NCBI GenBank assembly: GCA_038087875.1
Contig: CM075992.1
Span: 9,054,001 to 9,118,000 of the forward strand
Direction: 5' to 3'
DNA length: 64,000 nucleotides
Source of the DNA: Malacoraja senta
Taxonomy: Eukaryota
The notes under the pieces were generated by a model. That model was not told where the DNA came from, did no database searches, and saw only the letters and a list, made by a program, of their open reading frames with translations. This document shows, in pieces, positions 1 to 64,000 of this stretch (positions within the stretch are counted from its first letter, which is position 1; every line of letters starts with the position of its first letter). The position numbers and the translations under genes were made by a program.

Positions 1-24
1 CCTGCACGCTCCACTCTCGCTAGA

Positions 25-311
25 TTTTAATTTAGAGATACAGCATGGAAACAGGCCTTTGGGCCCACCGAGTCCGCACTGACCCGTTCACCAGTTCTAT
101 CCTGCACACTAGGAACAATTTACAGAGGGCCAATTAACCTACAAACCGGTGTGTCTTTGGAGCGTGGGAGGAAACCGGAGAACCCGGAGAAAACCCACGC
201 GGGTCACAAAAGGAGAACGTACAGACTCCGTACAGACAGCACCCGTAGTCAGGATTGAACCGGGCTCTCTGTCGCCGTGAAGCAGCAACTCTACCGCTGC
301 GCCACCGTGCC
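25..311 (-). mobile_element. tRNA-derived V-SINE (HE1-like)
   Basis: Reverse complement gives a tRNA-like head (GGCACGGTGGCGCAGCGGTAGAGTTGCTGC...CCGGTTCAATCC), the V-domain core (GTTCTCC...GCGTGGGTTTTCTCCGG...TTTCCTCCCAC) and a CR1-type tail (GGCCTGTTTCCATGCTGTATCTCTAAA). About 20 similar copies occur in the window. Confidence 0.85.
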
Positions 312-1821
312 GTCCTCAGCTAGTTATGGTTTTAAAGGAACACAACCCTTCTTTGCCTCCAACTCCATGGGTTGTAGGTTTGAGATCCACTCCAGGGATT
401 TGAACACACTAATCCTACTGACACCTAGTGGCCTAGAGCTGCTGCCTGGCAGCGCCAGAGATCCGCGCTCGATGCTGACCTCTGGTGCTGTCTGTGTGGA
501 GTTGGCACGTTTCAATGTGACCGTGTGGGTTTCCTCCAGGTCCTCCTCTCACTTCACAAAGACGTGCGGATTTGTGCGTTAATTGGCTTCTGATAATTGT
601 CCTGAAAAATGTGTGGCCTAGATGGGGCATCTTGGTTAGCACGGGTAAGATGGGCCGAAGAGCCTGTTTCTGTATTTTGTGACTCTGTGACTCCAAGCTA
701 GAAGGGTCTCAACCCGAAACGTCACCCATTCCTTCTCTCCGGAGATGCTGCCTGTCCCGCTGAGTTACTCCAGCGTTTTGTGTCTATCTTCGGTTTAAAT
801 CAGCATCTGCAGTTCCTTCCTACACACTCCAATCTATCTCTGGGTTCACGAATGTCGCCAACCTTCCTACTAACTGCGGCATCCCTACTCACTGCTCCAC
901 CATAACTGCTGTGTTGGCTGGATTCGCTGAACACTGGGAAACAAACTCAGATCACCATGCCTGCTTCCCCATTGATTAAAACCAAGGCCCACCTTTTCCA
1001 AAACCAAGGCTCCACACTCCTGGAACAGCCCCATACCCCTGGTCCCCACACATCGAAAATGGGTGGCACGGTGGTGCAGCGGTAGAGATGCTGTCTTGTA
1101 GCGCCAGAGACCCAGGTTCAAACCTGCCTACAGCTGCTGTCTGCATGGAGTTTGTACGTTCTCCCCCTGACCATGTGGGTGTTAGACAATAGACAATAGG
1201 TGCAGGAGTAGGCCATTCGGCCCTTCGAGCCAGCACCGCCATTCAATGTGATCATGGCTGATCATCCCCAATCAGTACCCCGTTCCTGCCTTCTCCCCAT
1301 GTCCCCTGACTCTGCTATTTTTAAGAGCCCTATCTAGCTCTCTCTTGAAAGCATCCAGAGAACCTGCCTCCACCGCCCTCCGAGGCAGAGAATTCCACAG
1401 AGAATTTTCTCCGGGGTGCTCCGGTTATCTCCCACACTTAAAGGGTTTAGCAACCGAGAGATCAGGTAGGTCCAGGTGTACGGGTACAGACTCAAGGGCC
1501 TGTTTCCACGCTGTACCTCTACACGAAACTAAAAGGAATAGTGAAGGGCAGCAGAGCCCAGAGTGGGTGTGAAGAGTACAGGGAGCGAAGGATTGGGTGG
1601 TGCACTCTTCCAGAGAATCACCACAGGCAGGATGGGCTGAAAAGCCTCTTCATTTCGTTTAGAGATACACCGTGCGAACAGGCCCTTCGGCCCACGATGT
1701 CCACGCCAACCAGCGATGGTCCATATCAGGAATGAACTGTTAGAGGAATCTATAGTAATATAGATACAATTATGGTGTTTTAAAAGACGTGATTATATAT
1801 ATATTTCCTCCTGATGCTCTG

Positions 1822-2138
1822 GTTTAGTTTAGAGATACAGAGTAGAAACATGCCTTTCGGCCCACCGGGTCCGCGCCGACCAGCGATCCCCGCACATTAA
1901 CACTATCCTACACACATTAGGGACAATTTTTACATTAACCAATCCAATTAACCAGAAAGCCTGCACGTCTTTGGAGTGTGGGAGGAAACCGGAGATCATG
2001 GAGAAAACCCACGCAGGGTCACGGGGAGAACGTACAAACTCCGTACAGACAGCACCCGTAGTCGGGATCGAACCCGTGTCTCCGGTGCTGCATTCGCTGT
2101 AAGGCAACAACTTTACCGCTGCGCCACCGTGACCGCCC
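1822..2138 (-). mobile_element. V-SINE (HE1-like), full length
   Basis: Same head/core/tail arrangement, ending in CTAAACTAAA. Confidence 0.85.
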
Positions 2139-2787
2139 ACTGGACCAAGGACATATTCGGTGTCCTCCCACATCCCAAAGACGTGCGGGTTTGTGGGTTA
2201 ATTGGCCCTCTGTAAATTGCCCCTAGTGTGCAGGGAGTGGGTGAGAAAGTGGGATAACATGGAATTAGTGTGAACAGGGTGATCGATGCTCTGCGTGAAC
2301 TCAATGGGCCGAAGGGCCTGTTTCCGTGCTGTATCTCCAAACTAAACTTCAGGAGATTCTCGCTGCAGCCGGGCGACCAGAACTGAACAGTGCAACACGG
2401 TGGCGCAGCGGTAGAGTTGCTGCCTCACAGCGACAGAGACCTGGTTTCCATCCTGACCACTGGTGCTGTCTGTACGGAGTTTGTACGCTCACCCTGTGGC
2501 CGCGTGGGTGCTCCGGTTTTCTCCCACAGGCGTACAGGTTTGTCGGTTAATTGACCCTCTGTAAATGACCTCTCGTGTGTAGGGGGTGGAAGAGAAAGTG
2601 GGATAACATAGAACTCGTGTGAACCGGTGATCGATGGTCGGAAGCAATTTGATGGGCCGAAGGGCCTATTTCCATGCTATTTCCATCTCTAAACTAAATT
2701 TGCTATAGCTGGCCGACCAGAATTACTCCCCTACTCCGGGGGTGGTCTCACCAGTAATACCCCATGATTGTCATTTTTATTGTGAAG

Positions 2788-2949
2788 TTTGAAAGATTCT
2801 GCATGTTTTGGTGCATTTCATGCCTTGGAATGTGTCTTTGGTCCAGTGGGGAACCCATTCAGTGGAACAAACCTCCATACGGTGATGCAGGAGCTGGATG
2901 CTGACATTGGGAAGAGTTTTCTGAAGGAAGAGATTCTAAGCACCTACAG
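2788..2949 (+). CDS. Probable internal exon of an unidentified gene (LKDSACFGAFHALECVFGPVGNPFSGTNLHTVMQELDADIGKSFLKEEILSTYR)
   Basis: Unique 162-nt segment between a T-rich acceptor (tttttattgtgaag) and a CAG|gtttgt donor. Only the phase 2-2 frame is open. No family recognised. Confidence 0.5.
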
Positions 2950-3166
2950 GTTTGTGCCTCCACCTTTCTAAGATCTCGTGGAGTGGGTCGGGCGGCACGG
3001 TGGCGCAGCAGAGGCCGGTTGGCCTCAATATCAGAGCCAAAGGTTAAGCCAATTCTTACACTTGGTCAGTGAGACTCAGCACGATTGGTGATGTCGGGGG
3101 ATGGGGAGATTGTGGGGGAGGGGAGTGTAGTTTGTCCTGTGCATTCTAAAGTCTGCTGCTTTAAAC

Positions 3167-3558
3167 CAAAGATCCTATAGCGAGCAAGATAGATCACTCG
3201 ACCAAAAAGACGTAGTACGGTCATGGGCAGATTCAAGGGTAATTTTAGGCCCCATTTCCGTAGCCGGCTTCCGTCTCCGCACCAAAGATCCCATAGGATA
3301 ACAGTGCAGAGACGGAAGCCGGTTACGGAAACATCCTCGCAAAAATGAAAGTTATTTGGTAAAAATCTTCTCCTCATTTTCAGAATTATAATTTATCAAC
3401 ACAAACAGTCCCCCCGCAACGTTGATTACACTGCGAGTCGGGTCGGGTCGGGTTACTGAAATGGATGAAAAAAAAGGCTCACGGTCCACTCCGTTGCGTA
3501 CTACACGTCAGCCCATTGCATTTAGCAGGAGTGGTCCATCTAAACTATAGGATCTTTG
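3167..3558. mobile_element. Non-autonomous hAT-like MITE (CAAAGATCCTATAG family)
   Basis: TIRs CAAAGATCCTATAG / CTATAGGATCTTTG; 8-bp flanks ctttaaac / gtttaaac. Related copies at 6131-6386 and 21106-21820. Confidence 0.8.
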
Positions 3559-3714
3559 GTTTAAACTGGTTTACAACCTGGCAACGAGGCATTGGGTGGT
3601 GCAGCGGTAGAGTTGCTGCCTCACGGCGCCAGAGACCCGGGTTCGATCCTGACTATGGGTGGTTGACTGTACGGAGTTTATACGTTCTCCCCGTGACCGC
3701 CTGGGTTTTCTAAG

Positions 3715-4120
3715 AGACAATAGACAATAGGTGCAGGAGTAGGCCATTCGAGCCAGCACCGCCATTCGATGTGATCATGGCTGATCATCCGCAATCTGTA
3801 CCCCGCTCCTGCCTTCTCCCCATATCCCCTGACTCCGCTATCTTTAAGAGCCCTATCTAGCGCTCTCTTGAAAGTATCCAGAGAACCGGCCTCCACCGCC
3901 ATCTGAGGCAGAGAATTCCACAAACTCACAACTCTCTGTGTGAAAAAGTGTTTCCTCATCTCCGTTCTAAATGGCTTACCCCTTATTCTTAAACTGTGAC
4001 CCCTGGTTCTGGACTCCCCCAACATCGGGAACATGTTTCCTGCCTCTAGCGTGTCCAAACCCTTAATAATCTTATATGTTTCAATAAGATTCCCTCTCAT
4101 CCTTCTAAACTCCAGAGTAC
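3715..4120 (-). mobile_element. CR1-clade LINE 3' fragment inserted in a V-SINE
   Basis: Encodes TLEFRRMRGNLIETYKIIKGLD...HFFTQRVVSLWNSLP, the CR1 ORF2 C-terminus, followed by a 3' UTR and (CTATTGT)n tail. Confidence 0.85.
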
Positions 4121-5817
4121 AGAGAAAGAGATCTTCTCTTTCCTCCCACACTCCAAAAACATACTTGGCTTGGTATAAATGTCAATTTACACGAGTGTGT
4201 GTAGGATAGTGCTAGTGTGCAGGGATTACTAGTCGGTACAGACTTGGTGGGTGAAGGGCCTATTTCCACGCTGTATCTCTAAACTAAATTAAACTAAATC
4301 TCCCCTTCAGGGTGTACCGTCCCTCCAACAACCATATTTAGAAGCAGGTGAAGCAGGTTATCTGATGTTCATAAGTTCATAAGTTATCGGAGCAGAATTA
4401 GGCCATTCGGCCCATCAAGTCTACTCCACCATTCAATCATGGCTGATCTATCTCTCCCTCCTAACCCCATTCTCCTGCCTTCTCCCCGTAACCCCTCACA
4501 CCCGTACTAATCAAGAATCTATCAATCTCCGCCTTAAAAATATCCACTGACTTGGCCATGAATTCCACAGATTCACCACCCTCTGACTAAAGGAATTCCT
4601 CCTCATATCCTTTTGTAAAGTTTTTCTTATATTCTGAGGCTATGGTCTCTGGTCCTAGACTCTCCTACTAGTGGAAACATCTCATAGACCTTAGTACTTT
4701 GAGAAATCAATATTCATACCACTGGGGTGTAAGCTGCCCAAGACAAATATGAGGTGGTGTTCCTCCAATTTGCGTTTGGCCTCACGCTGACAATGGAGGA
4801 GGCCCAGGACAGACAGGTCAGTGTGGGAATGGGAAGGGGAATTAAAGTGTTTGGCAACCAGGAGATCAGTTAGGTCCAGGCAGACTGAGCGAAGGTGTTC
4901 AGTGAAACGATCGCCCAGTCTATGTTTGGTCTCGCCGATGTATATGGCGGAAGGTCCATATTCAGGCTGGAGGCCTGTGACCAGTGGAGTTCCGCAGGGA
5001 TGGGCAGCTTACCACCCAGTGGTATGAATACTGAGTTCTCTAATTAAGTAACCATTGCATGCCATCTTTCCCCATCCCTCCCCCACCCCTCGCACCAGTT
5101 TCTCGTTCTCACCTAGCAAACAGCTCACCTGGAAACAATGGACTGTTTCCTTTATCATCGTTACTTTTTTGCATATCTTTCATACATTTGTTCTTTATCT
5201 CTCTACATCGCTGTTTATATCTCGCTTTTCCCTTTCCACTGACTCTCAGTCTGAAGAAAGGTCACCTATTCCTTCTCTCCAGAGATGCTGCCTGTCCCGC
5301 TGAGTTACTCCAGCTTTTTGTGTCTGTCTTCAGTGTAAACCAGCATCTGCAGTTCCTTCCTACACATGCAGCAGCCAAATTGGGCCCAGCAATAAGGGCT
5401 AGATGCTACGTGGGTCTTGTGTCTTTTCACAGGGATCTGTGCTGGGATGAATATTAATGACCTACATTTAAACGTTGGTGATCAAGTTTGCTGACGAAAC
5501 CAAAATGGGAGGAGTTGCAGACAGTGAGGACTGCTGTCAGAAGATACAGTGGGGTGTAGATCAGCTCCAGAGTGGGCAGAGAAATGGCAGTGGAGTTTAC
5601 GAGCAAGTGTGAGGAGTTGCACCTCCGGAGTAAACGTCCAAAGGCCTTAACAGCATTGAAGTGCAGGGGGATCTTGGAGTCCACGTTCATAGCTCAGTGG
5701 AGTTTAGTTTAATTTAGAGATACAGCGCGAAAACAGGCCCTTTGGCCCACACGAGTCCTCACGACCACTGGTCCCCACACATTAACACTATCCTACACCC
5801 AATAGGGACAATTCTTA

Positions 5818-6040
5818 NNNNNNNNNNNNNNNNNNNNNNNNNNNNNNNNNNNNNNNNNNNNNNNNNNNNNNNNNNNNNNNNNNNNNNNNNNNNNNNNNNN
5901 NNNNNNNNNNNNNNNNNNNNNNNNNNNNNNNNNNNNNNNNNNNNNNNNNNNNNNNNNNNNNNNNNNNNNNNNNNNNNNNNNNNNNNNNNNNNNNNNNNNN
6001 NNNNNNNNNNNNNNNNNGGGGGGGGGGGGGGGGGGGGGGT

Positions 6041-6094
<54 letters not shown>

Positions 6095-6132
6095 GGGGGG
6101 GGGGGGGGGGGGGGGGAGGGGGGGGGGGGGGG
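5818..6132. other. Assembly gap (200 N, 5818-6017) followed by a poly-G tract
   Basis: Seen directly. The near-pure G run at a contig edge is probably low quality. Confidence 0.95.
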
Positions 6133-6459
6133 AACAGTTTGTGTTAATAAATTATAATTCTGAAAATGAGGAGAAGATTTTTACCAAAGAACTTTTATTT
6201 TTACGAGGATGTTTCCGTAACCGGCTTCCGTCTCCGCACTAGTTATCTTTGCTCCGCTATGGGATCTTTGGTGCGGAGACGGAAGCCGGTTACGGGAATG
6301 GGGCCGAAAATTACCCATGAATCTGCCCATGACCGTACTACGTCATTTTCGTCGAGTGATCCATCTTGCTCGCCATAGGATCTTTGCTACACAGTGCCGC
6401 CCTCAAACAGAAGGCAGATAGATGTCATTTGGTGAAGCCTTGCTTGTCTTTGCTTGCAG

Positions 6460-6854
6460 ACGAGGCGCTGCTGATGTACCAGCAAGTTCTGCAGGCCACA
6501 CTCGAGAGAGAAAGTTGCCCAGTGCCGTCCGGTTTTCTGGAGGTTGCCCTGAGCAAGATCCAAGCGGCTGTTGGTGGAGTTGGTGGAAGGGCCAGCGTCG
6601 ACCAGCTGCAGGATGTCGCTGTGATGTGCCGGGCTGTGGCTGATGTGGTCAGCTGGGAGATTCACGCTCTGTGCCCTGAGGTGGAGTCGCTGCTGCAGTC
6701 CCTCGACAAGGTCGGCAGCATGTTGCAGGCAACCACCACGGCACCGCATGCACTGGGGCCTGGCGCCGCGGCAGCGGTGAGCACTGGACCCTGCACTGGC
6801 AGAGAATCTCCACCGCTGATCTTCAGCAGCAGGGAAGCTCTGGACAGCTGGTGA
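6460..6854 (+). CDS. Probable terminal coding exon of an unidentified gene (DEALLMYQQVLQATLERESCPVPSGFLEVALSKIQAAV...EALDSW*)
   Basis: Strong acceptor ttgtctttgcttgcag; unique GC3-rich codons (CTG/GTG/CAG); helical-looking ~131-aa phase-1 frame ending in TGATGA. Confidence 0.6.
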
Positions 6855-7216
6855 TGACATGAATGATGCGCGCTACATATCCCAAAGAGGAACAGCCGCA
6901 CCGAACGTCCACTTTGCTGATTTACTTCAAGCCACTCGATGAACTGCAGGGAACGGCCATGTCATAAGTGATAGGCGCAGAATTAGGCCATTCGGCCCAT
7001 CAAGTCTACTCCGCCATTCAATCATGGCTGATCTATCTCTCCCTCCTAACCCCATTCTCCTGCCTTCTCCCCATAACCCCTGACACCCGTACTGATCAAG
7101 AACGGTGGTTGAATTCAAAGTCTTAATAATGCATATTGTGACAGTGTCATTTTAATATATACTTTGCAGCAGTTTACTCTTCTCGGAGACACAAAATCTG
7201 TCGTTCTGTAGCCAAA

Positions 7217-7660
7217 CATAGAAACATAGAAACATAGAAAATAGGTGCAGGAGGAGGCCATTCGGCCCTTCGAGCCAACACCGCCATTCATTGTGGTCAT
7301 GGCTGATCATCCCCAATCAATAACCCTGCCTGCCTTCTCCCCATATCCTTGATTCCACCAGCCCCTAGAGCTCTATCTAACTCTCTCTTAAATCCATCCA
7401 CTGATTTGGCCTCCACTGCCCTCTGTGGCAGGGAATTCCATAAATTCACAACTCTCTGGGTGAAAACGTTTTTTCTCACCTCAGTCCTAAATGGCCTCCC
7501 CTTTATTCTAAGACTGTGGCCCCTGGTTCTGGACTCGCCCAACATTGGGAACATTTTTTCCTGCATCTACCTTGTCCAGTCCTTTTATAATTTTTATATG
7601 TTTCTATAAGATCCCCCCTCACCCTTCTAAGCTCCAGTGAATACAAGCCTAGTCTTTTCA
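7217..7660 (-). mobile_element. CR1-clade LINE 3' fragment
   Basis: [42 protein letters not shown] plus (CTATGTTT)n tail. Confidence 0.85.
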
Positions 7661-8957
7661 ACATATAAAATTTATGTTTGCATCAATGAATGGGATGTCC
7701 TTTACGTTTATTATTATTATGTTTATTATTGTCACGTGTAATGAGCTACAGTGAAAAGCTTTGTTTTGCTATGTAATCAGATCAGATGTACCACACATAG
7801 ATACAATCAGTGCCAAACTCAAGTCCAATAGGTAGAGCAAAGGGGAAGATACAGAGTGCAGAATATAGTTCTCAGCATTGTAGCGCATCAGTTCCACAGA
7901 CAAAGTCCAATGTCTGCAATAGGGTAGAGGTGAATTGGACAGTACCCTAGCTGATAGAAGGACCGTTCAGAAGCCTGATAACAGAGGGGAAGAAGCTGTT
8001 CCTGAGTCTGGTGGTGCCGCTTTCAAGCTTCTGTATCTTCTGCCGGACGGGAAGCAATTCCTCATAAAGTGCATTTATTCTTTGTGTTTCATTTCCAGTT
8101 AATATCCCAAAGGTGTATCCTCTCTATATAAACAATAAGAAATATATCAATGCTTTGATGAGAATGAACAAGGAGTGATTAGTAAATTTGCAGAAGACAC
8201 TAATTTAAATGCTAAGTGATAGTGAAGATGGTTATTAAAAATGGCCGCACGCTCTTGATCAGTTTATTCAAGAGCTGTTATCGGTTAACTGAAACGTCCT
8301 CGAGTGGGCTGAGGAATGGTTAATGGAGTTCAATCCTGATTACTGTGAGGAGTTGAATTTGGGAAGTCAAGCCAGGGCAGGACCTTCACAGTGAATGGCA
8401 GGGCTCTGGGGAGTGTTACAGAGCAGAGAGACCTAAGCTTCCAAGAAGTGTAGGAAAGAACATGGTTTCAATCGAGGATAGACACAAATGCTGGAGTAAC
8501 TCAGCTGGGACAGGCAGCATCTCTGGAGAGAAGGAATTACAAGAACATGGTTCCCTGAAAGTGGTGTCATAGTAAAAGAAGGCTTTTGGTACATTGGCTT
8601 CATCAGACACGGTATTGAATGCCAAACATTTTAACTCCCCCTCCCAACCCACACTGACCTTTCTATCCTGGGCCTCCTCCACTGTCAGAGTGAGGCCCAG
8701 CGCACATTGGAGGAACAGCTCCTCATATTTGCTTGGGCAGCTTACACCCCAGCGGTATGAACATTGACTTCCCTAACCAAGTAATCCTTGCTTTCCCTCT
8801 CTCTCCATCCCTCCCCCTTCCCAGTCTCCGACCAGCCTTACTGTCTCTGGCTACATTTTATCTCTGTTTGCTTTGTTGTTACCTTCTCCCAACTAACAGT
8901 GATCTATTCTACATTTTCCTTGATCTCCATTCCCTTTGTCTATTTTCACACCTAACT

Positions 8958-9805
8958 CCATTCAATTCAATTCAATTCTTTATTGTCATCTTGCAAGCAA
9001 CAGTTGTGCAGTGCAAAACGAAAAGACGTTTCCCAGGGAATACCGGAGCATCGCACATGACGTTTAAAACATTTCACACATAATGACACTAAAAACAATC
9101 CAGTCCCTGATGGAACAGTATAAGTTAAAATAGATACAAACAACGTTAAAGTACAGTAAGACCAATAATAAACATGTCCGGGGTGGCTGATTTGAGTGGC
9201 CAGTGCCAGTTATTGAAGTGGCCAGTGCAGTTATTATAGTGTCCGTGCCAAGCTGCAGAATCAGGTGACTGTGAGTACAGAGTGGCTGTTTAGCAGCCTC
9301 ACAGCATATGGCAGGAAGCTGTTTAGCAGTCTTGTAGTCCGGGCTTTGATGCTGCGATATCTCTTGCCTGATGGCAGGAGATCCAGGTGTATGTGGAGGG
9401 GGGTGCATTTTGTCCTTGGCAATTTTTTGAGCTTTTTTTCCGACAGCGGCTCAGGAACAGTTCTTGTACCGAGGGTAGGAGACGCCAATGATCTTCTCTG
9501 CTCCCCTCACTACCCTCTGCAGAGCCTTCCCTGTCCGAGCAGTTGCAGGTGGAGTACCACGTATTTAAACAGTACGTGAGTACAGACTACAGACTCCACC
9601 GTACCCCTGTAGAAAGTCCTGAGGATGTTGGTGGGGGAGTGAGGCCTGTTTTAGTTTCCTCAGGAAGTGCAGTCGCTGATGGGCCCTTTTGACGGTCCCA
9701 GTGGTGTTTCTGGACCAGGTGAGGCTGTCCGTAATTTGCACCCCGAGGAACTTTATGCTCTCCACTCTCTCCACTATGGCGCCACTGATGTTAAGGGGTG
9801 CATGC
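8958..9805 (-). mobile_element. Rex1/Babar-clade LINE 3' fragment
   Basis: VERVESIKFLGVQITDSLTWSRNT...KRAHQRLHFLRKLK and LLPSGKRYRSIKARTTRLLNSF; 3' end TGACAATAAA(GAATT)n. Confidence 0.8.
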
Positions 9806-11922
9806 AACACTTCCTTATCTATGTATCTCCCTCTCCCTTGACGTCAGTCTGAAGAAGGGTTTCAACCCGAAACATCACCCCTTCCTTCTCTCCAGAGATG
9901 CTGCCTGTCCCACTGGGTTACTCCAGCATTTTGTGCCTACCTTCTATTGAATATAGAAGTTGTGATGTTGGTGAGACCACATACTGGTTTCAGTTCTGGT
10001 CACCCAGCTACAGGAAGGATGCCATTAAACTGGAAAGAGTTCAGATGAGATATACAAGGATGCTGCCAGGACTCCAGGGCCTGAGCTATAAGGAGAGGTT
10101 TGGCAGGCTAGGATTTTATTACTTGGTGCGGAAGGCTGAGGGGTGATCTTATAGAGGCGTATGAAAATGATGAGGGGACTAAATGGGGTGAATGCACAGA
10201 GTCTTTTACCCAGAGTAGGATAATCAAGAACCAAAGGACAAGGGTTTAAGGTGAGAGGGGCAAGATTTAATAGGAGCTTGACGCGGGATTTCTTTTTCAC
10301 ATATGTATGGAACCAACAGCCAGAGGAGGCAGCTACTATAACAGCAGTTAAAGACATTTGCACAGTACATGGACAGGAATGGTTTCGAGGGATATGGGCC
10401 AAACGCACGTAAATGGGACTAGTGTAGATGGGGCACATTGGTCGGCAGGGATGAGTTGGGCCGAAGGGCCTGTTATGACTCTGTGGCACTGTCACTCTGT
10501 TTCAACGCGTATGGGTCTGCAGAAGAGTCCCGACCCGAAACATCACCCATCCTTTTTCTCCAGAGATGCTGCCTGATCTGCTGAGTTACTCCAGCACTTT
10601 GTTTGTATCTTTGCTACAACCCAGCATCTGCAGTTCTTTGTTTCTACATTTTAGCACATTTCAAAACTGCGTCTCCCTGGCAACGGCTGGCCTGTGACAA
10701 GTAAGTATAGAAGTTAGGAGGTCATGTTGCAGTTATATAAGACGTTGGTGAGGCCACATTTAGACTATTGTGTCCAGTTTTGGACACCATGTTATCGGAA
10801 AAATGTTGTCAAGCTGGAAAAGGTGCAGAGAAGATTTACAAGGATGTTGCCAGGACTCAAGGGAATAAGCTATAGGGCGAGGTTGAGCAGGCTGGGACTC
10901 TATTTCTTGGAGCACAGGAGGATGAGGGGTGATGTTATAAAGGGGTACAAAATCATGAGAGGAATAGATCGAGTAAATGCATTGAGCCTTTTGCCCAGAA
11001 TCGAGAACCAGCGAACATAGATATAAGGTGCACTTAGTTTAGTTTAGAGATTCAGCGCGGAAACAGGTTTTTCGACCCAATGAGTCTGTGTGAACCCTGC
11101 ACATTAACATTGTCCTACACACACTAGGGACAATTTACAATCTTTAGCAAAGCCAATTAACCTACAAACTGTACGTCTTTGGAGTGCAGGAGGAAACCGA
11201 AGATCCTGGAGAAAACCCATCTGGTGGATCACGGGGAGAACTTACAAACTCCGTACAGACAGCACCGATAGTCAGGATTGAACCCAGGTCTCTGGCGCTG
11301 TGAGGCAGCAACTCTACTGCTGCGCCACCATGTCTCCCTATAAAATCATGAGAGGAATTGATCGGGTAAACACACAGAGTTTCTTGCCCACCAGAGTGGG
11401 TGAATAGGGAACCAGAGGACATAGGTTTAAGGTGAAGGGGAAAAGATTTAATAAGAACCTGAGTGGTAACCTTTTCACACAAAGGGTGGTGGGTGTATGG
11501 AACGAGCTGCTCCAGGTAGTTGAGGCAGGTACTAAAATAACATTTAAAAAACAGACTGGTCCATGGATAGTGTAGGAAGGAACTGCAGATGCTGGTTTAA
11601 ACCGAAGATAGACACAAAATGCTGGAGTAACTCAGCGGGACAGGCAGCATCTCTGGAGAGATGGATGGGTAATGTTTCGGGTCGAGACCCTTCTTCAGAC
11701 TCTTGAATCTGAAGAATTTCCTCCAGTTTAAATTCCATCTGGAATATTTTTGGAGGACCAAGATTCAAGAAGAGGAATCCAAGAATTTTGTGTCTATCTT
11801 AGGTATGTGGATAGGACAGGGTTTGGAGGTAGACAAAAATGCTGGAGAAACTCAGCGGGTGAGGCAGCATCTATGGAGCGAAGGAAATAGGCAACGTTTC
11901 GGGTTGAGACCCTTCTTCAGAC

Positions 11923-11945
11923 CAAAGATCATAGTATAATCTTTG
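11923..11945. mobile_element. 23-bp hAT-MITE remnant with perfect 8-bp TSD
   Basis: cttcagac|CAAAGATCATAGTATAATCTTTG|cttcagac; termini match the CAAAGAT family. Confidence 0.7.
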
Positions 11946-12099
11946 CTTCAGACTGTGGGCCAAACGCAGGCATGTGGGACTAGTGTAGCTGGGACATGTT
12001 GGTGGGTGTGGGCAAGTTGGGCCGAAGGGCCTGTTTCGCCGGCTGTATCAGTCTAAGTGACAAGTGTATCTGTTGCCCCGTGTTGGTTAAACCAGGGCT

Positions 12100-12370
12100 G
12101 GTCTATCTACGCTGGTGAGGACAACAATGAGGAATAAGAGGACCTTCGAGGCGCCGACCAATGGAAGGCGGCGTCTCTTGTCCCCGCCGCCTGTTGCTGG
12201 GTGGGCCGGAATGAGAGGGCGGCGCTGATTGGCTGCGGGAGGGGGCGTTCGCTACAATAATCGGCTACATATTCAGGTGGCAAGTTGAACGCCGAGTGTC
12301 CGCGGCTGCTCCTATCCCCCGGTGTATCTGTCTGTCTAGGGGCCACACGTCAGCCCCTCTAGCATCCACC
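12100..12370 (+). promoter_or_regulatory. GCDH: GCDH CpG-rich promoter / 5' UTR
   Basis: Non-repeat CpG-rich region just upstream of the ATG: CCAAT 12158-12162, GGGCGG 12217-12222, inverted CCAAT (ATTGG) 12228-12232, Kozak context CCACCATGG. Confidence 0.7.
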
Positions 12371-12473
12371 ATGGCCCTGCTGAGAGCGGGTCGCGGGTTC
12401 CTGCTGCCCGCCAGGTTGACTGCGGCGGCGGGCGGCTGCGTCAGGACACAGGGGACGGTGGAGGCGCTGAGAG
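12371..12473 (+). CDS. GCDH: GCDH coding exon 1 (mitochondrial transit peptide)
   Basis: MALLRAGRGFLLPARLTAAAGGCVRTQGTVEALR is an Arg/Ala/Leu-rich presequence; donor GAG|gtgagc, phase 1. Confidence 0.85.
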
Positions 12474-12735
12474 GTGAGCGGCCCTCGCCTTGCATGGCGG
12501 CTTCCTATTTATAGTCCTCACTCGTGAGGGACATAATACCTCAGTATGCTTGTGTCCTTGATTAGACTCTGATCAAGGTGATTAATACGGGTGTCAGGGG
12601 TTATGGGGAGAAGGCAGGAGAATGCGGTTGGAGTAGACCTGATGGGCCGAAGAGCCTCATTCTGTTCCTCATTCTGTTCCAGAGTAATAGGAACAGAAGA
12701 GCCTCATTCTGTTCCTATTACTCATGACCTTATGA

Positions 12736-13286
12736 CAGGGGTTCCCAACCTGGGGTAAATTTTTGCCTAACCCAGGGGGTAAATTTGTTGATTCTGGATG
12801 TGTACATAGTTGGATGTGTACATCTTATATCTGGCTGTGTACATCTTAGAATAAAGGGGAGGTCATTTAAGACTGAGGTTTCACCCAGAGAGTTGTGAAT
12901 TTGTGGAATTCCCTGCCGCAGAGGCCAGTGGAGGCTAAGTCACTGGATGGATTTAAGAGAGAGTTAGATAGAGCTCTAGGGGCCAGTGGAGTCAAGGGAT
13001 ATGGGGAGAAGGCAGGCATGGGGTACTGATTGGGGACGATCAGCCGTGATCACAATGAATGGCGGTGCTTGCTCGAAGGGCAGAATGGCCTTCTCCTGCA
13101 CTTATTTTCTATGTCTATGTTTCTATGTGCATATGTGTACATATTTTTTCTCATTGACTGACTGTGTTTGGTTCTGGTATACTGGTATCTGTTCATCATT
13201 AATTGTTCATAAATTAGTGAAATAACATTGTTATGTGCTATTAAAGTTGCCAGGGTAAACGGGACGAAAATTTTTGTGAATCCCTG
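12736..13286. mobile_element. hAT (Charlie-like) MITE with nested CR1 fragment
   Basis: Termini CAGGGGTTCCCAAC / degenerate TTTGTGAATCCCTG; 8-bp flanks ccttatga / ccttctga; CR1 3' piece at about 12845-13130. Confidence 0.6.
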
Positions 13287-13959
13287 CCTTCTGATCTGCC
13301 TTATTATTTAGTCGGCCACCATGCAGTTAGCTAACACTAGACAAAATGCCACCTATTCCTTTTCTCCAGAAATGCTGAAGTAGGTTGAACCAGAAAAGTC
13401 AACCAGCATCCACAGATTCTTCAGTCTGAAGAAGGATCTCGACCCGAAGCATCAACCCGCTGAGTTACTCCAGCATTTTGTGTCTATCTTCCACAGATTC
13501 TTGCTTCCACATGTAAAAGATCTGGCCCGAGGCATTGCCTATCCATGTTCTCGGAGATGCTGCAGATAGACACACAAGCTTTTCACTGTACCTCGGCACA
13601 AGTGACAATAAACTAAACTAAACTAAACTAAAAGCTGGAGTAATAGCAGGACAGGCAGCATCTCTGGAGAAAAGGAATAGGTGATGTTTCGGATCGAGAC
13701 CTTATTCAGACTGAGAGTCAGGGGAAAGGAAAATGAGTGATATAGACGGTGATGTAGAGAGATATAGAACAAATGAATGAAAGATCTGCAAAAAAAAGTA
13801 ACGATGATAAAGGAAACGGGCCATTGTTAACTGGGAACGAGTACAGACAATGACGACTTTGAAGCTGGTACGAATGTGTTTATTATATTCGGATCAAGCT
13901 GAGGATCTGATGGGCTGACTTATTATTAGTCGGCCGCCACGGATTTAACTAACACTAAT

Positions 13960-14259
13960 GGCACGGTGGCGCAGCGGTAGAGTTGCTTCCTCGCAGCGCC
14001 AGAGACCCGGGTTCGATCCAGACTTCGGGTGCTGTCTGTATGGAGTTTGTACGTTGTCCCCGTGACCACGTGGGTTTCCTCTGAGATCTTCGGTTTCCTC
14101 CCACTCCAAAGACCTACAGGTTTGTCGGTTAATCGGCTTGGTATAAGTGTAAATTGCCCCATAGTGTGTGTAGGATAGTGTTAGTGTGCAGCGATCGCTG
14201 GTCATTGCGGACTCAGTGGGCCAAGGGGCATGTTTCTGCTCTGCATCTCTAAACTAAAC
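13960..14259 (+). mobile_element. V-SINE (HE1-like), full length
   Basis: A-box-like TGGCGCAGCGG, B-box GGTTCGATCC, V core, CR1-type tail. Confidence 0.85.
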
Positions 14260-14811
14260 CAGACAAAACTTGTTCCTTTTCTGCAGAGATGCTGCCTGAT
14301 CCGCTGAGTTACTCCAGCTTTTCGGTGTAAACCAGCATCTTGTATTTCCTTCTTACGCAATTAGTTGGAGTGTCAGTTGTGTAACCTTGTCAGGCGGGGC
14401 GGGGGGGGGTGGGGGGTGGATCAGCAGGGATGGCAGGTGCTGAAGTCCTGAGCAAAACAACATTTTAAAAGACCTGAAAGAACACTAAAGTGCTGGAGTA
14501 ACTCAGCAGGTCAGGCAGCATCTCTGGAGAATATGGATAGGTGACGTTTTGAGCCGTATCTTTTAAACATAGAAGCAAGCGTCTGTTGATGCTACTTTAC
14601 AAAACAAATACTAAGTACTGGAGTAAGTCAACAGGTCGGCAGTATCTGTGAGAGCATGGATAGGTGACATTTTGGGCCATATCTTTTAAATGCACAAGCA
14701 AGGATCTGTAGATGATGGTTTACAAAACAAATACAAGGTGTTGCATAACTCAGCAGGTCAGGCTGTATATTTAGAGAACGTGGATAGCTGACGTTTGGAC
14801 CGACCTTGATA

Positions 14812-15527
14812 CCACCAGGGGGCGTCACATGATGGCAGCCTCGCCAACAGTCTGTGTCCTTCTCGTCTTTTTTTGTTATTTTTAGTGTGTTTTGAAGGTT
14901 TGTGTTGATGTTCTCTGGTTTGTTTTATGTGGGGGTGGGCGGGGGGAGGGGGAGGGGGAAACTTTTTCAATCTCTTACCTTGCCGGGTCGTATCTCTGGT
15001 CACTCTGCGGCTAACATCGTGGAGCTGGAGGCCTTGCTCGGGACTGACTTTGAGTCCCATCGCAGGGGCGTGGACTTACCATCGGAGCCGATTCCTTGCC
15101 TGGGATCGACGCTCCAAACCGCGGCCTGCGGATTTCACCATCGAGGAGCTCGTAGTCTCGGGTAGAGACCGATGTCGGGAAGCTCCAAACGACGCAGAAT
15201 GTTTCGACCTGCCCCGACCCGGGGTAGATCGCCCCGGCGCGGGGAAGCTGAGAAATCCCCCCCCCCCCAATGCAGGAGCTTGATCGCCCTGACGCGAGGG
15301 CCCAAACGCCGACGGCTACGGGAGTAAGATCGTCCCGTCAACGTAAGGCTCGAGGTCCCCGACTGCGGGAGAACAAAGAAGGGAAAAGATTGAACTATTT
15401 TTCGCCTTCCATCACAGTGAGGAATGTGGAGGAGTCACTGTGGTGGATGTTTATGTTAATGTATTAAATGAAATTCCTCGTATGTTGCAAAACATACTTG
15501 GCTAATAAAGTATGATTATGATTATGA
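14812..15527 (+). mobile_element. GC-rich non-autonomous retroelement with Rex1-type 3' tail, copy 1
   Basis: Shares TATGTGGGGG..GGGGGAAAC and TTCGCCTTCCATCACAGTGAGGA blocks with three other copies; ends in a stem-loop, AATAAA and (TATGAT)n. Confidence 0.6.
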
Positions 15528-17184
15528 TGTTCTCCAGAGATACTGCCTGTCCTGCTGAGTTACTCCAGCATTTTGTATTTGTTTTGTAAACCAGCATCTA
15601 TAATTCCTTGCTTCTACATTTAAAAGATCTGGCACTGAAACATCGCCTATCCATGTTCTCAGAGATGCTGCCTGACCTGCTGAGTTACTCCAGCACTTTG
15701 TGTCTTTAAAAAAAAATAAACCAACATCTGCAGTTCCTTGTTTCAAAATATTTGGACAGGTACTTGGATAGGAAAGGGGTATGGATCAAACACAGGCAAG
15801 TGGAACTATGTAGATGGGGCACAAAAAGCTGGAGTAACTCAGCGGGTCGGACAGCCTCAAGAGAAAAAGAATAGGTGACGTTTCGGGTCGAGACCCTTCT
15901 GCATATGAGGTAAATTGGTTTGCATGGGCAAGTTTTGGCGAAGGGCCTGTTTGACAATGCTAGAGTCTCTAAAATCATGAGAGGAATAGATCGGGTAGAT
16001 GCACAGAGTCTCTTGCCCAGAGTAGGTGAATCGAGGACCAGAGGACATAGGTTTAAGGTGAAGGGGAAAGGATTGAATCGGAATCTGAGGGGTAACACAA
16101 AGGGTGGCGGGTGTATGGAACAAGCTGCCAGAGGAGGTAGTTGAGGCTGGGGCTATCACAATGTTTACGAAACAGTTAGACAGGTACATGGATAGGACAG
16201 GTTTGGAAGGATATGGACCAAACACAGGCAGGTGGGACTAGTGTAGCTGGGACATGTTGGTCGGTGTGGGCAAGTTGGGCCGAAGGGCCTGTTTCCACGC
16301 TGCATCATTCTATGATTCTAATAGTGTGAAAAGGGGGAAAGGCAGGCAGAGACGGGGGAATTTATAATGGGGACGAGGAAATGGCAGAGGAGTTAAAAGA
16401 TGACTGTGTCCTTTTTCTTAGAAGAACTTGAACAACTTTCCAGAAATATCAGAAAACCATTAATCTCAATGAGAATGGGGAACTGAAGGAAGCATGGTTT
16501 CATGTGAAACTAGTGCTTGAGGTTTATGAGATAAGTAGTTGGTGAGGATTAGCTCTTGTGCCTCTGACAAGCAAACCAACATCATCAAACCTACCTAAGT
16601 GTAATATTTGAATCTGAAGGTAGACACAAAATGCTGGAGTAACTCAGTGGGACCGGAGGCATCTCTGGAGAGAAGGAGTGGGTGATGTTTCGTGTCGAGA
16701 CCCTTCTTGTCTCCAGAGATGTTGCCTGTCCCGCTGTGTTACTCCAGCATTTTGTATCTATCTTCGGTGTAAACCAGCATCTGCAGTTCCTTCCTACATA
16801 TTTGAATCTGAGTTGAGTTTTGGACCTCCTCCATATCATCTCTATGTCCATCTCCAGAACTTGTCCTGCCTCCATTTGCTGCAAAAGTCTTTCATTATCT
16901 CTGGACTTTCATTATCAATTGACTAATCCACCACATTCCTGTCTGGCCTCCTTCATTCCATAATCAGTGAATGTGAAGTTATCGAAGACCTTTCTGCCTG
17001 TGTGATGTGCATCTAGATCACCCATCACAATGTGGTTCTGGTTAACCAATGTTTGGTTTTTAAAACACTCGTCCTCATACAGAGATGCCATGTTTGGTTT
17101 TGCCTCTACCTGCCTCTTCAACTGTTCAATGTAACTTTATTTGGCACCAGAAATGTGGTGACTGTCTAGTTTAGTTGTGTACTA

Positions 17185-17735
17185 TAGACAATAGACAATA
17201 GGTGCAGGAGTAGGCCATTCGGCCCTTCGAGCCAGCACCGCCATTCAATGTGATTATGGCTGATCATCCCCAATCAGTACCCCGTTCCTGCCTTCTCCCC
17301 ATATCCCCTGACTCCGCTATTTTTAAGAGCCCTATCTAGCTCTCTCTTGAAAGCATCCAGAGAAACGGCCTCCACCGCCCTCTGAGGCAGAGAATTCCAC
17401 AGACTCACCACTCTCTGTGAGAAAAAGTGTTTCTTCGTCTCCGTTCTAAATGGCTTACTCCTTATTCTTAAACTGTGGCCCATGGTTCTGGACTCCCCCA
17501 ACATCAGGAACATGTTTCCTGCCTATAGTGTGTCCAAGTCCTTAACAATCTTATATGTTTCAATGAGATGCCCTCTCATCCTTCTAAACTCCAGAGTGTA
17601 CAAGCCCAGCTGCTCCATTCTCTCAGCATATAACAGTCCCGCCATCCCAGGAATTAACCTTGTAAACCTACGCTGCACTCCCTTAATAGCAAGAATGTCC
17701 TTCCTCAAATTAGGGGACCAAAACTGCACACAAAA
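17185..17735 (-). mobile_element. CR1-clade LINE 3' fragment
   Basis: CVQFWSPNLRKDILAIKGVQRRFTRLIPGMAGL...WNSLPQRAVEA. Confidence 0.85.
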
Positions 17736-18480
17736 CTGCAAAACTGTACTGTTTAGTTTAGTTTAGAGATACATCGTCGAAACCGAGTCAACACCGACCA
17801 GCGATCCCCGCACACATTAACACTACCCGACACCCACTCGGACAATTTTACATTTATACCAAGCCAATTGACCTACAAACCTGTACGTCTTTGGAGTGTG
17901 GGAGGAAATCGGAGATCTCGGAGAAAACCCACGCGGTCACGGGGAGAATGTGCCAACTCCAGACACACAACACCCTTAGTCAGGATCGAACCTGGGTCTT
18001 TGGCGCTGTGAGGCGGTAGCTCAACCATGTCACCCGAATGTAATGTGCATTTAGATCACCCATTACAATATGGTGTTTATGAAGGAACTGCAGATGCTGG
18101 AAAATCAAAGGTAGACAAAAGTGCTGGAGAAACTCAGCAGGTGAGGCAGCATCTATGGAGCGAAGGAAATAGGCGACGTTTCACGTCAAGACCCTTCTTC
18201 AGACTAGGTGAGTGAGGTCTGTAGTATGATTTTACCGGGTTGTATGTAAAACCAAACATTTCACTGTACCTAGGTACATTTGACAATAAAGTCACATAAT
18301 TAAATCATTAAATTCTCAATAGGAGGGAACTGTAGATGCTGGTTTAAACCGAAGATAGACACAAATTGTTGGAGTAACTCAGCAGGGACCGGCAGCATAT
18401 CTGGAGAGAAGGGATGGGTGGCGTTTTGGGTCGAGACCCTTCTTCAGACTGAAATCAGGGAAAGGGAAACAAGAGATATA

Positions 18481-19256
18481 GAATGCCTTTTATTGTCATT
18501 CAAACAGCTTGGTTTGAACGAAATTTCATTCCTACAGTCTTAACATTACAAAAAAAAAACAAGACCCACACTTAACACAATTCACACAAACATCCATCAC
18601 AGTGAATCTCCAACACCTCCTCACTTTGATGGAAGGCAAAAGTCTTATCTCTTCCCTTTGTTCTTCTCCCGCGGACCAGCAGTCCAACTGCTGCGTCGAG
18701 GAGACTGGGGCACCCGATGTTAAAGCCCCCGGTGGGCGATGGTAAGTCCCGTGGCCGTTTAAGCCGCGCCGGGCGATGTTAGGCCCTGCTCCGAGTCATT
18801 TAAACCCCGCGATTCTGGCGGGAGATGTTGCTGTTGCGGGAGCTCCGAAAAGCGGTCTCCCACCAGGTCTCCCACCAGCGGTCTCCACCGGGTCTGCGGC
18901 CGGAGCCTCCGAAGCTCCGAAGTCGGGTCGCAGCTGCGCGCCACCACAGCTCTCCCGCTCCGAAGTCGGCCAGCTCCGCGATGGCAAATCCGCAGGCTCC
19001 GCGACTGGAGCCCTCAGGTTGGTTCCGGTTGGAGGCCGCCGCCGGCTCCACGATGTTAGGCCCAACGACATCGGTGACCCGACAGGGAAAAAGTCGGGTC
19101 CCCGTACAGGGAAGAGATTAACGGTTTCCCCCACCCCCCACATATACACAGCTAAAAAAGAATAAAAACTAGAATCAAAAACATAAATTTAACGAGACAA
19201 AATAAAAAAGACAGACGGACTGCAGTCGAGCCGCTGCCGTTAGGCACCACCACACC
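18481..19256 (-). mobile_element. GC-rich non-autonomous retroelement, copy 2
   Basis: 5' GCCTAACGGCAGCGGCTCGACTGCAGTCCGTCTGTC closely matches copy 3; 3' stem-loop plus TGACAATAAA. Confidence 0.65.
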
Positions 19257-19852
19257 ACATATAGACGGATATAGAGAGATATAGAACAAATGAATTAAAG
19301 TAATGCAAAATTATTTATCTATACCTCTCCTAGATATCTCCACTGCTTCAGTTCAAGTCTCTTGTCTTTTATGTTGTTTAATTGTTCCATCTTCAGCTTC
19401 CAAGGGTCTATGCTCTGGAATTCCTTCCAGAAACCTGCCTGCCTCTCTCTGGGGGAAATTCTGTAACATTTGTCTCTTTTAGCAAGTCCTTGGTCATCTA
19501 ACTACTCCTGGCCCCAAATGTTTTTAATTTGATAATAATTGCTTATATGAGGTACATTTTGCTGATTGGTGGTGCGAATCTGGGATTAAGACGAGTTGGA
19601 CAGGAAGTCGGAGTATATTTCTTCACGGTGAGGTTAGAATGAGAAATTCTCAGTTTTGTACAATCTTGAAACGGCTTTCCTTATTGCTTGTGTAAGAAAA
19701 TGGAATCCCACTGTACGAGGACAATGACTGATCCATAGCCTGCATCAGTCAGTCTGCGTCCTTTAACCTGTAAACTATGGCCTACCGCCACTATATTTCC
19801 ACCTGCAGGGAGCAAGTCCGATTCTGTCCAAACTAGTTTTCTGTCAGACTAA

Positions 19853-20447
19853 TGGGCCTGTCCCACTTAGGCGATTTTTTTTCCAGCGATTGCCAGAGAC
19901 TGTCACAGTTGTAGCAGGTCGCCGAAAAAGCAGAGACTGGGCTGTTTTCACATGGTCGCGGGGTGACGCCTGTATGGTCGTGAGTCGTCTCATCAAGTCG
20001 CCTAAAGTCGTAACGTTTTTCTGGTCGCCGCTGGAGTTTGAAATGTTACGACAATGGCTACGACAACCTACCTCCTAGTCGATGGCAAGCTACCGACAAC
20101 CCAATCGTCGCGACTTTGGACGTCCACCTACGACCACACTGACGACAACATACGACCACAAGCAACAACCCTGTCGTAGGTTGTCGCCAGGATGACGGAG
20201 GTAGTCGCCAATGGATTTCACCGGTCAGCACCCGGCGACAACCAACGTCATCCTGGCGACAACCTACGACAGAAGACAAGCTACGTCAAGCCCAGGTTTG
20301 AACATTTCAAACTCCAGCGGCGACCAGAAAAACGTTACGACTTTAGGCGACTTGAGGAGACGACTCACGACCATACAGGCGTCACCCCGCGACCATGTGA
20401 AAACTGCCCAGTCGCCGAAAAAAAATCGCCAAAGTGGGACAGGGGCA
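19853..20447. mobile_element. PIF/Harbinger-like MITE with long inverted arms
   Basis: Termini GGGCCTGTCCCACTT / AAGTGGGACAGG after TAA; over 100 bp of near-perfect internal inverted repeat (about 19935-20047 vs 20301-20413). Confidence 0.75.
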
Positions 20448-20693
20448 GAAGAGACCAAGGAGACTGAATACCGTATTTTGCTTCACTGCATTTGAACCAA
20501 GTTGAAGTTAACATAGAACAGTGCAGAACAGGCCCTAAGGCCCACAATGTCTATGTGGAACTTGTCAAGGCCAACTCTTGTCTTGCATATAATCCACATC
20601 CATGTGCCAATCCAAAAGCCTCTTAAATGCCACCAATTGTATCTGCCTCATCCCTGGCCCTGCAAGCTTTATTCATCGATATAAAATACTCTT

Positions 20694-21000
20694 CACGGTG
20701 GCGCAGCGGTAGAGCTGCTACCTTATGCACCAGAGACCCGGGTTCACTCCTGACTACGGGTACTAACGGTACGGAGTTTGCACCTTCTTCCCGTGACCTG
20801 CGTGGGTTTTCTCCGGGAGCTCCGGTTTCATTCCACACTCCAGAGACGTACAGGTTTGAAGGCTAATTGGCTTGTTAAAAAATTGTAAATTGTCCCTAGT
20901 GTGTGTAGGATAGTGTAGTGTATGGGGATCACTGGTTGGCACGGACTTGGTGGGCCGAAAAGGGCCAGTTTCCGCACTGTATCTCCAAACTAAAGTAAAG
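20694..21000 (+). mobile_element. V-SINE (HE1-like)
   Basis: Head, core and tail as in the other copies. Confidence 0.8.
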
Positions 21001-21105
21001 GAGGATTTGACTTCTGTAACCTCTAACCTCTCTAACTTCAAATAGCCCTTGCTTTCCCTCTCTCTCCATCCCCTCCCCTTTCCCAGTTCTCCCACCGGTC
21101 TTGCT

Positions 21106-21820
21106 CAAAGATCCCATAGCGGAGCAAGATAGACCACTCCTGCTAAATGCAATGGGCTGACGTGTAGTACGCAACGGAGCGGAACGTGGGCTTTTTTTCA
21201 TCCATTTCAGTGACCGGACCGACCCGACTCGCAGTGTAATCAACGTTGCGGGGAACAGTTTGTGTTAATAAATTATAATTCTGAAAACGAGGAGAAGATT
21301 TTTACCAAAGAACTTTTATTTTTACAAGGATGTTTCCTGGAGGTACCGAGGTCTAAGCGGAAGCTCAGAGGGATAGAGCCTTCTCTGTTGCTGCTCCGAT
21401 ATTATGGAACACTTTACCTTTGCACATTAGACAGGCCCCTTCACTGTCCATTTTCAAAACTAGTCTTAAAACCCTTTTCTATTCCTTGGCTTTTGACCCT
21501 GCATGAGACTTTGCTCCTGTTTTAGTGTTCTATTGTTTTTACTGTCTTTAATGTTTTTAATGTTTTGTTTTATGTTAATGATTGGTCATGTACAGCACTT
21601 TGTTGCAACAGTGGTTGTTTTTAAAGTGCTCTATAAATAAAGTTCAGTTCAGTAACCGGTTTCCGTCTCCGCACTAGTATCTTTGCTCCGCTATGGTATC
21701 TATGGTGCGGTGACTGAAGCCGGTTACTGAAATGGGGCCGAAAATTACCCATGAATCTGCCCATGACCGTACTACGTCTTTTTCGTCGAGTGGTCTATCT
21801 TGCTCACTATAGAATCTTTG
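21106..21820. mobile_element. hAT-like MITE (CAAAGAT family) interrupted by an L2-like LINE 3' fragment (about 21337-21652)
   Basis: TIRs CAAAGATCCCATAG / CTATAGAATCTTTG; 8-bp flanks gtcttgct / gtcttgtt. The insert resembles L2 3' ends (GATAGAGCCTTCTCTGTTGCTGCTCC...TGGAAC...AATAAA). Confidence 0.75.
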
Positions 21821-22619
21821 GTCTTGTTGTCTCTGACTACATTATATATCTGTACCGCCCACTCCCCTGACATCAGTCTGAAGAAGGGTCTCGACCTGAA
21901 ACCTTCTCTCCAGAGATGCTGCCTGTCTCGCTGAGTTACTCCAGCGTTTTGTGTCTATCTTCAATTTTTCATTCTCACAGCTTTAAAATGGCGATGGTCG
22001 GGAAAGCTGCTTTGGGAGGGGGTCTGTGTCAGTAAAGTACGAGTGCGTGGCTCGACTGGGACCAGTCGCAGGTTGTGTTCGATTTGCTTGCTTTTTTTTT
22101 TGCGGCGTATTTGTTCGTTTGCACAACCTGGTTTGTGAATGAGTAATCCAACTGTTGGCAAGCATAGGTAGTTCTTATTGGATGTGGAAACTTTGTAAAA
22201 GTTGCACTACTCCAGCAAAAACCTGAGTACAATGATTAGTACGGGTGTCAGGGTGGAGAATGGGGTTAGGAGGAGAGATAGATCAGCCATGATTGAATGG
22301 GGGAGTAGACTTGATGGGCCGAATGGCCTAATTCTGCTCCTGTCACTATTTATGAACACTACATCTGAACTTGTTCACCATAATTAAATCCGCAGACCCA
22401 TCAAGTCTAGCGATGCCCGCATATTAACACTATCCTACACCCTAGGGGCAATTTAAATTTATACCAAGCCAATAGAGTATACTCTACACTCTATACTTCT
22501 AAACTGACCATTGAAGGGATCTACAGGAGTTGCTGTCTCAAAAAGGCAGTCAGCATCATCAAAGATCCACACCACCCTGGCCACACTCTCATCTTGCTGC
22601 TACCAGTTGGAAGCAGGGA

Positions 22620-23108
22620 CATAGAAACATAGAAAATAGGTGCAGGAGGAGGCCATTTGGCCCTTCCACCCTTCGGGCCAGCACCGCCATTGATTGTAAT
22701 CATGGCTGATCGTCCCCTATCAATAAGCCGTGCCTCCCTTCTCCCCATATCCCTTGACTCCACTAGCCCCTAGAGCTCTATCTAACTCTCTCTTAAATCC
22801 ATCCAGTGATTTGGTCTCCACTGCCCTCTGTGGCAGGGAATTCCATAAATTCACAACTCTCTGGGTGAAAACTTTTTTTCTCACCTCAGTCTTAAATGAC
22901 CTCCCCTCTATTCTAAGACTGTGACCCCTGGTTCTGGACTCGCCCAACATTGGGAAAAATGTTCCTGCATCTAGCTTGTCCAGTCCTTTTATAATTGTAT
23001 ATGTTTCTATAAGATAGCCCCTCATCCTTCTAAACTCCAGTGAATACAAGCCTAGTCTTTTCAATCTTTCCTCATATGACAGTCCCGCCATCCCAGGGAT
23101 CAATCTCG
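22620..23108 (-). mobile_element. CR1-clade LINE 3' fragment, inserted in a Rex1 fragment
   Basis: RLIPGMAGLSYEERLKRLGLYSLEFRRMRG...WNSLP. Confidence 0.85.
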
Positions 23109-24504
23109 TGGTGTGTTTCCAAAACAGGAGCCTGGAAACTATGACCGCAAGGTTCGAGAACAGCTTCTTCCCGGCAACTGTCAGGCTCTTGAACACTGCA
23201 CCGAACATTAATCCCAGCAACTATGATTTTCCATGGTAGACAAAAATGCTGGAGAAACTCAGCGGGTGAGGCAGCATCTATGGAGCGAAGGAAATAGGCA
23301 ACGTTTCGGGTCGAGACCCTTCTTCAGATCTCTTAAACATGACCTTCCATGGACTTTGTTTTTGATGCACTACTGACCATTTTTTGCACTATTGTATCCT
23401 GGTTACTGAGTATTACTGATTATTGATTATTGGATATTTATTTGTGTGTAATTGCATTAATGGGTCAGTAAAGCCGCAGCAAGTAAAAATGTAATGATTC
23501 CGTTGCCGGTACGAGTGACGATTAAATGTGACTGCGTGGGTTTTCCACGAGTGCTCCACCTTTCTCCCACATGCCAAAGAAATGAAGGTTTGTCGGTTAA
23601 TTGGCCCTCTGTGAAATTGTCCCTAGTGTGCAGGGAGTGGATGAGAAAGTGGGATAACATGGAACTAGTGTGAACGGGCGATCGCTGGTCGGCATGGACC
23701 CAGTGGGCCGAAGGGCCTGTTTCCATGCTGTGTCTCTAAACTGAACCTAAACACCTTTGGCACTCCTGGTGAAAGAAAAACGTCTCTAAATGATGGACGA
23801 CTATGGTATTAAATGTTTTTATCTTTACTGGCTGCTAAATTTTAATTAAGTAAAATGTTAAATAAGTGAGGTACTCTTTTGAAGAAATGGAATCGAATTT
23901 TTTTTCTTCTTTCATTCTGTCCTTCAAGTACCTCACAGTTCCAAAGACTCTGGTTCGATTCTGACCTCGGGTACTGTCTGTCTGGAGTTTGCAAGCTCTC
24001 CGTGACCGCCTGGGTTTCCTCCCTTGCCCCAAAGACGTGCGGATTTTGTAGGTTAATTGACAATAGACAATAGGTGCAGGAGTAGGCCATTTGGCCCTTC
24101 GATCCAGCACCGCCATTCAATGTGATCATGGCTGATCATCCCCAATCAGTACCCCATTCCTGCCTTCTCCCCATATCCCCTGACTCCGCTATTTTTAAGA
24201 GCCCTATCTAGCTCTCTCTTGAAAGTATCCAGAGAACCTGCCTCCACCGCCCTCTGAGGCAGAGAATTCCACTCTGTGCAATTGTCCCTAGTGTGTAGGG
24301 AGTGGATGAGAAAGTGGGATGACATAGCACTGGTGTGAACGGATGATCGATGGTCGGCGTGGACTCGGTGGGCCGAAGGGCCTGTTTCCGTGCTGTATCT
24401 CTAAACTAAACCACGTCAGAGCAGTTGCAACATTTTGCTTTGATGTACACTGAAGCAAACATTCAAACAGATTATTTATATCACCTTTCCATTCCTTCAC
24501 ACAG

Positions 24505-24543
24505 AGAAAAATGAAAAAATGGAAGAGATAAAAGCTTCAAAAC
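24505..24543 (+). CDS. GCDH: GCDH coding exon 2 (39-nt micro-exon, EKNEKMEEIKASK)
   Basis: Pyrimidine tract plus cacag acceptor and C|gtaagt donor; phase 1-1 joins exons 1 and 3 in frame; matches the position of the short second coding exon of vertebrate GCDH. Confidence 0.75.
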
Positions 24544-24640
24544 GTAAGTCATGCAATTTAAATCTTATTCCACTGCATGAATATTGTTTTACGGACTTTG
24601 TGGTTTAATTTAGTGTGTGATCGGTTTTAAGGCTGCAGCC

Positions 24641-25370
24641 AATAGACAATAGGTGCAGGAGTAGGCCATTTGGTCCTTCGAGCCAGCACCGCCATTCAAT
24701 GTGATCATGGCTGATCATCCTCAATCAGTACCCCGTTCCTGCCTTCTCCCCATATCCCCTGACTCTGCTATTTTTAAGAGCCCTATCTAGCTCTCTCTTG
24801 AAAGCATCCAGAGAACCTGCCTCCACCGCCGTCTGAAGCTGAGAATTCCACAGACTCGCCACTCTCTGTGAGAAAAAGTGTTTCCTCCAGTCTCCTATTC
24901 TTAAACTGTGACCCCTGGTTCTGGACTCCCCCAACATCACGAACATGTTTCCTGCCTCTAGTGTGTCCAGCCCTTAACAATCTTATATGTTTCAATGAGA
25001 TGCCCTCTCATCCTTCTAAACTCCAGAGTGTACAAGCCCAGCTGCGCCATTCTCTCAGCATATGACAGTCCCGCCATCCCGGGAATTAACCTTGTAAACC
25101 TACGCTGCACTCCCTCAGTAGCAAGAATGTCCTTCCTCAAATTAGCGGACCAAAACTGCACACAACACTCCAGGTGTGGTCTCACTAGGGCTCTGTAAAA
25201 CTGCAGAAGGACCTCTTTGTTCCTATATTCGATTCCTCTTGTTATAAAGGCCAACATGCCATTCGCTTTCTTCACTACCTGCTGTACCTGCATGCTTACT
25301 TTCATAGACTGATGTACAAGGACCCCCAGATCCCGTTGTACTTCCCCTTTTCCCAACTTGACGCCATTTA
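24641..25370 (-). mobile_element. CR1-clade LINE 3' fragment
   Basis: RDLGVLVHQSMKVSMQVQQVVKKANGMLAFI...LVRPHLECCVQFWS. Confidence 0.85.
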
Positions 25371-25689
25371 GGTGCAGGAGTAGGCCTTTTGGCCCTTCGA
25401 GCCAGCACCGCCATTCAATGTGATCATGGCTGATCATCCCCAATCAGTACCCTGTTCCTGCCTTCTCCCCATATCCCCTGCCTCTGCTGTCTTTAAGGGC
25501 TCTATCTAGCTCTCTCTTGAAAGCCGTTCTCATGAACTTATTTCAGCAGTTACTTAACTGGCTAAGATGGTGCTGATTAGAAGTTGATCAGCCAGCAGAC
25601 AGGCAAGGTATTAACCCTGGGGTTTGTGTCGATCGTGGGTCACTGGCTTTCTTTGGATGTTTCCTCATGTTGACCTCCTCTCCCGACAG

Positions 25690-25833
25690 CGGCCAGAGTG
25701 CAGTTTGACTGGCGAGACGCCCTGAACCTGGAGAGCCAGCTGACGGAGGAGGAGATCCTGATCAGAGATACCTTCCATGCCTACTGCCAAGCCAAGCTGA
25801 TGCCCAGGATACTCATGGCAAACCGCAACGAAG
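25690..25833 (+). CDS. GCDH: GCDH coding exon 3
   Basis: [48 protein letters not shown]; 144 nt with AG/GT boundaries. Confidence 0.95.
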
Positions 25834-27697
25834 GTCAGACCCGCACCTCTGCCCCCTCTCGCTCAGTAAATTATCCTGTTAGAGTTATCCAGTGATACAG
25901 CCTGGAAACAGGCCCTTCGACCCAACTTGCCCACACCAACCAACATGTCCCATCTAGTAGAAGATAGACACAAAAAGCTGATGTAAATGAGCGGGGACAG
26001 GCAGCATTTCTGGAGGGAAGGAATGGGTGACGTTTGGGGTCGAGACCCTTCAGATGAGTCTGACGAACGCTCACGACCCAAAATGTCACCCATTCCTTCT
26101 CTCCACAGATGCTGCCTGTCCTGCTGAGTTACTCTAGCTTTTTGTGTCTATCTTCAGTATAAACCAGCATCTGCAGTTCCTTCCTACACATGTCCCACCT
26201 AGTTCCTTCTCCCTGCCTATGGCCCATATCCCTCTAAACCTGTCCTATCCATCTACCTGTCGAAAGGTTTAGTTTAGAGATACTGCGTGGAATCGGGGCC
26301 CTTCGGCCCAAAGGGTTTGCACCGACCAGCAATCCCCGCAAACTAACACTATCCTACACACACACGAGGGATAATTTACAATTTTTACCAAAGCCAATTA
26401 ACCTGCAAGCCTGCACTTCTTTGGAGTGTGGGAAGAAACTGGAGTACCCGGAGAAAACCCACGAGGTCACAGGCAGAACGTACAGACAGCACCCGTAGTC
26501 GGGATCAAACCCGGGTCTCTGGCGCTGTGAGGCAGCAACTCTACCGCTGCGCCACCATGCCATCCTAAAGAGTCATACAGTGTGGAAACAGGCCCTTTGA
26601 TTTGTCCACGCCGACCAACATGTCCCATCTACACTATTCCCACCTGCCTGCGTGTGGTCCATATCCCTCTAAACCTGTCCTATCCATGTATCTGCCTAAC
26701 TGTTTCTTAAACGTTGGGACAGTACCAGCCTCAACTACCTCCTCTGGCAGCTCGTTCCATACAACCAACATTTTGTGTGCATGTTAAAAAAAAAATCAAA
26801 GATACCCCTCGGGTTCCTATTAAATCTTTTCCCCTTCACCTTAAACTTATGTCCTCTGGTTCTTGATTTCCCTACTCTGGACAAGAGGCTCTGTACATCT
26901 ACCCGATCTATTCCTCTCATGATTTTGTACACCTCTAAGATCACCCCTCATCCTCCTGCGCTCCAAGGAATAGAGTCCTAGCCTGCTCAACCTCTCCCTA
27001 TAGCACAGGCTCTTAAGTCCTGGCAACATCCTTGCAAATCTTCTCTGCACCCTTTCCAGCTTGACGACATCTATCCCATAACATGGTACCCAAATATACT
27101 CTAGGGCAGCGGTAGAGTTGCTACCTTGAGACCCAGGTTCGATCCCGACTATGGGTGCTGTCTGTACGGAGTTTGTACGTTCTCCCCGTGACCTGCGTGG
27201 GTTTTCTCCAAGATCTTCAGTTTCCTCCTACACTCCAAAGACGTACAGGTTTGTAGATTAATTTGCTTCGGTATAAGTGTAAATTGTCCCTAGTGTGTGT
27301 AGGGTAGTGTTAGTGTGTGGGGATCGCTGGTCGGTGCGGACTCAGTGGGTTGAAGGGCCTGTTTTCGCGCTGTATCTCTAAACTAAACAAAACTCTAAAT
27401 GCAGCCCCACCAACGTCTTGTATAACTGTAACGTGACCTCCCAACTTCTATACTCAGTACTCTGACTGATGAAGGCCTATGCTCCAACAATGTGCTGGAG
27501 TAACTCAGCGCATCGGGCAGCATCTCTGGAGAAAAGGGATGGGTGACCGTTTGGTTTGGGATCCTTCTTCAGATTGAAAGTATGGGGTGGGGGAAGGTGG
27601 AGACTGGAGGTGAGTGAAGAGCAGGACCAAACGGGGCCAGCCACAAATGACCTTTTGGGCAGAGTATAGTTGGCCCGGTCCATTGCTGGCGAAAACA

Positions 27698-28540
27698 GGA
27701 AGTGGCGGCACCTAACGGCAGCGGCTCGACTGCAGTCCGTCTGTCTTTTTTTATTTTTGTCTATTTAAATGTAGTTGTTTGTGTTATTTAATATTGTTTT
27801 TAACTGTGTATATGTGGGGGGCGGGGGGGGGGAAACTTTAAAAAATCTCTTCCCTGTATGGAGGACCCGACCTTTCTCTGTCGTGTCTCCATTGTCGTTG
27901 GGGCCTAGCACCGTGGAGCGGCCTCCAACCGGAACGACCTGGGGCTCCAGTCGCGGAGCCTGTGGACTACTCACCATCGTGGAGCTGACCGAGTTCGGAG
28001 CGTGGAGAGCTGTGGTGACGCGCGGCTGTGACCCGAACCCGGAGATTCTGAGACTCCAGCCGCAGGTCTGGTGGACGGTAACATCGGGAGCTCGCGGGTC
28101 CCTGGTGGGAGACCGCATTTCGGGGCTCCCGCAACAGCAACTCTCCCGCCCGAGTTGCGGGGTTGAAGATGACCTGGAGCTGGGTCTAACATCGCCCGGC
28201 GCGGCTTTAATGGCCGCGGGACTTGCTAGCGCTACCGGGGGGCTCCAACATCCAGACCCGGAGGGCGGCCTTGCATCGCCCGGCGCGGCTTTAATGGCCG
28301 CGGGACTTATTTTCCATCGCCCGCTGGGGGCTCTGACTCTGACATCGGGAGGAGAATGGGGAGTGCAGGGGAGAGATAAGACTTTGCCTTCCATCACAGT
28401 GAGGAGGAGATTCGCTGTAAATTGTGTTGTGTCTTGGTTCTTTTTACTTGTTTGTATGACTGCAGAAACAGAATTCCGTTTGAACTTCATTTGAGGTTCA
28501 AATGACAATAAATGGTATTGTATTGTATTGTATTGTATTG
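27698..28540 (+). mobile_element. GC-rich non-autonomous retroelement, copy 3
   Basis: Conserved 5' block, internal duplication (CATCGCCCGGCGCGGCTTTAATGGCCGCGGGACTT twice), 3' stem-loop, TGACAATAAA, (TATTG)n. Confidence 0.65.
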
Positions 28541-30180
28541 AAGGTGTGAACTCAAGCGAAACTATGTGAGTGAACTATTTAACCCTTGTTTAAATTTGAT
28601 AGACTTGGGGAAAATGTATTCAACACTTTCATACAACATAAATTACTCGCTCTCTAACCGTTATAAAAACTATTTTACCTCTATATGGTGGAACGGACTT
28701 GACGACAAACAGACTTAAATTGTTGACATTCTCAGTTCAGATTCTGTCTTGCTATGTTTTTATATATATATATATATATATATTTATTTATTTTCCTTTC
28801 TTTTTTTCTTTAGTTTAGGGGGGTTTTGTTTCTTCCTTTTTTCCTCTTTTTTTGTCTTTTATCTTAGTGTTTTTTTTCTACATAGGTATTCTTTTAAATC
28901 TTTAACTATATTTACATAGAGATCGGGAGGTCTATATTCAATGTGTATTTTGACACTGGACTCATATTTTAGGTTATACCTGTTATTAATGTAACCCTGA
29001 TCCCTATGTATCAATATCATTGTTATGTTTATCATTATTCTTTTTGTTCTGTTTTTTATGTTTTGTTTTTGATTTTGGAAAAAACGAATAAAAAGATTTT
29101 AAAAGAAAAAAAAGAAAGAACAGGAACTGTGGAGCCGGTAAAACGGCTCTGGAGGAGGAAGGAGGCAAAGATGGAGGGGAGGGGAACATGAGATGAAGTT
29201 ACCTAAAATGAGAGAATTCATTGTTCATACTGCTGGGGTTTCTCAGCTACCCAAGTGCACTACGAGATGTTGTTCCTCCAATTTGCAGTGTTGATTGCAT
29301 TCAAGTACTCTCTACATGCAGAACCCAGATACCAAATGAGTTTGGAAAACTCGAGCTACTGTGTTCTAATCAACTCCAAACTGAATTTGAGAACCTAAGA
29401 CAGGACAGTATAGCACAGGACAAGCCCTTTGGCCATAATGTCCATGCTGAACATGATGCCACATTAAACAAATGTCTGTTTCTGATCCTTTCCCTGCATT
29501 TTCAAGTACCTCTCTCAAAGCTTCTTAAACACCACCATCAGGTCTGGTAGACAATAGTGCTGGAGAAACTCAGCGGGTGAGGCAGCATCTATAGAGCGAA
29601 GGGAATGGGCAACGTTTTGGGTCGAGACCCTTCTTCAGACTGCTATACCACCATCATGTCTGTGTTCACCACCACCCCTGGCAGCGTGCTGCAGACACCC
29701 ACCATCCTCTGTGTGTTTAGTTTGAGTTAGTTTGGAGACACAGTGTAGAAACAGGCCCTTCGGTTCACGGAGTCCACGCCGACCAGCGATCCCCGCACAC
29801 TGACACTATCACACACGAGGGACAATTTCCACTTATACCAAGTATACAAACCCGAGCCAATTAACCTGCAAACCTGTACATCTTTGGAGTGTGGGAGGAA
29901 ACCGAAGATCTCGGCGAAAACCCACGCGGTCACAGGGAGAATGTACAGACAGCACCCGTAGTCGGGATCGAACCCGGGTCTCTGGCGCTGCAAGTGCAAT
30001 AAGGCAGCAACTCTACCGCTGCGCCACCGTGTGTGTAAATACTTGACCCACACAACTCCTTTTAGACGTTGCCCCTCTCAAATGAGAGCTATGCCTCCTA
30101 GTCTTGGACATTTCCACCCTGGGAGGGAAAAGGTTCTGACTGTCTATCCTAGCTATGCCTCTCATAATTCTATACACTTC

Positions 30181-30683
30181 AATAGACAATAGGTGCAGGA
30201 GTAGGCCATTCGGCCCTTCGAGCCAGCGCCGCCATTCAATGTGATCATGGCTGATCATCCCCACTCAGTACCCCGTTCCTGCCTTCTCCCCATAATCCCC
30301 TGACTCCACTATCTTTAAGAGCCCTATCTAGCTCTCTCTTGAAAGTATCCAGAGAACTGGCCTCCACCACCCTCTGAGGCAGAGAATTCCACAGACTCAC
30401 AACTCTCTGTGTGAAAAAGTGTTTCCTCATCTCCGTTCTAAATGGCTTACTCCTTATTCTTAAATTGTGACCCCTAGTTCTGGACTCCCAAAACATCGGG
30501 AACATGTTTCCCGTCTCTAGCATGTCCAAACCCTTAATAATCTAATATGTTTCAATAAGATACCCTCTCATCCTTCTAAACTCCAGAGTGTACAAACCCA
30601 GCTGCTCCATTCTCTCAGCATATGACAGTCCCGCCATCCCGGGAATTAACCTTGTAAACCTACGCTGCACTCCCTCAATAGCA
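30181..30683 (-). mobile_element. CR1-clade LINE 3' fragment
   Basis: Same ORF2 C-terminus and tail as the other copies. Confidence 0.85.
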
Positions 30684-31069
30684 AAACTTCAATTGGAAGA
30701 AATGCATTTAAGCATCACAATTAATGTTGCCAAAGGTCACAAGGAAGCAGGTGTTGAGAAGCATCTTTAGAGTGGAGGAGAGGCTGAGAAGTTCCAGATG
30801 AGAGCTCAGTGGCAGCCTGACGGGATTTGGGAATATGCAAGGCTGGCATTGAGAGAATGCTGATTACTGTGGTCAAGGTGGAGAGGGCAAAGGCACAAAA
30901 GGATCAAACACACACACATAAGAATAAGACACAACTTGCTGGAGTAACTCGGGCGGGTCAGGCAGCTTCACTGGAGAACAGGTGACCGTTTGGGTCGGGA
31001 CCCTTCTGCAGATTCCACAATGTGCTGGAGAAACTCAGCGGCTTGGGCAGCATCTCTGGAGAAAAAGGT

Positions 31070-31699
31070 TAGGTCTTCATAACAAGAGGAGTTGAGTACA
31101 GGAGCAAAGAGGTCCTTCTGCAGTTGTACAGGGCCCTAGTGAGACCACACCTGGAGTATTGTGTGCAGTTTTGGTCCCCTAATTTGAAGAAGGACATTCT
31201 TGCTATTGAGGGAGTGCAGCGTAGGTTTACAAGGTTAATTCCCGGGATGGCGGGACTTGTCATATGCTGAGAGAATGGAGCAGCTGGGCTTGTACACTCT
31301 GGAGTTTAGAAGGATGGGGATCTTATTGAAACATAAGATTATTAAGTGTTTGGACACGCTAGAGGTAGGAAACATGTTCCCGATGTTGGGGGAGTCCAGA
31401 ACCAGGGGCCACAGTTTAAGAATAAGGGGTAAGCCGTTTAGAACGGAGACGAGGAAACACTTTTTCACACAGAGAGTGGTGAGTCTGTGGAAATTCTCTG
31501 ACACAGAGGGCGGTGGAGGCCGGTTCTCTGGATACTTTCAAGAGAGAGCAAGATAGGGCTCTTAAAGATAGCGGAGTCACGATATGGGGAGAAGGCAGGA
31601 ACGGGGTACTGATTGGGGATGATCAACCATGATCATATTGAATGGCGGGGCTGGCTCGAAGGGCCGAATGGCCTACTCCTGCACCTATTGTCTATTGTA
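31070..31699 (+). mobile_element. CR1-clade LINE 3' fragment
   Basis: LLQLYRALVRPHLEYCVQFWSPNLKKDIL...; several 1-nt indels; CTATTGT tail. Confidence 0.85.
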
Positions 31700-32808
31700 A
31701 CGTGTCAGGTCAGGATCGAGGTTGGTGTCTGTAGTGTCCTGACCTAAAACCTACTCCTTTTTGTCTGGAGATGCAGCCTGACCTGCTGAGTTACTCCAGC
31801 GCTTTGTGTCTCTCTTTGGTATAAACCAGTATCTGCAGGTCTTTGTTTCCACAGTAAGAATATTACATAGACATAGAAAATAGGTGCAGGAGTGGGCCAT
31901 TTGGCCCTTTGAGCCAGCACCGCCATTCATTATGACCATGGCCGATCATCCTAAATCAATACCCTGTTCCTGCTTTCACCCCATATCCCTTGATTCCATT
32001 GGCCTTAAGAGCTATATCTGAACTTTCTCTTGAAAACATCCAGTGAATTGGCCTCCACTGCCTTCTGTGGTAGAGAATTCCACAGATTCACAATTCTCTG
32101 GGTGAAATTTTTTTTCTCCTCATCTCAGTCCTAAATGGCCTACCCCTTATTCTTAAACTGTGACCCCTGGTTCTGGACTCTCCCAACATGGGAATGTTTA
32201 TCCTGCATCTAGCCTGTCCAATCCCTTAAGAATTCTCTGTTTCTATAAGATATCCTCTCATCCTTCTAAATTCCAGTGAATACAAGCCCAGTCGACCCAT
32301 TCTTTCATCATATGTCAGTCCCGCCATCCCGGGAATTAACCTGGCGAACCTACGCTGCACTCCCTCAATATTGAAGTCTAGGTGTAACTTGTCACGGGAA
32401 CTGGTCAGTCAGTGAGCGCAGGGATCATCATTCAACTGGAGGTATATATTTGCTTAAATGTCTTGCTGCCCAGAGCTTTGGAGGGAGTAATTGTGACCCT
32501 GTTCCTCAGTTCAGCTGGGGATGGGGGGGGGGGGGGGGGGGGAGCTAGTTCACCATCACTTACTCAGGTGACCTGCCATCACTCTTTACTCCCTGTATAT
32601 AGCAGACAGTAATGTGTAAACTGCCTGTTGATGTAACATTCTGCATAATTACATTCAGTGGCGCAGCGGTAGAGTTGCTGCCTCACAGCGCCAGAGACCC
32701 AGGTTTGATCCTGACCATGGGTGCTGTCCGTACGGATCTGATATACACATATATAAATGTGTACAATTTTGAAAAATTAAGATAAAGTACTGGGAACCGT
32801 CAAGCAGA

Positions 32809-33010
32809 CACACTTTCTGCCTCCTCCTCCAACCTCATCTACTGTATCCGCTGTTCCAGGTGTCAACTTCTCTACATCGGCGAGACCAAGCGCAGGCTCG
32901 GCGATCGTTTCGGCTGAACACCTCCGCTCAGTCCGTCTTAACCTACCTGATCACCCGGTTGCTCAGCACTTCAACTCCCCTCCCATTCCCAATCTGACCT
33001 TTCTGTCCTG
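32809..33010 (+). mobile_element. Penelope-like element GIY-YIG endonuclease fragment
   Basis: [29 protein letters not shown](A)EHLRSV is the PLE GIY-YIG motif. Confidence 0.8.
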
Positions 33011-33130
33011 GTAGTCTCCAGGTTCTCCGATTTCTTCCCACATTCCAAAGACACACAGGTTTGTAGGTTAATTATCTTGGTATAATAGTAAATTGTCCCT
33101 AGTGTGTGTAGAATAGTGTTAGCGTGCTGG

Positions 33131-33279
33131 TGAGGGGGGGGGGGAGAATGCAACTTCACGTGGTCCGCCCTGTTTCGACGAATGCAATCAACCTGGTGTG
33201 CACAATCAAATAAGGTCAAATAGAACAAGTTGCCTTCAACTTTAGGCTGTGCACGCCATACGCAAGAAGAAGAAGAAGA
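33131..33279 (+). mobile_element. Short SINE-like element with HDV-like ribozyme head, copy 1
   Basis: 10-bp TSD agcgtgctgg (33121-33130, 33280-33289); (GAA)n tail; 5' part homologous to the ribozyme at 37409-37462; inserted in a V-SINE. Confidence 0.8.
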
Positions 33280-33433
33280 AGCGTGCTGGGATCACTGGTC
33301 GGTGCGGACACATTGGGCCGAAGGGTCAGTTTCCGCGCTGTATCTCTAAACTAAACTAACCATTCAGTCCATATTCAAACATGCTCCTTGTTGGATGACT
33401 ATATGTAATAATTGACTCTTTTTCTCTCCTCAG

Positions 33434-33497
33434 TGTTTCACCGTGACATTTCTACAGGAGATGGGAGAGTTGGGAGTACTGGGATCCACAATTAAAG
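33434..33497 (+). CDS. GCDH: GCDH coding exon 4 (apparent +1 T at 33449-33451)
   Basis: VFHRDI[+T]LQEMGELGVLGSTIK; 64 nt where the frame requires 63. Confidence 0.9.
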
Positions 33498-33810
33498 GTA
33501 GTGCATGTTCACAGCCTGCTTTATCCACTCAGTGACCAAGACACCTGATCTCCCGGTGGCTCAGCACTTCAACTCCCCCTCCCATTCCCAATCCGACCTT
33601 TCTGTCCTGGGCCTCCTCCTTGGCCAGAGTGAGGCCCAGTGCAAATTGGAGGAGCAGCATCTCATATTTCGCTTGGGTAGTTTACACCCCAGCAGTATGA
33701 ACTTTGACTTCTCCAATTTCAGGTAGTCCTGGCTTTCTCCCTCTTACCCCTCCCTTTTCCCAGCTCTCCGCCTCTTCCTTTCTTTTTCCCACCACCCCCC
33801 CGACATCATT

Positions 33811-33838
33811 CTGAAGAAGGGTCTCGACCCGAAACGTC
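33811..33838 (+). ncRNA. Minimal hammerhead ribozyme motif in a Penelope-like 3' region (representative copy)
   Basis: CTGAAGA-A-GGGTC TC GACCC-GAAAC-GTC, downstream of a GIY-YIG C-terminal fragment (about 33530-33726). Confidence 0.65.
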
Positions 33839-34337
33839 GCCTATTCATTCTCTCCATAGATACTGCCTCACCCGCTGAGTTCCTCACCCGCTGAGTTTTT
33901 GTCTGCCTCTGATTTTTCCAGCATCGGCGCTTCTTTCTTAAACAAGATAAGAGATCTAACGTTTGAATCATTGAAGAACCTATAATGGGAGTTCATGCCT
34001 TTTTTAAAGTGGGTAATAAAGAGAGGGTTACACACTCGGTTTACACCCCAGTCATACCTTTTCCCCCCTCCCCCCCTTACCCTCTCCCATGGGAGGAAAA
34101 TTTGAAGCAAGCACCACCAGATTCAGGAACAGCTTCTTCCCCACTGGTATCTGACTAGTGAACGGTTCTCCCATAAGCTTGGGTTCAAAGGTTCTTTATT
34201 ACCACGTATGCACAGCATGTTGAAATTCTTTTGCACAACCCACAAATGCACAGTCGGCATATTTTGCTGCCATTTACAACAAATAAAATAAGTGCAAAGA
34301 TGGGTCTACATGTTTGAAGTACTGGAGTGATATGTTC

Positions 34338-34725
34338 TTAGGCCCTCTTCGGTCATGGCTGACCGTGGGTGTCTCCAGGGTAGGACTTTGTTTAACGTGG
34401 GCAGACTGGTTCACAGACAGCCACCCCACGGTCCTTGACAGATCTGGGTCAGGATCCAGTGGCATGGAGTCCAAGACGACCGGAGACCCTTTTCTGCTGC
34501 AGCCTTCATCCGCCTTCCCAGCCGTTGTGACGCTCCACTAAGGTCAGCCATCATCCTCCGCCTGTTCCACCGTTGAGGTCTTGGTTGGATTGCTCTTTGT
34601 CAGAGACCTCCCCCTCGACCTTACCGCCATGGGTGGCCCTACCAGGAGCATAGCTCCAGACGGCATCGCTCTCAGGATCTCAGGTCCACACAAGCTTCTC
34701 CACCACGACATGGTGACAATCCACG
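34338..34725 (-). mobile_element. RTE-type non-autonomous retroelement
   Basis: 9-bp TSD gatatgttc; 5' end GGATTGTCACCATGTCGTGGTGGAGAAG...AGGGCCACCC resembles RTE/BovB 5' UTRs; 3' end GAAGAGGGCCTAA. Confidence 0.65.
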
Positions 34726-36789
34726 GATATGTTCAGCCTCAGAATAAAAGGACGTACCTTTAGAATGGAGATGAGGATGAATTTCTTTTCAGAGGGTGGT
34801 GATCCTGTGGAATTCATTGTCACAGATGGCGGTGGAGGCCAAGTCATTTTAAAGCAATATAGATAAGCCCCAGGCTGCTGCAGGCCCGCGAACCGATGTC
34901 CCTCTCCTCGCTCGACCGACCAACCGCCTCTCGTGGGCACCTCCTGCAGCTGACCTTGAAGGCGCTGGAGGCATTACTCCTGTCTCTCTCTTAAAGGCCC
35001 ACTCCTTGCGTTCATAGTCGCCAGCAGCTCCCTCGTCCTCGACTCTCCCCGGTCTTCTGAGCTTCCCCTGCAGGCAGCAGTCCACCTGGCCCAATCTCCC
35101 AACCAACCTCATTACAGCCCTTGCACTTTTTAGATCTGCACTTTCCTTCTGTAACAGTAACACTATTATGCTGTTACACTAAATTCTGTATTCTTGGTGT
35201 TTTTCTCTTTGTATTGCCTGTTGTACTTGTGTCTGCTTAATTGTACTCGTGTATAGTCTGATCTGATTGAATAACGCGGAGAAAAGGTTTTCACAGTATC
35301 CCTGTTCATGTGGTAATTCTAAACCAGTTCCTTATTTGAAGTTGGTGTGAGCTCTGGTCTTGCCCAATTAAGTGATGGAATCGATAGATAGAGTGGGCCG
35401 AATGAATGTGAAAAGGATAAGGTCATGAGAGATATGAGTAAAATTAGGCCATTCGGCCCATCAAGTCGATTCCGACATTCAATCATGGCTGATCTGTCTC
35501 TCCCTCCTAACCCCATTCTCCTGCCTTCTCCCCATAACTTCGGCCACCTGTAATAATATAAGGTCATAAGTGATAGGAGTAGAATTAGGCCATTCGGCCT
35601 ATCAAGTTCATGTTTCCACTAGTGGGAGAGTCTAGGACCAGAGAGGAACTGCCTCAGAATAAAAGGACATTCCTTTAGAATGGAGATGAGGAGGCATTTT
35701 GTAAGCCAGACGTTGGTGAATCTATGAAATTAATTGCCACAGATGGCAGTGGAGGCCAGGTTATTGGGTAAGGCGGAGATTGATAGGTTTAGCGTTTAGA
35801 GATACAGCGCAGAAACAGGCCCTTTGGTTTGCCGAGTCCACACTGACCAGTGGTCGCTGTACACAAACACCATCCGACACACAATCGGGCCAATTTACAA
35901 TCCTTACCGAAGTTCCGTGCAGACAGCACCCGAGTTCAGGATGGTACCTGGGTCTCTGGTGCTGTAATAGCTACTGTCCACACTCTACCACTGTTCAACC
36001 CAAAATCCTGGTACAAGTACCCATACAGCAAACTAACCTAAATTACAATTATAAATTCTTGTAGATTCTTAATTAGCCAGGGTGTCAAAGGTACGAGGAG
36101 AAGGCAGGAGAATGTGGGGGCAGCGGTAGAGTTGCTGCCTTACAGCGCTTGCAGCGCCAGAGACCCGAGTTTCGATCCTGACTACGGGTGCTGTCTGTAC
36201 GAAGTTTGTACGTTCTCCCCGTGACCTGCGTGGGTTTTCTCCGAGATCTTCAGTTTCCTCCCACACTCCAAAGACGTCCAGATTTTGTAGGTTAATTGGC
36301 TTGGTGTAAATGTCAAAATTGTCCCCAGTGGGTGTTAATGTGCCCGGTGGGCCGAAGGGCCTGTTTCCGTGCTGTATCTCTAAACTAAACTAATGGGGTG
36401 AAAAGGAAAATCAGAGCAGCAATGATCAAATGGCAGGGCGGACCTGATGGGCCGAATGGCCTAACTCTGCTCCTATGTACTGTGGAAGTGAGTGCCTCAG
36501 GATGGATTCTTGGGGAGGGATGAGAGGCAGGTATATATATCACCACTTCTTTTCTTTCTTTCTCTTTTTGTCCTTTTATTTTTTTATTTTTTTCTATTCC
36601 TCTCTTCTTTCTTTCATTTATTCACTCTTCGGCAACACTACTTTGGTAGTCTAGGGTTCTATCTCTGCACATCTCACTTTTTCTCTTTCTTGCTTTTTCT
36701 CCTTTCTTTTCTTCCAACTATAGCTAAAAGTTAAAAGTGAAGCTGTCCAATAACTATTATTTTATATAAAAGGATGGATTGTGTTGCAG

Positions 36790-36961
36790 GTTATGGATGT
36801 GCGGGGACCTCGTACGTGTCCTACGGCCTGATTGCCCCGCGAGGTGGAGCGTGTGGACAGCAGCTACCGATCCGTCATGAGCGTCCAGTCCTCCCTCGTC
36901 ATGCACCCGATCTCCGCCTACGGCACCGAAGCGCAGAAGCAGCGGTTCCTTCCAAAGCTAG
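36790..36961 (+). CDS. GCDH: GCDH coding exon 5 (apparent +1 C at 36835-36838)
   Basis: [16 protein letters not shown][+C][41 protein letters not shown]; 172 nt where the frame requires 171. Confidence 0.9.
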
Positions 36962-37407
36962 GTGGGTCACTCTCCCAGCCGTGCTCCACCCACCAGCTCC
37001 CGTTTACTTATACATCGGCGAGACCAAACGTAGACTGGCCGATCGTTTCGCTCAACACCTTCGCTCAGTCCGCCTGCACCTACCTGATCTCCCGGGTCAG
37101 TTGCCACACACTGTAATTCTCCTTCCCATTCCCACACTGACCTTTCTGTCCTAGGCCTCCTCCATTGTCAGAGTGAGACTAAACGCATCTGGAGGAACAG
37201 CATCTCATATTTCGCTTGGGCAGCTTCCAGCCCAGTGGTATGAATATTGATTTCTCTCACTTCAAGTAACCCCTGCATTCCCTCTCTCTCCATCCCTCCC
37301 CCACCCAAGTCACACCAGCTTCTCGTTCTCACCTAGCACACAGCTAACAATGGCCTGTGTCCTTTATTGTTACTTTTTCGCATATCTTTCATTTGTTCTA
37401 TATCTCT

Positions 37408-37539
37408 TGGGGTGGGAGATTGCAACCTTCACGTGGTCCGCCCTGTTTCAACGAATGCAATCAACCCGGCGTGCACAATCAAATAATATCAAATAGAACA
37501 AGTTGTCCTACACTTTAGGCTGTGCACGCATACGAAGAA
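37408..37539 (+). mobile_element. Short SINE-like element with HDV-like ribozyme head, copy 2
   Basis: 13-bp TSD gttctatatctct (37395-37407, 37540-37552); ends GCATACGAAGAA; no Pol III A/B boxes seen. Confidence 0.85.
37409..37462 (+). ncRNA. Minimal HDV-like self-cleaving ribozyme (predicted)
   Basis: P1 GGGGTGG/CCGCCCT (G1-U wobble), J1/2 GA, P2 GATTGCA/TGCAATC, P3 ACC/GGT, L3 TTCACGT, vestigial P4, J4/2 CGAA with candidate catalytic C at 37452. Confidence 0.8.
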
Positions 37540-37772
37540 GTTCTATATCTCTCTACATCACCATCTATATCTCTCGTTTCCCTTTCCCCCAGTCTAAAGA
37601 AGGGTCTCGACCCGAAACGTCACCCATTTCCTTCTCTCCAGGGATGCTGCCTGTCCTAAATGTTGAGTTATTCCAGCATTTAGTGTCTATCTTTGTTATA
37701 AACCAGCATCTGCAGTTGTTTCCTACACAACCTAACCAGGCGTTGTGTCTTTCTGCTCTTGTCCCCTTGTAG

Positions 37773-37902
37773 CCAAAGGAGAATTGTTGGGTTGCTTTGG
37801 GCTAACGGAACCCAATCACGGGAGTGACCCCTCGGGCATGGACACCAGAGCCAGGTTTAACGCCAGCAGCAATACCTATACGCTCAATGGGTCAAAGACC
37901 TG
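37773..37902 (+). CDS. GCDH: GCDH coding exon 6
   Basis: [44 protein letters not shown] contains the acyl-CoA dehydrogenase LTEPxxGSD motif; 130 nt. Confidence 0.97.
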
Positions 37903-37945
37903 GTACGTGAAAACTACAGCTTATTCTTCATACAAGCATAGAGTC

Positions 37946-38255
37946 TAGTTTAGAGATACAGCACGGAAACAGGCCCTTCAACCCACCGTGTCCGCACCGA
38001 CCAGCGAGCGATCCCCGCACTCTAACACTATCCTACACACTAGTGATCATTTACACTTTTACTGAAGCCAATTAGCCTACAAACCTGTACATCCTTAGAG
38101 TGTGGGAGGAAACTGAAGATCTCGGGGAAAACCCACGCAGGTCACGGGGAGAACGTGTAAACTCCATACAGACAGCGCCCGTAGTCAGGAAGGAACCCGG
38201 GTCTCCAGCGCTGTAAGGCAGCAACTCTACCTACCACTGCGCCACCGTGCCGCCC
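37946..38255 (-). mobile_element. V-SINE (HE1-like)
   Basis: Full head, core and tail on the minus strand. Confidence 0.8.
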
Positions 38256-39328
38256 TGAATGAAGGGTGGACAAGTTACTTGTGATGACCTAAAGCACAAG
38301 GGCTCACAGATTGTAATGCTCAAGGCGGATACAAGGGAGGTCATAGAGTGATACAGTGTGGAAAAAGGCCCTTCAGCCCAACTTGCCCACACCGACCAAC
38401 ATGTCCCATCTACAGTAGTCCCACCTGCCTGTGTTCGCCCCCTATCCCTCTAAACCCGTCCTGTGTAAATGTTTCGTTGAGATGGTACTTGCCTCAACTA
38501 CCTCCTCCGGCAGCTCGTTCCATACACACACCACCCTTTCTTTGTGTGAAAAAGTTACAACTCGGGTTCCTATTAAATCTTTTCCCCCCTCAGCTTAAAC
38601 CCATGTCCTCTGGTTCTCGATTCCCCTACTCTGGGGCAAGAGACTCTGTGCGTCTACCCGATCTATTCACCCATTCCTTCACTTCAGAGATGCTGCCTGT
38701 CCCACTGAGTTACACCAGCTTTTTGTGTTTATCTTCGGTTTAAATCAGCATCTGCAGTTCCTTCCTACATATTCTCTGCTCCCTTTCCAGCTTGACAACA
38801 TCTTTTCTATAACATGGTGCCCAGAACTGAACACAGTACCCTAAATGTTTAAGAGACTTTCATGGAAATGCAGGGTATGGTGTGATCTGGATCATTTGCA
38901 GGTAGATAATGAATGAATGAATAAGAGGTTTAGTTTAGAGATACAGAATGCAAACAGGGCCTTCGGCCAACCGAGTCGATGACCACCAGCGATCCCCGCA
39001 CACTAACACTATCCTACACACTAGGGATAAGTTACAGAAGCCAATTAACCTGCAAACCTGCTCGTCTTTGGGATGTGGGAGGAAGCCGGAGTACCCGGAT
39101 AAAACCCACGCGATCACAGGGAGAACGTACAAACTCCTTACAGATAGCACCCGTAGTCAGGATCGAACCCCGGTCTCTGGCGTTGTAAGGGAGCAAGTCG
39201 ACTGCTGCGCTATTGTGCCGACCAAGATGGTCTTGGCATCGTGTTGGGAACAGACATTGTGGGCCGAAGGGCCTGTTCCTGCGCTGTACTGTACCTTGTC
39301 CCTCTGAGGTTTGTTTTCCCCATGCCAG

Positions 39329-39545
39329 GATCACCAACTCTCCGACGGCTGACGTCCTGGTGGTCTGGGCCAAGTGCGAGGATGGGATGGTGCGCGGCTT
39401 CCTGCTGGAGAAGGGGATGAAGGGGCTGAGCACGCCAAAGATCGAAGGCAAGTTCTCACTGCGGGCTTCCTCCACCGGGATGATATTGATGGAGGATGTC
39501 GAGGTCCCTGCAGACAATCTGCTCCCCAACGTGGCGGGACTCAAG
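39329..39545 (+). CDS. GCDH: GCDH coding exon 7
   Basis: [72 protein letters not shown]; 217 nt. Confidence 0.97.
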
Positions 39546-40757
39546 GTGAGTTACCTTGCACCACACACACCTTATTCCCTTATCATGAGATGGACACAAA
39601 ATGCTGGAGTCACTCAGCGGGACAGGCAGCATCTCTGGAGGGAAGGAATGGGTGACGTTCCAGGTCGGGACCCTTCTTCAGGCTGGTCTCGACCCAAATC
39701 ATCACCCATTCCGTCTATCCAGAGATGTTGCCTATCCCGCTGAGTTAGTCCAGCCTTTTGTGTCTATCTTTGGTTTAAACCAGCATCTGCAGTTCCTTCC
39801 TGCACATTCCCTTATCATGTATCTATACACTGTAAATGGCTCGATTGTAATCATCTGTTGTCTTTCTGCTGACTGGATAGCACGCAACAAAAGCGTTTCA
39901 CTGTACCTCGGTACACGTGACAATAAACTCAACTCTAACTCCGCTGATTTGTCGGCACTGGGCCTGTACTCGCTGGAGTTTAGAAGAACTAAGGGGGGAC
40001 CTCATTGAACCTTACTGAATAGTGAACAGCTTGGATAGAGTGGATGTGGAAAGGATGTTTCCACTAGTGGGAGAGTCTAGGATTAGAGGTCACACCCTCA
40101 GAATTTTCTTTCAGGAAGGAGATGAGGAGAAATGTCTTCAGTCAGAGGGTGGTGAATCTGTGGGTTTCTTTGCTACAGAAGGCTGTGGAGGCTAAGTCAG
40201 TGGATATTTTTAAGGCAGAGATAGATAGATTCTTGATTAGTACGGGTGTCAGGGGTTATGGGGAGAAGGCAGGAGAATGGGGTTAGGAGAGAGAGATAGA
40301 TCAGCCATGATTGAATGGCGGAGTGGACTTGATGGGCCGAATGGCCTAGTTCTACTCCTATCACTTATGACTTTCTGATCTAACCTCACACGAGCAGTGA
40401 GCTCTACATCAATGGGCACTAGACCCTGTCAGTGCTAATGACCTTCATGGAGGTATGGGAAGGTCCAGAACAAAACAGCCTGCATTGATGACTCGGGGAT
40501 CCACCCTTCTGAGTCCACATTTCCTGAGTCATCGATACCAGCTCTGCTTGGTTTTGTACCTTCCAATACCTCTAGTTACCCCTCCCTGACTATCAGTCTG
40601 AAGAAGGGTCTCAATCTGAAACGTCACCTAATCCTTCTCTCCAGAGATGCTGCCTGACCTGCTGAGGTACTCCAGTATTTAGTGCTTGTACTATTCCATG
40701 TTCTATCCATGTCATTCTGAAGCTTGAATTAGCTTGCCCTTCAGTGTAGGTGGCGGC

Positions 40758-41280
40758 CTAATTTGAGGAAGGACATTCTTGCTATTGAGGGAGTGCAGCG
40801 TAGGTTTACAAGGTTAATTCCCGGGATGGCGGGACTGTCATATCCTGAGAGAATGGAGCAGCTGGGCTTGTACACTCTGGAGTTTAGAAGGATGAGAGGG
40901 TATCTCATTGAAACATATAAGATTATTAAGGGTTTGGACACGCTGGAGGCAGGAAACATGTTCCCGATGTTGGGGGAATCCAGAACCAGGGCCCACAGTT
41001 TAAGAATAAGGGGTAAGCCATTTGGAATGGAGACGAGGAAACACTTTTTCTCACAGAGAGTTGTGAGTGTGTGGAATTCTCTGCCTCAGAGGGCGGTGGA
41101 GGCAGGTTCTCCGGATGCTTTCAAGAGAGAGCTTGATAGGGCTCTTAAAGATAGCGGAGTCCGGGGATATGGGGAGAAGGCAGGAACGGGGTACTGATTG
41201 GGGATGATCACATTGAATGGCGGTGCTGGCTCGAAGTGCCGAATGGCCTACTCCTGCACCTATTGTCTATTGTCTATTGC
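40758..41280 (+). mobile_element. CR1-clade LINE 3' fragment
   Basis: Uninterrupted 144-aa ORF2 C-terminus plus 3' UTR and (CTATTGT)n. Confidence 0.9.
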
Positions 41281-41845
41281 AGATTCAGTTGTTACTTGCG
41301 AGCAAAGCACCACGGCAAATTCCTTGTATGTATACATACTTGGCTAATAAAATGTATTCAATTCAATTCAACTATTCAACTCAGATTAGTTTATTTTCCA
41401 ATGCACCAGGGTGCAATGAAATTCCTTGCTCACATGAAGGTCACAAAGTAAGCAGTATAAATGGTACTGATATAATATACAATAATAATACAAAACAGCA
41501 GGATGGTGCAAAGACTGTGGTGCAATCTGATGTGGTGCAAAATAAAATTGAATTCATTGATTAAAAGATATGGTAAGGAACGGACCTTTAGCCCACAGAG
41601 TCCAGGCCGACCATCGATCACCCATTCACACTAGTTCCACGTTATCCCACTTTCACATCCACTCCTTACACACGAGGGGGCAATTTACAAAGACTAATTA
41701 ACTTCAGTCTTGCACATCTTCGGGATTGGAGGCCAAGTCATTGAGTATTACTAAAGCGGAGATTGACAGGTTTTTGATTAGTACGAGTGCCAGGGGTTAT
41801 GGGGAGAAGGCAGGAGAATGGGGTTGGGAGGGGGGAAAAAAAGGC

Positions 41846-42240
41846 ACAGTGCTGGAGTAACTCAGTGGGTCAGGCAGCATCTCTGGAGAACATGGATAGG
41901 TGACGTTTCACAGAGTGCTGGAGTAACTCAGCAGGTCGGGCAGCATCTCTGGAGAACTTAGATAGGTGACGTTTCACAGAGTGCTGGAGTAACTCAGCAG
42001 GTCGGGCAGCATCTCTGGAGAACTTAGATACGTGACGTTTCACAGAGTGCTGGAGTAACTCAGCAGGTCAGGCAGCATCTCTGGAGAACATGGATAGGTG
42101 ACGTTTCACAGAGTGCTGGAGTAACTCAGCGGGTCAGGCAGCATCTCTGGAGAACATGGATCGGTGACGTTTCACAGAGTGCTGGAGTAACTCAGCAGGT
42201 CAGGCAGCATCTGTGGAGAACATGGATAGGTGACATTTCA
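41846..42240. repeat. Tandem array of about 6 x 66-bp units derived from the Penelope-like terminal repeat
   Basis: Unit CACAGAGTGCTGGAGTAACTCAGCAGGTCAGGCAGCATCTCTGGAGAACATGGATAGGTGACGTTT recurs every 66 bp. Confidence 0.9.
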
Positions 42241-43175
42241 GGTCGGGACCCTTCTTCAGACTGATTGTAGTAGGAGGAGGAGGAGAGATGGGGGTGAGAC
42301 AAGGCCGGGCAGGTGATAAGTGAGATGGTCTTTATAATTTGCAGATTGGACAAAGGCCAAAGATGAAAAGACAAAATTGTGAGATAAGGATAGAAGAATC
42401 GCAAGGTGTGAGGCCAGAAGAAGGGACATAGATGGAAGTGGGCAGGGGGAGTGAGAAATGGCTGCACATTTAGGTGTCTCCATTATTGTGCTTGGTGTTC
42501 TGGCTAGACATCATCAATGGCTAAGGTACACAAAAATGCTGGAGAAACTCAGCGGGTGCAGCAGCATCTATGGAGCGAAGGAAATAGGTAACGTTTCGGG
42601 CCGAAACCCTTCTTCAGACCGATAGGGGGTGGGGAGAAGAAAGGAAAAAAGGAAAAAAGCCATCATCAATGGCTAGACATTTTGAAGGACCTCATTTGAC
42701 CATTGTTGGACTGTTGTGAACAAATTAATTGCTGCAATTTATATAATCCAACATAAACCTAATCTCACTACGTCCTTATCTGAAGCGCCAGCTCTGAAGT
42801 CATAGAAAACATAGACAATAGGTGCAGGAGGAGGCCATTCGGCCCTTCGAGCCAGCACCGCCATTCATTGTGATCATGGCTGATCGTCCCCAATCAATAA
42901 CCCGTGCCTGCCTTCTCCCCATATCCCTTGATTCCACCAGCCCCCAGAGCTCTATCTAACTCTCTCATAGAAAACATAGAAAATGGGTGCAGGAGGAGGT
43001 TGTCATGAGGAAGTCATGGTAGGAGCTCTGGAAATTATAGAATATTTTCTTTGTTTTTTTACATGTGGGAGTGCTACTGAAATAATGTTTGGGGGAAGCA
43101 GGAAGGTGAAGTGGTGATTTGAGGTTTACTTCTATTCTGACTCCACTACTGTTGAACCTGGGACTGGGCTATTGG

Positions 43176-43478
43176 TTTAGTTTAGATTAGAGACACAGCG
43201 CGGAAACGGGCCCTTCGGCCCACCGAGACCGTGCCGACCAGCGATCCCCGCACACAAACACTATCCTGCACACTAGAGACAATTTACAATTTTACCAAGC
43301 CAATTAGCGTACAAACCTGTACATCTTTGGAGTGTGAGAGGAAACCGGGGATCCCGGAGAAAACCCACACAGTCACGGGGAGAACGTACAAACTCCGTAC
43401 AGACAGCACCAGTAGTCAGGATGGAACCTGGGTATTTGGCACAGCGAGGCAGCAACTCTACTGCTGCGTCACCGTGCC
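43176..43478 (-). mobile_element. V-SINE (HE1-like)
   Basis: Full head, core and tail on the minus strand. Confidence 0.8.
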
Positions 43479-43552
43479 ATCCTATCACTAATATCATAGA
43501 AACATAGAAAATAGGTGCAGGAGTAGGCCATTCGGCCCTTCTTTTAGAGAGA

Positions 43553-44262
43553 TTCCTTTATTTGTCATTCAGACCTTTCGGTCTGAACGAAATTTCGTTG
43601 CCTGCAGTCATACATATAATAATAAATAACAAAACACACAATAAACACAAATTAACATCCACCACAGTGAGTTCACCAGGCACCTCCTCACTGTGATGGA
43701 GGCAAAAGTCTTAAAGTCTCTGTCTCTTCCCGCTTTGTTCTTCCTCTGCGCTGAGGCGATCCAGGCTTCTGATGTTGTGACCCCGCCGGGTGATGGTAAG
43801 TCAATCCCGCGGCTGAATCCGTGCTCCGTCCGCGCGGGCTGGTTCAAACTCCGCGGCCCGGGGTGGCCGAAGGTGCCGCCCTCCAGTCCAGCGGACGCAG
43901 CTGTAGTTGCGGGAGCTCCAGAAAAACAGGTCACCCACCTGTGACCTGCGAGCTCCCGACGATGTCGTCCACCGGGCCCGTGGCCGAGCCTCCGGATTCA
44001 GGTCGCCACCAGTGTCCTCGGTCGCCACCGCCGGAACGCCACCGCAGCCCCGAAGCAGGCCAGCCCCGCGCTGGTAAGTCCTGGCTCTGCCTCCGGAGCC
44101 TCGAGGTCGGTCGCTCGCGGTTGGAGTTGGAGGCCGGCAGCTCCGCCATTAGGCCTCGGCGCAGACGGAGGCAGAGAATGGGAATACGACAAGAAAAAGT
44201 CGCATTCCCCCGAAGGAAGAGACAAAAATCATGTTTCACCCTCCCCCCACCCCATCATGTTT
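43553..44262 (-). mobile_element. GC-rich non-autonomous retroelement, copy 4
   Basis: TTTGCCTCCATCACAGTGAGGAG block and 3' stem-loop TTCAGACC-gaaa-GGTCTGAA followed by TGACAAATAAA. Confidence 0.65.
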
Positions 44263-44634
44263 CACACCCCTCACCCCACACTTCGAGCCTGCACCGCCAT
44301 TCAATATGATCATGGCTGATCATCCAACTCAGTATCCCGTACCTGCCTTCTCTCCATACCCCCTGATCCCTTTAGCCACAAGGGCCACATCTAACTCCCT
44401 CTTAAATATAGCCAATGAACTGGCCTCAACTACCTTCTGTGGCAGAGAGTTCCAGAGATTCACCACTCTCTGTGTGAAAAATGTTTTTTCATCTCGGTCC
44501 TAAAAGATTTCCCCTTTATCCTTAAACTGTGACCCCTTGTTCTGGACCCCATATCCATGTGTACCAGCCTAGGATATCTCCCAGCTCTGAACTGCAACTA
44601 TTGTAATGCCTTTGTTTTTCTTTACGCCCTCCAG

Positions 44635-44738
44635 GGTCCGTTTGGGTGTCTGAACAATGCCCGCTATGGAATTTCCTGGGGTGCTCTTGGAGCGGCTGAA
44701 TTCTGTTTGGAAACGGCCAGACAATACACTCTGGACAG
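44635..44738 (+). CDS. GCDH: GCDH coding exon 8
   Basis: [35 protein letters not shown]; 104 nt. Confidence 0.97.
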
Positions 44739-44832
44739 GTGAAGAGGGGGGAGATGTGACTATTAAACCCTGTAGTGAGTTACATTAGAACTCTGTTGAA
44801 TTCCACCTTCCATTTGCAAGGTACAGCAGGTA

Positions 44833-45308
44833 CAGTAAAACCCTCGTTTCAACGGACCTCTTTATAACAGATTTTGGTTATAGCAGACTGACCTACTGAT
44901 GGCTGCCCACACCACCCCCGACACGTACCTCCTCCCCGTCCAGGCCGGTCAATCTTCCACCGCTGACCCTCGTCTGTACTCCGGCCGACACCATCAACTT
45001 TGCCGATCCTCGCCTCTTTCCCCCATCCGCCAGCAGGCCGGGGCCATCAACCCGCCTGGATTCCAGGCCCAGTTCCAGACCGAGGCTCCGAATGAGGGTC
45101 TCGACCCGAAACGTCACCCATCCATGTTCTCCAAAGATGCAGCCTGACCCACTGAGTTACTCCAGTACTTTGAGTCCTTTTGTGTATTAACCATTGTTTG
45201 TTTCCGCTACTTTTTAAAATGATAATCCTTACTCAATTAAAGTAGAAAATCAAGAACCATTTTCCCACCCTGGTCTTTTCCATGGTCCATTATGACGAGG
45301 GTTTACTG
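44833..45308. mobile_element. Tc1/mariner (Tigger/pogo-like) MITE
   Basis: TA|CAGTAAAACCCTCGTTTCAACGGACC ... GGTCCATTATGACGAGGGTTTACTG|TA. Confidence 0.7.
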
Positions 45309-47866
45309 TACTTGAAAGGTGGAGATGCAGGTTACTGTGGCCACCTTTGGTCCAGCCTTTGTTTGAGCCCAGGGTCTGATACTGGGGCGGCTCCTCCAGC
45401 ATCCATTGCCGTTAGTCACCTCTTCGTACTTTGTACGGCCCAAGTGCTTTGTTAAACTTCAATGGCAATGCACAACAGTGTATCCATCAACGAGACTTCC
45501 CAAAATCTGTGTCCATGTTGCGTTGGGAATTCCAGTGTCTGCTCTTTGAGTGTCTTGCTGAGAAAACTGACTGCGCAGACTAGGATTAAACCCGGGAAGT
45601 TCCTAGTCTAACAACTCTGCTACGAAGGCTTCATTTTGTTGTCCAAGCCTACTCCCATGCTGGCCTTTACGTCAGCTTTTGGAGTTACAGCGCGGAAAGA
45701 GACCATTCAGCTCGCCGAGTCCGCGCCAACCAATGATCACCCCATACACTAGCACTATCCGACACACCAGGGACGATTTACAGTTTTACCAAACCAATTA
45801 ACCTACAAACCTGCACGTCTTTGGAGTGTGGGAGGAAACCGGAGCACCCGGAGAAAACCCATGTGGTCACAGGGAGAACGTACAAACTCCGTACAGACAG
45901 CACCCGTAGTCAGGATGGAACCCGGGTCTCTGGCGCTGTGAGGCAGCAACTCTACCGCTAATGCCACTCCTTACCAAGCTATTGGTGAAGTTTGAAATGG
46001 CTGTCATCTGGCTGTGTCTCCAGGTGCAAAACTAAATGCTGGACAACTTGTTCTTAAACATCCTAATGGTTTGCTACAGTCCTACAGTCGCTGGTGGATG
46101 GGTGGAGAGATCCTCCTGTGTGGATTTGAACACCAAGGGGTTCGGAGAATCTGGGATGGGGCAGGAGAATGGGCTGGGAAGTGAAGTGGATGGGGGAACT
46201 GCACAAAGGGCTGGTGTAGACACTCTTATCTATTTGTATTTATATGTATTTCTCATGTTCCTGCCTTTTCCGGTTCAGTATAATGCTCCCTTTTGGGGAA
46301 GTTGCCCATTTCCACATCCAGTGAACAGGCTAGGGTTGATTATTGCCACATGCATCGAGGTACAGTGAAAAGCTTGGTATTGCATGCTATCCAACAAATC
46401 GGATATTACTGTACATAAATGCATTCAAGTCAAACTCAAGTCCAATAGGTAGAGCAAAGGGGAAGATACAGAGTGCAGAATAGTTCTCAGCATTGTAGCC
46501 GCATCAGTTCCACAGACAAAGTCCAATGTCCGCAAATGGGGTAGAGGTGAATGGGACGGTACCCTACCTTATGGAAGGACTGTTCAGAAGCCTGATAAAA
46601 GAGGGGAAGAAGCTGTTCCTGAGTCTGGTGGTGCGCGCTTTCAAGCTTCTGTATCTTCTGCCGGACGGGAGCGGGGAGAAGGAGGAATGACCGGGGTGGG
46701 ACGTCTTTGATTGTGTTGGCTGCTTTTCCGAGGTAGCGTGAAGTGTACATCGTGTTAGTGGCGGGGACTCTGGTCTGTGAGATGGTCTGGGTTTTATCAT
46801 CAACAACTCTGGGATTATTTTTTTTTATTTTGATTTTTTTTTTGGTCTTGTGAGCAGAGCTGCTCCCAAACCAAGCCGTGTTTCAACCCAACAGTATGTT
46901 TTCCTTGGCGCATGTGTAAAACCAAGGAAGGGAGATCCCATTGCACACTGAGCTCCAAATTGCTGCGTGATGCATGGGATGAAGAGAAGGGATGTTTTAT
47001 TTAACACAGGGTGGTGAGTACCGGGAATGCACTGCAGGGGGCGGTGGTGGTGGAGGCAGGTATAATAGTAAGAGACTTGGGTAGGCACCTTAATATGCAG
47101 AGAATGGACGTATATGGATCATGTGCAGGCAGATAAGAGTTGGTCTTGACATCATGTTCAACACAGACTAATTTGAGGAAGGACATTCTTGCTATTGAGG
47201 GAGTGCAGCGTAGGTTTACAAGGTTAATTCCCGGGATGGCGGGACTGTCATATGCTGAGAGAATGGAGCGGCTGGGCTTGTATACTCTGGAGTTTACTCT
47301 GGGTTGAAGGTTCAGCATATGTTGTCTTTCCGCTGACTGGTTAGCACGCAACAAAAAGCTTTTCACTATACCTCGGTACACGTGGCAATAAACTAAACTT
47401 TTTCTCACAGAGAGTGCTGAGTCTGTGGAATTCTCTGCCTCAGAGGGTGGTGGAGGCTTTCCTCCACCAGAGGGTGGTGGAGGCCGGTTCTCTGGATGCT
47501 TTCAAGAGAGAGCTAGATAGGGCTCTTAGAAATAGCGGAGTCAGGGGATATAGGGAGAAGGCAGGAACGGGGTACTGATTGGGGATGATCAGCCATGATC
47601 ACATTGAATGGTGGTGCTGGCTCAAAGGACCAAATGGCCTGCTCCTGCACCTATTGTATATTGTCTATTGTCTATTGACATTGCAGGCCTAAGGGCCTGA
47701 TCCTGTCCTGTACTGCTTTATATAATATAATTGCAAATTATACGACAAATAGGAAATGGGAAGGAGTTTGTTGATTAGAGTGGTAACCTTCCTCGCACCA
47801 GTCATAGAAGGAAAGTCAAGCCATCCCGAACCGTGATATTCATCGGTCTTTCTCGCTCCATGACAG

Positions 47867-47992
47867 GATTCAGTTTGGAGTTCCTCTCGCTCGTAACCAG
47901 CTGATCCAGAAGAAGATGGCGGACATGTTGACTGAGATCACCCTGGGCCTCCAGGCCTGCGTCCAGCTGGGTCGCTTAAAGGATGAAGATAA
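47867..47992 (+). CDS. GCDH: GCDH coding exon 9
   Basis: [42 protein letters not shown]; 126 nt. Confidence 0.97.
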
Positions 47993-48081
47993 GTGAGTGG
48001 CTGCAAACGCCGCCCCCGTTCTCCGGGAGCAGAGCCAACCCCGCTGGTTCGCTGATGAGTTATTTCCACTCCTTTCCTTAG

Positions 48082-48242
48082 ATCCACGCCCGAAATGATC
48101 TCGATGCTGAAGCGGAATTCCTGCGGGAAGGCCCTGGACATTGCCCGGCAAGCCCGCGACATGTTGGGCGGGAATGGGATTTCGGACGAGTACCATGTGA
48201 TTCGGCACGTGATGAATCTGGAGGCGGTGAACACTTACGAAG
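48082..48242 (+). CDS. GCDH: GCDH coding exon 10
   Basis: [53 protein letters not shown], with the catalytic Glu of YEGT; 161 nt, after an 89-nt intron. Confidence 0.97.
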
Positions 48243-50897
48243 GTGAGGTACCTCCTCCATGTTCTGGCCCAGTTCTGCAGTATCCCTGCCGAACATGATC
48301 CCAACACCACCTCTTATCTGCCTGCACATGATCCATATCCCTCCATTCCCTGCATGTCCTAAAGCCTCAAAAACACTACTAACGTATCTACTGCCAGGCA
48401 CTCGCCACCCTCTGTGTAAAAATAAAACAAAAAAACCAATTTATCCCTCTGGTCAATGAGAGCTCCTGTTTCCCACAAAGCCACTCCTCCTTCAAAAAAG
48501 ACCCAACGACTGTATTTAGATGTTGTATTATCGGATTTGCAGCAGAGCATTCAATACAAAGCTTTTCACTGAAACTCAGTACATGTAACGATAATCAGCC
48601 CAAGCCTATTCACTGGATGTGGAATTGGGAAACTTCCCCAATAGGGATCATTGAATTGAATGGGGAAAGGCAGGAACTCGGTTTCTTGATTAGTACGGGT
48701 GTCAGAAGGACAGGAGAATGGGGTTGAGAGGGAGAGATAGATCAGCCACGATTGAATGGCGGAGTAGACTTGATGGGGCATAATGGCCTAATTCTTCTCC
48801 TAGATCTTATGAACTTTAAATACATGTAAATACAACCAGACAGGGAGTGGGCCACACCAGCCCTTTGTGCAGTTCCCCATCCACGTCCCAGCCCATTTTC
48901 CTGCCCTATCCCAGATTCTCCGAATCCCTTAATGTTCACACTAATACAGGAGGAACTCTGGATAAACATGGATTTCTCCACGCATCATATGGCCCGCTGA
49001 CGCGCATCCACCAAAGTCAATGACCAACTGAGGATGTTTAACAAAGCCTGTGTGTTCTGTGATACAGAGGGGTGATGGCCATAAGCAGGAGCATCATTGC
49101 TGCAGCGGGTGGTGCTGCTGTTCCACCGCTCTAATGATCCTGACCCTCAGTCCTGTCTTGTGTGGGGTTCTCTCGTTCGTGTGTGACTATGTGGGTTCAA
49201 ATCTTGTTCCCCAGTCTTCCCTAGTGTACACTGAGAGGTTAGAGGGCGGTGGAGGCAGGTTCCCGGATGCTTTCAAGAGAGAGCTAGATAGGGCTCTTAA
49301 AAATAGCGGAGTCAGGGGATATGGGGAGAAGGCAGGAACGGGTACTGATTGGGGATGATCAGTCAGCCATGATCACATTGAATGGCGCTGCTGGCTCGAA
49401 GGGCCGAATGGCCTACTCCTGCACCTATTGTCTATTGTCTATTGTTAACTGGTGACTGTAATCTGCCATAGTATAGGTGGGTGAGATGTGGGCACGGGAG
49501 AGAGAGAGAATAGACTGGAGGGAATGGGATTGATTGGAAGTGCCCGAGAGATGGCATCACCTGGATGGGCAGAATGGCAGACTCCAATGTTGTGGCTTGT
49601 AAATGACTACACACACTCTTTAATGTGCTGGCAAGTCACTCATTTGTACCATTACTGCTGCATTGAAAGCAGATGATCCATAGTAGTTTGTGCTGAGCTT
49701 GCTGCTTCTTGCCTTGATTGTGGATTCATCCAGTCATCTAGCTGTTTTCCCAACTGGACAATTGACTTTCCTGCTGCCATCTTTGGAGTGATGGTCATCA
49801 TGCCCAACCTCCCCTCCCTGGACTGTCACCAAGTCTTTCGGCCGTGTCCTGACTGTTTCTTGTATGTCGAGTGGTACTCTTGTGTTCTTTTGAGTGTAGA
49901 GATACAGCATGGAAACGAGCCCTTTGGCCCTTCAAGTCTGGACCAACCATCCACCAGCCGTTCACGCTAGTTCTGTTATCCCACTTTCCCATCCGCTGCC
50001 TACACACCAGGGGCAATTTACAGAGGGCCTGTAGCGGCACCTAGTGGTGGGGCTGGGAAGTCGGAACCCTCGTCGTTGGTCGGCACTGTCATGTGTCTGC
50101 GGAGGTTCGATTGCGGGCTTTTAGTTAGTTATCAGCGCTCCTCCCATCGACAGGCCAATTAACCTACAAACTCACACTCCCGCTGTTGGAGTAACTGCTT
50201 CCAACGTCTTAGCGATGTGGAAGGAATCCGGAGCACCCGGAGGAAACCCACAGTCACAGGAGGAACGTGCAAACTCCACACAAGGTCGGGATTGAACCCG
50301 GGTCTCTGGCGCTGTGAGGCAGCAGTTCTATCAGCTGTCTCACTGTGCCGCCCCCCTGGTTTGAATTTGTCCTTCACTCTTAATATCTAGTATTCTGTAC
50401 CTCGAGCTACGTTTAAGTGAAGAACAAGGAACATCTGCAGTTCCTTGTTTCTACGAGAAGAACAGGCTTTCGTTAATCATTCCCAAATGCTTTATTTACC
50501 AGTGTGAGGTCTAGCTGGTGCAGTTTAAAGTAATTCCGATTTATCAACTCTCTCTGTCTCTCCCTTTCGGTGAGCATCATGCATCCACTATGTACTCGCT
50601 GTGCAGCAGTTAGTTGAGATTTTATTTGCATTTATTTAAACAAGCTTTTGAAATGAGCAGCACTTTTCCCCACAAGGTATTATGCGATCAATAACCCCAC
50701 CATTAGTCAAGGATAAGGTGTGGACATGTGTCGGAGTCAGTGGGTTGGAGGAAAGAATAGACTATAGGTGCAGGAGTAGGCCATTCGGCCCTTCGAGCCA
50801 GCACTGCCATTCACTGTGGCTGATCATCCAAAATCAGTACCCCGTTCCTGCCTTCTCCCCATATCCCGACTCCGCTATCTTTAAGAGCTCTATCTAA

Positions 50898-51130
50898 AGG
50901 GCCTGTCCCACTTACGCGACCTTTACAGGCGACTGCTGGCACCTGTGATAGGTCGCCAAAACTTTCAACATGTTGAAATTTCAGCGGCGACCAGAAAGAC
51001 GCTACGATTCTTTGGAGACCTCACACGACCATACAGGCAGTCTGGTCGTGAGAGGTCTCCTATGGCCGTGAGAGGTCACCCGCGACATGTCGCCAGGGGT
51101 TGCCTGTATGTCATAAGTGAGACAGGCCCT
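50898..51130. mobile_element. PIF/Harbinger-like MITE inserted in a CR1 fragment
   Basis: TAA|AGGGCCTGTCCCACTTA ... TAAGTGAGACAGGCCCT|TAA; removing it restores the CR1 sequence ctctatctaactctctc. Confidence 0.8.
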
Positions 51131-51426
51131 TAACTCTCTCTTGAAAGCATCCAGCGAATTGGCTTCCACTGCCTTCTGAGGCAGAGGATTCCAGACTCAC
51201 AACTCTCTGTGTGAAAGTGTTTCCTCATCTCCATTCTAAATGGCTTACCCCTTATTCTTAAACTGTGGCCCCTGGTTCTGGACTCCCCCAACATGTTTCC
51301 TGCTCTAGCGTGTCCACATCCTTAATAACCTTGTATATTTATCAGAAGCACAGGAGAGCAACATTGTCGAGATGGCTGCATCGTATTTAAAGCTAACATT
51401 GTCTCCTTTACTTTTTCATTCCTCAG

Positions 51427-51500
51427 GGACTCATGATATCCACGCACTGATTCTTGGAAAAGCGATCACAGGCCTGCAGTCTTTCACAGTAGAGAAATAA
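51427..51500 (+). CDS. GCDH: GCDH coding exon 11 (last)
   Basis: [24 protein letters not shown]; 74 nt including TAA. Confidence 0.97.
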
Positions 51501-52137
51501 TCCCACGTTCGGAGAAGTGGCAATTTGTCAGTTTGTTTCTGGATTCATGACCCTGGTTAAGATGGGCTGGCATCTGTCGCCTGTCCAAACACTAATCTGC
51601 TGCACGACCTTGAAGCCCATAGAGCTAGTTTGGGAGTCAGCATTTAATACTACGCTCCTGCTCCTTCACCTCTAACCTCACAGTTTTCTCTCCAACTATT
51701 TATTCGTCTGATTTTTAAAAGTTTCTATTGAAAATATTTCCATCCTGCTTTTCCACTTCATGTTTAGCTTTGTTTTCTAAGCCAGTCTCATCTCCGCCAA
51801 TTTATTTAAAAATCTAACATGGTAGCATTTCTCGGCAGTTGTCAGATGGGCTGTGGTGCTTCTGTTGCTGATGCTTTTCACAACTGCTCTTCCCTAGAAT
51901 CAAACTTTCTTTCAAACTTAAAGATTGAAAGCAGCAAGAATTTGAATTCGCCTGCTTTTGAGCCCATAATTTGGTAGGAAATATCGTTTGCAGTGAACAC
52001 CAATTAGCACTTTTTTTTTTTTAAAGCTTCTACATTCTAGATTTCAGTTGTTTAAAAATCCTTTCATCATGCCTTCAGTCCTGAACCCTAATTTAAACTT
52101 GCGTGTCTCCTGAATTTGTTCATGAATTTGATATCAA

Positions 52138-52143
52138 ATTAAA
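52138..52143 (+). terminator. GCDH: Candidate GCDH polyadenylation signal ATTAAA
   Basis: ATTAAA hexamer about 640 nt after the stop, followed by U-rich sequence. Alternative AATAAA sites at 54723 and 54832. Confidence 0.35.
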
Positions 52144-52718
52144 AATTTCCCAGAAAATGTGATTTTTATTTCACTCTTCTGAGTAAGGCTTTGCACTATA
52201 TAAGCCAGCTGCTTAAATCGTCATTATAAGCCACTTGAACTGTGCCTTCGCTTTTTAAATATATCTACCTTGTTGTTCTCGTACACAAGTACTAAATTAT
52301 ATAGACACAAGGAACTGCAGATGCTGGTTTACATTTTAAAAATCACACGGTATTGGAGCAACTCAGCAGCTCAGGCACCTCTGGAGAACATGGTTAGGCC
52401 ACATCCAGTGAATGTTTTGGTTCAGATGGAAGGGTCCCAAACTGAAATGTCTGCCTATCCATGTCTTCCAGAGATGCTGCCTGACTCACTGATTTACTCC
52501 AGCACGTTGTGTCTTCTAAATTGTGTTGTACCCTCTGACAGCAATGGACATCTTTGTAGCTCGCTGGGGAAGCTATCATTTTTATTATATGGCAGCAGAC
52601 TTTTTAGATTGTATTGTGATTACCACTTTGCAATCTAAAGAACAAATTCTGATGTCCCAGATAACAAACCTAGATTGGTGGGCCTAATTGCAGGAAATAG
52701 TTGCCAATGTACATTAGA

Positions 52719-53176
52719 TCTACATCGGTGAGACCAAGCGGAGGCTTGGCGATCGTTTCGCCGAACACCTCCGGTCGGTCGGCAATAACCAACCTGACCT
52801 CTCAACTCCAACTCCCCTTCCCATTCCGTATCTGACCTCTCTGTCCTGGGTCTCCTCCATGGCCACAGCGAGCAACACCGTAAATTGGAGGAAATGCACC
52901 TCATATTCCGCTTGGGCAGTCTACATCCTGGGGGCTTGAACATTGAATTCTCCCAATTCTGCTAGCCCTTGCTGTCCCCTCCCCTTCATCAGCCATCTGG
53001 TTGTCTCCTCCCCTCCCCCAGCCCTCGGGCTCCTCCTCCGCCTTTTTCCTTTTTTCCTTTCTTCTCCCCACCCCCTATCAGTCTGAAGAAGGGTTTCGGC
53101 CCGAAACGTTACCTATTTCCTTCGCTCCATAGATGCTGCTGCATCCGCTGAGTTTCTCCAGCATTTTTGTGTACCT
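52719..53176 (+). mobile_element. Penelope-like element 3' fragment: GIY-YIG C-terminus, 3' UTR and hammerhead motif
   Basis: [20 protein letters not shown]...LEEMHLIFRLGSLHPGGLNIEFSQFC*, then CTGAAGAAGGGTTTCGGCCCGAAACGTT at 53083-53110; tacatta direct repeat on both sides. Confidence 0.8.
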
Positions 53177-54152
53177 TACATTAAATTACTGATTTGGAGA
53201 GCTTCGGAGATGGTGCAGAATGGAGGAAATTGCATTAATCCTTCCTCCTCCTCCAACCCCCAAATCCCTTCAACATGAATTACTTTTGTTTGGAATTAAA
53301 TTTGAAGATGTTCTTGTTAACCCAGATTGATTCACTATTGGAATGTGGAAGGGCAGGTTTTTTTCCTGGGTGTGGATGCAGCTGCCAGATCCATTCTATT
53401 GGCACAAGGAACTGCAGATACTGGTTCACAAAACCCCCCCACATGAAATGCTGAAGTAACTCAGCAGGTCAGGCCACATTTCTGGAGAACGTGAATAGGT
53501 GACATTTCAGTTCAGGGCTCCTCTTCAGTCTGAAGATGGGTCCTGACCTGAAACGTCACCATGATCATTATATGTTGTCTATCAATAACTGTCCTTGATG
53601 ATAGTGGCGAGCAACCTTCTTAAAATGCTTCCGTCTATCTGGTGAAGGTGCAGCCACAATGCTGTTGTGCAAGAAGCTCTGGAATTTACCTCAGTTCCCA
53701 TCCTTTACAAAGTTGTTAAGTCACTCTTGTTAAATGACTGTCTCAAAATGTTAGACAGACCAAGACTGCCCTGTGGAATAATGGTAGTTTTTGACTTGGA
53801 GATTGCGAAACATGACACGGGGTGTTTTGTTATAGACGCCCCCAGCTGATCAAAGTGACCTGCACACAGAATGCTTATGAATAGACTGCCTTACCAACAA
53901 GACTCCTACCTTCTAGAGATTTGAGAATCTTGGCTCAATAACAATTTATTATAAGGTAAAGAAAACCTTAAGAATCTGAAGAAGGGTCTCGGCCCGAAAC
54001 GTCAGCCATTCCTTCTCTCCAGAGATGCTGCCTGTCCCGCTGAGTTACTCCAGCTTTTTGTGTCTGTCTTCAAAGAAAACCTTTCTCTGCGGTTATTCAC
54101 AAACCAATTAAGTTTATTCTTGCCAACCTGCTGTAAAGTCTTTCTGCCCTAA

Positions 54153-54458
54153 AGGGGCTGTCCCACTGTACGAGGTAATTCAAGAGTTCTCCCGAGAGTC
54201 CCCTGATTCGAACTCGGAGAATTACGGTAATAGCCGTTCGTAGGTACTCGGGGCTCTCGTGGACATTTTTCACAATGCTGAAAAAACGTCACGAGTTACC
54301 GCGTTTCCCGAGTACCTGCCGTTAGCATTACGAGCCGCTACGAGACATCCACGAGCTCCGACGTAGCCGCTACGTACATTCTACGTAATTACCACGAGTT
54401 TGATTTTTTTTAAACTCGGGAGAGCTCTTGAATTACCTCGTACAGTGGGACAGGCCCT
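54153..54458. mobile_element. PIF/Harbinger-like MITE
   Basis: TAA TSD; long TIRs AGGGGCTGTCCCACTGTACGAGGTAATTCAAGAG / CTCTTGAATTACCTCGTACAGTGGGACAGGCCCT. Confidence 0.85.
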
Positions 54459-54891
54459 TAAGACTTCCCTGCAAACTACTTCTTCCAACAAGCCACGCTG
54501 ACCCGTTTGTTCTTAAACCTTTTTCCTTCTGTGTAAAAATGCTTGCCTCCAACAGCCACTCCCATCCTTGGATTAAGTGTGCTCTAAACTGACTGAATGT
54601 ATAAAACTGCCCTGCAGCATGTTGAAGCTTGAGCTCCTGTTCAAGAAAAATGCTGACATCTTCCTTCCAACACGTTGATTGTAAAGTTAGCATTGTTTTC
54701 AGAGCAACAAAAATACAAGCCGAATAAATATAGTGATAAAATGCGGATTGACTTGTGACTTTGAAGAAAATGTTCTTTTGTAAATCCTGCGCACATAATA
54801 GATTTGGGCACAATTTTAAAGATTTATGAATAATAAAGATTTATTTCGTAAAAATGTTGTGTTCACTGAGCTACAATGGTCTAATGTTTAA

Positions 54892-55221
54892 AAGCCCTGT
54901 CCCACGGTACGAGTTCATTCCAAGAGCTCTCCCGAGTTTGCCCTGATTCGAACTGGGAGATTTACGGTAATGGCCACTCGTCGGTACTCGGGGCTCTCGT
55001 GGACATTTTTCAAAATGTTGAAAACTCTTCACTAGTCTTCCCGTGCTTACCTGCCGTTAGCGAGTCTTCCCGAGTACCTGCCGTTAGCGTTACGAGCTGC
55101 TAAGAGACGTCCCCGAGCTCCGACGTACCCGCTACGTTCATTCTCCGTGCTTACCACGAGTTTGATTTTTTTTAAACTCGGGAGAGCTCTTGGAATGAAC
55201 TCGTACCGTGGGACAGGGCTT
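54892..55221. mobile_element. PIF/Harbinger-like MITE (sister subfamily)
   Basis: Perfect TIRs of over 40 bp (AAGCCCTGTCCCACGGTACGAGTTCATTCCAAGAGCTCTCCCGAGTTT); TWA flanks. Confidence 0.85.
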
Positions 55222-55587
55222 TTAGAAGGAATTGCAGATGCTGGAAAGATCGAAGGTAGATAAAAATGCTGGAGAAACTCAGCGGGTGAGGCAGCAATCT
55301 ATGGAGCGAAGGAATAGGTGACATTTTGGGTCGAGACGGTCTCGACCCGAAACGTCACCTATTCCTTCGCTCCATAGATTGCTGCCTCACCCGCTGAGTT
55401 TCTCCAGCATTTTTATCTACCCACAATGGTCTAATGAATGTTTTCATCCACCATGCCTTCCATGCTCTTTCTCCTATTAATTTGTCAATTTATTAATCAT
55501 CATTTTTGCCCTGAAATTAATATATTGCACTACATAACCTTGAATTCAAAAACTCGGTGTGGGACCTATCCCCATGCAAGCAGGAGA

Positions 55588-55663
55588 CCTGCCTACTGCC
55601 AGGACACCTACCTACTGCCAGGACACCTGCCTACTGCCAGGACACCTGCCTACTGCTAGGACA
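55588..55663. repeat. Minisatellite, 4 x 19 bp (CCTGCCTACTGCCAGGACA)
   Basis: Seen directly. Confidence 0.85.
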
Positions 55664-56516
55664 GGTCAGAGATCCATGTGGACAGTAAGATCAGGGTCCA
55701 AATTGCTTCTCTGAGCTGCCTGCATTTGGAGAGCATGGATAACTGAAATTAGGAAACTTGGATCAACAGGAAAATCTGGGGAGCTTTTCCTTGAATCAGG
55801 AAGATGAGAAGGGATCTACATTGATAGGACAGGTTTGGAGGGATATGGACCAAATGCAGGCAGGTGGGACTGGTGTAGCTGGGACATGTTGGCCAGTGGG
55901 CAAGTTGGGCCGAAGGGCCTGTTCCCACAGTGTATCACTCTATGAATCTGATATGTATTTAAGCTATCGGACATTTGTCCCATTGGTGGAAGGATCAACA
56001 ATCAGAATGATCAAAATGAAGGTGGTTGCTGTAAAAAGTGACATGATGAAAGCTCTCTATGCAGCAACTAGTTAGAATCCAGAATACACCGCTCCATGTG
56101 GTAGAGAAAGCAGATTTAATTGTCATTAAGGATATCATTAAGCTGGAAGGAGTGCAGAGTAGATTTATGAGGATATTGCCGGGACGAGGGTCTAAGCTAT
56201 AGGGAAAGGTTGGGCAAGCTGGGGTTAATTCTTCGGAGCGCAGGAGGCCAAGGAGGTGATTTTTATGGTGGCGTATAAAATCATGAGGGAATAGACAGGG
56301 TGAATGCACCGGGGGGGGGCGGGGGTGCAGGGCATTAGGAAGAGTGTAAGTGGCATCAATTTGCCAGCATGAATTTGATAAATCAAATGACCTTTTTCCG
56401 AGCTGTAATTTTTCAATGATTCTGTTTGGGGATTGCTGTCATGGATAAAGCTGACAAGAGAACTGAACTCCATGGCATTCAACCAGGAAAATCGTGATAC
56501 AAGGTACAAACAGCAT

Positions 56517-57043
56517 TAGAAACATAGACAATAGGTGCAGGAGGAGGCCATTCGGCCCTTCGAGCCAGCACCACCATTCATTGTGATCATGGCTGATCAT
56601 CCCCAATCAATAACCCGTGCCTGCCTTCTCCCCATATCCCTTGATTCCACTAGCCCCCAGAGCTCTATCTAACTCTCTTAAATCCATCCAGTGATTTGGC
56701 CTCCACTGCCCTCTGTGGCAGGGAATTACACAAATTCACAACTCTCTGGGTGAAAACGTTTTTTCTCACCTCAGTCTTAAATGGCCTCCCCTTTATTCTA
56801 AGACTCTGGCCCCTGGTTCTGGACTCGCCCAACATTGGGAACATTTTTCCTGCATCTAGCTTGTCCAGTCCTTTTTATAATTGTATATGTTTCTATAAGA
56901 TCTCCCCTCATCCTTCTAAACTCCAGTGAATACAACCCTAGTCTTTTCAATCTTTCCTCATATGACAGTCCCGCCATCCCAGGGATCAATCTTTTGAACC
57001 TACGCTGCACTGCCTCAATCACAAGGATGTCCTTCCTCAAATT
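56517..57043 (-). mobile_element. CR1-clade LINE 3' fragment
   Basis: LRKDILVIEAVQRRFKRLIPGMAGLSYEERLKRLGLYSLEFRRMRGDLIETY. Confidence 0.85.
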
Positions 57044-57244
57044 ACACTGTAAAGCACTACCACAGACTTATGCAAAAGTTTACCTGTTAAACAAATAGCA
57101 CATGTGAAAGGGGAACATTCTGCAGTTAAGGTTGATTCTGATTTTCTGAACATGACACTTCCCACTTTAACTATTTTGCACTGTAAATATTGGTCGGATT
57201 TGTGTAATAGTTTACACTTTTTGCAGGAACGAGGAGGATATGCC

Positions 57245-57988
57245 GATTAGGAAAAGGGGAGATGCAACGAGACCTGGGTGTCATGGTACACCAGTCATTG
57301 AAAGTAGGAATGCAGGTGCAGCAGGCAGTGAAGAAAGCGAATGGTATGTTAGCATTCATAGCAAAAGGATTTGAGTATAAGAGCAGGGAGGTTCTACTGC
57401 AGTTGTACAGGGTCTTGGTGAGACCACACCTGGAGTATTGCGTACAGTTTTGGTCTCCTAATCTGAGGAAAGACATTCTTGCCATAGAGGGAGTACAGAG
57501 AAGGTTCACCAGACTGATTCCTGGGATGGCAGGACTTTCATATGAGGAAAGACTGGATAGACTCGGCTTGTACTCGTTGGAATTCAGAAGACTGAGGGGG
57601 GATCTTATAGAAACTTACAAAATTCTTAAGGGGTTGGACAGGCTAGATGCAGGAAGATTATTCCCGATGTTGGGGAAGTCCAGAACTAGATGTCACAGTT
57701 TAAGGATAAGAGGGAAGACTTTTAGGACCGAGATGAGGAAATCATTTTTTACACAGAGAGTGGTGAATATGTGGAATTCTCTGCCACAGAAGGTAGTTGA
57801 GGCCAGTTCATTGGCTATATTTAAGAGGGAGTTAGATGTGGCCCTTGTGGCTAAAGGGATCAGGGGGTAAGGAGAGAAGGCAGGGATGGGATACTGAGTT
57901 GGATGATCAGCCATGATCATATCAAATGGCGGTGCAGGCTCGAAGGGCCGAATGGCCTACTCCTGCACCTATTTTCTATGTTTCTATA
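57245..57988 (+). mobile_element. CR1-clade LINE 3' fragment (longest, 202-aa open frame)
   Basis: RDLGVMVHQSLKVGMQVQQAVKKANGMLAFI...LVRPHLEYCVQFWSP...WNSLPQKVVEA. Confidence 0.9.
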
Positions 57989-58869
57989 TACCAAGGCTCA
58001 GGGTCTTAAATTCTACCCAGATGCAAACAATGAATAAGGGTGCAGCTTTTGGATGTGTAGGAAGGAACTGCAGATGTTGGTTTAAACCGAAGATAGACAC
58101 AAAATGCTGGAGTAACTCAGCGGGACAGGCAGCATCTCTGGAGAGAAGGAACGGGTGACGTTTCGAGTCGAGACTCTTCTTTGTGCAGCTTTTGGATATC
58201 AGGTAGAGTTAATGTGTTCACTTTTTGTTGAATGTGCTCCTGCAGTCAGCTGAGTGTCATGTGCGGCCAAATTAATTTAAATTTACTAAGCCGAGACGTA
58301 GCCAGAATTAATGTGCAGAGTAAATTATTACAGAAAATTGTATATTTTACGAAGATTAGACAGAATAGTGGTGGAAGAGGTTTGCGTGGAGCTTAACAGA
58401 GGCAATGATCATTGGAAGGTGGCCTATTTCTGAGCAATATTCTATGTTAAATAACCATACTGTTTCTGTATTATCCAACCATTGCCACTGGATGATGCGA
58501 GCAACAGGTTTACTGACGAAACCATGCGTGAATTTACATTACAACGTGACAATAAATCTGTCACACAGCTTACAATTGTCATGCTGTCAAATGCACAGCT
58601 GAACTGCTGGAGGACGCAGAATGATCAACTGATAATCTCATCACTTTTCTCATCCGGATCTCACCCTCTTTTCCCCTCGGGCAAGAGGTACAGAAGTGTG
58701 AAAGCGCACATCTCCAGATTCGGGGACAGTTTCCACCAGCTGTTATCAGGCAACTGAATCACCCTATTAACAGCTAGAGACCCTCGGACTATCTTTAATT
58801 GGACTTTACCTTGCACTAAACATTATTCCCTAATATCCAGTATCTGTACACTGCGGATGGCTCGATTGC

Positions 58870-59415
58870 TTTGCCACCCCCTCTCCTCATTGGAACATGA
58901 CGTTCCTGAACTTTGATCAAATGGCCTTTAAACAACTCCCACGTCAGATGTAAACTTACCCAATAACAACGGCTCCCAGTGCAAGGGGCCCTATAGTAAA
59001 TCCCATTAGCGAGTGTTGAGTTCTACGCATGTGGCCTCAACAGACATTCTCTCCAGTATATCCACTTGGAGTGCTGCTGTGACAGACACCCTAGTTAGCA
59101 ATGCAACTTCTCCACTTATTTCCCCCCCTCTATCACGGCTGAAACATCGATACTCTGGAACATTGAGCTGCCAGTCCTGTCCCTCTCGCAAGTACGTTTC
59201 CACAATGTCCTGCCTCTAAATTCATCTGCTTTCTCCACAATAGTTGCATTGAAGTAAATACACTTCAACCCATCAGCCTCACCATGTTCCTTCACCTCTC
59301 CCTGGCTATCCTTCCTTTGAGGCTTACTGGTCCTAACCTCTTCCTTTCCATCGCTCCTTCCAATTTCGGTTCCCAGCTGCACCAACCTTTCTAGTTTAGA
59401 CCCTCCTTGGTAGCA
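58870..59415 (-). mobile_element. Degenerate CR1 ORF2 N-terminal (APE endonuclease) fragment
   Basis: LKCIYFNA...KADE...ETYLREGQDWQLNVPEYRCFSRDRGG...VALL. Confidence 0.7.
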
Positions 59416-59745
59416 CTGATCTTTAGAACAGTTGATTACAAACCACTATCAAAGCTCTCAGGAGTATCTCATGAAAATCAGTTATTTAGAGCATCCATAT
59501 TTCTTCCCTTCAATGATCCAAGTTAAGATCCTCATTACAGAATTCACTATTTTCTCAGCAAGAAAGAGTAAATACAGAGGCTGATGTGTGTGAATATCCA
59601 TCCACCTGTCCATTGCAGAATTAAGGCATTAATGAATACTCTTACCGTCATGAACTTTTTAAGTTAAATACACACCAGAATTTACATTAAAATGAGTTAT
59701 CTCCCATGTAATCCATGTTTATACCATAATGTGGGTGTTCTTTAG

Positions 59746-60787
59746 TAGGTATGTTACAAAACTTACCTTCAGTCGCGCTGTAATTCTGCCACTGGCCGTT
59801 TGCGCGATTATGGTGCCTTTAGGGGGGGGGCGGGGTTAAAACGCGGGTTTCTCCTCCCTTGTCCTGGGAATATTTTGTTGGAGTACAAGCCTTGGCTGAC
59901 AAAATCGTTCCTACCGGCGTTTTGTGAATTTTTTATTTTTATTAAATCGTCAATGTCAGCGCTACAGTAATTTTAAAAGCAGCTCCTGAAGCGTCAACGC
60001 CGATAACGGGGACGGATTTCACACACGGGACAGGTAAACGAAAGTGCTTTCTTTAAATGTATAAAAGTGCTTCTTAAGAAGCCTTTAATTCACATTTTGT
60101 CATGCGACACGGTGATTTTATTCCCCGAATTAACGGCAGTATTTTTCATGCCAATATGGGGTTAAATTCACCGCAAATCAACGTTCCAAAAGATCGCGTT
60201 CCAGGATCCTCACTCGCAAAAGAATGACTTTAAATCCCCATTACATTCAATTTAACAGTGTAATTAAACATTCATTGCCTTCCATTTTGGCTCTGTAAAA
60301 TTCATGAAATAATTAGATTAAATTTGAATTATTGTGATGTTATTTGGACACTTAGGCTATTTAAAAATGTTAATCTATTTCTTAAGAATTGGATAGATGT
60401 TAGATCTAGTAATTGAATTTTGTAATTATCTACAATTAGGTAACTAACTAATTATATGCTTTACTTTCATGTCTTCGAAGTAAGATTGTTTCATATTTGT
60501 TTCAGAATGCTTCAATCTATAATACCTGAAAATTTCTTTCAGTTATCATAATTTTTAAGAAAGTTATGGGCTTTTAACTGTCCTCGATCACAGCTTTTGT
60601 GTTAAGTCAATGGAAAAGCAATAGGGAACTAGATGCTAATTTCTGAGTATGATAATGGCCATAACTTTTTTAATACTGAAGATATGAAAGTGAATTAAGT
60701 GTCAAATTAAACTTCTTTTTATCCTTTATCTGATGGGATAAATTACAGACTTTATTTTTAAAATCTCAAAATTTTGTAACATTGCTA
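59746..60787. mobile_element. About 1-kb non-autonomous DNA transposon, superfamily unclear
   Basis: TIRs TAGGTATGTTACAAAA / TTTTGTAACATTGCTA (14/16), flanked by direct repeat tctttag. Confidence 0.6.
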
Positions 60788-60954
60788 TCTTTAGGGGAGT
60801 AAATAAATAATCTATACATTATTTGTGACTGGAAATGGGTAGTGCAGGAAGCCATTTTACTATGCACTATGCTAAAACAATACAACTGCCCCACCTTTGT
60901 TTTCTCTTTTTTAATATTGCAAACTCTAATCTGAAGCAATTTCCAAAGCTACAA

Positions 60955-60960
60955 TTTATT
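60955..60960 (-). terminator. SYCE2: Candidate SYCE2 polyadenylation signal AATAAA
   Basis: tttatt on the + strand, about 290 nt downstream of the stop codon. Confidence 0.45.
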
Positions 60961-61250
60961 TTACAAATGTTAGAAGAGGCAAACCTGCCAACACAATGTC
61001 CATCATATAAATTCATGTTGAGTATTAATTAAATATAGCTGTAAGATTGAGAAACTAGATCACAGAAGAGTGCACGTTCTTCCATTTTATGGTCCAAAGC
61101 AGAACTACTGGTTTGCAGAAAAAACTGTAAAGTCACAGCAAACCAAGTGGCCACAAAGGAATTTACTTACTACACCAAGCTCTTCAAAAAAAGGAGAAAA
61201 TACAAGATGAATACTGACTTTGCACAGCATCTTCTGCTGTAAGATATGAC

Positions 61251-61445
61251 TTAGACTTCTGGCTGTGAACACATGTCCTTGTAGACTGTAGCCATGGCAT
61301 TGCATGTCTGTTTAAGTTCAGACTCTAAACATCTGATTCTATCCAGGATAGTCAACAGCTCCTGCAGTGTGTCCTCAATCAACTTATTCTCACTGCTGTA
61401 GATTTCAAACAAGCCTTCTTCTAGCTTCGTGGAGAATTCTGAAAC
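61251..61445 (-). CDS. SYCE2: SYCE2 (synaptonemal complex central element protein 2), last coding exon
   Basis: VSEFSTKLEEGLFEIYSSENKLIEDTLQELLTILDRIRCLESELKQTCNAMATVYKDMCSQPEV* resembles the SYCE2 core (human ...LETELKQVCHSVETVYKDLCLQPE); acceptor tttaag, phase 0. Confidence 0.85.
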   Translation of the reverse strand, partial: VSEFSTKLEEGLFEIYSSENKLIEDTLQELLTILDRIRCLESELKQTCNAMATVYKDMCSQPEV

Positions 61446-61485
61446 CTTAAAAGTCACAAAAGATTAAATGGCTTTGTCCCAATTT

Positions 61486-61882
61486 TAAGTAAGTAAGTAA
61501 GTTTATTGGCCAAGTATTCACATACAAGGAATTTGCCTTGGTGCTCCACCCACAAGTAACAACATGACATACAGTGACAGTTACGAATGACTCGGAAAAC
61601 ACTAAACATTAATAATAATAAAACATTAATGTTAAAACACCATTTATCAAGCATGTGAACCAACAAAATACCAGATCAAAGGGAGGCTACAGATTTTTGG
61701 CTGTTGAGTAGAGCAACTACTCTTGGATAAAAAACATTTTTATGTCTGGCTGTGGCAGCTTTGACAATCCGGAGTCGCCTTCCAGAGGGAAGTGATTCAA
61801 AGAGTTTGTGGCCAGGGTGAGAGGGGTCAGAGATGATCTTGCCCGCTCGCTTCCTGGCCCTTGCAGTGTACAGTTCATCAAT
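61486..61882 (-). mobile_element. Rex1/Babar-clade LINE 3' fragment
   Basis: RARKRAGKIISDPSHPGHKLFESLPSGRRLR; tail AATAAA(CTTA)n. Confidence 0.8.
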
Positions 61883-63142
61883 CTCTGTTCTCACATCTCT
61901 TGCCCTTTCTAGGCTATCGTGTGCATGGTGCTTGCAGTCAGTCCCCAGTTCTCCTTACCCAAGTGGTCCATTGCCCACCTTGTTAGAGAGTGAACACACA
62001 TCATCAAGACTCATTCAAATTGCGTTTTAAGATGCGGGATTGAAACACTTGACAACCATCAGAATACAGTCTGAATAGAATAGAGTCTGAAGAAGGGTTC
62101 GGCCCGAAACGTTGCCTATTTCCTTCGCTCCATAGATGCTGCTGCACCCGCTGAGTTTCTCCAGCATTTTTGTGTACCTTCGATTTTCCAGCATCTGCAG
62201 TTCCTTCTTAAACACAAACATCAGATGCTGGTTTAAAGCGGAGATACACACACACAAAGCTGGAGTAACTCAGCAGGTCAGACAGCATCTCTGGAGAAAA
62301 GGAATAGGTGACGTTTCGGGACGAGGCAGTCTGAAGGCGGGTCTCGATCCGAAATGTCACCTATTCCTTTTCTCCAGAGATGCTGTCTGACCTGCTGAGT
62401 TACTCCAGCTTTATGTGCCTATCTACAGATTAAGGTGATATTTATTTCCCTTGCAGCACTGAGAAATACCGAGTCCAACTGTGGCATGTCACCAAATTCT
62501 GCATCCTCTGGAAACGAGATGAATGTATAAAATCATGAGGGGGGATAGGGTAAATGGTGTATTAAATCATTTGGGTGAATGTGCAGTCTTTTATCCAAGG
62601 TAGGGGAAATCGAGAACTAGAGGACTTAGGTTAAAGGTGACAGTGGCAGGTTTAGTAGGAACCCGAGAGGCAATTTTTTACACTCAGAGGGTCGTGGGTT
62701 TATGGAATGAGCTGCCAGAGGAGGTAGTTGAGGCAGATACTATGGTAGCATTTAAAAGACAGTTGGACTAGTATATGGATACGATAGGTTTGGAGGGATA
62801 TGGGCCAAACGTGGGCAAATGGGACTAGCTTAGCTGGGGCATCTTGCATGGGATGGACAAGTTGGGCCAAAGGGCTATTTCTCTGCTGTATGACACTATG
62901 AAAGAAGAATGCTCCCTCCACACATCCAATTAGGTAAGTGATTGTGTATGAGATTTCATTTGTCAAACCTTTGTTGAACTTGACACTCACAAGGAACAGC
63001 TAAAGATTTCCATGAAGAAAGTCCTGTGAATGAGATAATTCCCTCGACTCACAAACACTTAAACACTTTCACACAAAAACCTGCTATACATAAATTATAG
63101 GTTTTCAACATTCAGTTGTTTATAGGAAAGATGCATAATTAC

Positions 63143-63362
63143 CTTCATAACGAGAGTGTCCTTAAAGTTGCTCATCAACTTATGATCTTTTATTCTACTT
63201 TTATTTATTTCGTTCACTAGCTGTTTTGTTCTTTCACATATCCCGTCTACACTAGAATCAGGTCCCACAAAACAGTTTGAGGGCTTGCCATTGAAGTCAA
63301 GTGTGGAATCTTCAATATCAGAGGTTGTCATGGCATCATCCATTAAGCTGCTAGATTCCTCT
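63143..63362 (-). CDS. SYCE2: SYCE2 internal coding exon
   Basis: EESSSLMDD...DSSVDGICERTKQLVNEINKSRIKDHKLMSNFKDTLVMK resembles human DSSIDILQKRAQELIENINKSRQKDHALMTNF; acceptor ttcccttgcaacag, donor AAG|gtaatt; upstream exons not located. Confidence 0.85.
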
Positions 63363-64000
63363 CTGTTGCAAGGGAATGAAAAAACAGAATCAATAGACAA
63401 TAGACGCAGGAGTAGGCCATTTGGCCCTTCGAGCCAGCACCGCCATTCAATGTGATCATGGCTGATCATCCCCACTCAGTTCCCCGTTCCTGCCTTCTCC
63501 CCATATTCCCTGACCGCTATTTTTAAGAGCCCTATCTAGTTCTCTCTTGAAAGCATCCAGAGAACCTGCCTCCACCGCCCTGAGGCAGAGAATTCCACAG
63601 AATCAGACCGTTGGGAGACCATAGATAGACACAAAAAGCTGGAGTAACTCAGCGGGTCAGGCAGCATCTCTGGAGAAAAGGAATAGGTGACGTTTCGGGT
63701 CGAGACCCTTCTTCAGGTGACCATGGTATCATAGGTGACCATGATACTGATAGTCAAGTCATTTCTTAAACAGAGGTGCAGTGCCACAACTAGATACACT
63801 GACAGATCTAGATCTTTTAAAGGAAGAAACACAACCTTCTTTATTTCTTGTTCACCGTCGGTGCAAGAAATAAACCAGAGAGAACCCTGTAAAATGTAAC
63901 GAGAACCCCATATAGGTTGTAGTACACTTTCAAGGGTGAGCGTAAGCAACAGAGATTGTTGTGCACATTGGTACCCATGACATGGAAACAAAAGGGATGA

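Follow-up and report, generated by a model that had tools for sequence, protein, structure and literature searches.

A damaged copy of an abundant LINE-derived element in the GCDH gene of Malacoraja senta and its predicted P4-less HDV/CPEB3-type ribozyme head

The closest described systems are the NARTc/L1Tc and RIME/ingi pairs of trypanosomes, whose clade is the sister of Vingi. In these pairs, a short non-autonomous element has the first 77 nt of its LINE, an HDV-like ribozyme that is cut at +1, joined to a short 3' end and flanked by TSDs of about 11 to 12 bp (PMC3383444 and PMC4035085). The element described below has the same build, but it occurs in a vertebrate, measures 135 bp rather than 263 bp, and has an AAG tail and a 54-nt predicted fold without P4. 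The R2 SIDEs of Drosophila likewise combine a 5' ribozyme with the 3' end of the parent LINE and are mobilized in trans. However, R2 is site specific in rDNA and SIDEs are rare, whereas the present family is dispersed in thousands of copies and has an APE-type parent (PMC3414825). Bipartite non-autonomous Vingi elements are also already known, as internal-deletion derivatives of Vingi-1_EE and as Vingi-containing SINEs (PMC5786205).

Two groups of ribozymes are relevant to the head of the element. The CPEB3 ribozyme (RF00622) resembles it in helix lengths up to position 38, in L3, in the GU joint, in CGAA, in the core numbering (U20, U21, C22, G25, G37, and U38) and in its sense location within an intron. 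The element differs in the sequences of P1, P2, and P3, lacks P4, does not match the model, and heads a multicopy transposon rather than occupying a conserved single locus. The minimal HDV-like ribozymes (drz-Mtgn and theta) also lack P4 and are of about the same size, but nearly 99% of them are confined to tailed phages, often next to tRNAs, whereas the heads described here belong to a vertebrate retrotransposon (PMC10879173).

We analyzed a 64,000-nt stretch of Malacoraja senta DNA (assembly GCA_038087875.1, contig CM075992.1, positions 9,054,001 to 9,118,000), hereafter the window, which contains an element copy at 33131-33279 that we refer to as the focal copy. We consider it probable that this copy is a damaged member of an abundant 135-bp non-autonomous retrotransposon. 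In the element, 77 bases from the start and 41 from the end of a LINE, likely of the Vingi clade, would be joined, and its head, a predicted P4-less HDV/CPEB3-type ribozyme, would likely free the element RNA from host transcripts. New findings are that an element of a vertebrate has a predicted head lacking P4, and that sister heads connect Vingi with CPEB3.

The insertion in GCDH and its family

The focal copy is bounded by exact 10-bp direct repeats, read from the sequence at 33121-33130 and 33280-33289 (all window features are on the plus strand). A 10-mer repeated across a 135-nt gap was found by chance at 8 of 2,000 random window positions. The first two bases of the right TSD carry on the AAG register of the tail (33264-33279), and many TSDs in the family open in the same register. 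Six extra bases (33131-33136) separate the left TSD from P1, reflecting either untemplated addition or a homopolymer over-call; similar G-run heads are present in two other loci, L009 and L073.

The surrounding gene is glutaryl-CoA dehydrogenase (GCDH), and the host intron lies between exons at 25690-25833 and 33434-33497, the latter containing one extra nucleotide, at 33449, that stems from the assembly. Within the intron, the focal copy interrupts an older tRNA-type SINE of about 300 bp, whose three parts (head, middle, and tail) follow the order of full-length copies in the window, at 74 to 85% identity. The central part (33015-33130, 75 to 83%) precedes the insertion, and the 3' part with its CTAAA tail (33280-33359) follows it. 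A probable tRNA-like head of the same SINE lies at 32658-32736, separated from the central part by about 280 bp. This interrupting segment (32741-33014) gives a weak GIY-YIG match (PF01541, E = 0.005, under the cut-off), and we take it to be Penelope-like. The host itself is presumably a V-SINE of the HE1 type. HE1 is listed in a table as a V-SINE of sharks and rays (PMC3747384).

The only close relative of the focal copy in the window is a second copy at 37406-37541, which is 89.6% identical (matched stretch 37409-37540), has a shorter tail and an intact fold, and is also sense to GCDH. It has its own 13-bp TSD, and the two copies differ in host repeat as well as in TSD. The insertion is real and independent rather than a local duplication. 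The earlier note had claimed as much from the separate TSDs and had also pointed out the longer tail, and its placement of the copy in GCDH, nested in an older repeat, also holds.

Our genome search with the element returned 1,509 candidates, and 39 of the 40 that were scored were non-self matches at 95 to 96%. A 29-mer spanning the element-specific junction occurs 2,844 times as an exact match in the genome and never in the reversed control, bearing out the proposal of an abundant family. The copy number is estimated at roughly 7,000 (a rough 7,300 from the 29-mer count and divergence). We sampled the first 30 junction matches by position, of which 24 have TSDs of 7 to 17 bp and 27 begin at base 1 or 2 of P1. 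With the anchor left out, these 30 copies diverge from the sample majority at 86 of 2,683 non-CpG sites (3.2%, subfamily variants included) and at 44 of 414 CpG sites.

The family had been called relatively young, and this is true in part. The low non-CpG divergence and the complete identity over 135 nt of 5 of the 29 best matches make it far younger than the host SINE, which is about 80% identical to its paralogues, but the family is also found in contigs or reads from the sequencing runs of six organisms. In RNA run X23, family reads lie on both strands, with about 240 first mates on the plus strand versus 155, opposite to the host SINE, in a library of unverified strandedness; no pile-up of read starts was seen in this run. 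A search of the viral collection gave no matches.

A bipartite derivative of a Vingi-like LINE

Nucleotides 1 to 77 of the element (33137-33212 in the focal copy) match the 5' ends of a LINE, which we call V4, with 89 to 91% identity (e.g., L226:1667-1742, L248, and L255). The last 41 bases are the ORF end, stop, and tail of V4. In the focal copy, this part (33234-33279) consists of the last three codons, the stop at 33243-33245, a short 3' UTR, and the AAG tail, and 29 of 30 V4 3' loci pass straight from coding sequence into these three codons, the stop, and the element tail. The two ends are united in L226, a TSD-bounded V4 copy of about 2.8 kb with element nucleotides 2 to 77 at its start, APE, RT, and the tail. 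The linker between the two parts (nucleotides 78 to 99; 33213-33233) is absent from V4 copies bar one antisense match; our search for its source found only this 16- to 20-nt match, in one rearranged V4 copy and unique in the genome. The element carries no ORF.

On its sequence, the element is thus a bipartite internal-deletion derivative of a Vingi-like LINE. The label "SINE" that it had been given does not apply in the strict sense, since bases 1 to 77 match a LINE 5' end from the first base and leave no room for a tRNA, 5S, or 7SL head. Kojima classes elements of this bipartite type as non-autonomous LINEs. We assign the element to the bipartite non-autonomous LINEs and, within them, probably to Vingi; it is a member neither of the strict SINEs nor of RF00622.

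V4 is a compact single-ORF LINE of about 3 kb, collinear over residues 12 to 1002 with a 1,002-aa APE-RT protein; Pfam searches on four V4 pieces found APE and RT, with RNase H absent. Its 5' region has 29 candidates in the genome, and every V4 copy examined is broken. The route to V4 was a negated-pattern search that uncovered an element copy interrupted by a 302-bp Vingi-like fragment, which has a Cys/His motif and an AAG tail at its end. This fragment led to several single-ORF APE-RT families of about 3 kb that lack RNase H and have homologues of about 1,000 aa. Fourteen negated-pattern matches were considered as the parental 5' end and rejected as rearranged element copies, not a LINE, and the families V1, V2, and V3 were rejected as parents because their heads and tails differ. 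A genome search with the PF14529 endonuclease found the element head on none of the 30 loci fetched.

The anatomy of V4 fits that of Vingi as defined in PMC13708176. In an RT tree of 29 rows of unnamed Vingi-like RTs and two outgroups, V4 forms its own branch, apart from the outgroups (94/94). V4 likely belongs to the Vingi clade, an assignment made from its anatomy and from the head in common with the gharial element Vingi-2_Gav.

Several further observations concern these elements. Folding predicts a 10-bp stem between the 5'-derived (33195-33204) and 3'-derived (33248-33257) halves of the focal copy, with a z-score for the whole element that is not significant. The same palindromic hexamer is present in both LINE-derived halves at these positions and marks the breakpoint in the shorter deletion copies L062, L067, and L072. 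End-to-end pairing of the halves may have caused the founding deletion. Inverted 5' segments are common in Vingi-like copies (L135, L139, L214, L204, L230, and L229) and resemble the twin-priming products of L1. In one V4 copy (L235:1430-1600), no stop interrupts the reading frame across the predicted ribozyme, and the J4/2-P2 boundary holds an ATG in that frame; the ribozyme head and the ORF start of V4 may overlap. Fragments of V2 and V3 are near-identical on many small contigs (L186-L192; C51, C385, C5476, and others), apparently amplified within a larger repeat unit.

The predicted P4-less ribozyme head

The earlier note had proposed aligning both copies to a genome-wide consensus and took a consensus that does not fold as a refutation; all pairs of the fold are present in the family majority. 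The majority head consists of P1 (1-7/30-36, with a G1-U wobble), a 2-nt joint, P2 (10-16/48-54), P3 (17-19/27-29), L3 (20-26), GU (37-38), five bases, and CGAA (44-47). It is thereby predicted to form a complete nested double pseudoknot with a 7-bp P1 (G1-Y), P2, a 3-bp P3, and a 7-nt L3. Every pair and core base is retained in 10 of the 30 position-ordered copies and in the second window copy. In the focal copy, the predicted 54-nt family fold corresponds to 33137-33189, with the predicted cut directly 5' of 33137. P1 occupies 33137-33143/33165-33171, P2 33146-33152/33183-33189, and P3 33153-33154/33162-33164. L3 lies at 33155-33161, GU at 33172-33173, a 5-nt loop at 33174-33178, and J4/2 at 33179-33182, with C33179 as the predicted catalytic base.

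The GU-UUCG-AC mini-P4 assigned earlier to the focal copy is unlikely. It would use both the C of CGAA and the G needed for P1.1, has a pair probability of 0.05, and costs 1.7 kcal/mol. Only 5 nt separate U38 from the catalytic C, and the mini-P4 would pair G37 with C44 and trap the latter; the modeled fold therefore likely lacks P4. Ribozyme designers add a base against mispairing of the G37-C44 type.

Support for a ribozyme-type head comes from the family majority and from sister LINEs. Of 21 V4 loci, some of them duplicates, 17 replace the U-G pair of P1 by U-A and 16 read CUAA where the element has CGAA, yet the C is present in all 21. Rfam models of the HDV type also recognize sister heads. 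A strict HDV descriptor was passed by 9 of 58 loci, belonging to the three families V1, V2, and V3, but by none of the 58 reverse strands and none of 1,160 shuffles; the V4 loci in the set of 58 all failed it. The passing heads differ in the sequences of P1, P2, and P3. In 12 heads picked by hand for their fit, 97.5% of the 120 cells of P1 and P3 (P2 uncounted) are paired, and 6 of the 10 pairs show changes on both sides, compared with 0 of 500 shuffles and 47 to 59% in slid controls. The ribozyme-type reading of the head is thus upheld, with cleavage as a prediction. Together with the 27 of 30 copies that start at base 1 or 2, the covariation of P1 and P3 across sister heads makes it likely that the 5' end of the element is determined by the ribozyme. 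A precise 5' end could also be obtained from an internal promoter alone, which counts against this reading. The catalytic C is part of a CpG, and 3 of 30 copies have another base there, which is what one would expect if no selection acts on copies once inserted.

Other searches were negative or mixed. Rfam gave no match at gathering level on the window and none for the element, L005, L268, or the V4 head L255 at E values up to 5 to 10; the window, L005, L268, and L255 also fall below the RF00622 gathering threshold (35 bits). Pseudoknot-free folding stability shows no excess over shuffles (z = 0.92). Among 20 Vingi-like loci from metagenomes, one passes a relaxed descriptor and none the strict one; two metagenome loci match Rfam HDV-type models below threshold, and several more resemble decayed versions by eye. 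By eye, HDV-type heads are seen in metagenome Vingi-like loci L300, L307, L309, L319, L323, L338, and L361, several with the CPEB3 L3 loop, and L300 apparently has an enlarged L3. V1, V2, and V3 (L153, L177, L192, and relatives) each have their own HDV-type head with a long P4.

The focal copy itself lacks the complete HDV-type fold. Compared with L005, an intact copy, it differs over 135 nt by four substitutions and by two deletions of 1 nt each. P1 keeps 6 of 7 pairs (G for T at 33141), P2 keeps 6 of 7 (A at 33148 in place of the T of other copies), and P3 keeps 2 of 3 (one C missing after 33154); two further substitutions and the second deletion lie outside the fold. The P2 mismatch and the missing C had both been reported from first reading, as had the retention of UUCACGU (L3), CCGCCCU (33165-33171), CGAA, and UGCAAUC (33183-33189). 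The G-run, in contrast, does not replace the P1 5' strand as had been claimed: it is that strand (33137-33143) with one T-to-G change, preceded by the six extra bases. The core bases are intact, namely, U20 and G25 in L3, C22-G37 (P1.1), and the catalytic C followed by N-R-A in J4/2. Fold prediction for this copy gives a shifted alternative. Given one mismatch each in P1 and P2 and a P3 of 2 bp, we predict little or no cleavage by this copy and, if the assembly is right, consider useful activity unlikely.

Sequencing error had been suggested as one source of these defects, given other 1-nt indels in the region, and such indels are indeed present in two GCDH exons. The extra T at 33449 is missing from contigs of runs X1 and X2, identifying it as an assembly error, and the second exon is shifted by one base near 36835. 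Both are 1-nt insertions in short homopolymers, and errors of this kind could explain the long G-run of the focal copy, whose 5' junction is crossed by none of the public contigs. At two errors in exons that presumably total roughly 1.2 kb, two deletions within 135 nt would be a rare outcome, and decay therefore likely accounts for some of the damage.

Some of these results would also fit a second reading, in which the bipartite Vingi-like derivative is the same but its P4-less head is a catalytically dead remnant retained as an internal promoter or protein-binding signal, and the 5' end is a transcription start. The 77-nt head of L1Tc doubles as an internal promoter (PMC3383444, PMC4035085), the element head has neither an Rfam match nor a folding excess, and its P1.1 would have a single C-G pair with no supporting P4. 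Nevertheless, this P4-less head is shared by the autonomous V4, whose catalytic C is kept in all 21 loci read, P4-less HDV-like ribozymes are active (PMC10879173), CPEB3 works with one G-C and a U-U in P1.1, and the covariation of helices across families suits an RNA structure, not a DNA promoter. We judge this second reading unlikely. A true SINE, with a Pol III-transcribed, small-RNA-derived head and a borrowed LINE tail, would account for a short, non-coding, abundant element with a LINE-like tail, but it is very unlikely and largely refuted by a head that is LINE-derived from base 1 and matches nothing in Rfam. Local duplication or an assembly artefact, which the nearby 1-nt errors and the uncovered 5' junction might suggest, has next to no probability given the different TSDs and hosts of the two window copies and the family's presence in runs of six organisms, and it is refuted at the family level by the 2,844 dispersed junction 29-mers.

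Under the preferred reading of a ribozyme-headed derivative, host Pol II read-through, here of the GCDH pre-mRNA on the sense strand, would be followed by self-cleavage 5' of G1. V4 protein would bind the element 3' end in trans and nick DNA, and reverse transcription would be primed on the AAG tail, often with 1 to 3 bases of microhomology. The new copy would again have both head and tail.

Sister heads, CPEB3, and significance

The 5' end of the gharial Vingi-2_Gav is given in the supplement of PMC5786205; compared by eye with the CPEB3 consensus of Rfam, it agrees at 46 of the 48 positions that lie outside P4. The middle of the alligator SINE2-1_AMi, aligned there to Vingi-2_Gav, is by eye a near copy of the same consensus with the same 7-bp P4 stem. 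The main text does not mention CPEB3, and Vingi is not among the ribozyme-bearing clades it names (PMC5786205).

A 19-nt CPEB3 core pattern with at most 1 mismatch has 462 matches in the genome and none in the control. Of 30 loci fetched, 13 were scanned with RF00622, and all 13 match at E < 0.05, 8 of them above the gathering score. The best (59.7 bits) begins at the first base of V5, a little-diverged, full-length Vingi-like LINE of 3.1 kb with an 11-bp TSD and an AAG tail (L405:203-3310, on genome contig C1 from 86602702). A second V5 copy (L406) has an unbroken 946-codon APE-RT segment, and the first part of its head is tandemly repeated. By eye, the V5 head resembles the 5' end of Vingi-2_Gav. 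Besides V5, most pattern matches belong to a second non-coding family of about 200 bp, with a CPEB3-like head, an AAG tail, and several hundred pattern matches (L374, L376, L378-L398, and L400-L403).

The CPEB3 ribozyme has been reported as not found outside mammals. Because V5 starts with a near-copy of it, the mammalian ribozyme likely began as the front end of such an element, and the wider spread of the transposon form leads us to infer the direction from transposon to mammalian intron. We consider it likely that the Vingi clade carries CPEB3-type 5' ribozymes, that the element family shrank one of them to a 54-nt P4-less form now present in thousands of copies, some sense in introns, and that the CPEB3 ribozyme of mammals arose by domestication of a Vingi 5' end, a history that would give it the missing non-mammalian outgroups. 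Our literature search, mainly of non-subscription papers, found none linking Vingi with a ribozyme, CPEB3 with Vingi, the CPEB3 ribozyme with a transposon origin, or an HDV-like ribozyme with a SINE of sharks; subscription work, Repbase, and patents may mention Vingi ribozymes.

Taken alone, the focal copy is a decayed insertion of little weight. If the head is active, the family would be a naturally occurring case, in a retrotransposon of a vertebrate, of the P4-less HDV-type ribozyme, which has been described almost exclusively from phages. Its natural variants, of which about one in three is structurally intact, number in the thousands and could be assayed. Vingi elements serve as gene-writing tools with their native UTRs (PMC13708176), and it would be useful for gene writing if the 5' UTR is a ribozyme and a 135-nt cis-unit suffices. 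Within host genes, sense intronic copies could compete with splicing, as has been proposed for CPEB3.
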